In this document: in pieces, positions 1 through 38,337 of the stretch
Numbering within the stretch: the first letter of the stretch is position 1
How the letters are laid out: every line of letters starts with the position of its first letter
IMG/VR virus record: IMGVR_UViG_3300030005_000139
Span: 1-38,337 of that record
DNA from: a virus
Lineage: Duplodnaviria; Caudoviricetes
DNA length: 38,337 nt
Strand: one strand, 5' to 3'
Notes under the pieces: generated by a model
Database searches by the model: none
Told to the model about the DNA's origin: nothing
Seen by the model: only the letters and a program-made list of their open reading frames with translations
Made by a program: the position numbers and the translations under genes

Positions 1-1281
1 CTACTGCAGAACCTCCTGGCCCGCTCGATAAGCATAAGTTGGCGAACCGCTGACGTTAACGGTTCGCAGCCGCGCGTAGTAGCCAGCGGGTACATATCCA
101 GAAAGCTGAGCCGTCTGAGGCTGAACTCCCTGGATTGCAATGGCCAGGGTGTAGGTCTGACCAGTGCCGATAACGCCAACTGTCTGCACCCCTGTCGTGA
201 ATGCGGCGTCGGTGGCGATCTCCAAGATCACATCGCAACTCTGGCCGCCGGCGATGCTTGCGGTGATGGTGCATTGCACGCTGTAGTTCACCAGGGCGTC
301 TCGGGTTGAGCTGACCTGGAATATCGTATTTAGAGCTCGTGTCGCAGATGACTGGACCCTAGTAGTGCCAGCAGTCACACGCCCTTGCGCATCCGTGGAG
401 ACGCCCGAATAAGTCCCGGCCGCTCCAACGCTAGGCATGCTGATAGTGCCAGAGGTCGTAATTACACCTCCAGAAAGTCCTGTGCCGGCTGTGACGCTCG
501 TTACTGTTCCAGCGCCAGGCGCGTAGTTGGGAACATTCAGAACTCCTGTTGAACTGTTATATGTGGCCGCCCCGCTGGTTCCAGTGGTTGTCAGCGAGAT
601 GGACGATCGAGCCCCGGTCTGGGTTATGAACGACGAAGGGTTCGAGGCGCTGTAAGGCGTAAAGCCCAAGGCAGACGTGACCTGACCACTTGTAATGCCA
701 GTCAGAAACCCAGAAGGGTTGCCAGTGCGTGGATATGCATCAGTGATCCCGTAGCCGGCTAGCGTGGTTGGCTTATTCAGCACCTCGCTGACTCCGCTTG
801 CTGCCGACCAGTCACTGTTTATCTGAGCTGCAGGGATGCTTGGCAATCCAGAAAGATCCGCGTAAGCACCGGAGGTCGCCACAGAGGACAAGATTGGCTT
901 ATTCAGGATTTCTTCAGGGCCAGAGACGGCGAGCCAGTCTGAATTTACCTGGGCTCCAATGGATGGTTTATTGATCAGATCGTTGTAGTCACCACTGGTG
1001 GCCACTGCCGAGAAGTTCGGCTTATTCTGAACATAGGTCCAATCCGGGAAGCATACGAGCTGGTCATACAAAATCCCCATGCCCGGGCCCAGCTGCCATG
1101 TGACTGGAATGTTGGTGAACTCGCTTACACCAACAACACTGTTGACTCCAAGCGCAGGGATTGGGACTACACGTTCAAAAATTGCAGTCCCGGCAATATT
1201 TTGCTGTCTGATCAGCAAGTCAAAGGGCGCCCCAAAACATGCCGGAGCCACAAGGATAAGGGAGAAGATTATTCGCTTCAT
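1..1281 (-). CDS. Tail-fibre-repeat protein (426 aa) with signal-peptide-like N-terminus
   Basis: Repeated NKP..S.VATSG.Y.DL...PSI.AQ.NSDW units, KPTTLAGYGITDAY fibre motif, Thr/Ser/Gly-rich; AGGAG RBS; TAG stop at 1-3. Confidence 0.7.
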   Translation of the reverse strand: MKRIIFSLILVAPACFGAPFDLLIRQQNIAGTAIFERVVPIPALGVNSVVGVSEFTNIPVTWQLGPGMGILYDQLVCFPDWTYVQNKPNFSAVATSGDYNDLINKPSIGAQVNSDWLAVSGPEEILNKPILSSVATSGAYADLSGLPSIPAAQINSDWSAASGVSEVLNKPTTLAGYGITDAYPRTGNPSGFLTGITSGQVTSALGFTPYSASNPSSFITQTGARSSISLTTTGTSGAATYNSSTGVLNVPNYAPGAGTVTSVTAGTGLSGGVITTSGTISMPSVGAAGTYSGVSTDAQGRVTAGTTRVQSSATRALNTIFQVSSTRDALVNYSVQCTITASIAGGQSCDVILEIATDAAFTTGVQTVGVIGTGQTYTLAIAIQGVQPQTAQLSGYVPAGYYARLRTVNVSGSPTYAYRAGQEVLQ

Positions 1282-1288
1282 GGGGAAG

Positions 1289-1319
1289 TGCTCCTACGCT
1301 AGTGATTTGCATAGGAGCA
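1289..1319 (-). promoter_or_regulatory. Hairpin that sequesters the RBS of the 426-aa gene
   Basis: Minus strand TGCTCCTATGC-N9-GCGTAGGAGCA (11 bp, one G-U pair); AGGAG lies in the 3' arm, which ends 7 nt before the ATG. Confidence 0.55.
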
Positions 1320-1369
1320 GCTATGCATTTATATGATAGCGCGCACGGCCGTTTATGCGCGCCTTTTAA

Positions 1370-1741
1370 TCATGCAGGTTCTTTCGGCCATTCGATTAAG
1401 GATGGGTATCCCTCTTGACGGTCGACCCTATCTACAGACACACGATACTCCTTCCAAAGCTTCAGAAGATTGACATCCTCCTGCGTTGATGAGCCAAGGT
1501 CTACAGCATCTTGTAGAGGCGCTACCCGAAGAGCTGCCTGTGCAAGAAGCTGATCCTTTCGAGCCTCTACACGACGCTTTTCATCTTCGGGAGTAATAGC
1601 GTTTGCTGCGTTTTGAATCTCCTTTGATAAAGATTGCGCCTCTTCCTCCCCGATCATTTCACAGCCTGGCGGAAGCAAATATTCGAACTCTTCAGAGTCA
1701 AGCCAGTGAAGTGCCCGTTCTGGACTTTTATAATGTGGCAT
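1370..1741 (-). CDS. Tail fibre assembly chaperone (Tfa-like)
   Basis: C-terminal APLQDAVDLG...LKLWKEYRV..DRVD...WPKEP motif; directly downstream of the fibre gene. Confidence 0.88.
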   Translation of the reverse strand: MPHYKSPERALHWLDSEEFEYLLPPGCEMIGEEEAQSLSKEIQNAANAITPEDEKRRVEARKDQLLAQAALRVAPLQDAVDLGSSTQEDVNLLKLWKEYRVSVDRVDRQEGYPSLIEWPKEPA

Positions 1742-1752
1742 TTGGTATCCCC

Positions 1753-2967
1753 TTATCGCAGCTCGGACCAGTTACTGATCGGTTGGGCGCCCGAAATAGT
1801 TGCAACATAGGTCCCGCCAGGCGGAACAACTGCTGCGGCGCTTTGGTTTGTTTGCTGAGAGCTACCATTGCCGACAATGGCCACTGTCACACCATTAACT
1901 GCGAGAGTTACCGATCCGTTTGTACCGGCGCCACTTTGCACGACAGCGATGTAGATCGGTTTACCGGTGGTGTTGGTATAGGTAGTCCCGGATACACGGC
2001 TTCCGGTAACGCTTTGCCAGGTCTGCCCATAGCCGAGACTTGCCATGGCGGCCAAGGCTTGACCGCCAGAACCCTGCACGGTAGTGGGCGCCGTGGACCA
2101 CACGCCAGCAGTGGCTTGAGTCGCATCCAGGAAGCCAACAACTCGGAACGGCACGCTGGACCGAGAAATTGTCGAGTACACAACGTTCGCCGCGGTAGAT
2201 GCAGCGCTGATTGCCACGGTGCTGATCAACGTGGTTTCGTCCAGGTTTACGCCGCCGGCCAAGTTAACAAGGGCAAGCTCTACGTTCACCGGACCATAAA
2301 TAGCCAAGATCACAATACGGGCCGCCGTAGCATTCGTGGTACCGAGCGTGGCACCGCTTGGAGCGACAACAGAAATGGTCGAGGACACATTACGGGTGTT
2401 GACGGCACCGCTGCTTAACGTTGTAGCTCTGAAGTCGATAGTGCATGGCGCAAGAGAAGCAGTAAGCGCGCTCACTGCAACCGAGGCGGTCACTGTTCGA
2501 ATCTGCGGCGCCACACCAGAAGCCTTTTTCTGGATCTCCAGCCATCCATTCGCTGCATCGTAGATCAGGTATACGCGCCCCGAAATCTCGCCGGAAAGTG
2601 GGTCAACCCCTCCTGGATATTTCAGGTTTTTTACACCAAGACCCTGGAAGTTGGCAGTAGCAGGGCCAGTATTTGGGTGGGTTGTAACAAAGCCAAATTG
2701 AACTCCGTCCATATAGGACGTTGGAACATTGGTGTTCGTTTTAGGAACAAGGACATATGCGTCAGCCGCTGAACCCGCGTCCTCGTTGTAGTAAAAGGTG
2801 CCATTACTCACCTGATTTTGAGTCGCTTGCGGGTAGCCTCCAGGCGTAATTCCATCTTGGACCACGACCGTGTGCTTATCGGTGTCTACGACGATCTCGC
2901 CCTGGGCGCCTGTGAACAACAGACACTCAGCGGTAGTGCCTCTGCGGAGCTGGTATTGAGTAGCCAT
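1753..2967 (-). CDS. Tail fibre/receptor-binding protein with Mtd_N-like N-terminal domain
   Basis: N-terminus QLRRGTTAE..FTGAQGEIVVDTDKHTVVVQDGITPGGYP resembles the Bordetella BPP-1 Mtd N-terminus; C-terminal GQTWQSVTGSR..GTTYTNTTGKPI fibre-tip motif; followed by Tfa. Confidence 0.85.
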   Translation of the reverse strand: MATQYQLRRGTTAECLLFTGAQGEIVVDTDKHTVVVQDGITPGGYPQATQNQVSNGTFYYNEDAGSAADAYVLVPKTNTNVPTSYMDGVQFGFVTTHPNTGPATANFQGLGVKNLKYPGGVDPLSGEISGRVYLIYDAANGWLEIQKKASGVAPQIRTVTASVAVSALTASLAPCTIDFRATTLSSGAVNTRNVSSTISVVAPSGATLGTTNATAARIVILAIYGPVNVELALVNLAGGVNLDETTLISTVAISAASTAANVVYSTISRSSVPFRVVGFLDATQATAGVWSTAPTTVQGSGGQALAAMASLGYGQTWQSVTGSRVSGTTYTNTTGKPIYIAVVQSGAGTNGSVTLAVNGVTVAIVGNGSSQQTNQSAAAVVPPGGTYVATISGAQPISNWSELR

Positions 2968-3527
2968 TATGTCAAACCTCCTAAGTCTACAGTTCCGCTT
3001 CCTGCTGCGAGATCGAAGCGCTCAGCCGGGATGTTTTCGATATTGAAAGGGGATACAGAGATGCCCCCAAAGTCAGAAGAAACAGGATGCAGCGCAAAGT
3101 AGGCTGTCCCAGTCGTGTTGGGGTCGAATAGATTGCTGTTGATGAACCGGTTGGTGAGATTGATGCTTAATGGAACAAGCTGCGTCCTAACGATCGTGGT
3201 TGGCCTGATACCGGCGATCAGCGATGGCGCGTAATAGACTTGAGCGCCCATGTTGTCCAAAACCTTAATGCAGTACTCGCCACTAACTTGTAGCTGAACT
3301 GGAGATCCATTAAGCATTGGAACGCCGCCTGCCCCAGTTTTGATCGGCTGGGCAATAGGAACGGAAGAACCATTCTCTTGGAATGCCAAAACCTGCAGCC
3401 GATTAGAGGCAATTTGTGGATCCGTATCCGGACGACCAACATAGATCGACCCATTGAAAACGGGTCTCCCTCTTGTAGGGTCCGGGTAATAGTCGTACGG
3501 TTGCCGTACTTCGTTCTCGTCTGCCAT
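2967..3527 (-). CDS. Stand-alone P22 tailspike head-binding-domain protein (fibre adaptor)
   Basis: GRPVFNGSIYVGRPDTDP...ENGSSVPIAQPIKTGAGGVPMLNG...Y.IKVLD..GAQVYY matches the P22 gp9 head-binding domain; only 186 aa; TAATG overlap with the next gene. Confidence 0.85.
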   Translation of the reverse strand: MADENEVRQPYDYYPDPTRGRPVFNGSIYVGRPDTDPQIASNRLQVLAFQENGSSVPIAQPIKTGAGGVPMLNGSPVQLQVSGEYCIKVLDNMGAQVYYAPSLIAGIRPTTIVRTQLVPLSINLTNRFINSNLFDPNTTGTAYFALHPVSSDFGGISVSPFNIENIPAERFDLAAGSGTVDLGGLT

Positions 3528-3592
3528 CGCGGCTCACCATTTTGATTTGGTTTGAGGTGAATTAATGTCCCTAATAACCGGCGTCCTTGTAT

Positions 3593-5719
3593 TTATTGCA
3601 TTTGTCCTTCTTCAGGATCTTGAGCGCGCGCAGATTGAACGCCGGCGTTCAAATCGCGAGCGAGCCGCAGAGCAAGATCTCGACTTGCAGTAGAGCGAGG
3701 GGCATTCCCAATTCGGATAAGGGCGTTTCGTACCGCTGCGCTTTCATAGGCTCTGGCAGCCCCGCCAATGCCGCCGCCCGCCGCTATCATTCCTCCAAGA
3801 CTCCCGATCACCGACCCAAGGGTTGCGGCCAAAACTGTTACAGATGACTCCTGGCCAGTGTTTGTGAGCCCGGTCTGGCCAGCTCTGCGAGTGGCGCGCA
3901 GCACTTGCTCAAGCCCTCTCAGCTGGGCGCGCTCTTGTCCTCTGAACACGATCCCTGATTGAGCTTGCAGTTTTCGCATATTGTTTGCGAAGCGGTCCGG
4001 CGAAATATCATCGAGGCCGCCAGATTCTCGGATCGCTTTCTGAATGAGTGTTGCCCTGGCAGCTTCTCGCCCACTGGTATCAAGGTTGTTATAGAGCTGT
4101 CTAACCTCGCTTGCCTTTCTGCTAAACAGCAAATTCTCAGCCACCTCAGGGGTCAAGTCCCCCTTATCGAGAACGCTTTTAAGTCGCGTGTTTTGTAGAA
4201 GGTCAGATTCACGCGCCCAAATAGCATTTGCCTGGTTCAGCCTATTAGCGTCTCTGGGCGACATGTTTGCCCTAGCAAACTCGCGCATATCCTCCGTCAT
4301 TGACGAGCGGACGCTGGTCAACAAAGACTTGGCTCGCGTTGACATCTGGCTTCTTAGTGGGCTGTCGAATGCGTCAATTATTTCCTTAAGCGCCGTCCTG
4401 TTCTCTCTCAATGACCCATAGTTTTGGGGGGCCTCCGCAAGGGTGTTGGCGAACTGACGAAGCTCAGCAACAGCCTCGGGGCTACCTACGACGCCCGGCC
4501 GCTCAAGCTCACGGATTGCGTTCTGGATAGATTGCTCAGTGCGGGCATAAGGGGCATCGCCGATAGAATTCAGTTGCGCCTCGTAAGCCTGAAGGCGATC
4601 ACCTGCCGCACGACGAATTTCTCCAGTCCTAGATCTAAGGCTGTCAATTATCTGATTTGGCGATGGCGTCGGATAGCGATCGCCAAGTTGCCGAATTGCT
4701 GCTGCTCTGGCTTCCTGCTGAGTGGCGCGCATACCCCCGGTACCGGCGAATGGAATCCGTTCGCCGGTACGCTGGGCAAGTTGCCCGATCGGAGTCCTAG
4801 GCGGCGCAATATCGCTGGTCATCAACGGGATGTTGTTGGCGTTCGCAGCCTGGACGATTGGGGCGGCGCCACCCGCCTCCCCGCGGATAGCCGCGACACC
4901 ACGTCGAGCAAGATCTGCACCAGCCCCAACCGCCCCTGCAATCGCCGGAACAGCTGCGCCAGTTGCTCCAGCCAGGGCGATATCACCTGTGTTGAACTCA
5001 CCCCCAGCAGCTTGCTGGCCACCTTCAATCGCGGCCTGAGTTAGCGCAGAGGTAGCGCCCAGGGTTGCAGCCTGGCGGGCAATACCGCCCCCTACCAAAG
5101 CAGCAGCGCGTCCAGTCGGCGCAAATGCAGCGCCAAGTGCACCGCCTTGCAGAGCATCAAGTCCAGAGACGCCTGGCTTATTGATAACCGCCCGGGCACC
5201 GGTGGCATTGTTCGCTGCGATCAGGTTCCCCTTCTCGTCCTGCTGGATGCCAATATCTGGTGACAGCGACGTGAGCGTCTGCGCAATCTCCTTGGGGTCA
5301 GTCATGGTGATCAGGGCGGCAGTGATAGCTGCTCGCTTGGCCGGCGGGATATCAAGACCAGCAAGCAACCCAGAATTCTGCAGCTCTGGGAGTTCTTGGG
5401 TCGCGCGGGTTTGCCTATCACTGCCGGTGATCATGGTCCCGAGCTTATCCAGAACACCAGGTTCCTCAGCCGGCGCTGGCTGGCCAGTTGGGTATTGGTC
5501 CATCGCCGCCATGGCCCGGGCGGCTCTAGGGTCTGGATCTTCAGCAGGAGGCAACGCCGCACCTTGCTGAGACTGAGCCTCCTGCGCCTGAGATTTTGGC
5601 TGCTGACCATAAAGCTTCTTGGCCTGCTCAATGACCTGCTCTTGGCTCGCGCCGGCTGGACCTTCCAGGGTGATGATCTGGCCGTCTGGCGCTTCAACTT
5701 TGTAGGTTTGAGTGGCCAT
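3593..5719 (-). CDS. DNA ejection/transfer protein (P22 gp16 position)
   Basis: 708 aa, Ala/Gly-rich hydrophobic stretches plus helical regions; last gene of the ejection cluster. Confidence 0.75.
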   Translation of the reverse strand: MATQTYKVEAPDGQIITLEGPAGASQEQVIEQAKKLYGQQPKSQAQEAQSQQGAALPPAEDPDPRAARAMAAMDQYPTGQPAPAEEPGVLDKLGTMITGSDRQTRATQELPELQNSGLLAGLDIPPAKRAAITAALITMTDPKEIAQTLTSLSPDIGIQQDEKGNLIAANNATGARAVINKPGVSGLDALQGGALGAAFAPTGRAAALVGGGIARQAATLGATSALTQAAIEGGQQAAGGEFNTGDIALAGATGAAVPAIAGAVGAGADLARRGVAAIRGEAGGAAPIVQAANANNIPLMTSDIAPPRTPIGQLAQRTGERIPFAGTGGMRATQQEARAAAIRQLGDRYPTPSPNQIIDSLRSRTGEIRRAAGDRLQAYEAQLNSIGDAPYARTEQSIQNAIRELERPGVVGSPEAVAELRQFANTLAEAPQNYGSLRENRTALKEIIDAFDSPLRSQMSTRAKSLLTSVRSSMTEDMREFARANMSPRDANRLNQANAIWARESDLLQNTRLKSVLDKGDLTPEVAENLLFSRKASEVRQLYNNLDTSGREAARATLIQKAIRESGGLDDISPDRFANNMRKLQAQSGIVFRGQERAQLRGLEQVLRATRRAGQTGLTNTGQESSVTVLAATLGSVIGSLGGMIAAGGGIGGAARAYESAAVRNALIRIGNAPRSTASRDLALRLARDLNAGVQSARAQDPEEGQMQ

Positions 5720-7032
5720 TAGGGAACGATCCTCCAGCCACCGGCTGCTGGGGCTTGGGGCGCTGCTGGTTGTGGTGCAGCTGCTGGCTTGCGTGGCTGC
5801 TGGGTTCCAGCCTTGCCTTGCTCTTTCCAGGCCTGAAGCATGCCGCGCTCGCTGCCGGTATCGGAAATATAGTCAGCCTTGAAGTTATGGAAGTCGGCAT
5901 TGATCTGCGCCAGCTTGGCCTGACCTCGTAGATAGCTTGCCAGCAACTTCTTATTGGCGTTGTCGGATGGGATCGGGCCAAGCGCTAGCGCCACATCAGC
6001 ATCAGAGGCAGAGCCTGGTGGAAGGTTGGCCGATGCCTGCGAGGCACGCGCTTGGGCAAACTCTTTGCGCAGCTCGGTAACAGAGTCTTGGTTGCCGGTG
6101 ATTTCCTTGACCTTTTCAGCCCAAGATCCGCCCAATAAGCCGCCGCGCAGATCCGATTTCTCAATGTCATTTGCGAGGTTGTTGTATTTGCCGATGCTGT
6201 TTTCTGCGGCGACAGCGGAGTCGATCGTTTTGGCTAGGCGCGTCTGCACGCCCGGCGCCAACTCGCGCCCTTCCTTGCTGACAAAGCCAGATGCCTGCCC
6301 AAAGGCCTTGGCGGCCTCGGGATCGGTCTTGGCAAGCTCTTGATACTGCTCGAAGTCCTTCTGGTGTGCTGTCCTCTTATCGCTGGCACTAGAGCCAGCA
6401 GTAGCGGCGGCGCGGGCATAGGCGCGCTGGTTACGGCCCGCTTCTGCGCGATCAAAGCGCTGGTCCTCGCGTTCCATTTTCATCTGCTCAAGCTGGGCTT
6501 TCTGCTCAGCCCTGTGCTTGTCGGCCACAACCGAATATCCCTTCGGGTCGCCTGCAGCCCAATCAAGCTCGATTCCCTGCAACGCACGGTTAGGGTCTTG
6601 CTGATAGGCCTGGTAGGCCCGGGCCGTGTGAGCCGGGTCGCGCCCCTGGTCCTGCAGTGTTTGGATGCGGTTTTGAAAGATGGCTTCACGCTGATCAGGG
6701 GAAGCCATCAGAAGATCCCGAGCGAACCCGGCAGCCTCCTTCACCTTTCGCTCATCGTTCAGGCCGACGACCTGGTGCAGGTTCTGTGCGATCTCTGGAT
6801 ATTGGAGCGAGACCTTGGCCATCGCGTCTGGATCGCCGCTCTGATAAGCCTGCTGGGCGGCGGAAGATGCTTCTTGCTGACGCTGCTTCTGCTCGTCCTC
6901 TGCCCTCTGCCGGCGCTCCTGCTCAGCCGCAACCACTCGCCCCTGGCGAATGTTGGCCAGGGTTCCGCTGAGGCCAGAAAGCCCCGAGCTGAAGTCGTTG
7001 CCTGGATCGACGTAGAACGGATTGGTAGCCAT
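5719..7032 (-). CDS. DNA ejection/transfer protein (P22 gp20 position)
   Basis: 437 aa, Gln/Ala/Glu-rich coiled coil; synteny; TAATG coupling to the next gene. Confidence 0.75.
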   Translation of the reverse strand: MATNPFYVDPGNDFSSGLSGLSGTLANIRQGRVVAAEQERRQRAEDEQKQRQQEASSAAQQAYQSGDPDAMAKVSLQYPEIAQNLHQVVGLNDERKVKEAAGFARDLLMASPDQREAIFQNRIQTLQDQGRDPAHTARAYQAYQQDPNRALQGIELDWAAGDPKGYSVVADKHRAEQKAQLEQMKMEREDQRFDRAEAGRNQRAYARAAATAGSSASDKRTAHQKDFEQYQELAKTDPEAAKAFGQASGFVSKEGRELAPGVQTRLAKTIDSAVAAENSIGKYNNLANDIEKSDLRGGLLGGSWAEKVKEITGNQDSVTELRKEFAQARASQASANLPPGSASDADVALALGPIPSDNANKKLLASYLRGQAKLAQINADFHNFKADYISDTGSERGMLQAWKEQGKAGTQQPRKPAAAPQPAAPQAPAAGGWRIVP

Positions 7033-7035
7033 AAT

Positions 7036-7716
7036 TTAGTCCCAGAGCCCTGTCCAGCCGCCGATGTCGCGAGCCGCGAGACCGCCAGTCAATTCGCTTT
7101 TGATGAGGCCGCCGACGGAGGTCAACGACTTACGGTTACCGTGCTGCCACTGATAGCTCTCGTTTCCGAGGCCGGCGCCGATGATCGCGCCGATTGGGCC
7201 GCCGACAGAGAAGCCGCCCGCCGCACCCTGCCCGGCTGCCGCCGCCGACCCCATGAAGCTACCGCGGTCACGCCCTTCGACGCCCTGAGGGGTCTGCATG
7301 CCCTGGGTAATGCCATATGCATCTTTGGCCATGTTCAGGCCGCCGAACGCCGAGCCAATAGTGCTTCCAAGTCCCGAGCCTGCCGCACCTGCCGAACCAG
7401 CCTCAGTACCTCCCGCTACAGCAGACTGGCCAGCACCTGCGCCCCCTGCATATGTTGAGTTACCAAGCTCTCCGGCTTGTAGGGACTGGCCAACCCCATA
7501 ACCAGTCCCCCCGATCTGGCTACTACCGGCTGCTCCGGCGCCCTTCATGCCATTGTAGACAGTGCCAAGACCTTTCAAAGCTTTGGCTAGCTGCATGGCA
7601 TTCGGGTTCTGCGCAGAGCCACCTGCATTCATTGGCTGGCGCGTCTGGAACGGCTGGTATTGATCACGCTGCCGCTGTTGGTTCTGTTGGGTAACTGGCG
7701 TGTACTCAAAGGCCAT
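7036..7716 (-). CDS. Gly-rich putative additional ejection protein with glycine zipper
   Basis: 226 aa; GGPIGAIIGAGLG and other GxxxG stretches; located inside the ejection cluster. Confidence 0.6.
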   Translation of the reverse strand: MAFEYTPVTQQNQQRQRDQYQPFQTRQPMNAGGSAQNPNAMQLAKALKGLGTVYNGMKGAGAAGSSQIGGTGYGVGQSLQAGELGNSTYAGGAGAGQSAVAGGTEAGSAGAAGSGLGSTIGSAFGGLNMAKDAYGITQGMQTPQGVEGRDRGSFMGSAAAAGQGAAGGFSVGGPIGAIIGAGLGNESYQWQHGNRKSLTSVGGLIKSELTGGLAARDIGGWTGLWD

Positions 7717-8491
7717 GAGGAGTCACTCCAATTGCTTGGTAGTCGACACACTTGAAGCCATTACGCTCGGTGACAGCATGCGGATGCGTAAGCTCGACTT
7801 CTTGGGCGATGACGCCAGTTGAACGACCAATGAGCCCTAGAACCGCCGCTGCTTCATTCCACACCCAGCTATATACGTTGTGCCCGTTCTTCTGGCCGCG
7901 CAGCTTGATGTTCTTCTTCAGTCGCTGATCAGAATAAGTGCTGTATGAGTTGTAACCTTCCAGAGCCAGCGCACCGGCCCCCAGCGCGTTATTAACGTTG
8001 CTCTGCCCTGCAGCTGCCGAAGATTGAGCACCGCCGATAATTCCCTGAGCCAAGGTCTGCCCGACACCTGCTTGTGCGCTTGCGATGTTGTTGGCGTTCG
8101 ATGGGAGTTGGGCCATACCTTGGAGCCCGGACAGCTGGTTGGCATAGGAGGACATCAGAGCGTTCTGGTTGACCGCCGCAAGATTCTCATTGGTAGTGCC
8201 AGACCGCAGGCCGCCAGTAGCGGAGGCATTGCGCAGGACGCCTTCCTCGCCGCGTTTGATTGCGGTCTGATAGAACGGGCTGGCCTCGGCCCGTTGGATG
8301 ATCGACATGCCATCGCCACCATAAACGCCGTTGGAGTCAAACCCATATTCGGCACCAAGACCTTGCAATGCACCCTCACGGTAAGCCTGGGGCAAACGCT
8401 CAGTTTGCTTGAGGTAGTCCAGCGCTTCACGCTGGGCCTGTGCTTGTACTTCTGCAGCATCTTCTGCAGCGCCGCTATCACCACCGCTCAT
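7706..8491 (-). CDS. P22 gp7-like DNA ejection protein with C-terminal peptidase S74-like chaperone domain
   Basis: SPFYQ....GEEGVLRNASATGGLRSG gp7-like motif; C-terminal SDQRLKKNI...GVIAQEVE...VDY. Confidence 0.8.
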   Translation of the reverse strand: MSGGDSGAAEDAAEVQAQAQREALDYLKQTERLPQAYREGALQGLGAEYGFDSNGVYGGDGMSIIQRAEASPFYQTAIKRGEEGVLRNASATGGLRSGTTNENLAAVNQNALMSSYANQLSGLQGMAQLPSNANNIASAQAGVGQTLAQGIIGGAQSSAAAGQSNVNNALGAGALALEGYNSYSTYSDQRLKKNIKLRGQKNGHNVYSWVWNEAAAVLGLIGRSTGVIAQEVELTHPHAVTERNGFKCVDYQAIGVTPHGL

Positions 8492-8826
8492 GGCCTATAC
8501 CTCGCGTAAACTTTCAAATATTCATGATCGATAACGTGCTCGAAGCCACATTTCTCCATGAGCCGTGCCACGCTGCGCCGCTTAATACTGCCCATCACCA
8601 CCTGGCACCACGGCATAAGGCTGAAAATCAGTTCGACAAGCTCAGAAGTTGCTTCCTTCAGGCGTCTTAGTGATTCCGGCTTTGCCGAAAAATGGCAGAA
8701 GATCGCGTTCTCCCTTCTGGTCATGGACACATAGACCTCAGCATCCAGCCAGCGCCAAACCTGGTGGTCGGGCTCCCAGTACAGGTCGCCCATGTCCTCG
8801 CAGAGGAAGGCCTGGCGGTACATCAC
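8488..8826 (-). CDS. P22 gp14-position small protein, GNAT-like
   Basis: 112 aa; SVARLMEKCGFEHV C-terminal GNAT-like motif; ATGA overlaps on both sides. Confidence 0.6.
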   Translation of the reverse strand: MMYRQAFLCEDMGDLYWEPDHQVWRWLDAEVYVSMTRRENAIFCHFSAKPESLRRLKEATSELVELIFSLMPWCQVVMGSIKRRSVARLMEKCGFEHVIDHEYLKVYARYRP

Positions 8827-9062
8827 ACAGCAACCCAGCCAGTGCGCGAGCCAATTACCGGATTCACATAAAGCTGCGTGGTCGACGTATCCAGGTATTG
8901 GCGCGTCCGGTTTGCCGGCTGCACCCCTTCTGGGCTGCCAGACCCGACCAGCATGTAATCCGCACCGCGAGAGATGTAGTCGCTAACCATCGCGTCAGGC
9001 CATCCCGTGAAACCCATCACGTCAGATGCCGAAAGATCTAAAGAAAGATTGTTGTTAGCCAA
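8823..9062 (-). CDS. Short tail needle/plug protein (gp26 position, about 79 aa)
   Basis: Probable TTG start overlapping the end of gp10; GSGSPEG...Y.D....LY......TGW motif seen in phage tail proteins. Confidence 0.55.
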   Translation of the reverse strand: MANNNLSLDLSASDVMGFTGWPDAMVSDYISRGADYMLVGSGSPEGVQPANRTRQYLDTSTTQLYVNPVIGSRTGWVAV

Positions 9063-10467
9063 CTTCGAGATACCCCCGACCAAATGCCATTTTTGCCCTG
9101 GATGCACCGCGCAGCTTGAAGCCCACCCAGTTCCGCACATACCCCATACGGTTCACGATGTAGCGTTGGTTGTAGTCGCCAGGAGTTCCGTAGAGCGCCG
9201 TGACCTCATGCCCATACGTCACGCCGTCATAGGTCATCGAAACGAACAGAGTGGCGTCATCAGAGGGCGAATGGCCCGGCATGATGTCGATGTTCAGGCT
9301 GTCGACTGAGAGGCCTTCCAGGTACATGAACGGGGTGTAGAGAACCCATTCTCCCATCTCTCCGTATTGATCCACTGACAGCGGATCAAGGACGCCAAGG
9401 CGAAGGTCAATCTTGTCGCCGAATACCCACTTACCTAGCCGCGGGTCGAAAACTCCGTTGATCCCGCGCCATGGCAAAGACCCGGTGCCGCGCTTCAAGA
9501 TTGACCAGGCGTTATCGATGCCGGATGAGTTGGCAACCGTCTCGTTGAAGAGCAGTGTTTCGTTAGGCAGATGGATGTAGATGAAGGCCATCCCATCGAC
9601 CTCTACAGCTTCCATCGACACATCGACGAGCTGAGGCTCTGTGTACTGACTCAGTATCCGATCGATTGCCCGCGTGGAGATCTGCTGGGTCGAGCCGACA
9701 CCAAGCATGTGCACGCCAAGGTCAGACTCTTTACGACTGCCCACGAAGTACCAGGACTGCTTGAGCTCACACTTGGCGTGAGTGGCCACGATGCCGATCT
9801 TCAGCGCCCGAGCCTGGATGCGACTAAATGCGAAGTTCGTCGATGCAACGTTGGCGAAAAACTCGGTGGTGTACCGCCCGAACACGATCACTTTGTCATC
9901 GGCAGTCTTGCCGACGCCAAGGGTCGGATCAGGCGAGAACTCGGCCGTAGCGAAGGCCAAGGGATCGAACAGTTCTTCGTTCGCGATAGTGGTGTGATAG
10001 AGATACTCGCCGTCGGTGAGGAAGTAGTAACCATCAACCCAAGTGCCATCAATCGGCGTCTTGATGTCCGGATCAAGTATTTGGCGAAACCCATTTACCG
10101 GGTCATACAGCCAGAATGCACCACCACCGATCACCGCCTGAGTATTGAATGAATAAGGCATCGACACCTGTTCCATGCCTGGAATATTGCCGAACCGTTG
10201 ATTCGAACCGTCCTCTTCAATCACCAGAAACTGGGTGTAAGAGACGCGGAAATGCATCTGCAGACGCTCATTCCACACGCCGCCGCGGTCAGGCCCTGAG
10301 CCAGTACCGTACTCAGTCAACCCTGAGTGCTGGAGCATGAAGCCGGCGGCGCCCATGACAGGCTTGGGCACCGCGTACATGTTTTCCGGGATGGCATCGA
10401 GGTAGTCCGTCTGGACACTTACCTTGTCGCCTTTGATCAGAGTGATCGGGATCTTCTGGACTGGCAT
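9055..10467 (-). CDS. P22 gp10-like tail hub / packaged DNA stabilisation protein
   Basis: 470 aa, beta-rich; DGYYFLTD, FATAEFSPD and VGFKLR motifs; synteny after gp4. Confidence 0.88.
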   Translation of the reverse strand: MPVQKIPITLIKGDKVSVQTDYLDAIPENMYAVPKPVMGAAGFMLQHSGLTEYGTGSGPDRGGVWNERLQMHFRVSYTQFLVIEEDGSNQRFGNIPGMEQVSMPYSFNTQAVIGGGAFWLYDPVNGFRQILDPDIKTPIDGTWVDGYYFLTDGEYLYHTTIANEELFDPLAFATAEFSPDPTLGVGKTADDKVIVFGRYTTEFFANVASTNFAFSRIQARALKIGIVATHAKCELKQSWYFVGSRKESDLGVHMLGVGSTQQISTRAIDRILSQYTEPQLVDVSMEAVEVDGMAFIYIHLPNETLLFNETVANSSGIDNAWSILKRGTGSLPWRGINGVFDPRLGKWVFGDKIDLRLGVLDPLSVDQYGEMGEWVLYTPFMYLEGLSVDSLNIDIMPGHSPSDDATLFVSMTYDGVTYGHEVTALYGTPGDYNQRYIVNRMGYVRNWVGFKLRGASRAKMAFGRGYLEVG

Positions 10468-10485
10468 ATTCTCTTCACCTATCCG

Positions 10486-11238
10486 TCAGATGTTCTGATC
10501 CCCTACGCGAACGCAGGGAGTTACTTGGAAGTTTCGGATGCGGACCTCGACGCGGCCCTCACTGGTCTCGATCCTGATCTTCACTTGCTGCCAGATAGAC
10601 GGAGTGAGATCGATCGGCGCTGAGAGTCGATAGTCAACGTCTGCCACATTGAGCGCGCTGGACACCACGACCAGGCCGTTGTCACAAGTGACGACGAAGG
10701 TGTCGATAGCCTCGTCAGTGCGCAGGTAAGCTTCGAAAGACTCCGTAAAGTCGTTCGTTTCGCCCTGCATGATCTCGAGGGTTTCGGGCTTGTTAGGAGG
10801 CAACTCGTTGAACTGTGTGTAGAACCGTTGCCACCGCTCGTAACGCCTGTTACCGCTGCCTACAGGCTGACGGCTTGGGTATTGAACGTTCCTGATTCGA
10901 TTCCGGGCGCAGATGCCAGAAGCCACCGACAAAGATTGGGACGCCTGGGCGTACAGAGTCGCCGGCGGTTCCTTGTTGAAGTCAGAAACCAGCCGTACCG
11001 CCAAGTTGCAGGCGATCATGTTCCAGAACTCTTGGGATACGCCTAGGTCGCTGTTCGGATCAGGCTCCTGCTCGAAGTTGTAACCAACCTCAATGCCACG
11101 AGAAGCCAGCTCGGACATCATGTTCTCAAGCTCACCCAGGGCCAGCTCAAGGTCAGACGGGTTAGGCTTGACCGTGAGGCCCGAGATACGCAGCTTCGAG
11201 TATGCCGCGGAGATCCGATCGGCCTTGAGCGGAGTCAT
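10486..11238 (-). CDS. P22 gp4-like head-tail adaptor with about 100-aa C-terminal extension
   Basis: AYSKL...LENMMSEL...GYNF...NLAVRL..DF...YPSRQPVGSGN motifs of gp4. Confidence 0.82.
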   Translation of the reverse strand: MTPLKADRISAAYSKLRISGLTVKPNPSDLELALGELENMMSELASRGIEVGYNFEQEPDPNSDLGVSQEFWNMIACNLAVRLVSDFNKEPPATLYAQASQSLSVASGICARNRIRNVQYPSRQPVGSGNRRYERWQRFYTQFNELPPNKPETLEIMQGETNDFTESFEAYLRTDEAIDTFVVTCDNGLVVVSSALNVADVDYRLSAPIDLTPSIWQQVKIRIETSEGRVEVRIRNFQVTPCVRVGDQNI

Positions 11239-11513
11239 CAGGACACCAGGGCCTTACGCAGAGTGTTGATGCGCTTGGTTTCCCAGCCATCAATACCCGC
11301 TTCTTTTGCAGCCTCACGGATTTCTTGATCAGTGAGCTCAACGCGCGCCGGCTCTTCAGTAGAGGTAGCCAGTGCAGTTTCATAACCCGGTGGATTTACC
11401 AACCATCCAGACGCAAGAAGACCTTCAAGGTGTTCAACCTCGCAGGTAGTCATCTCGCACTCGATGCCATGCTCAACATGGCCAACACCTTCTCGATACA
11501 GAACGCACGCCAT
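11238..11513 (-). CDS. Small protein downstream of coat (91 aa)
   Basis: GGAG RBS before ATG 11513; C-terminal IREAAKEAGI....RINTLRKAL helix-loop-helix. Confidence 0.65.
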   Translation of the reverse strand: MACVLYREGVGHVEHGIECEMTTCEVEHLEGLLASGWLVNPPGYETALATSTEEPARVELTDQEIREAAKEAGIDGWETKRINTLRKALVS

Positions 11514-11527
11514 ATCCTGGCTCTCCA

Positions 11528-11553
11528 GGCTAGGGGCCACTCGGGCCCCAGCC
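11528..11553 (-). terminator. GC hairpin after the coat gene (weak terminator or mRNA stabiliser)
   Basis: GGGGCC/GGCCCC stem extended by GGCT/AGCC; no U tract. Confidence 0.4.
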
Positions 11554-11564
11554 ATTGAAGGTGA

Positions 11565-12848
11565 TTAGAAGGTCACAGCAACGCCGCACCGCGAAGGGTC
11601 TTTGATGGTGACGCCCCACCAGGTGAACAGGCGGTAGCGGAACTGAAGGTTGACCATGTTGGCGTCGTAGATCATGTACATCTTCAGACCGTTTTTCATG
11701 GTCTTGTTGATGACCTTCAGGCCGTCATAAGACTTGAACAGCTCGGCAGGAATGGTGCCACCCAGTACTTCGACTGCATCTTTGTCGTAGAACAGGTTGG
11801 TCTTCTTCGATGTGTCGATGTTCATTCGGTTGACGGTGGCGGCGTTCAGGATCCGGGTATTTACGTTGGCGTATGCAGCTTCCAGAGCAGAAAGCGCCGG
11901 GTCGTCGAGCGCGATCGGCTTTGGCGAGATCACCAGCGAAGTACCGCCGGCGGGTTTGCCGGTGACGGTGAACGTCATTGCCACACCAGTATCGGACTTG
12001 TCCGCCAGGCCGAGGGCCTTAATGGTTACGCCGCCATTTGCGATCGTGACCTTGTCGCCGATGTTGTAGAGGGCTGAGGCCGCAACCGGGATCGTCGCGT
12101 AGCGGTAGTCGACGTTAGTAACGGTGCCGTTTGTGGAGTTCACGGTGCCGGCAGTCGGCGCGAACGATTGGTTTGCGGTGACAGTAGTAGCTGGGTCAGC
12201 ACCGCCGATGAGGTTGGGCAGGAACGAGGCGGTATAAACATCGAACTCGGCGATGTTCTGGCCGATCTGGCCGGTTGCCCATGTGGTTTCAGGGCGACCC
12301 TGAACAGTCTGGCGTGCAGCCAGATCTTTGGAGTACTTCAGGTTGTCGCGGTCATTGAACAGGAAGAATCGCTCAGACTTAGCGCCTTGCCGCTCGTTCA
12401 TCAGGGTCTGCGCTTCGCCAACAACGTCGTAACCGCTGGTAACGTTGGTGCGATAGAACATGGCGCCCTGAGTGCCGATAGCAGTTGCAATCGCCTTGTT
12501 CAGGTTGGTGGCCTGTTGGCGACCAGCTTCCATCCCTGCTTTTTCCCAGAAACGCATGTCGCGCATATCGTCAGCGCGTTGGCTAACGAAGTCGTTTGTT
12601 GGAGTACCCAGAAACGCTGGGTAGGTCTCTTCGATGATTCCTTGTTCCTGGCCAGTCAGATCGAAGCCAGTAAGCGACGGTCGGTGCTGCTGAACTGGGC
12701 GCCAGATTGTGTTGCCGGAGTTCTGCATCGTCGCGGCATCGGGCTCGAAGAATTCGGTCGTCGGGAGGAGCATGTCCTGGGGCTCGTAGGTGTCGAGCGC
12801 ATTTGCGAACATGACCTCGGCAATCTTGCCTGCGGTTAAAGCTGCCAT
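11565..12848 (-). CDS. Major capsid protein, P22 gp5-like
   Basis: 427 aa; MQNSGNTIWRPVQQ, DDMRD and YRLFTWWG motifs; follows scaffold. Confidence 0.92.
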   Translation of the reverse strand: MAALTAGKIAEVMFANALDTYEPQDMLLPTTEFFEPDAATMQNSGNTIWRPVQQHRPSLTGFDLTGQEQGIIEETYPAFLGTPTNDFVSQRADDMRDMRFWEKAGMEAGRQQATNLNKAIATAIGTQGAMFYRTNVTSGYDVVGEAQTLMNERQGAKSERFFLFNDRDNLKYSKDLAARQTVQGRPETTWATGQIGQNIAEFDVYTASFLPNLIGGADPATTVTANQSFAPTAGTVNSTNGTVTNVDYRYATIPVAASALYNIGDKVTIANGGVTIKALGLADKSDTGVAMTFTVTGKPAGGTSLVISPKPIALDDPALSALEAAYANVNTRILNAATVNRMNIDTSKKTNLFYDKDAVEVLGGTIPAELFKSYDGLKVINKTMKNGLKMYMIYDANMVNLQFRYRLFTWWGVTIKDPSRCGVAVTF

Positions 12849-12859
12849 CGTTTAATTCC

Positions 12860-13876
12860 TTACCAAGAGTTCACGTTGATTTTTGCGGCCGCGGCTTCAC
12901 GTCGCACATCAAAGGCACCCTGCGCATCACCACGTTTATGAGCCTCAAGGTACTTACGGTGTAAGGCCTTGCCTGCATCAGTGGTGTTTGCATCGCCTTG
13001 TACGATTGAAGCCGGGGCTGGCGCGCTGCTTCTCTTGCGTGGAGGAGCGGTCAACTCGGCGGACAGGCGCCCCAAATAGATAGAGGCCTGAATACCGCTG
13101 GGATCTTGGGCAAGCTTTGAGGTCAGTTCAGCAAGGCGCTTCGGGCTCACCCCGAGGTTGTAGAGCACCTTCTCTGAGCCTTCGCCCAAGCTGGCGATCA
13201 GTGCGTTCGTGATGTGCTCGCCACTTTCGCCGCCGAACACGCCCTGAACAGCCTCACGCACTCGCCTGTCTGCAGACTGGTACAGGTCGGTACTGATACC
13301 GCTTGCTGCTGCCAGGACTGCTGCCCGCTCGTAATGTTGATCCACGCTGGAGCTGATTTTTTGGTGCGCTTCCAGTTGCTTGCGCTGCTGTTCGTATTGC
13401 TGGTTGCCGGCATGCTGCTGGGCAAGGTTCTCTTTGACTTTCCAGTCAGCCAGGGCGTCGATGTAAGCCTCGTCCGGGTCGTCTTGGTCGTAGAAATCCT
13501 CGCGCTTTGGCCGCGCCGGCAACTGTGGCGATACGGACTTGTTGCGCAGCTCATCAAGCTGGGCACGCATCGTTTCCAGTTCCGATTGGTGCTGTTTCTC
13601 CAACTTCGAACGGAGCTTGGCTTTCGCCGCGCCGATATCGCTGTCGGTGAATTTCTTGTCTGCACCTTGCGACTCCTGGTCGTCGCCCTTCATCCATGCT
13701 TCGGGTTCTGCCTGCTGGCCGTCTTCGCCGTCTTGACCATCCGCATGGTCATCCACGTCGCTCTGGGTGCCTGCCGAATCAGCCTCAACTTCAGTTGCAC
13801 CAGCTTGCGGAGCTGCTGCTTCTTTGGCCTGTGCTGCCTCGTTCTCTGCCCGTAACTCTTCCAGGGTTTGTTCCAT
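12860..13876 (-). CDS. Scaffolding protein, P22 gp8-like
   Basis: 338 aa; acidic N-terminus, coiled coil, C-terminal helix-loop-helix; directly upstream of coat. Confidence 0.85.
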   Translation of the reverse strand: MEQTLEELRAENEAAQAKEAAAPQAGATEVEADSAGTQSDVDDHADGQDGEDGQQAEPEAWMKGDDQESQGADKKFTDSDIGAAKAKLRSKLEKQHQSELETMRAQLDELRNKSVSPQLPARPKREDFYDQDDPDEAYIDALADWKVKENLAQQHAGNQQYEQQRKQLEAHQKISSSVDQHYERAAVLAAASGISTDLYQSADRRVREAVQGVFGGESGEHITNALIASLGEGSEKVLYNLGVSPKRLAELTSKLAQDPSGIQASIYLGRLSAELTAPPRKRSSAPAPASIVQGDANTTDAGKALHRKYLEAHKRGDAQGAFDVRREAAAAKINVNSW

Positions 13877-13952
13877 TTTCTACTCGCTTGGTAACGATGG
13901 CCTGGTGCTTTCCCCGCCAGTAGGGTTGCGTTTAACCTGTTACGCCTCAGTA

Positions 13953-14003
13953 ATCGATAGAGTAACTCTATTGTTAATCATGTCAATAGAATCGATAGAT
14001 TTT
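13953..14003 (-). promoter_or_regulatory. Putative scaffold/coat promoter flanked by ATCGATAGA boxes
   Basis: Minus strand TTGACA (13986-13981), 16-nt spacer, TACTCT (13964-13959); ATCGATAGA at 13953-13961 and 13991-13999. Confidence 0.55.
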
Positions 14004-14085
14004 TACTATTGAAATAGACAGACGAACGCGCCTAACGGACAGCGCTGGCGTATATAATTCATCGAACTCAGCGGGAGGATTTGAA

Positions 14086-14355
14086 GTGAGCTACGAAAAC
14101 GTTTTGCTGATTGGCGGTCCGAAGGATGGCGTTCGCATGTCAGTGATTGCGGGCGTCCCGTGTATTCGCTTGGGGATTCTTCCCAATACTCCTGCGTCCA
14201 TCGGCAGCACAGCACTGGACGTTGCTGAGCCCTATGAGAGCGTCGAGTACCGTCGCGTCCCAGTGCAGAGCCATAATGGGTTCGAGGGGTGTGTCTACGT
14301 ATTTGGAGACATTGACCCTATGGAAGCGCTTGTCGACGGGTATCGGAAGCCATGA
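14086..14355 (+). CDS. Hypothetical protein (89 aa), antisense insert
   Basis: GGAGG RBS, GTG start, TATAAT at 14053-14058; LIGGPKDG motif common in small phage proteins. Confidence 0.7.
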   Translation: MSYENVLLIGGPKDGVRMSVIAGVPCIRLGILPNTPASIGSTALDVAEPYESVEYRRVPVQSHNGFEGCVYVFGDIDPMEALVDGYRKP

Positions 14356-14678
14356 CTGACCGCGAATTGCTGGAACTGGCGGCTAAGGCTGCGGGGCTTA
14401 CAAACCCTCAATACGAACAATCGGTTGCGGCCAATTGGAACATTTACCACGGCGATATAGTTGATCCACGCGAATGCTGGAATCCGCTCGCCGACGATGG
14501 CGATGCGCTTCGCCTGGCAGTGAAGATAGGCTTTGTAATGTCGGCATCGGAAAAGTTCGTAAAAGTCTCCTTGACCTGGAGCAGGGAAATTCTTGAGTAC
14601 GCGAATGGCGATATCCTGTCGGCTACCCGTCGCGCTATCGTCCGCGCCGCCGCCGAGATCGGGAAGGGAATGGAATAA
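14352..14678 (+). CDS. Conserved phage hypothetical protein (108 aa)
   Basis: MTDRELLELAAKAAG...WNPLADDGDALRLAV...ATRRAIVRAAAEIG family; ATGA overlap. Confidence 0.8.
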   Translation: MTDRELLELAAKAAGLTNPQYEQSVAANWNIYHGDIVDPRECWNPLADDGDALRLAVKIGFVMSASEKFVKVSLTWSREILEYANGDILSATRRAIVRAAAEIGKGME

Positions 14679-14685
14679 AATGGAA

Positions 14686-14717
14686 TAAAAAAGCCCAGCC
14701 GGTTTAGGGCTGGGCTT
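14686..14717 (-). terminator. Intrinsic terminator (minus strand, possibly bidirectional)
   Basis: AAGCCCAGCC-N7-GGCTGGGCTT 10-bp stem running into a T tract on the minus strand. Confidence 0.8.
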
Positions 14718-14719
14718 GT

Positions 14720-14886
14720 ATGCAGATGGCCGGCGCTGATCTCCGGATTGACGTTTTGCCGTAAAACTCTACGACCTGAGTCGCATGTGCAGAGGTACGA
14801 ATCCGGCATTACCCGTGCACGCCCACGTTGCCCCTGCTGATAGTCTTACTAGCTCTTTGTGCATCAGCCTGCGCATTCATCTGCAT
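14720..14886 (-). ncRNA. Putative tRNA-shaped structured ncRNA (about 167 nt)
   Basis: TATAAT at 14898-14893; ends pair perfectly (ATGCAGATG/CATCTGCAT, 9 bp); D-arm-like TGCGCA-GGCTGA-TGCACA; T-arm-like CCGG-AGATCAGCG-CCGG; terminator immediately after. Confidence 0.55.
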
Positions 14887-14975
14887 GCAGTGATTATACA
14901 TCACCACGAAAAACTGGTTACCGTATCCAGCGCTGCCATTACGCTGCAGCGGTCACACGCCTCGCCCTTTCGTGA

Positions 14976-17162
14976 CTATTGCCTTGGTTGAACCGTCGCC
15001 CGGTAGGGGCTAACCAGGCGCTGCACGTTTTCCATCATCTGCCCGGCGGTCCTCGCCTGCTTGAACTGGATATCAGCGCCGGCCACCTGGGCGTCAACCT
15101 GCACGGCTGCTCGGTCTGTCTCGGCCCTGTACAGGTCCACCTGAACTTTCGCCGAGTTGTTTTGCGCGGTCTGCTGGTCGCTGATCGCCTTACGCTGCGT
15201 ATCCATCTGCGATGCCTTGGCCTTCTCCATCTCGGCCTGGGCCAGGACCATATCCGCGCTTGGCGGCTGCTGCTGGCTCTGCGCCTCCTGCAACATGGCC
15301 TCTTCTTCCTCGGTCTCCGGCTCAAGTACACCGGCCAGGATCAGTTGTTTCTTCGCGTACTTGCGCACGCCCTCGAGGTTCACGCCATTCATCAGCGTGA
15401 GTGCCTGGAGGGTCAGGTACTGGGCCATCTGAGGATCAACAGCAGCCATGCCAGTGGCCATCTGATTGAGCTGATCAATGGTCTGCTCCTTCTTGCTTGC
15501 ATAGCTCGGGCCGATGTCTGCGTAAACGTCGTACTCGGTGTTGGTCAGGTCATTGAGGGCTACCAACTCGCCGGTCTGACGATCCAGCACGGCCTCCATG
15601 ATCTTGACCTTCTTGGTCGTGCCGTCAGCAGATGTCAGCGTGACTTCGCGGGGAGCGTCGTACACCTCGACAGCCATGGATGCGTAGATCTCGGCGTCCC
15701 GGCGCTTGGCGTGCTTGAGGTTCTGCTGGTAGACGATCGATTGCTGGTCGAGACGGTTCGTCAGGGCGTTAACGGCCTTCCCGGACAGATCAGGGTCTGC
15801 GATGTCTTGAGGTAGCCCAGGGTTGGCTACATCCTCAACAGCCTGGCGAGACAGCTCGATGCTGGCCATGAGCGCCTGAGGAATGGTCTGCTCGGGCATT
15901 ACAGCTATTGGGCCTAGAGGAAGCGCCTGATTGTTTCCATCAAATCTGTTCTGCAGAAGGTAGGGATAGTTGCTGTCGGCTCCATTTTCCTCGTACATGA
16001 ACTCGTAACCCTGAACCTGCTCAGGGTTGAAGATTGGTTTAGGCCGAGGGCTGCGGCTAACGATATCGGCGAGGTATGAGAGCTGGAAGTTGCGAAGTCG
16101 CTGAGGGTCTTTAGCCAGGCGGGTGATCCCTTCATAGTGCTCCTCACCCTCAATGAACGCGCGCTCGCCGTAGGTCGGGATGACTGGGATGTTCTCGCCG
16201 GCGATCACTTCGCCTTCGCGCTCGCCGTCTGGCCCCATCTTGCCGTTAAGGATCTGTTCGCCTGAGGCAATGTACTTGCGGACCTCCCAGCGCATGATGT
16301 CGCGCTCGCTCTCGATGACATAACCCTCATCGATCAGTTCGTCCATGACCTCCTCAAGGTCTGACTCTCGATAGATGCGCGGCTCGCCCATTGGATCGGC
16401 GAGCGTGATCACCTTGTCCTTGATTTTCCGGCGATGGTAGAAGCAGACCACATAGACGATATCGTTCCCGCTACCCATCCAAGGGAACGTGTAGGACTGC
16501 TCGGGGGATGCGAACGAAGATGGCGTTTCTTCGTCATCGCAATCGTCATCATCGTCATCTTCTCTGGCTTCTTTCTTGCCAGCTGTCTTACTGCAGTCCT
16601 CAAGTTCTTCAACCAGGTCAGCGTAGCCGCCGGGTGAATAGGCATTCAGGATCGACACATATTTAGCGTCCGACTTGTCCAGCCGCTTGGCGTTGGGGTC
16701 CCAGAAACAGTTGTTGTTGGCTTCGTAGATGGGCCGGCGGCAAATGATCTGGTGATCTACGCCAGCGCGGTTGCTGGCATATGCCGTGTAGAGCTCCCAG
16801 GCACCGACACCGCACACGACAGCCTCACCTGTGGCGTTGTCGTAGGCTTCAAGCGACGTGTTTGCCCGGTCATCAGTTAGGTACAGGCCGTCCAGGATGT
16901 CAGCGCCATCGTCCCGTGACTCACTCTTGGGCACGAAGTTGACCTGCACGGGGTTGGCCCGAAGGTCGGCCATGATCTGGCGCCCAGCCTTCCGAAGCAC
17001 GTCGAACTGCCCGCGGTACTGTAGCGAAGACTCACCCAGCGTCGAATCGTCCCACTGTGTGATGTGGTAGAACATCATGTCATCAGCAGCGCGCAGCCGA
17101 GTGGTCTGCCCGTGGCAGTAAGCCTTGTCGTGAAGCTCTTTGAGCTGTGTGAGTGTCAGCAT
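14976..17162 (-). CDS. Portal protein, P22 gp1-like
   Basis: 728 aa; YRGQFD, KDPQRLRN and GPSYASKK motifs; C-terminal helical barrel; coupled to terL. Confidence 0.93.
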   Translation of the reverse strand: MLTLTQLKELHDKAYCHGQTTRLRAADDMMFYHITQWDDSTLGESSLQYRGQFDVLRKAGRQIMADLRANPVQVNFVPKSESRDDGADILDGLYLTDDRANTSLEAYDNATGEAVVCGVGAWELYTAYASNRAGVDHQIICRRPIYEANNNCFWDPNAKRLDKSDAKYVSILNAYSPGGYADLVEELEDCSKTAGKKEAREDDDDDDCDDEETPSSFASPEQSYTFPWMGSGNDIVYVVCFYHRRKIKDKVITLADPMGEPRIYRESDLEEVMDELIDEGYVIESERDIMRWEVRKYIASGEQILNGKMGPDGEREGEVIAGENIPVIPTYGERAFIEGEEHYEGITRLAKDPQRLRNFQLSYLADIVSRSPRPKPIFNPEQVQGYEFMYEENGADSNYPYLLQNRFDGNNQALPLGPIAVMPEQTIPQALMASIELSRQAVEDVANPGLPQDIADPDLSGKAVNALTNRLDQQSIVYQQNLKHAKRRDAEIYASMAVEVYDAPREVTLTSADGTTKKVKIMEAVLDRQTGELVALNDLTNTEYDVYADIGPSYASKKEQTIDQLNQMATGMAAVDPQMAQYLTLQALTLMNGVNLEGVRKYAKKQLILAGVLEPETEEEEAMLQEAQSQQQPPSADMVLAQAEMEKAKASQMDTQRKAISDQQTAQNNSAKVQVDLYRAETDRAAVQVDAQVAGADIQFKQARTAGQMMENVQRLVSPYRATVQPRQ

Positions 17163-18823
17163 TATCTTCTGCCCATCGGACGAATCGGTTTCGGAATGAC
17201 AGCTTTCGGCCTACTGATCGCAACGTGCCGCATTAGGATCATCACGGAGTCGGCCAAGTTGGGGCTGGCCATCTTGAATTTCGACTTCATCTCCTCTTTG
17301 GTGTAGAGCTCGAAGAGGCCATTGCCGTTTGGCTTGATAGGCATTCTACATAGCTCAGCACGAAGTCGATGCAAAATATCTATCGACGAGTCGAAGCTGA
17401 TAAGGCGTGCCGGGTCGTGGTATTCGCCAAGTTCGACGGCGCGATAGGTTCTGTAAGCCCTGTCACGCAGTTCGAAGTAATACTGCGCACGCTTGTTGCG
17501 GAACACATCGCGGTTCGTCTTCTGTTGCGCCACGGGCGATGCCATGGCCGGCGCATAGACCGCATCGGGGAAGTCGGGCGACTCAGAACCACGGAACACA
17601 GATAGAACGGTTGGCTTGCCCTCGAAGTCCTTGCTGAACTGCTCGGTCAAAGCGATGCCCATACCGTCGCCGTCCCACGAGAATGAATCAACTTGGGACT
17701 TGATAGCCTCGCCTGCCGCCCAGTGGCCGCCCTCGTTTACGTTGCCGTCCATCTTTTCCTGAAGGTCGACCAGTACTGAGCCATGGCGCACGGCAAAGCC
17801 CTTGCTGTCTGGACCAAGGTCAGATGGGTCGTGTGACGCGATGCGCGCCCCAGTCGGTGCGAAGCCCAGCTTCTTGTGGGCATCAACGCAGGCATCAAAC
17901 CACTCGGCCTTGATCAGGGCGCTCTCTACCGAGTCATTGAAGGCGCCGAGCCAGATATGGTCGTAGAGCGCGCGATCGAGGTTCTCGTAGTCCCACTGGC
18001 GCTCATCCTCAAGCCCGCTGAGGTGGTACCAAGGGTTGTCGGTGTAGTTGACGACCACGATCAGGTGCAGGTCGTCCTCGTAATACCCGTCCCTATCCAG
18101 CGCAGACTTGAATGGCGTGATGAACCGCCGGCTGAATGGATCCTCGCTGCTCCCGGGGTTGGCAATAAAGATCATCGATACGTTCGAGGAAGGATCATCG
18201 ATCACTTCCTCCAGCTCAGTCGGCTTGCCTTTCATCGGCTTCTTGCGAGCCGTAGGAGTCAGCGCCTTGAGCGAGCCCGAGCTAATGAACTGCGCCTCTT
18301 CAACCTGATACCGCTTGAAGCCATGCGCAGACTTGATGCTGTCCACGTTCCGAGCCAGGCCGGCGAACTGAAATGCATCAGTCCCGTTGCGCTTGATTCC
18401 GTTGTCCTGGACTTCGAAGCCGGCGAACTCTAGCCGCTCGATCTCTTCCTTCAATAGAGAGTGGATAGAGTTGCGGATACTGGACTGGTACTCGCGGAGG
18501 CAGTACGTCTTGGCGCCGTTGTCTTTTGCGTCGATCAGGCAGATGTCGGCAACCCCGACGGACTTACCCGAGCCGCGGCCACCGATGACGATGACGAACC
18601 GCTTTGTTGATGTCAGAACCTGCTCGAGCTTGGCCGGCAGATATACCTGTGGGTCTTCTTTGGTACGTTTCCACTCACCGCCGCGATTGACTAGGGAGTG
18701 GGTATGCCCATCTTTGGGATGGACAAGCCCTACAACAGTAACCTTACCCTGGCGTCGCTCTAGCTCAGCCAGGATCATGTCGAGCTCATCGCGCTCCGAC
18801 AGACCAGCAGATGCAGCTTGCAT
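17162..18823 (-). CDS. terL: Terminase large subunit
   Basis: Walker A GGRGSGKS, REYQSSIRNS, Walker B VEEAQ, C-terminal nuclease SPNLADS. Confidence 0.95.
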   Translation of the reverse strand: MQAASAGLSERDELDMILAELERRQGKVTVVGLVHPKDGHTHSLVNRGGEWKRTKEDPQVYLPAKLEQVLTSTKRFVIVIGGRGSGKSVGVADICLIDAKDNGAKTYCLREYQSSIRNSIHSLLKEEIERLEFAGFEVQDNGIKRNGTDAFQFAGLARNVDSIKSAHGFKRYQVEEAQFISSGSLKALTPTARKKPMKGKPTELEEVIDDPSSNVSMIFIANPGSSEDPFSRRFITPFKSALDRDGYYEDDLHLIVVVNYTDNPWYHLSGLEDERQWDYENLDRALYDHIWLGAFNDSVESALIKAEWFDACVDAHKKLGFAPTGARIASHDPSDLGPDSKGFAVRHGSVLVDLQEKMDGNVNEGGHWAAGEAIKSQVDSFSWDGDGMGIALTEQFSKDFEGKPTVLSVFRGSESPDFPDAVYAPAMASPVAQQKTNRDVFRNKRAQYYFELRDRAYRTYRAVELGEYHDPARLISFDSSIDILHRLRAELCRMPIKPNGNGLFELYTKEEMKSKFKMASPNLADSVMILMRHVAISRPKAVIPKPIRPMGRR

Positions 18824-18825
18824 CC

Positions 18826-19236
18826 TTATTCCCCGGTCACATGGGAAAGAAGCTTGGCCGCGCGGGCTTTCAACTCATCGTCTGACTTCGACGCCAGATC
18901 AATCTGCCCGCTGTGATCAACGTCCTGCTTGTCGCGCCAGTTGAACCGGTTCTTCATGTTGAAGATCCAGGTCGTCGGGTTTCCTTCCACTTCGCCGAAC
19001 GCCATTTTGCGGCCCATCGCCTCCCATTTGGCGTGGCAGGCGGCCTTGGCAGCTTTGTAGGTTCGGGAAAACTCTTGATCTTCGGCGATCCACCGGTACC
19101 ACAAATCATCACTGATACCGAATTCAGCGCGGATCTCAACATCCGAGCAGCCATCCTTCCCCATCTCGAGAAATCGTGTCTGCCATCCTTCCTTGAGGCG
19201 ATCAATCACTTCGTCTTTCGGTCTTCCGCCGGCCAT
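18826..19236 (-). CDS. terS: Terminase small subunit
   Basis: MAGGRP start, HTH, WIFNMKNRFNWRDKQDV motif; upstream of terL. Confidence 0.88.
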   Translation of the reverse strand: MAGGRPKDEVIDRLKEGWQTRFLEMGKDGCSDVEIRAEFGISDDLWYRWIAEDQEFSRTYKAAKAACHAKWEAMGRKMAFGEVEGNPTTWIFNMKNRFNWRDKQDVDHSGQIDLASKSDDELKARAAKLLSHVTGE

Positions 19237-19583
19237 TACGCAACCATCCTCGGCGCCTTGCGCGCCCTGTAGTGATTGATGGCGATCTTGGCCCCACAGA
19301 CGATCAGTGCAGCGTCGATCACGAACTGAGCGATGTAGTCATGCGACTGGAGCATGTCGTGCAGTAGCAGTGTCTCCAGCGCGAGGCAGGCAGACCAAGC
19401 GCAGGAGACCGCAAGCACTACCTTCAGCCACTGGGAGCTAACGAACGACAGAGCGATCATGTCCACCAGCATGAAGCAGAGATACCAGGTGGACGCCAGC
19501 TCACCGTCAACCTCGACTGCCCATACAGGGATCAGCGAGTTGACGACAAAGAAGCCGATGACGTGCACCAGGATCGAAATCAT
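19236..19583 (-). CDS. Integral membrane protein (115 aa, about 4 hydrophobic segments)
   Basis: ATG 19583 in a TAATG overlap; its stop overlaps the terS ATG. Confidence 0.7.
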   Translation of the reverse strand: MISILVHVIGFFVVNSLIPVWAVEVDGELASTWYLCFMLVDMIALSFVSSQWLKVVLAVSCAWSACLALETLLLHDMLQSHDYIAQFVIDAALIVCGAKIAINHYRARKAPRMVA

Positions 19584-19690
19584 TACTTCTTGGCCTTTGG
19601 CTTGGGCTTCGGCTTGTTTTCGGCCTTGTTGGCCACGTACAGGCCTTTGCTGCCCGGGTTGTTCTTGTTCACCTTGATCTGGTTGCGCAT
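19583..19690 (-). CDS. 35-aa cationic peptide
   Basis: MRNQIKVNKNNPGSKGLYVANKAENKPKPKPKAKK; GGAGG RBS; TAATG coupling at both ends. Confidence 0.65.
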   Translation of the reverse strand: MRNQIKVNKNNPGSKGLYVANKAENKPKPKPKAKK

Positions 19691-20160
19691 TACGCCCTCC
19701 ATTGGGCTTCGAGATTGCGTTTGAGGTTGGTGGCTGAAGGTGTCTTGACGCCTGATAGGATCCGGTAGGCTGAGACGGCGCCGTAGATCGCCTGGCGGGT
19801 GATCCACGGAACGCTGAGCGCTTCCATGGCCTGCAACAGGATTCCGTCACAGGTCTTGCGAGATACAGCGTGAGGCCGCCCGTCTTTGGTGATGCTCAGG
19901 TACTCACACACAATGTCGTGGACTACTGCTGCTTGCCCGTACGCGCCCCATGGAGGGATCGCACTCCAGAACAACCGCGGGACGCTTGCGCCATCAGTCA
20001 GGTAGCCGGCGGGGACATTCACCCATTCGCCGCTGTGCTCATTGTCCAGGTAGAAGCGGAACCCGTTGGTTAGGCGCCAGTGATCAACACCCAAGGCAAT
20101 GCTCGCCTCTCTGTCGTAACGAACCGACATCTCGGCCGAGAACTGGGTAAAGCTGCTCAT
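19690..20160 (-). CDS. DUF1353-like protein
   Basis: VPAGYLTDGASVPRLFW...YGQAAVVHD motif. Confidence 0.8.
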   Translation of the reverse strand: MSSFTQFSAEMSVRYDREASIALGVDHWRLTNGFRFYLDNEHSGEWVNVPAGYLTDGASVPRLFWSAIPPWGAYGQAAVVHDIVCEYLSITKDGRPHAVSRKTCDGILLQAMEALSVPWITRQAIYGAVSAYRILSGVKTPSATNLKRNLEAQWRA

Positions 20161-20588
20161 GCAAGCGCTCTCCGCACACCCTCGTCGATCTCGCCATTCT
20201 TGTACGGGTTGTAGCCGTTCTCGTGACGGATGATTGCCTCAACCAGCGGCCGAAGCATGGCGATTCGGTTGACATCGATGTTCGCGCAGGGTGTCACTGA
20301 GAGTGATTTGGCCACGGCATCAGCGTATGCCTTGGTGTTGTTCTCGTTGTTCGGCGCCCAGCGGCCGATGATCTGCTCAACGGTTTTTAGTCCGTGTTTG
20401 TTCTGGTAGGTGCGGATCAGCTTGCCCAAGGCACGAATGCCGTTCTCGGCAGTATCGAAGCGGGCAAAGCGCGGAGTGCTATTCCCTACCTTCAGCTCAA
20501 GGCCGATCTGCCCTGCCCAATCATTGCGAGGGTTGTAGTCGATGTTGCCGGGGTTATTATTGCGAATTCCGCGCGTGGTTTTATCCAT
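20157..20588 (-). CDS. Putative endolysin (RGIRNNNPGN family, lysozyme-like)
   Basis: RGIRNNNPGNI...GIRAL...RWAP..EN.T..Y...IIRHENG; follows two holin-like genes. Confidence 0.75.
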   Translation of the reverse strand: MDKTTRGIRNNNPGNIDYNPRNDWAGQIGLELKVGNSTPRFARFDTAENGIRALGKLIRTYQNKHGLKTVEQIIGRWAPNNENNTKAYADAVAKSLSVTPCANIDVNRIAMLRPLVEAIIRHENGYNPYKNGEIDEGVRRALA

Positions 20589-20859
20589 GGCGAATCTCCA
20601 GAATCTTGGCCAGGTTGCCGCGGGCGACGAACATCAAAACGAGGATTGCGGCGTAGATTGCTGCGTCGAAGATCTGGGCGGCCGACTGGTTGCCCATTGT
20701 CAGCAGGATCGCCACCGCGCCAGTGCACAGCATCAGCAGGTACGCCACCGCGGTAATACCGAACCTGTACTGCGCTCCATGACGCCAGTCGTAGCAGAAC
20801 AGCCGGAAGCAAATCCCTGCACAGATAGACGCCTTAATGAGCATCAGGACTTCATTCAT
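20581..20859 (-). CDS. Holin-like membrane protein (92 aa, 3 hydrophobic segments)
   Basis: Three TM-like stretches; C-terminal ARGNLAKIL; upstream of the endolysin. Confidence 0.7.
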   Translation of the reverse strand: MNEVLMLIKASICAGICFRLFCYDWRHGAQYRFGITAVAYLLMLCTGAVAILLTMGNQSAAQIFDAAIYAAILVLMFVARGNLAKILEIRHG

Positions 20860-21232
20860 CCTTAGGCCCCTCGGTTGTTAGGCCGAGCTTCTTGCGTATC
20901 CATGCCTTGCCGTTTTCATCAAAAACGGCCAACAACGTTTTGAAGACGACCACGCAGAAAAAAGCCGCCACGAATGACGGCAATGGGGGGGAATCGAATT
21001 CCCAGATCTTGCGCTTTGCGATCTCGATGCCGAAGTAGTACCCGAAGGCCCAGGCTCCGATAAGGAGACCGATACGTACAGAGACGGTTGTCCCATTCGT
21101 AACGAATGCGAACATCAGCGCACCTGCAAAGGCTGCCACTACGGCATTTGCGTCGAGCCCTATAACGATCGAAGCGGCACTGACGCCACTGATCAAAGCT
21201 ACGGGGTAGATAGTGCTTGCGGGCTCGGCCAT
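20852..21232 (-). CDS. Putative holin (126 aa)
   Basis: MAEP start, AFAGAL motif, 3-4 TM segments, charged C-terminus; first late gene. Confidence 0.75.
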   Translation of the reverse strand: MAEPASTIYPVALISGVSAASIVIGLDANAVVAAFAGALMFAFVTNGTTVSVRIGLLIGAWAFGYYFGIEIAKRKIWEFDSPPLPSFVAAFFCVVVFKTLLAVFDENGKAWIRKKLGLTTEGPKDE

Positions 21233-21264
21233 TTACTCGATCCGTAGCATGTGTTGATGTCCAA

Positions 21265-21318
21265 ATAATACCATGAAATAGATTTATACTATCGATTTAT
21301 GGGTTTTCGATAGATTTT
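21265..21318 (-). promoter_or_regulatory. Putative late (lysis/packaging) promoter with inverted-repeat operator
   Basis: Extended -10 TGgTATTAT (21273-21265); CTATCGA-N11-TCGATAG (21289-21313) over the -35 region. Confidence 0.55.
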
Positions 21319-21445
21319 ATTTAAATCTCTTCCGATTTGTCATCCACTCAGCCCGTGCTCGGTACAGGTGACGCACTATCCCGAGCACAGCTCCCCACAT
21401 GATCAGCATGAAGACGATGTAGAGCTGGACTCGGGAGATGTTCAT
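21317..21445 (-). CDS. 42-aa single-TM peptide (below the ORF-track cutoff)
   Basis: MNISRVQLYIVFMLIMWGAVLGIVRHLYRARAEWMTNRKRFK; ATGA overlap with the ninG stop. Confidence 0.55.
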   Translation of the reverse strand: MNISRVQLYIVFMLIMWGAVLGIVRHLYRARAEWMTNRKRFK

Positions 21446-22038
21446 GCGGCCGCCCTCTTAAGCTCTCTAGTCTTTGCCCGGTATGAGGCCTTGATAGCCT
21501 TCAGATCATCGGCGGTGTACTTGCGCACGCTCTGGTCAGCTTCCAGGGCGTCGACCGCTTCCTGGCCGATGCGTGCGATCAGGCCGATCCGGTAGTCCAC
21601 TGCGTTGCCAGAGAGGAACCGGTTGTCCTGCTTGCTCTGTGCGTGGCAGTTGCGCTCATCGAAACGCAGGTGAGGTGCGGAGCCGACGCTGCGGTAATGG
21701 CCGGCATCTACTGCGTTGCCGCTCCAGTCCAATGGCTTGCCGCTGGAGATGCAGAGGTGGCCGGCGGCCTGGTCCCGGGTGCGGATGTATTCGTTGAATG
21801 CCTGCTGTGCTTCGCGCATGTGGTCGCCGCGGGACTTCAGCTTCTCCTTGCGCGCACGGATATCGGATCGCTCGACCTGATCCAGCGACTTGCGCGCCTT
21901 CGCCTGGTTCACTTCCTTGATGGCCATGCCGCACTTGGGGCTGCATACCGCCTGCCCGAGGCGCTGCGGGACGAATGAGGCCCTGCATGCTGGGTTCTTG
22001 CACTTCTTCGGGCGGGGCTGTTTGGCTGAGAGGCTCAT
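21442..22038 (-). CDS. ninG: NinG/Rap-family recombination endonuclease
   Basis: KKCK..C...VCSPKC; FNEYIRTRD..CISSG..DAGHYRSVG..LRFDERNCHAQ. Confidence 0.92.
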   Translation of the reverse strand: MSLSAKQPRPKKCKNPACRASFVPQRLGQAVCSPKCGMAIKEVNQAKARKSLDQVERSDIRARKEKLKSRGDHMREAQQAFNEYIRTRDQAAGHLCISSGKPLDWSGNAVDAGHYRSVGSAPHLRFDERNCHAQSKQDNRFLSGNAVDYRIGLIARIGQEAVDALEADQSVRKYTADDLKAIKASYRAKTRELKRAAA

Positions 22039-22502
22039 GCTGCCGCCTCCCATTGCTCGGGCATCTGCCCCTTCGGCTCGCTCCAGATGACGCCCTTCTC
22101 GGCGCCGAAGACGTACATGCATTCAATGACGTCGCCCAGTTCGGTCACGGTCATGCGCTTGGTGCTCTCCCCTAGCATCACTACGCCGCCGTTGATGCCC
22201 TGGGCCATGCGGATCTCTTGGCGGGCTGCAGCAGTCATGAGGGCCTTCCAGTCCTCGCTGTCGAGCTTCTGCATGACGCCATTGACTGGCCATTCAACCT
22301 GGCGGGAGATGTCGCCCAGCATTGCCCACAGCTTGGCGTTCTGCTCCAGGGTGCGGCGAGATTTGACCGGGCGGACGATGATCTCGACAGCGCCCGCGGC
22401 GGACAGCTCGGTGGCGAACAGGTAGGCCAGCCGCAGGACTTCACGAACTCGGGACGGGCCGGACGACCAGAAGTGGCGGGGCTTTTGGATGACGTTGGTC
22501 AT
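22035..22502 (-). CDS. ninB: NinB/Orf-family protein
   Basis: RTLEQNAKLWAML.DISRQVEW...DWK...G.STKRMT motif. Confidence 0.88.
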   Translation of the reverse strand: MTNVIQKPRHFWSSGPSRVREVLRLAYLFATELSAAGAVEIIVRPVKSRRTLEQNAKLWAMLGDISRQVEWPVNGVMQKLDSEDWKALMTAAARQEIRMAQGINGGVVMLGESTKRMTVTELGDVIECMYVFGAEKGVIWSEPKGQMPEQWEAAA

Positions 22503-22693
22503 GGCTTTCCATCTCCACATTTTGAGCACCACCAGATACCCATCCCTGGCTCATCCTTGGATGGGGTGAATCCTTCAGCTTCTTGCTGTTCAGAAAAAAC
22601 CGTTCCCCCTTCGGCTGGATGGACATGTGGGCCAAGGCCATAGAGTGGGAAACACGGGTGACCATCTGGATCAGTGCAGAATTCGCAGCTCAT
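22499..22693 (-). CDS. Small CxxC-containing hypothetical protein (64 aa)
   Basis: CEFC...CSKC; ATGA overlaps on both sides. Confidence 0.65.
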   Translation of the reverse strand: MSCEFCTDPDGHPCFPLYGLGPHVHPAEGGTVFSEQQEAEGFTPSKDEPGMGIWWCSKCGDGKP

Positions 22694-23094
22694 GCCTGCT
22701 CTCCCTTGCCCATGGCGGCGAGCAAGTTGCGTGCTTTATCAATCTCGCCACACGTGTGCACCTCCCAGTTCGTGGCGTTTGAGATATGAATAAGGGTCTT
22801 TAGAGACTTGCTCAGCTCTGCACACCGGACTTGCATTGAATGGATTGCATCGACCACATCCTGAGCGCCAGCGTCCACGGGCAGGCCAAGCTCATGCGTT
22901 GCACAAAGCATCGTCTCGCGCACAGATCGCAACCTCTCCATCTCAGCCTTCAGCCCCTTATTCACGGACTCATAGGCTTCGTAGCCGGTGCGCAGGCCGG
23001 CGAGTTCGGCCTTGAGCTGATCGACGATCGCCAGGTGATCTGCGTGCTTGACCATGAGACTCCCGGTTGCGCCGTAGTAAGTTGGAATGCTCAT
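22690..23094 (-). CDS. Hypothetical coiled-coil protein (134 aa)
   Basis: GGAGG RBS; ATGA overlaps. Confidence 0.65.
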   Translation of the reverse strand: MSIPTYYGATGSLMVKHADHLAIVDQLKAELAGLRTGYEAYESVNKGLKAEMERLRSVRETMLCATHELGLPVDAGAQDVVDAIHSMQVRCAELSKSLKTLIHISNATNWEVHTCGEIDKARNLLAAMGKGEQA

Positions 23095-23264
23095 AGCCCC
23101 TTCCTCCAGTCCTGCCAGTACACGTAACACAGCACCGGCCAGAAGATGCACAGCACGATCAGCCAAGCCCATTGAGTACGATCAAGCTTTTCGCCGCCGG
23201 CTGTGATGGAGCCAACCATTGCTCCAAGTGCAAACGATGCGATGAGAAGGTATGCCGTGATCAT
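23091..23264 (-). CDS. 57-aa two-TM membrane protein (below the ORF-track cutoff)
   Basis: MITAYLLIASFALGAMVGSITAGGEKLDRTQWAWLIVLCIFWPVLCYVYWQDWRKGL; fills the gap exactly, ATGA overlaps at both ends. Confidence 0.65.
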   Translation of the reverse strand: MITAYLLIASFALGAMVGSITAGGEKLDRTQWAWLIVLCIFWPVLCYVYWQDWRKGL

Positions 23265-23995
23265 GTCCGTTGCTCCGTGGTCTTCTTGCCGAACTTCGCC
23301 ATTAGCAGCGCGCGGGCTGACTTGCCGTCGGCCGGGATGCCTTGCTGAAGGATTCGTGCTTGGGTTTGTTGGTCGGCCAGTTCGTTGGCCAATTCGAAGG
23401 CGGTCTTCTGGCTGTCGTGGCCGATGCCGGTGAGGATCTTGCCGTCGAGCGGCTGGCCTTCCTGGGCGCGGCGGATCACGATTGCGTAGTTGTGATCGAA
23501 GCGCTGGCGCAACCCCTTGTCTTCCTGCTTGGCGGCGCGCAGGTCGAAGATCCCAGTCTCGTTGGCGGCGATGCGCACACCTTCGTGGCTGTATACGGCC
23601 ATCAGGGCTTCCATCCAGGCTGCGGCGGAGGTTGGCATGCCGAAGCGTTCAGGCCCGGGCGTACACCAGCCAATGAACTGCCCGATGCTTGGGGCAAATG
23701 GCGAGCCACTTCGGCGGCATTCTTCAATGCCGTAGCGAACCTGGTCGATGTTGTTGAGCCCGGCGTCGATGAAGCCCTTGGTCCAGCTGCGCATTGCCGT
23801 GTTCTTTGCGGCTTCGTCCGGCCATGCCTGCCGCCAGGCTGGGAAAATCGCCTGCAACTGGCGGAAAATCTTCTCCACGATGGCGCCAGTTGATTCGTCC
23901 ACGTTGCCGAGTGGCGCTTGAGCCACTGGAGCGTTACTACCACCGGACACGACCATGCCCCTGGCCTGTTGAGTCATATCGCCAACGCGCTTCAC
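23261..23995 (-). CDS. Lambda P-like helicase loader
   Basis: FRQLQAIFPAWRQAW...W.K.F...SPF.PSIGQFIGWC; follows the O-like gene. Confidence 0.85.
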   Translation of the reverse strand: MKRVGDMTQQARGMVVSGGSNAPVAQAPLGNVDESTGAIVEKIFRQLQAIFPAWRQAWPDEAAKNTAMRSWTKGFIDAGLNNIDQVRYGIEECRRSGSPFAPSIGQFIGWCTPGPERFGMPTSAAAWMEALMAVYSHEGVRIAANETGIFDLRAAKQEDKGLRQRFDHNYAIVIRRAQEGQPLDGKILTGIGHDSQKTAFELANELADQQTQARILQQGIPADGKSARALLMAKFGKKTTEQRT

Positions 23996-24828
23996 AGATC
24001 GCTACTCGTGTCGGTGCGCCAGTCGGTGCTGAAGAAGTCTGGTGCGCCAGATGCTGATCGCGAGCCGGCCTGCTTGCCTGTCAGACGGCCAATGATCCAG
24101 TCAGCTTCGAAACCCTGCCAGCCGTTCAGGACCGCCAGTTCAATGGCCTTCTCGGCCTGTATGCCGGCCGCTGCGCACTTGGTAAGGGCTGCGTTCACAT
24201 TTGCCCATACTCGGGCTGTAACGGGCGCTCGCTTGGCCTTACGCAGCTTCAGGTAATCATCAATGGATTGCTCGTTCAGCCCGAACGGGTTGTCGTTGAG
24301 CATTTGTGATTTGCCGAAAGTTGAGTCATCGGCGGACTTGGCTTTGCGTGCCTTGGGAGCTGGCTTTACTTCAACAACACTACCTTCCGTAGGAAGGGGT
24401 ATTTGTTTTTCTTTCTTAGTATAAAGAAGGGAGTCGTCAGTTTTGGTCTGACTCGGCATCTGTACGACTCGGCTCATATGGTCCGAGTCAGACCATATGG
24501 TCCGAGTCGGACATTCAAAATAAACCCACTCTTTTGGGTCGCACATGCTGATGTCGCCACGCGACCCACCTTCGCGGCAAATTACTCGGCGCTTCAGCAA
24601 GTGACTGATGGCCTTGGATGCAACGTCAGGATGCATGTGGGTAGCCTTGGCAACGTCTGTTGCCTTAATCCGTATTGCGCCTGCCTGGTAGTTGATCGTC
24701 GCCTTAGCGATGAACAGAGCAACCTTCAGCTCTCTCCCAGGCAGATCGATGGCCATAAGGCCATCCATCAATTGGTTGTCCATCCGGGTGAACCCCCTGG
24801 ACTTGTCAATGTGAACGATGTTTGTCAT
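23992..24828 (-). CDS. Lambda O-like replication initiator
   Basis: N-terminal GFTRMDNQLMDGL...L.GRELKV; C-terminal LRKAKRAP.T...NGWQGF. Confidence 0.85.
   Translation of the reverse strand: MTNIVHIDKSRGFTRMDNQLMDGLMAIDLPGRELKVALFIAKATINYQAGAIRIKATDVAKATHMHPDVASKAISHLLKRRVICREGGSRGDISMCDPKEWVYFECPTRTIWSDSDHMSRVVQMPSQTKTDDSLLYTKKEKQIPLPTEGSVVEVKPAPKARKAKSADDSTFGKSQMLNDNPFGLNEQSIDDYLKLRKAKRAPVTARVWANVNAALTKCAAAGIQAEKAIELAVLNGWQGFEADWIIGRLTGKQAGSRSASGAPDFFSTDWRTDTSSDL
24400..24512. repeat. Putative replication origin inside O: iterons plus AT-rich tract
   Basis: CATATGGTCCGAGTC at 24475 and 24494 (19-bp period); GGTCTGACTCGG (24445-24456) inverted at 24483-24494; AT-rich 24400-24428. Confidence 0.7.
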
Positions 24829-24883
24829 GATTCTTCTCGCTGAACTGCTGTTGAAAGAGCCGACCTAGTCCGTCGGCTTTTTT
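24803..24883 (+). ncRNA. oop-like antisense transcription unit (promoter plus about 45-nt RNA ending in a terminator)
   Basis: TTGTCA (24803)-17 nt-CATGAT (24826) with TGn; terminator AGCCGAC-N7-GTCGGCT-TTTTT at 24858-24883. Confidence 0.55.
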
Positions 24884-24904
24884 GTGCCCGGCCTCCGGGC
24901 GTTC

Positions 24905-25099
24905 CTACCGCTTGCGAAACGCTTGGATCGTTCCGCTCATTGTTTTCGGCCTGGTGCGATCTGTGATCGCCTGCTGGATCGCAAACTTGGCCAGCTGCTC
25001 CAGGGATAAACCCCTGAACTCCGCCTCCTTCTGGAAGGCCTTCAGCTCTTCCTCATCCAACAAATCACCAATCACCAAACCGCTGTCTTGTTCCGACAT
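24905..25099 (-). CDS. Small putative DNA-binding protein (ribbon-helix-helix-like)
   Basis: 64 aa; LDEEEL..F..EAE.RGLSLEQLAKFAI; cII position. Confidence 0.6.
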   Translation of the reverse strand: MSEQDSGLVIGDLLDEEELKAFQKEAEFRGLSLEQLAKFAIQQAITDRTRPKTMSGTIQAFRKR

Positions 25100-25137
25100 A
25101 TGCTCTCCGGTCCCTACTGGGTCCTTGCGGTAGTACT

Positions 25138-25332
25138 TCAGGCTGCGTTGGTGTCCCGCTTAAAATCAGCAACAGATTGGTGAAGCCAAGACTTCAGGAT
25201 CTCCCGGGCCAAAACAGCCTTGGGAGTCCGGTGAATACGAGCAGCGCTTTGAAGCCATTCGTCGTACTCGTCATCCAGCAGAACCTTGGTCTGGTTGATG
25301 TGTTTGTGGTTGGGGCGTGATAAGTCGCTCAT
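25138..25332 (-). CDS. Small putative DNA-binding protein (ribbon-helix-helix-like)
   Basis: 64 aa; TKVLLDDE...L...A......KAVLAREI; AGGAG RBS. Confidence 0.65.
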   Translation of the reverse strand: MSDLSRPNHKHINQTKVLLDDEYDEWLQSAARIHRTPKAVLAREILKSWLHQSVADFKRDTNAA

Positions 25333-25363
25333 GCGTGGACTTCTCCTTGGTTACTAGAAATGG

Positions 25364-25597
25364 TTAAGCGGCTGATTTTTTGCTAGTGGGGCTGGCCGAA
25401 CTGGAAACTTTCTTGCGGCGCTCTGCCCTCTCTCGTCTTTCCAAAAGGGACTCGATGGCCTTTCCAAGCTCATACCCAACAGATGCACCTGCGGCTGCGC
25501 GGCTTATGGTTGGCTGCGTAGTGCCGCAGGTGTCCGCGATTGCGGTCTGGGAAAGGCCAAGCTCAAGCAGCCGAGCCAGCATGATTCTTACACTCAT
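25364..25597 (-). CDS. cro: Cro-like HTH repressor
   Basis: GLSQTAIADTCGTTQPTISR HTH; divergent from cI; GGAG RBS. Confidence 0.85.
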   Translation of the reverse strand: MSVRIMLARLLELGLSQTAIADTCGTTQPTISRAAAGASVGYELGKAIESLLERRERAERRKKVSSSASPTSKKSAA

Positions 25598-25608
25598 AGC
25601 TGTACTCC

Positions 25609-25687
25609 ATGATGATTCGTATGGCAGATCATACGAAAACACATAGCTATGAGCAATAGAATTCTTTTGAATGCATTTACGTATGGT
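25609..25687. promoter_or_regulatory. OR region: PR promoter and three operators ATG-N6-CGTAT
   Basis: Minus strand TTGCTC (25656-25651)-17 nt-TATGAT (25633-25628); operators at 25609-25622, 25631-25644 (inverted) and 25671-25684. Confidence 0.75.
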
Positions 25688-25692
25688 GTGAG

Positions 25693-26349
25693 ATGAGTAT
25701 TGCCAGCCGGCTCAGGTTGACCCTTAACGAGCGAGGTATGTCAGAAAGCGAGTTGTCACGTCGCTCAAAGGTTCCTCAGCCGACCATTAACAGAATCCTT
25801 TCCGGGGAGAGCTCCAGCCCAAGGCGACCCACCATTGACCCTCTCGCAAAAGCCCTAGGAATTCCCCCGGATTGGCTTATGTTTGGTGGCGCTGATGATG
25901 AAAGCGGAAGCCCTAGCAGCGAGGATTATGCTTTGATCCCCCAGGTTACCGCGCGCGGGAGTTCAGGCAGTGGTTACTTAAATGACCACATTGAAGTATG
26001 TGGCGAGCTTGCTTTTAAAAAAGACTGGCTAGCTCGCATGGGTCTTAAAGAAAATAATCTCAGCGTCATGTACAACTCAGGCGAAAGCAATTGGCCTACA
26101 CTTTCAGATGGCGAAGTTCTTCTAGTCGATAAGGCTCAGACATCTCCAAAAGATGGAAAAATGTATGCAATGAGCAATGCCGACGGAGAAATTATTATAA
26201 AAAGACTTATTCGTGATTTGATGGGCGGCTGGCTAATCAGGTCCGACAGCCAAGACAAGACAAGGTATCCAGACATGCCTGTATCTGACGAAGCGCTCAG
26301 AACCTTAGAGATTTTTGGCAGAGTGGTGTGGAGGGGTGGAATCATATGA
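25693..26349 (+). CDS. cI: CI-like repressor (XRE HTH plus S24 peptidase)
   Basis: SELSRRSKVPQPTINRILSG HTH; GESNWPTL and IIKRL catalytic Ser/Lys; FGRVVW. Confidence 0.93.
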   Translation: MSIASRLRLTLNERGMSESELSRRSKVPQPTINRILSGESSSPRRPTIDPLAKALGIPPDWLMFGGADDESGSPSSEDYALIPQVTARGSSGSGYLNDHIEVCGELAFKKDWLARMGLKENNLSVMYNSGESNWPTLSDGEVLLVDKAQTSPKDGKMYAMSNADGEIIIKRLIRDLMGGWLIRSDSQDKTRYPDMPVSDEALRTLEIFGRVVWRGGII

Positions 26350-26370
26350 TCTTGGAGAACAGAATATAAG

Positions 26371-26856
26371 ATGAACACTTTAATAGGGATATTTCACATA
26401 TTAGGGTCTTCCCTGGCGTGGCTCCTTATAGGGTTTTTAGGGGCTTTACTTTTATCTCGGATATCTACAAAAATCATTTCCGAAGATGAACAAATTATCG
26501 CTAATACTCTCGGGGTAAAGGTTAAAGAGCTAAAAAACACAGACCCTAGAGTTGTCGAAAAGGCAGTGAATGATAGGTTCAGTTCAGATCTTTTCTGCAA
26601 CAGGCTTTCTGATTTTTTTGGGTCGATATCCACGCTGATTAAGTTTTCAGGGCTGCTTGTTCAGATTTGTGTTCTGGGCGCCTGCTTATGGGAGACCTAT
26701 CAGGAAGGGATTGAAAGTGCAGTCTATTTTTGGCTGATGCCTGCCTCATCTATCCTCATAGGATTTTTATCTTTTTCCATGTTTTGGCTTTGTAGGCTGC
26801 TCACTGGGAGATACCCTGGGCAATCTAGGGCAATTCGGGCAGCGGCACGGACGTAA
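26371..26856 (+). CDS. AT-rich membrane protein in the immunity region (161 aa, about 3 TM)
   Basis: GGAG RBS; hydrophobic segments; visibly lower GC; between cI and its terminator. Confidence 0.75.
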   Translation: MNTLIGIFHILGSSLAWLLIGFLGALLLSRISTKIISEDEQIIANTLGVKVKELKNTDPRVVEKAVNDRFSSDLFCNRLSDFFGSISTLIKFSGLLVQICVLGACLWETYQEGIESAVYFWLMPASSILIGFLSFSMFWLCRLLTGRYPGQSRAIRAAART

Positions 26857-26879
26857 GCTTTGCAGTAGGAATTGACACT

Positions 26880-26906
26880 AAAACCCGCCAGGAGCGGGTT
26901 TTTTTT
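26880..26906 (+). terminator. Intrinsic terminator after the cI operon
   Basis: AAAACCCGC-CAGGA-GCGGGTTTTTTTT. Confidence 0.9.
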
Positions 26907-26923
26907 CGACCCCTAAAAAAATT

Positions 26924-26965
26924 ATGCAAAAACGTATTGACGGTGATTATGAGGATTCGTATAGT
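26924..26965 (+). promoter_or_regulatory. PL promoter with two OL operators
   Basis: TTGACG (26937)-17 nt-TATAGT (26960); ATG-N6-CGTAT at 26924-26937 and 26949-26962, the same consensus as OR. Confidence 0.85.
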
Positions 26966-27259
26966 CAACCCATCGCCGGACAACACCGGCCAGCAACAAG
27001 GCAGCGATGAACCGGCCTCAACGGTTCAGAGGGTTGGCAACTGACCCGGGTGTGCAGCGTAAAGCACCGTAACCAGTTATCCGGCGGACAGGGTCGCGGC
27101 TGGAGGAACAACTTGAACCAAGGCGTACCGCACCAGTAGTGCCGAAGCCTAGTGGAAAAGACAGCTAGAGGGGTGCTGATTCACCCCTCTTCCTGGTTTT
27201 ACAAATGCCTCTCAAACCCCGGGAGGCATTCGAAAGCCAAGACAACCGGAGCAACAGCC

Positions 27260-27388
27260 ATGAATGAAGTACTCGTGCAGCAACTGCTGGCCAAGGCACG
27301 CAAGAGCCTGGCTGCCGGCGACAAGCTTCAAGCAACCGTGTGGCACAACCTGGCGAAGTCGGCCAAGGCCAGCGACCACCGCATCTGA
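27260..27388 (+). CDS. 42-aa basic helical peptide, first PL gene
   Basis: GGAG RBS; MNEVLVQQLLAKARKSL... Confidence 0.55.
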   Translation: MNEVLVQQLLAKARKSLAAGDKLQATVWHNLAKSAKASDHRI

Positions 27389-27454
27389 GCAAAACCACAG
27401 ATTTACTGATGCCGCTTCTATGAGGCGGTATTGGAAATCAACGGAGAGCAACAC

Positions 27455-28216
27455 ATGAAAGTCGATAACGAAGTAATGGCGCTGCTCAGCGCCTCGCGCA
27501 CCGAAGATAACAAGCTGTTTATCACCGGCGGACAGCTCGACAAGAGCCTGTACCAGCGCCTCGACAAGACGCTGAAGGCCGCGGGCGGCAAGTGGAACAC
27601 CAAGGCAAAAGCCCACCTGTTCGACGGTGACGCTGCCGACGCAATCGAAAACATCCTCATGACCGGTGAAGTCACCGTTCCGCAGGACTTTGGCTTCTTC
27701 CCAACCCCGCCGCACGTTGCAAAACAGGCTGCGGATCTGGCCATGATTGGTGACGGAATGATGGTGTTGGAGCCAAGCGCGGGTCGCGGCGCCCTGGCAG
27801 TGGCCGCCAATTCCGCAGCAGCAGGCGTAATGGTCGACATGCACGAGCTACTGCCGGACAACCATAAAGCGCTGATCGGACTGAAGCTGCCACTTTCGGG
27901 AGTTTCCGAGCCCGGCGACTTCCTGCAGGTCGAGCCGAAGCCCATCTATGATCGCGTGCTGATGAACCCGCCTTTCGACAAGAAGCGCAGCGACATTCAC
28001 CACGTCGTTCATGCCCTGAAGTTCCTCAAGCCCGGCGGCCGACTGGTGGCGATCATGCCTTCTGGCGTGACCTTTCGCGACGACGCGCTGACCCGAGACT
28101 TTCGCGGGATCGTAGAGCAGCGCGGCGGGAGTATCGAAACCCTTCCAGAAGCTTCATTCAAGCAAGCCGGAACGATGGTCAACACCGTATTGGTGGTGAT
28201 CCCGGCCGCAGCCTGA
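27455..28216 (+). CDS. SAM-dependent amino (N6-adenine type) DNA methyltransferase-like protein
   Basis: FFPTP, VLEPSAGRGA (motif I), MNPPF (motif IV). Confidence 0.85.
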   Translation: MKVDNEVMALLSASRTEDNKLFITGGQLDKSLYQRLDKTLKAAGGKWNTKAKAHLFDGDAADAIENILMTGEVTVPQDFGFFPTPPHVAKQAADLAMIGDGMMVLEPSAGRGALAVAANSAAAGVMVDMHELLPDNHKALIGLKLPLSGVSEPGDFLQVEPKPIYDRVLMNPPFDKKRSDIHHVVHALKFLKPGGRLVAIMPSGVTFRDDALTRDFRGIVEQRGGSIETLPEASFKQAGTMVNTVLVVIPAAA

Positions 28217-28361
28217 CAACCAGCGCCATGACAGCCGGGAAAGACCGGCACCTACCCTTCCCAGCCTCTATTACATCAGCACTCCTCCCCCGCGCCCATC
28301 GGCAACCAGCGGGAGGCATGAGTGTTGCCGAATACAGGTGAACCAGCGAATGGAGAGAGTC

Positions 28362-28562
28362 ATGACGACGATTTATTTGGTTTGGAATGAATCAGGCAGC
28401 GAGTGCGTGGGCTTCGATGATCGTGCTGATGCCGATTATGCGGCCACGGGTTTTGCATCGGGAAATGGCGGCGGCGTTTCAACTCTTGCCGAGGCATTCC
28501 GCGAGAACTACGCGGACGATGATCCAGACGCAGAGTTTGAAATTACCGAAATCGAAGCCTAA
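28362..28562 (+). CDS. Small acidic hypothetical protein (66 aa)
   Basis: GGAG RBS; Asp/Glu-rich. Confidence 0.65.
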   Translation: MTTIYLVWNESGSECVGFDDRADADYAATGFASGNGGGVSTLAEAFRENYADDDPDAEFEITEIEA

Positions 28563-28583
28563 CCCCAAACACTGGAGGTCGCC

Positions 28584-28835
28584 ATGAGCGATTGGAAGGA
28601 AATTGCGAGTGCGCCGCGTGATGGCACCGAAATCATCCTGCGCAAAGGCGACCGCGTGACAGCGGGGGCCTGGATCGAGTGGAGCAAGTCAGAATCTACG
28701 TTCAACAGCCGAGGAGACTATCTCGGCCAAGAGGAATACGACTGTGGCGCGCACTGGTGCTCATGGGATGGCGGATTTTATGAAGACGACGAGCCAACCC
28801 ACTGGCAACCACTCCCCGCACCTCCAACCGAGTAA
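28584..28835 (+). CDS. DUF551-like protein
   Basis: W..IASAPRDGT...PTHWQPLPAPP. Confidence 0.8.
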   Translation: MSDWKEIASAPRDGTEIILRKGDRVTAGAWIEWSKSESTFNSRGDYLGQEEYDCGAHWCSWDGGFYEDDEPTHWQPLPAPPTE

Positions 28836-28841
28836 GCCGAC

Positions 28842-29060
28842 ATGAGCAACTGGATCAAGTGCAGCGACAGGCTGCCCGAGCTCGCCTCGGACGATCCTGA
28901 CTGTAGCGACAACGTTCTCGCCTACCAGATCTATTTCGGCCACCAGATGCTGCAAGCCTTCTACAGCCGAGACGACCAGCTCTGGTACGACCAGGGCGGC
29001 GATCAGCTCGACGGTGAAATTACACACTGGCAGCCACTCCCCGCACCACCCACCGAGTAA
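28842..29060 (+). CDS. DUF551-like protein
   Basis: WIKCSDRLPE...ITHWQPLPAPP. Confidence 0.8.
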   Translation: MSNWIKCSDRLPELASDDPDCSDNVLAYQIYFGHQMLQAFYSRDDQLWYDQGGDQLDGEITHWQPLPAPPTE

Positions 29061-29081
29061 CCCGCCACCCTGGAGGCACCC

Positions 29082-29456
29082 ATGAACACTGCAATGCAGA
29101 TATGCCAAACCCGGTATGACGCCATGCTGCCTCCTGAGCCGGTTGACTACGAAGAGCGGGACGCCGCCGAGGTGGTGAAGGTGTTGGCCGGTGAGTCTGA
29201 CCTGGTGCCCTTCTTCGACAAGCGCGCGACCCGTACTCACGGCCATATCCCTGGCTTCGCGCTGAACGCAAGCGAGGCTATGGCCCAGGCCGCCGGGCAT
29301 GAGTGTTTCGAGGTTCAGATGGCCCTAGCGGTGCTGGCCGGCAACTACGAGCTGGCCCGGTCAATCGCCGACAAGCGCTTCCTTCCTGTCCTGCAGGCCG
29401 AAGCCCTTCACATGGTCGCCAAAGCTCGGGCAGCCGGGCGGGTGGTATGGGCATGA
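29082..29456 (+). CDS. Hypothetical protein (124 aa)
   Basis: GGAGG RBS; operon context. Confidence 0.7.
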   Translation: MNTAMQICQTRYDAMLPPEPVDYEERDAAEVVKVLAGESDLVPFFDKRATRTHGHIPGFALNASEAMAQAAGHECFEVQMALAVLAGNYELARSIADKRFLPVLQAEALHMVAKARAAGRVVWA

Positions 29457-29674
29457 GCCAGAACCATCAAACCGCCACGGACATGATCGAAGCGCGGCTT
29501 CAGGCTTTGATCGCCAAAAGCACCTGCTGCCTGCACGCCGAAACGGATATGGCTATCGAAATGGCCTACGCCCTGGGTGCCATCAGCCTGAAAGAACACC
29601 GCCACTACGTTGCTCGCCGCGTCCGGATTATGGAGCACGAGTACCAAGAATTCATGGCAAGGAGATCAGCATGA
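29453..29674 (+). CDS. Hypothetical protein (73 aa)
   Basis: ATGA overlaps; MAIEMAYALGAIS motif. Confidence 0.65.
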   Translation: MSQNHQTATDMIEARLQALIAKSTCCLHAETDMAIEMAYALGAISLKEHRHYVARRVRIMEHEYQEFMARRSA

Positions 29675-29820
29675 GCACCATGACCCTAGCATTCACCCAC
29701 AAGTCCTGGCTTGGCGTTCTGTCGCTGGCCTACGACGCTGGAATCGAAAACGTCCACGCCTGGAGCTGCCGGGCCTGCCTCTGCGGTGAATGGACAGTCG
29801 CTTATGAGGTGAAAGCGTGA
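29671..29820 (+). CDS. Hypothetical protein (49 aa)
   Basis: AGGAG RBS, ATGA overlap; MSTMTLAFTHKSWLG... Confidence 0.55.
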   Translation: MSTMTLAFTHKSWLGVLSLAYDAGIENVHAWSCRACLCGEWTVAYEVKA

Positions 29821-29933
29821 CCTCCTACCAAAGAGCCAAGCGCTACTGCTTCTGGCGCGGGTCTGCCATCACGCTAACCCTCCTCTCTCTATTGATGCTG
29901 CTTGGCGCCCTCGCCGATCGCGTCACCCAGTAG
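29817..29933 (+). CDS. 38-aa single-TM peptide
   Basis: GAGG RBS, GTGA overlap; hydrophobic AITLTLLSLLMLLGALA. Confidence 0.55.
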   Translation: MTSYQRAKRYCFWRGSAITLTLLSLLMLLGALADRVTQ

Positions 29934-29942
29934 GAACACAAC

Positions 29943-30260
29943 ATGAGCAAGCACACCCCAGGGCCGTGGACCAACCTTCCGCGGCATGAGTGCGTCCCAA
30001 TCTGCCGCCAAGATGAAGCCGGCCTGTCAATCGGGTTCGTCCACTCCAGCGATCCAGAGCGAATCGCTGAAGGATTTGCCAACGCCAAGCTGATCGCCGC
30101 CGCGCCCGATCTTCTGGTCGCCGCACAAAGGACCGTAGATGCGCGGGCTGCATTCATTAATTCCTTCAATTACACGCCGGGCATTGGCGATATGGCCGAG
30201 GACATGGAGTTTCGCGAGCTACTTTCACTCCGCGCCGCCATCGCCAAAGCCACCCAATAA
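29943..30260 (+). CDS. Conserved phage hypothetical protein
   Basis: KHTPGPW...ANAKLIAAAPDLL family. Confidence 0.8.
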   Translation: MSKHTPGPWTNLPRHECVPICRQDEAGLSIGFVHSSDPERIAEGFANAKLIAAAPDLLVAAQRTVDARAAFINSFNYTPGIGDMAEDMEFRELLSLRAAIAKATQ

Positions 30261-30303
30261 CCCCCTTCACAGCGCCCCTCTCCGGTGGCGCGGAGAGATA
30301 GTC

Positions 30304-31044
30304 ATGTCCGCAACCAACGTAGCCACAATAAAGCCCAAGAGCCTGCCTGCACGGATGGCCGAGCGTTTCGGCGTTGACCCTCAAGAAATGATGGCAACCC
30401 TCAAGGCCACAGCGTTCAAGGGCCAGGTCACCGACGCACAGATGCAGGCACTCATGATCGTTGCTGATCAGTACGGCCTGAACCCGTGGACCAAAGAGAT
30501 CTACGCGTTCCCGGACAAAGGCGGAATTGTCCCGGTTGTCGGCGTTGATGGATGGGCCCGGATCATCAACGAGAACCCAGCCTTCGACGGCATGGAGTTC
30601 TCGATGGACAAGGACGGCACCGAGTGCACCTGCAAGATCTACCGCAAGGACCGTGGGCACGCGATTAGCACCACTGAGTACATGGCTGAGTGCAAGCGCG
30701 GCACACAGCCCTGGCAGTCCCACCCACGCCGCATGCTGCGCCACAAGGCAATGATCCAGTGCGCCCGACTGGCGTTCGGCTTTGCCGGCATCTACGACCA
30801 GGACGAGGCCGAGCGGATTGTCACCAACGACGCCCAGGCACCATCTGTAGACGCAGGCCCTGCCATCGAGACCATCCGTAACGCCCAGTCTATGGAAGAG
30901 CTACAAGCGGCCTTCACGGCTGCCTGGAAGGAACTTCCGACCGAGCGCGCCGCACTCACCAAGGCGAAGGACGAGCGCAAGAAAGAGCTGTCCGAGCCGG
31001 TCGAAGCAGAGTTTGAGGAGGTGCCAGATGCAACAGGGGAGTGA
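30304..31044 (+). CDS. bet: Red-beta single-strand annealing recombinase
   Basis: QYGLNPWTKEIYAFPDKGGIVPVVGVDGWARIIN...PWQSHPRRMLRHKAMIQCARLAFGFAGIYD.DEAERI. Confidence 0.95.
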   Translation: MSATNVATIKPKSLPARMAERFGVDPQEMMATLKATAFKGQVTDAQMQALMIVADQYGLNPWTKEIYAFPDKGGIVPVVGVDGWARIINENPAFDGMEFSMDKDGTECTCKIYRKDRGHAISTTEYMAECKRGTQPWQSHPRRMLRHKAMIQCARLAFGFAGIYDQDEAERIVTNDAQAPSVDAGPAIETIRNAQSMEELQAAFTAAWKELPTERAALTKAKDERKKELSEPVEAEFEEVPDATGE

Positions 31045-31657
31045 TGAGTGGATTCGCGCCCGACTGGGCAAGGTCACAGCCAGCAAGGTCAAGGACGTGA
31101 TGACCAAGGGTCGCGGCAAGGAGCCATCGGCCACGCGCCGCAACTACATGATGGACCTGCTCTGTGAGCGCCTGACGGGCAACCAGAGCGGTCCCGACCT
31201 TTCCCGCAACCCTGCGATAATACGCGGCATCGAGCGTGAGCCAGTGGCCCGCTCGGCATACGAGATCGACAAAGGGTTGATGATTCAGGAAGTCGGCTTG
31301 ATCGCACATCCGGTTATTGCCGGGTTCGCAGCATCACCTGATGGCGTTGTCGGTACCGACGGCCTGATCGAGATCAAATGCCCGCATACGGCCACCCACA
31401 TCTCAGTGATCCAGGCCGGGCGCCACGACAGCCAGTACGAGTGGCAGATGCTCGCGCAGATGGCCTGCACCGGGCGCGCCTGGGTCGACTTCGTGAGTTT
31501 CGACGACCGCATGCCTGAAGAACTGCAGTACGCCTGCTTCCGCTTCGAGCGCGACGAAAAGCGCATTACCGAGATGGAAGCCGAAATCACGGCCTTCCTG
31601 GAAGAACTGGCCGACCTTGAGAAGGAAATGCGGGAGCGCATGAGGAGTGCAGCATGA
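31028..31657 (+). CDS. exo: Lambda exonuclease / YqaJ-family nuclease
   Basis: QGSDEW..ARLGKVTAS; SPDG; IEIKCP; Y.WQ...QM. Confidence 0.92.
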   Translation: MQQGSDEWIRARLGKVTASKVKDVMTKGRGKEPSATRRNYMMDLLCERLTGNQSGPDLSRNPAIIRGIEREPVARSAYEIDKGLMIQEVGLIAHPVIAGFAASPDGVVGTDGLIEIKCPHTATHISVIQAGRHDSQYEWQMLAQMACTGRAWVDFVSFDDRMPEELQYACFRFERDEKRITEMEAEITAFLEELADLEKEMRERMRSAA

Positions 31658-32370
31658 ACGCCTACATCAGCAACGATCTGAACATGGTCAAGGAGCTAGA
31701 CCCAATACGCCACGCACTGGCTCTGCAGATGGAAGAGTTCTTAAGCCATGACGGGGTTATCCAAGTAATCCCGGCTGGTCGCGGCCTCTTCAGCCCCATG
31801 ACCTTCAACAGCGAAACCATAGCGCCTTCAGCCACGTCGCCCCATGCAGCAAAGCGCGATCTGTCGGTAAAGCTGCGCAAGTCGCAAAAAGCCGAAGCGG
31901 TAGAGGCAGAGATCGCCGAGAAGATGAGGGCCTACCACGACAAAGGCGTGGTAGCCGCGGCCAAGGATCTACACATCAGCACCAGGCGCGCCAATCACAT
32001 CGCAGCGCAGTACGGCATCAAGTTTTCCTGCCGGGTATCGCTAGCATCCCGCCAGGAGGATCTGGCTTTGGTGCCAAAGATCCGCGCCATGATTATTGAG
32101 GGCCTAACTCAGGACCAAATGTGCGCCAGGCTGGATATCGGCCGCACAACGCTGAAGCGGGTCGCTGGGCAGAACGGCTTGAAGTTCCGCACCCAGTCCG
32201 GTCGCGCGAAGGACGCATCGCTGGTTGAGCGTATCAAGGCTATCAGGGATATCGGCTGCACCCGGGCAGCCTGCGCCAGACAACTCGATATCAACCCAAA
32301 AGTGTTGCTGCGCCTGATCGCCGAGTACGAAATTGATTTCCCAGTGAGAGAAACATCGGGGGCCGCATGA
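31654..32370 (+). CDS. Protein with three tandem HTH-like repeats (238 aa)
   Basis: AAKDLHISTRRANHIAAQYGIKF / CARLDIGRTTLKRVAGQNGLKF / CARQLDINPKVLLRLIAEYEIDF. Confidence 0.7.
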   Translation: MNAYISNDLNMVKELDPIRHALALQMEEFLSHDGVIQVIPAGRGLFSPMTFNSETIAPSATSPHAAKRDLSVKLRKSQKAEAVEAEIAEKMRAYHDKGVVAAAKDLHISTRRANHIAAQYGIKFSCRVSLASRQEDLALVPKIRAMIIEGLTQDQMCARLDIGRTTLKRVAGQNGLKFRTQSGRAKDASLVERIKAIRDIGCTRAACARQLDINPKVLLRLIAEYEIDFPVRETSGAA

Positions 32371-32837
32371 GCAAGCGAAAACCGCATAACCTCAAGGCCC
32401 GCATCGACCGATCTTGCCGAGCCCTCCTAGCCACCAACCACGTCGCAGTGGTCAACGTCGATCCAAGCGGCCGCCAGGGCATGATCAATTACAAGTCGCT
32501 CAAGAACATCGCACCAGGGAAGATCGGCCAAGCCGTATGTGGCATCCCGCACCGGTGGACAATCTACATGAGCGCCATGTGCTTGGACGCCCAGGGCGAC
32601 CGGTATAGCAAATCGATTGAGCTGGCCCCGGAGGGGGTCTACCTGTCGGACCATCTCGAGGAGGTGATCGAACACTGCTACATGAAGCTGCGCGCTGAGG
32701 CCAACCAGAGCCAGATAGTGGCTTCCGGCTGGATCGCCATCCCCGACGCCGTATCACTGGACGAAGCGCACGCTGCGCGCATCTTCGAAGCCGTCGGCGC
32801 CTGGCGCCAGCTGAAAGTCGATTCATTCGCTGCATAA
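32367..32837 (+). CDS. Conserved phage hypothetical protein (156 aa)
   Basis: ATGA overlap; operon context. Confidence 0.75.
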   Translation: MSKRKPHNLKARIDRSCRALLATNHVAVVNVDPSGRQGMINYKSLKNIAPGKIGQAVCGIPHRWTIYMSAMCLDAQGDRYSKSIELAPEGVYLSDHLEEVIEHCYMKLRAEANQSQIVASGWIAIPDAVSLDEAHAARIFEAVGAWRQLKVDSFAA

Positions 32838-32894
32838 CCCACCCTACTCGCTGCATCCGGTAACCGGAGGGCGGCGCTTACCTGAGGAACACCG

Positions 32895-33506
32895 ATGAAA
32901 GCCAAGACAATCTCCATCGAGGCTGACGGCCTCAAGATCAAAGGTACTGCTGAACGCATGATTCAACTGCTCGCGGCGAGCGTGTTCGTGCAGGCTCTAC
33001 CACCAGCCGCTAATGTTCAGCCGGTGGTGGTGTCGGCCGTTCCTGAGATCGGCAAGCCGTGGCCGGGCCAAGGCGGCATCAATGGCGGCTACATCGAAGC
33101 CCGCGGCGATGTCCCAGCCCACTACCTGATCTTCGCCGCCAAGGACGTTGGCGACCACGAGTGGGGTGGTCGTGGCGTAGAGGTGAAAGGCCTGAGCAAA
33201 ACCGACGGCTATACCAACACCCAGGTGCTGATCGGAAATGACGACGAGCGCAAGTATCCCGCTGCCGACGCGTGCGCCGAGTACCAGGCCGATGGTCACC
33301 ACGACTTCTACCTGCCGGCCGCTGCCGAGCTGTACCAAGGCTGGCTGAATTGCCCCGAGGTGTTCGCCCAGGACTGCTACTACTGGTCATCCACGCAGCG
33401 CTCCGCCCACTTCGCATTCCACATGCACTTCGTTGGTGGCATTCAGTACGGCGGCGGCAAGTACGACGAGCTCCGCGTCCGCCCCGTCCGCAGATTGTTT
33501 ATTTGA
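32895..33506 (+). CDS. DGR target protein 1 (DUF1566/CLec-like, 203 aa)
   Basis: DFYLPAAAEL...YYWSSTQ...RVRPVR; VR1 at the 3' end. Confidence 0.9.
   Translation: MKAKTISIEADGLKIKGTAERMIQLLAASVFVQALPPAANVQPVVVSAVPEIGKPWPGQGGINGGYIEARGDVPAHYLIFAAKDVGDHEWGGRGVEVKGLSKTDGYTNTQVLIGNDDERKYPAADACAEYQADGHHDFYLPAAAELYQGWLNCPEVFAQDCYYWSSTQRSAHFAFHMHFVGGIQYGGGKYDELRVRPVRRLFI
33394..33496 (+). repeat. DGR variable repeat VR1
   Basis: 103-nt gapless match to TR 34779-34881; 16 mismatches, all at TR adenines. Confidence 0.96.
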
Positions 33507-33536
33507 TCCTTCAATAATTCGTTCTTGATCGGCCCG

Positions 33537-33557
33537 AGGCGCAGCAGCGCCTTTTTT
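33537..33557 (+). promoter_or_regulatory. Hairpin downstream of VR1 (DGR target hairpin and/or intrinsic terminator)
   Basis: AGGCGC-AGCA-GCGCCT followed by TTTTT. Confidence 0.6.
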
Positions 33558-33582
33558 GTTGCCTTCTGAAAGAGGAAAGACC

Positions 33583-34203
33583 ATGTCCGCAACTGCTCAA
33601 GCAGCACCAGCACAACCTATCCCGGCCATCGGCCAAGCCTACGGCGGCGGTTTCGTCACCGGCATCACTCGCGACCCGGCAACCGGCAAGCGCTCTCTGC
33701 ACATCACCGCCGGCGCAGAGCATGAACTGCTCGGCAAGTGGGGTGAGTACGGCAAGAAGATCGAAGGCGCCGACAGCTTCACCGACAGCCTGGCCAACAC
33801 CCAGGCCATGGCGGCGGCCGGCAGTGATCTGGCGGCGAAGGTGCTGGCACTGAACATTGACGGCCTCACCGACTGGGCGATCCCCGCGCGCGACGTGCAG
33901 GAGCTGCAGTATCGCCACTTCAAGCCGACCACCGAAGAGAACTGGGCCGGTCGCCGCGATGGTGACAACCCGAACAGTGTCCCGATCGGCCAGCTCTACA
34001 GCGAAAAGGCTCCGCTGCAAACCGTGCACGCGGACTTCCAGGAAGGGGGCGCCGAAGCATTCCGCGACACCTGGTACTGGTCGAGTTCGCAGCGCTCCGC
34101 CTACCACGCGTTCTACATGTACTTCGATGATGGCACTCAGCTCAACCACGCCAAGGGCCACGAGCTCCGCGTCCGCCCCGTCCGCAGTGAATTTCTTGAT
34201 TAA
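33583..34203 (+). CDS. DGR target protein 2 (DUF1566/CLec-like, 206 aa)
   Basis: GAGG RBS; DWAIPARDVQEL...WYWSSSQ...RVRPVR; VR2 at the 3' end. Confidence 0.9.
   Translation: MSATAQAAPAQPIPAIGQAYGGGFVTGITRDPATGKRSLHITAGAEHELLGKWGEYGKKIEGADSFTDSLANTQAMAAAGSDLAAKVLALNIDGLTDWAIPARDVQELQYRHFKPTTEENWAGRRDGDNPNSVPIGQLYSEKAPLQTVHADFQEGGAEAFRDTWYWSSSQRSAYHAFYMYFDDGTQLNHAKGHELRVRPVRSEFLD
34087..34187 (+). repeat. DGR variable repeat VR2
   Basis: 101-nt gapless match to TR 34778-34878; 13 mismatches, all at TR adenines. Confidence 0.96.
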
Positions 34204-34217
34204 TTCATTCCTTTAAT

Positions 34218-34252
34218 CCGGCCGCCTGCGGCCGGTTGCTCTTGGAGAGCAA
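34218..34252 (+). promoter_or_regulatory. Two adjacent hairpins after VR2
   Basis: CCGGCCG-CCTG-CGGCCGG (34218-34235); TTGCTCT-TGG-AGAGCAA (34236-34252) covering the avd RBS. Confidence 0.6.
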
Positions 34253-34257
34253 GCCTT

Positions 34258-34614
34258 ATGGCAATGCACACGGAATTGCAGATCTACGCCGCGGCGATGG
34301 GCCTGCTGCACATGGCCACGAACCTGACCCGCAACATCCCCCGCGACCTGAAGCAGCAGCTCGGGAAGCGCGTTATCGATGAGTGCATCGATGTCTTGAT
34401 GCTGATTGCCCGGGCCAACTCGACCCGGGAACGGCGCCCCTACTTGGTCGACCTGGTCGAAAAGGTCCAGGTGATAGAGTTCCTGATGCGGCTCTTCAAG
34501 GAGAACCGCTTCATCAGTGTGAGTCAGCATGCCAAGGCTATCGAGGTGACCACCTCAATTGGCAAGCAGGCGAACGCCTGGAAACGCTCCACCCCAACCG
34601 TGCCCGCCACCTGA
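34258..34614 (+). CDS. avd: Accessory variability determinant (Avd-like four-helix bundle)
   Basis: 118 aa helical; L.IY...IPRDLK..LG..V...IARAN...IGKQ..AW; lies between target and TR. Confidence 0.88.
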   Translation: MAMHTELQIYAAAMGLLHMATNLTRNIPRDLKQQLGKRVIDECIDVLMLIARANSTRERRPYLVDLVEKVQVIEFLMRLFKENRFISVSQHAKAIEVTTSIGKQANAWKRSTPTVPAT

Positions 34615-34777
34615 GAGCCAAGGCTTTCTGGTCTGTGCGAATTGAATCTGGTCGTGCCGCTGGCCCCTGGGCCACCGCTATGCGCACAAGAGATACCGCC
34701 GGTCTAAAGCGTCCGCGTAGGTCTCGCGCAGTTTCCGGTCTGAGTATTCGGCCCGGCGACGTAGATAGCACGATAGG

Positions 34778-34881
34778 TCGCAGCGCTCCGCCAACAACGC
34801 ATTCAACATGAACTTCGATGATGGCAATCAGAACAACAACGACAAGAACAACGAGCTCCGCGTCCGCCCCGTCCGCAGATT
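34778..34881 (+). ncRNA. DGR template repeat (TR)
   Basis: A-rich master copy with 9 AAC and 1 AAT codons in the VR frame; shared GC-rich 3' element CGCGTCCGCCCCGTCCGCAG. Confidence 0.95.
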
Positions 34882-35978
34882 CAACCTTGGGGCCCTACCC
34901 GTTCAGCGACTTGGTTCAGGCTTACTACGACTGCCGGCGCTCCAAGCGCAACAGCGACAGCGCGCTGGCTTTCGAAATGGACCTCGAACGGAACCTGATC
35001 CAGCTACACGACGACCTGGTAACCGGCACTTACCGGCCAGGCCGCTCTATCTGCTTCGTGGTCACCCGACCGAAAGCCCGGGAAGTATGGGCAGCAGCAT
35101 TTCGGGATCGAGTGGCGCACCACCTGCTCTACAACCACATCGGTCCACGGATCGAGAGCAGCTTCATAGCGGACAGCTGCGCCTGTATCAAAGGTCGCGG
35201 CACCTTGTACGCAGCAAAGCGCCTTGAGTCTAAGATCCGCAGTGCCAGTGAGAACTGGTCGAATCCGGTCTTCTACCTGAAGCTCGACCTGGCAAACTTC
35301 TTCGTCGCCATAGACAAGCAGGTACTGCGCAAGCAACTGGCCGACCGGATCACCGAACCCTGGTGGCTGGCCCTGGCCGAGCAGATACTCATGCACGACC
35401 CACGCGAAGACTACGAGGTGCGCAGTCCGGCCCATCTGTTCAACCGGGTACCGCAGCACAAACGACTCACCGCGCAGCCAGCTCACTTAGGGCTGCCGAT
35501 CGGCAACCTGTCCTCGCAGTTCTTCGCCAACGTCTACCTCGACGCCCTGGACCAGTTCGCCAAACACCAACTCAAGGCCAAGCACTACATCCGCTACGTC
35601 GATGACTTCGTGTTCCTGCATGAGTCGCCGCAGCAGCTCAACCAATGGCTGGCCCAGGTCGAAGCGTTCCTGCCCAGCTTGGGCGCCAGGCTCAACCCGG
35701 CCAAGACGATCCTGCAACCCGTGGATCGCGGCGTGGACTTCGTCGGGCACGTGATCAAGCCATGGCGCCGCACTACCCGCAAGCGATCCCTAGCTCAGGC
35801 ACTGAAGCGAACCGCTACGGCGCCGGCCGAGGATCTGCGCGAGACCGCCAACAGCTACTTCGGCCTGCTCAGCCAGGCCAGCCACAGCCAAAAGGACCGT
35901 GCCGCCCTGGCCAATGTCGTGCTCAAGCGCGGCAACACGGTGAACGCAGCGCTAACCAAGACCTACCCGAAGAAATAA
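34818..35978 (+). CDS. DGR reverse transcriptase (start may instead be TTG at 34887)
   Basis: FRDRVAHH, LKLDLANFF, GLPIGNLSSQFFANVYL, YIRYVDDF, GVDFVG; no maturase or endonuclease extension. Confidence 0.96.
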   Translation: MMAIRTTTTRTTSSASAPSADSTLGPYPFSDLVQAYYDCRRSKRNSDSALAFEMDLERNLIQLHDDLVTGTYRPGRSICFVVTRPKAREVWAAAFRDRVAHHLLYNHIGPRIESSFIADSCACIKGRGTLYAAKRLESKIRSASENWSNPVFYLKLDLANFFVAIDKQVLRKQLADRITEPWWLALAEQILMHDPREDYEVRSPAHLFNRVPQHKRLTAQPAHLGLPIGNLSSQFFANVYLDALDQFAKHQLKAKHYIRYVDDFVFLHESPQQLNQWLAQVEAFLPSLGARLNPAKTILQPVDRGVDFVGHVIKPWRRTTRKRSLAQALKRTATAPAEDLRETANSYFGLLSQASHSQKDRAALANVVLKRGNTVNAALTKTYPKK

Positions 35979-35997
35979 CCCAACAATAGGAGGCCGC

Positions 35998-36675
35998 ATG
36001 GACATGACATACGGAAGCGTTTGCAGCGGCATCGAAGCCGCGACCCAAGCCTGGCACCCGCTGGGCATGCGCGCCGCCTGGTTCGCCGAGATTGAGCCGT
36101 TCCCCTCGGCGGTCCTGGCTCACCACTACCCCGACGTGCCGAACCACGGCTACATGACCAAGCTGGCTGCCCTGGTGCTGGCCGGCAAGATCCCGGCGCC
36201 GGACGTGTTGGTCGGCGGCACCCCGTGCCAGGCCTTCAGCGTTGTCGGTATGCGCGAAGGCCTCACCGACCCGCGCGGCGCCCTCACCATCAAATACGTG
36301 GAGCTTGCAGATGCAGTTGACTATGTTCGCGCCGGCCAGCGAAAGCCCGCCAGCGTTATCGTCTGGGAGAACGTCCCCGGCGTCCTCAGCGACAAAGGGA
36401 ACGCCTTCGGATGCTTTCTTGGCGCGCTTGCTGGGGAAGACTGCGAGCTGCAGCCTCCAGGGAAAAAATGGCAGGACGCTGGTTGTGTGTATGGACCCAA
36501 AAGAGCAATCGCGTGGCGGGTCCTGGACGCCCAATATTTCGGCCTGCCCCAACGACGCCGTCGTGTGTTCGTTGTCGCAAGTGCTCGAGACGGGTTCGAT
36601 CCCACCGAGGTACTTTTTGAGCGCGAAGGCATGCGCCGGGATACTGCGCCGCGCCGAGGCGAGAGGCAAGACGTT
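35998..36675 (+). pseudogene. C5 cytosine DNA methyltransferase, probably 3'-truncated (frame runs on to 37038)
   Basis: SVCSGIEA, GGTPCQAFS, WENVPG, QRRRRVF present; no C-terminal GNS-type motif X; the downstream frame overlaps two other genes. Confidence 0.7.
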
Positions 36676-36707
36676 AGGCATACAGAAGCGCATCGAGGTG
36701 GAACGCC

Positions 36708-36887
36708 ATGGCCACTGCTGAGCTGCACGGCCGGAGCATTACCCCGTTTGAGCAGGGCTTCCTGGCTTTCATCAAGGGCCTGGGAATCAAAGAGAACCCA
36801 TTCGACGGGGATAAAACCCCCGCATCTAACTATCGCTGGACCGCCGGCTGGAACAAAGCACAGCGTGAAGCAGGGAGAAAGTTATGA
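36708..36887 (+). CDS. Rmf/CrpP-like small protein (59 aa, below the ORF-track cutoff)
   Basis: GAGG RBS; FEQGFLAFIKG....NPF.......RWTAGW; ATGA overlap with xis. Confidence 0.65.
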   Translation: MATAELHGRSITPFEQGFLAFIKGLGIKENPFDGDKTPASNYRWTAGWNKAQREAGRKL

Positions 36888-37285
36888 GTGCAGAACTTGC
36901 AGCGCTGCCGCGGTTCATCCGGGCGAAGCACGCGCCCGCCTACCTGGGCATGTGTCGAGCTATTTTCGACGGCACAGTCCGCCCGCACGTCCGCGAATTC
37001 CCCATTGGAAAACAGGGCGTTGCCTTCGACCGCCATGAGCTGGATCAGTGGGCGGACGCCTATATCGAGGCCATGGCAATTGAAAAGGCCGCGAATCAGG
37101 ACAACAATCGCCCCCGCAGCGAGCGCCAGGGCACGAAGCAAGGAGAAACGCCGTGGCCCAAAAAGCAATCACCGGCCTCCAGCAAATGCCGAACGGCATC
37201 TGGAAGATCGACAAAAAATACAGAGGAGAGCGAATTCAAGAGAGTACTGGCACTTGTGACCGCGCCGAAGCGGAGCAGTACCTGA
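36884..37285 (+). CDS. xis: Excisionase-like winged-helix protein
   Basis: PRFIRAKHAPAYLGMCR..F...VRP...FDRHELDQWAD; precedes and overlaps int. Confidence 0.7.
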   Translation: MSAELAALPRFIRAKHAPAYLGMCRAIFDGTVRPHVREFPIGKQGVAFDRHELDQWADAYIEAMAIEKAANQDNNRPRSERQGTKQGETPWPKKQSPASSKCRTASGRSTKNTEESEFKRVLALVTAPKRSST

Positions 37286-38337
37286 TCCACAAACTGGAGA
37301 AGTTGCGCCAGCAGAAGGTGTACGGCATTCGCCGTGTAAGGACCTGGAGAGAGGCGGCGACTCGCTTTCTGCTGGAAGTGAAGGATCAAGCGTCCATTCA
37401 TATTTCGGCGACCTATATGGAGCAGCTCGACCCTTTCATAGGGGATATGCCCCTGACCCATATCGATGACGATGCACTTGCCCCATACGTTCGCTCGAAG
37501 CTGAACCCGGTGACAGGTAAGCCCGTAACGAATCGGACGGTGAACATTGCGCTTCAGCGAGTCATCAGGGTTTTGAACCTCTGCGCTCGGAAATGGCGGG
37601 ACGAGGAGCGGCGCCCTTTGCTTGATGTGGTGCCGATGATTTCTCTGCTGGATGAGAAGACAAACAGCCGGAAGCCCTACCCGCTTTCATGGGAAGAGCA
37701 GTCGATCCTGTTCGCCGAGCTTCCGGCGCACCTTCAGACCATGGCAATGTTCAAGGTCAATACGGGGTGCCGGGAGCAGGAAGTTTGCAAGCTTCAGTGG
37801 AATTGGGAGATTGCGGTGCCCGAACTGGGGACAAGCGTATTTCTGATACCAGCAGGGTTTGGGGGAAGAAGCGCCAGATCTGGCGTGAAGAACCGAGACG
37901 AGCGTCTGGTCGTGATGAATGACGTTGCCAAGTCGGTGATCGAGAAGCAGCGCGGTAAGCATCCGCTCTATGTGTTCCCGTTTGGCAAGCCAGATGGCGA
38001 GGGGAATGAAACGACGGTCCACCGCATGAATGACTCGGCCTGGAAGAAGGCACGGATTCGAGCGGCGAAGAAATGGCAGGAGAAGTTCTTGCGGCCGGCA
38101 CATGACGGCTTTGCCAGGATCCGCATTCACGATCTGAAGCACACCTTTGGGAGAAGGCTGCGTGCTGCAGGTGTGACAGAGGAAGATCGGAAAGCGCTGC
38201 TCGGCCACAAGAACGGAAGCATCACCAGCCACTACTCTGCAGCGGAACTGGATCAGCTTATTGCGGCGGCAAACAAAGTATCAGTAACCGACTCGCGCGC
38301 ACCAGCGCTGACGATTTTGAAAAGGAGAGAAGCATGA
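37153..38337 (+). CDS. int: Tyrosine integrase
   Basis: TGCREQE (R), VKN (K), HDLKH, LLGH, TSHY (Y); GGAG RBS with GTG start. Confidence 0.93.
   Translation: MAQKAITGLQQMPNGIWKIDKKYRGERIQESTGTCDRAEAEQYLIHKLEKLRQQKVYGIRRVRTWREAATRFLLEVKDQASIHISATYMEQLDPFIGDMPLTHIDDDALAPYVRSKLNPVTGKPVTNRTVNIALQRVIRVLNLCARKWRDEERRPLLDVVPMISLLDEKTNSRKPYPLSWEEQSILFAELPAHLQTMAMFKVNTGCREQEVCKLQWNWEIAVPELGTSVFLIPAGFGGRSARSGVKNRDERLVVMNDVAKSVIEKQRGKHPLYVFPFGKPDGEGNETTVHRMNDSAWKKARIRAAKKWQEKFLRPAHDGFARIRIHDLKHTFGRRLRAAGVTEEDRKALLGHKNGSITSHYSAAELDQLIAAANKVSVTDSRAPALTILKRREA

Follow-up and report, generated by a model that had tools for sequence, protein, structure and literature searches.

Organization of the cassette

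The DNA analysed here, hereafter the window, is the 38,337-nt record IMGVR_UViG_3300030005_000139, which belongs to a temperate Pseudomonas phage, a P22-like prophage. It carries a DGR in the order target 1, target 2, avd, TR and RT, all on the plus strand and with every frame open, as a preliminary description of a complete two-target DGR had stated. Target 1 (32895..33506), assigned to class a, encodes 203 aa with a predicted short N-terminal beta-beta-alpha module and an Lcl_C/CLec-like domain. Its variable repeat, VR1 (33394..33496), has a constant, G/C-rich 3′ end from position 33468 that forms the IMH-like part, and a hairpin with a 6-bp stem, followed by a T-run, lies at 33537..33552, where it may function in target recognition, as a terminator, or both. 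Target 2 (33583..34203), of class b, encodes a stand-alone Lcl_C/CLec-like domain of 206 aa with an internal insertion; VR2 occupies 34087..34187 with its IMH-like end from 34162, and the 7-bp stem of the hairpin that follows (34218..34235) is all G/C.

The accessory gene avd (34258..34614) is recognized by Pfam bAvd (46.5 bits, cut-off 40) and phrog_3206, with NCBIfam DivGenRetAVD scoring below its cut-off. Between avd and TR, the full Rfam RT-15 model matches a structured RNA at 34598..34780 (161.1 bits, gathering threshold 82), which probably forms the 5′ portion of the DGR RNA. TR, at about 34778..34881, contains 10 AAY codons. The frame encoding an intact DGR-type RT is open from 34818 to 35978, with an uncertain start that may be an in-frame TTG at 34887; the product matches RVT_1 and phrog_1423 (E 5.8e-117) and displays both YVDD and GxxxSQ, the latter a marker of DGR reverse transcriptases. 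A search of plasmids for the RT gave no match at E 1e-80. In the window an IMH-like end and a hairpin follow each VR and none follows TR, and this arrangement recurs in the family: hairpins were found after the avd-proximal VR in 117 of 139 relatives, as against 3 of 139 shuffled sequences, after the distal VR in 37 of 133, and after TR in 2 of 154.

Adenine-specific rewriting of the two targets

Both VRs are identical to the 100-nt TR at 69/69 non-A positions, and the next best site on either strand of the window reaches 37/69, so the likeness is not a matter of chance. The mismatches, 16 for VR1 and 13 for VR2, all fall at TR adenines, exactly as had been claimed; a fourteenth A mismatch in VR2 is the first base beyond the shared end. 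At 10 of the 10 positions changed in both repeats the new base differs, which makes the earlier wording of "largely different" substitutions an understatement and supports independent retrohoming into VR1 and VR2. Across the family, 3535 of 3644 TR/VR mismatches lie at adenines. The proposed 15^10 variants per target stand as a ceiling (10 AAY codons, 15 residues each, no stop), and the realistic figure is nearer 1e10: in 249 natural VRs, Pro, Ala, Cys and Arg each account for less than 1% at AAY codons, and a hand calculation from these frequencies gives ∼10 effective residues per codon. A single stop was present among the 249.

Comparison of close relatives shows recent rewriting. One pair of loci has no differences outside the VRs and 19/19 VR2 differences at adenine sites (L002/L093), and another has 2 differences outside the VRs and 36 inside (L114/L134). 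For the phage of the window itself, contigs from seven metagenome runs, two of which may be the source of the window, carry the window's own alleles and no variants in the listed long pieces covering the VRs; rare variants would be invisible in such assemblies. Among RNA runs, the share of sequence words recovered never exceeded 5%. Residue spectra differ among AAC codons in the same context (p 1e-33), which suggests, from sequence comparison, that selection acts on the variable surface. Other apparent signs of selection were rejected. Retention of K22, Q1, Q17 and E25 is matched by synonymous adenines before G, which are unmutated too (0/55), and the excess of Tyr, Gly, Ser and Asp includes two Ser outcomes that differ 16-fold (231 versus 14). 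Both patterns are at least in part RT bias and are no proof of selection; the +1-G effect of the RT has been published (bioRxiv 2025.03.24.644984). The idea that the two VRs of one locus converge on common residues was likewise rejected (mean identity 1.26, against 1.43 when shuffled, 50 loci).

Fold and ancestry of the target proteins

The description of both targets as DUF1566/CLec-like proteins of about 200 aa holds, through matches to phrog_4245 and weak matches to Pfam Lcl_C (DUF1566) that fall below the cut-off of 34.9 (24.2 bits for target 1 and 29.2 for target 2; E 4e-5 and 1e-6). Such DUF1566 matches at VR define category d/CLec2 of Wu 2018 and were described there as weak (PMC5758913); about half of the targets in that category are also short and stand-alone. 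The model of target 2 (pLDDT 79) places VR at the C-terminus of a predicted CLec fold. Its best matches in a fold search, both at Z 7.8, are a Bacteroides fimbrial protein and the C-terminal domain of Legionella Lcl (PDB 8Q4E; rmsd 3.3 over 106 residues, profile E 2e-8), with other C-type lectin folds at Z 7.8 and below and Mtd matching weakly at Z 3.4. The predicted structure is a C-type-lectin-like fold with VR as its variable surface. The AlphaFold model of target 1, built with 119 close homologs, is poor (pLDDT 49) and confident for residues 1-34 only; in the ESM Atlas, target 1 met Lcl_C clusters only and its N-terminal 48 residues had no usable match. Foldseek against the PDB returned nothing at E≤0.001. 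A predicted complex of targets 1 and 2 scored 0.00, giving no answer and speaking neither way. Median dN/dS values of 0.08-0.13 indicate, at the level of codon comparison, that both scaffolds are under purifying selection.

No anchor domain is present in either target, and a simple pattern and hydropathy scan found a lipobox in 0 of 301 family targets (best hydrophobic window 1.48 and 1.22 for the two in the window), in line with the earlier statement that they have no fibre domain or signal peptide. They differ in this respect from Legionella LdtA, a category d example that is a surface lipoprotein. Of 51 long homologs scanned, 14 are tail-fibre or virion-like proteins that have the class b domain as their C-terminal tip, and on fibre-like proteins the domain often occurs in tandem. 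Given these fibre tips, and solved structures whose nearest matches belong to surface adhesins, the ancestral ligand would be expected to lie on a surface. Unlike a phage early protein, the Lcl domain is described as an adhesin that binds glycosaminoglycans outside the cell and is part of a collagen-like protein.

An early-arm location conserved across tail types

The PL arm of the window begins with a cI-like repressor (25693..26349, plus strand; HTH_3 and Peptidase_S24, phrog_4) and ends with a tyrosine integrase (37153..38337, plus strand). A weak candidate PL promoter at 26937..26965 on the same strand was picked by consensus alone (10/12 sigma-70 matches; 3 such sites versus 4.5 expected by chance). 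The cassette lies between a Bet/RecT-like annealing protein and YqaJ exonuclease (30307..31657, plus strand) and int, on their strand, downstream of cI and on the strand opposite to the head and tail genes. The reported placement between exo and xis/int is thus correct for exo and int, and the supposed xis belongs to phrog_13517, of unknown function. No tail gene in the window contains a VR, including a fibre with Mtd_N at 1753-2967, and none is targeted in 34 matched phage records. The targets do not resemble tail receptor-binding proteins of the BPP-1 type, having no fibre domain and lying in the early arm.

The cassette is common, usually early-arm, and present in podo-, sipho- and myo-type phages. 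Among 160 loci fetched, 109 had long flanks, of which 99 contain an early-arm marker and 67 a same-strand integrase downstream; because the loci are related, such counts overstate independence. None of 64 recurring neighbour families, derived from all-against-all BLAST on a reduced set, has a head or tail gene as its best match, in a scan of the recurring families; the loci contain a further 137 long, rarer ORFs, and some may have tail genes at their outer ends. The same arm position is occupied in the P22-like podophage of the window, in Cruim01, which has a tape measure and, over the portion covered, lacks a sheath, and in Magia and QDWS (sheath or baseplate). Of 36 phage records searched over their full length, 34 have all their IMH-like copies on the TR strand and within ∼9 kb upstream. 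One class a and one class b target were found in 108/108 Pseudomonas cassettes, in variable order, and where a third target exists it follows cI at a distance of 0.75-3.8 kb (11/11 cases).

Orphan targets in lytic jumbo phages

Lytic jumbo phages, PA5oct and the Paride group, carry an orphan target and no RT. In nine lytic Wroclawvirus records this is one GC-rich class b gene, 92-95% identical to a DGR target of Haboob; RT was absent and a single IMH-like site present in 5 of 5 genomes searched, an RT search run without a positive control, and a collection-wide RT search that recovered Haboob and others did not list the jumbo genomes. Its retention in these nine records suggests that the protein is useful in purely lytic growth. 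Ongoing diversification in trans is rejected for now, with four VR allele classes common to distant isolates. The PA5oct orphan, gp104, is 36% identical to target 2 of the window and belongs to the gp34-gp105 block, most genes of which were called early (PMC7318152); it is missing from the locus-ordered virion list obtained by mass spectrometry, an absence that weighs little for a low-copy protein. The position across three tail types and this homolog support the view of the targets as small, non-structural early proteins, and we conclude with good confidence that they are early, non-virion hypervariable binders.

Discussion

The cassette family is widespread and has published precedents in Magia, Quimbyvirus and category d of Wu 2018, the survey in which two-target cassettes make up 13% of DGRs (PMC5758913). 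New here are the pairing of class a and class b targets, the third targets after cI, and the orphans in lytic jumbo phages. With the DGR of Bordetella phage BPP-1 (mtd-avd-TR-brt), which diversifies a tail adhesin and is, according to PMC8008677, the only phage DGR examined experimentally, the window shares the target-avd-TR-RT order, adenine-specific rewriting, an AAY-rich TR and a CLec-type target; it differs in having small stand-alone early-arm targets, two or three in the family, and an untouched tail fibre. RTs of the same family, 67-90% identical, occur in Burkholderia phage Magia (NC_070954), Cruim01, Haboob, LPPA56, phPA-G, SC_8_H2H8 and QDWS, a group that shares the PL-arm position and short lectin-fold targets, one of them at the start of the arm. 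The Magia paper (PMC7883833) noted short-ORF targets and suggested adaptation or host range; it does not take up the early-arm position, the pairing or the function. The RT of the window probably falls in clade 3 of Roux (PC_00009), which includes prophage members with uncharacterised targets (bioRxiv 2020.04.01.020958). The second DGR target of Quimbyvirus also lies away from structural genes, near methyltransferases, and a role in phage-host conflict was proposed for it (Benler 2021, PMC8008677); The other target of Quimbyvirus, which is a phage of Bacteroidetes, is structural, whereas all targets in the window are early-arm.

We propose, as the best overall explanation and still a tentative one, that the PL-arm DGR varies two cytoplasmic binders that neutralise defence proteins. 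Both lectin-like proteins would be produced in the cytoplasm at an early stage of infection or induction and would there capture and neutralise variable defence proteins, whether these belong to the host or to rival prophages. If avd-TR-RT is co-transcribed with the targets from PL, rewriting would occur during lytic growth; progeny would gain new alleles, a repressed lysogen would keep one, and the next infection would favour those alleles whose products bind an intracellular protein to advantage. The earlier idea of adaptive anti-defence or host takeover is a plausible one, and a defence protein is our leading but by no means assured candidate for the ligand. The targets have no PADLOC match, in a library of defence systems that is no test of anti-defence.

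Of the alternatives, the one that survives best, though itself unlikely, is that the targets bind and block proteins of superinfecting or co-infecting phages. The phage is temperate, a weakly SieA-like gene lies nearby (phrog_7745, E 5e-4), hypervariability fits a fast-changing viral ligand, and there is a general proposal of variable sensors in the cytosol (PMC10053308). The targets have, however, no effector domain, and the orphan is retained by strictly lytic phages. From a lambdoid PL-arm position one would also expect the lysogen to repress the cassette, near which no promoter-like site of its own was found. Somewhat less probable is that the targets take over a strain-variable cytoplasmic or inner-membrane machine such as a pilus motor, O-antigen synthesis or a regulator. 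Early arms and jumbo-phage terminal repeats are typical takeover regions, and Pseudomonas phages are known to make small early proteins that inhibit pilus motors, but core host machines vary slowly and would not call for two or three proteins with ∼1e10 variants.

Free fibre-tip domains might instead dock on the tail or head as accessory adhesins and adjust adsorption in the manner of BPP-1 Mtd. The fibre-tip homologs, the BFVD matches to collagen-repeat and peptidase-S74 fibres, and the host-range suggestion for Magia favour this; the strand opposite to all structural genes, a position unchanged across three tail types, the missing anchor, a Mtd_N fibre without VR and the PA5oct virion list make it improbable. 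Equally doubtful is release at lysis, by which soluble lectin-like proteins would mask receptors on debris or neighbours and so shield progeny or exclude competitors: an adhesin-type fold with no export signal and not in the virion would suit it, but the position is early rather than late and no record links the cassette to a tail module. Patchy presence, target pairs or singles without RT (Medea1, D3 and others) and a single allele across several metagenomes could suggest a near-neutral passenger in a recombination-rich arm, which the low dN/dS, the near-absence of stops, the fixed pairing and retention in jumbo phages render very improbable.

In its fullest form, our proposal of neutralised defence proteins becomes a speculative picture of an antibody-like intracellular counter-immune repertoire in lambdoid phages that infect Pseudomonas and its proteobacterial relatives: a fixed pair of freed fibre-tip domains, classes a and b, would be re-randomised in each lytic cycle to disable host or prophage defence proteins, and winning alleles would be stolen by lytic jumbo phages. 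Surveys regard viral DGR targets as mostly structural. As the present family is large, early-arm, and found in cultured phages (Cruim01, Haboob and Magia, with orphans in D3, PA5oct and Paride), the ligands of non-structural DGR targets are directly testable. If the targets do counter defence, they would represent programmable, adaptive anti-immunity in phages, and would provide a compact cytoplasmic binder scaffold that comes with its own mutator.

Results

The cassette (plus strand, 32895-35978) is genuine and intact. It belongs to the DGR family, in which it forms a variant marked by paired, early and apparently non-virion targets. The two-target element claimed in the preliminary description was found entire: two ORFs, encoding 203 and 206 aa, are accompanied by avd, TR and RT. 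Its account of the repeats held as well: VR1 and VR2 differ from TR at 16 and 13 sites, respectively, every one a TR adenine. The bases are unlike at 10 of the 10 sites altered in both. Each VR matches the 100-nt TR at 69/69 non-adenine positions; since no other site in the window exceeds 37/69, no tail gene of this phage is a DGR target. Two features are additions to that description: an Rfam RT-15 RNA (34598-34780, 161 bits), which separates avd from TR, and hairpins 3′ of both VR1 and VR2.

The virus record that makes up the window is 38,337 bases long. The minus strand encodes a P22-like portal, coat, tail adaptors and ejection proteins, and the plus strand cI, Bet, exonuclease, methylases and integrase. 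A tail-fibre gene on the minus strand (1753-2967) encodes an Mtd N-terminal domain and is VR-free. Directly 3′ of cI lies a weak SieA-like superinfection-exclusion match (26371-26856, E 5e-4). The HTH-repeat protein phrog_9129 (31654-32370), whose relatives occur near the cassette in many loci, is possibly a phage transcription factor; the match of its N-terminus to the SutA RNAP-binding domain is weak (E 4e-4, below cut-off). The C-5 methylase ORF (35998-37038) matches the N-terminal half of the Pfam model only and is overlapped in a different frame by a second ORF (36242-36721), for which a PHROG search returned no match. M.EcoHK31I is a two-polypeptide methylase, and the two ORFs may form an enzyme of that kind or a broken gene.

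Relatives of the RT number 134 in genome_contigs and 299 in viral_contigs, those at 85-95% identity being nearly all in Pseudomonas genomes; the family set comprised the best 80 of each, with some elements present twice. VRs were counted in the 142 loci for which 2.5 kb or more of upstream sequence was present: 102 loci carry two, 32 carry three, one carries four, four have a single VR and three have none. Targets are short (adjacent, median ~200 aa; remote, 137-278 aa). Comparison of 249 distinct VRs, drawn from the 118 loci with a TR alignable gap-free to that of the window, shows TR adenines altered in 45% of cases versus 0.6% for other bases, and one stop codon occurs. The scaffolds evolve under purifying selection, with median dN/dS of 0.08-0.13 (109-914 non-independent pairs per class). 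Near-identical cassettes (locus pairs L002/L093, L002/L094 and L114/L134) differ nearly exclusively at VR adenine sites, and the family has therefore been active recently. The window VR alleles recur in contigs, which conceal rare variants, of seven peat-metagenome runs wherever the listed pieces span the VRs, two of these runs being possibly the window's own source. The commonest neighbour family, phrog_5439 (~103 aa; 66 loci, for example 5698-6006 of locus L120), is missing from the PHROG matches of the window.

Among the 109 loci that have long flanks, 99 contain an early-arm marker, and the order is lambdoid and on the same strand, with cI and recombination genes upstream of the cassette and methylases and integrase downstream; a scan of 64 recurring neighbour families gave no best match to a head or tail protein. 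When 36 whole phage records were searched with the constant VR end, 22 held three copies, 12 held four and two gave no match, and in the 34 matched records all copies lie on one strand within ~9 kb upstream of TR. The extra target follows cI by 0.75-3.8 kb in 11/11 fetched cases, and in Magia it opens the arm past the immunity region. The same placement is seen across phages with short, long non-contractile (Cruim01, by inference) and contractile tails. No lipobox was found in 301 targets, and a hydrophobic window of at least 1.8 occurs in 15 of them, the two studied here not included.

The scaffolds cluster into class a, which begins with a short module predicted to consist of two strands and a helix, and class b. 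One target of each class is present in 108/108 loci with both adjacent targets in the four Pseudomonas-type clusters; these loci represent two related lineages and not 108 independent events. The order is a-b, as in the window, in 80 and b-a in 28, and betaproteobacterial loci hold other combinations. Two long homologs, P0125 and P0165, are natural b-a fusions, the former with a VR-like end on both domains. The fixed pairing and the fusions suggest complementary roles for the two targets, which need not bind each other. Phage Medea1 retains the pair (8256-9564 of L166) with no adjoining avd or RT.

Residue spectra are unlike among AAC codons that share downstream context, codon 5 being restricted to Tyr, Asp and Asn. 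The variable residues carry a net negative charge (mean -1.15), more in keeping with a protein ligand than with DNA. AA dinucleotides in the 249 natural VRs are strongly non-independent: where the second A becomes C the first is kept in 147/169, and where it becomes G the first position is A or G. This pattern records the bias of the DGR RT in nature, and much of overall VR composition is RT bias, as computed here and described in the available part of bioRxiv 2025.03.24.644984.

Among solved structures, the target 2 model (pLDDT 79, VR low-confidence) best matches Legionella Lcl-CTD (Z 7.8, 106 residues), also returned by a profile search (E 2e-8), and, equally at Z 7.8, a fimbrial protein of Bacteroides. 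C-type lectin folds come next, with TvpA, TaqVP and Mtd among them at Z 3.4-3.5. The class-b profile matched 17,590 representatives; 14 of 51 long homologs scanned carry tail or virion families, and the domain is often in tandem copies. With these fold matches and fibre-like homologs, the targets look like fibre-tip binding domains set free.

Orphan class-b genes occur singly in nine records of lytic jumbo phages of the genus Wroclawvirus (PA5oct, MIJ3, Paride, Ettore, Deifobo, Cassandra, Callisto, 30-2 and 30-3; 2929-3420 in L161, 1429-1920 in L168-L175). They have 56-58% GC, versus 39% for the 6.4-kb PA5oct locus, and their scaffolds share 92-95% identity with the DGR target of Haboob, a temperate P. 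aeruginosa phage; the PA5oct VR and the Haboob TR differ at 16 sites, of which 15 are adenines, and the nine VRs form four allele classes. Searches of five of these genomes recovered one IMH-like site in each and no RT. The orphan is a capture from temperate P. aeruginosa phages. Several of the records annotate the opposite strand in its place. In PA5oct it is EST35_0104, inside the terminal repeat; according to the available part of PMC7318152, most genes of gp34-gp105 are early with just three named structural, and the virion list, Table S5, passes, in locus order, directly from 0051 to 0123. These data, the sole experimental evidence available and drawn from a homolog 36% identical to target 2, point to an early, non-virion protein useful without lysogeny. 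Another class-b orphan, D3 orf68 (8908-9468 of L164), follows cI with no annotated gene in between; in NC_002484 its VR is 2 bases short and its C-terminus shifted, and phi_D3 and PMG1 give an unbroken match.

Discussion

Rewriting, position and selection on the scaffolds are established. By analogy with the BPP-1 DGR and lambdoid PL biology, Avd-RT would copy TR-containing RNA with errors at adenines, the cDNA would substitute for each VR at its IMH and hairpin, and PL control would couple rewriting to lytic growth, which one stable allele in a lysogen population would fit.

We tentatively read the targets as cytoplasmic binders of variable defence proteins; that the pair constitutes an anti-defence repertoire is more doubtful. 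A phage-versus-phage role is unlikely, and some other form of host takeover rather more so. The fibre-tip-like origin is the chief evidence for surface ligands, whether the targets are virion accessory proteins or are released and mask receptors; we consider either improbable. A passenger cassette, given scaffolds under purifying selection, is scarcely credible.

As far as the available parts of these sources go, DUF1566 targets account for 14% of DGRs, and half of these targets are short, stand-alone proteins, with two-target cassettes making up 13% (Wu 2018, PMC5758913); Pseudomonas ranks among the three genera in which DGRs are commonest, and clade 3 has uncharacterised targets (Roux preprint, bioRxiv 2020.04.01.020958); tandem DUF1566 targets occur in Vibrio and Stenotrophomonas (Yan 2019, PMC6642488); a non-structural phage DGR target lies within a defence-related island (Benler 2021, PMC8008677); and DGR-based immunity has been proposed in general terms (PMC10053308). 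Magia has a DGR with short-ORF targets (PMC7883833). Our literature search found nothing testing the target proteins, stating the a+b rule or noting the jumbo orphan; subscription journals and survey supplements, outside its scope, may include elements of this kind. The cassette type is common and partly noticed before, and the function of its targets is testable.
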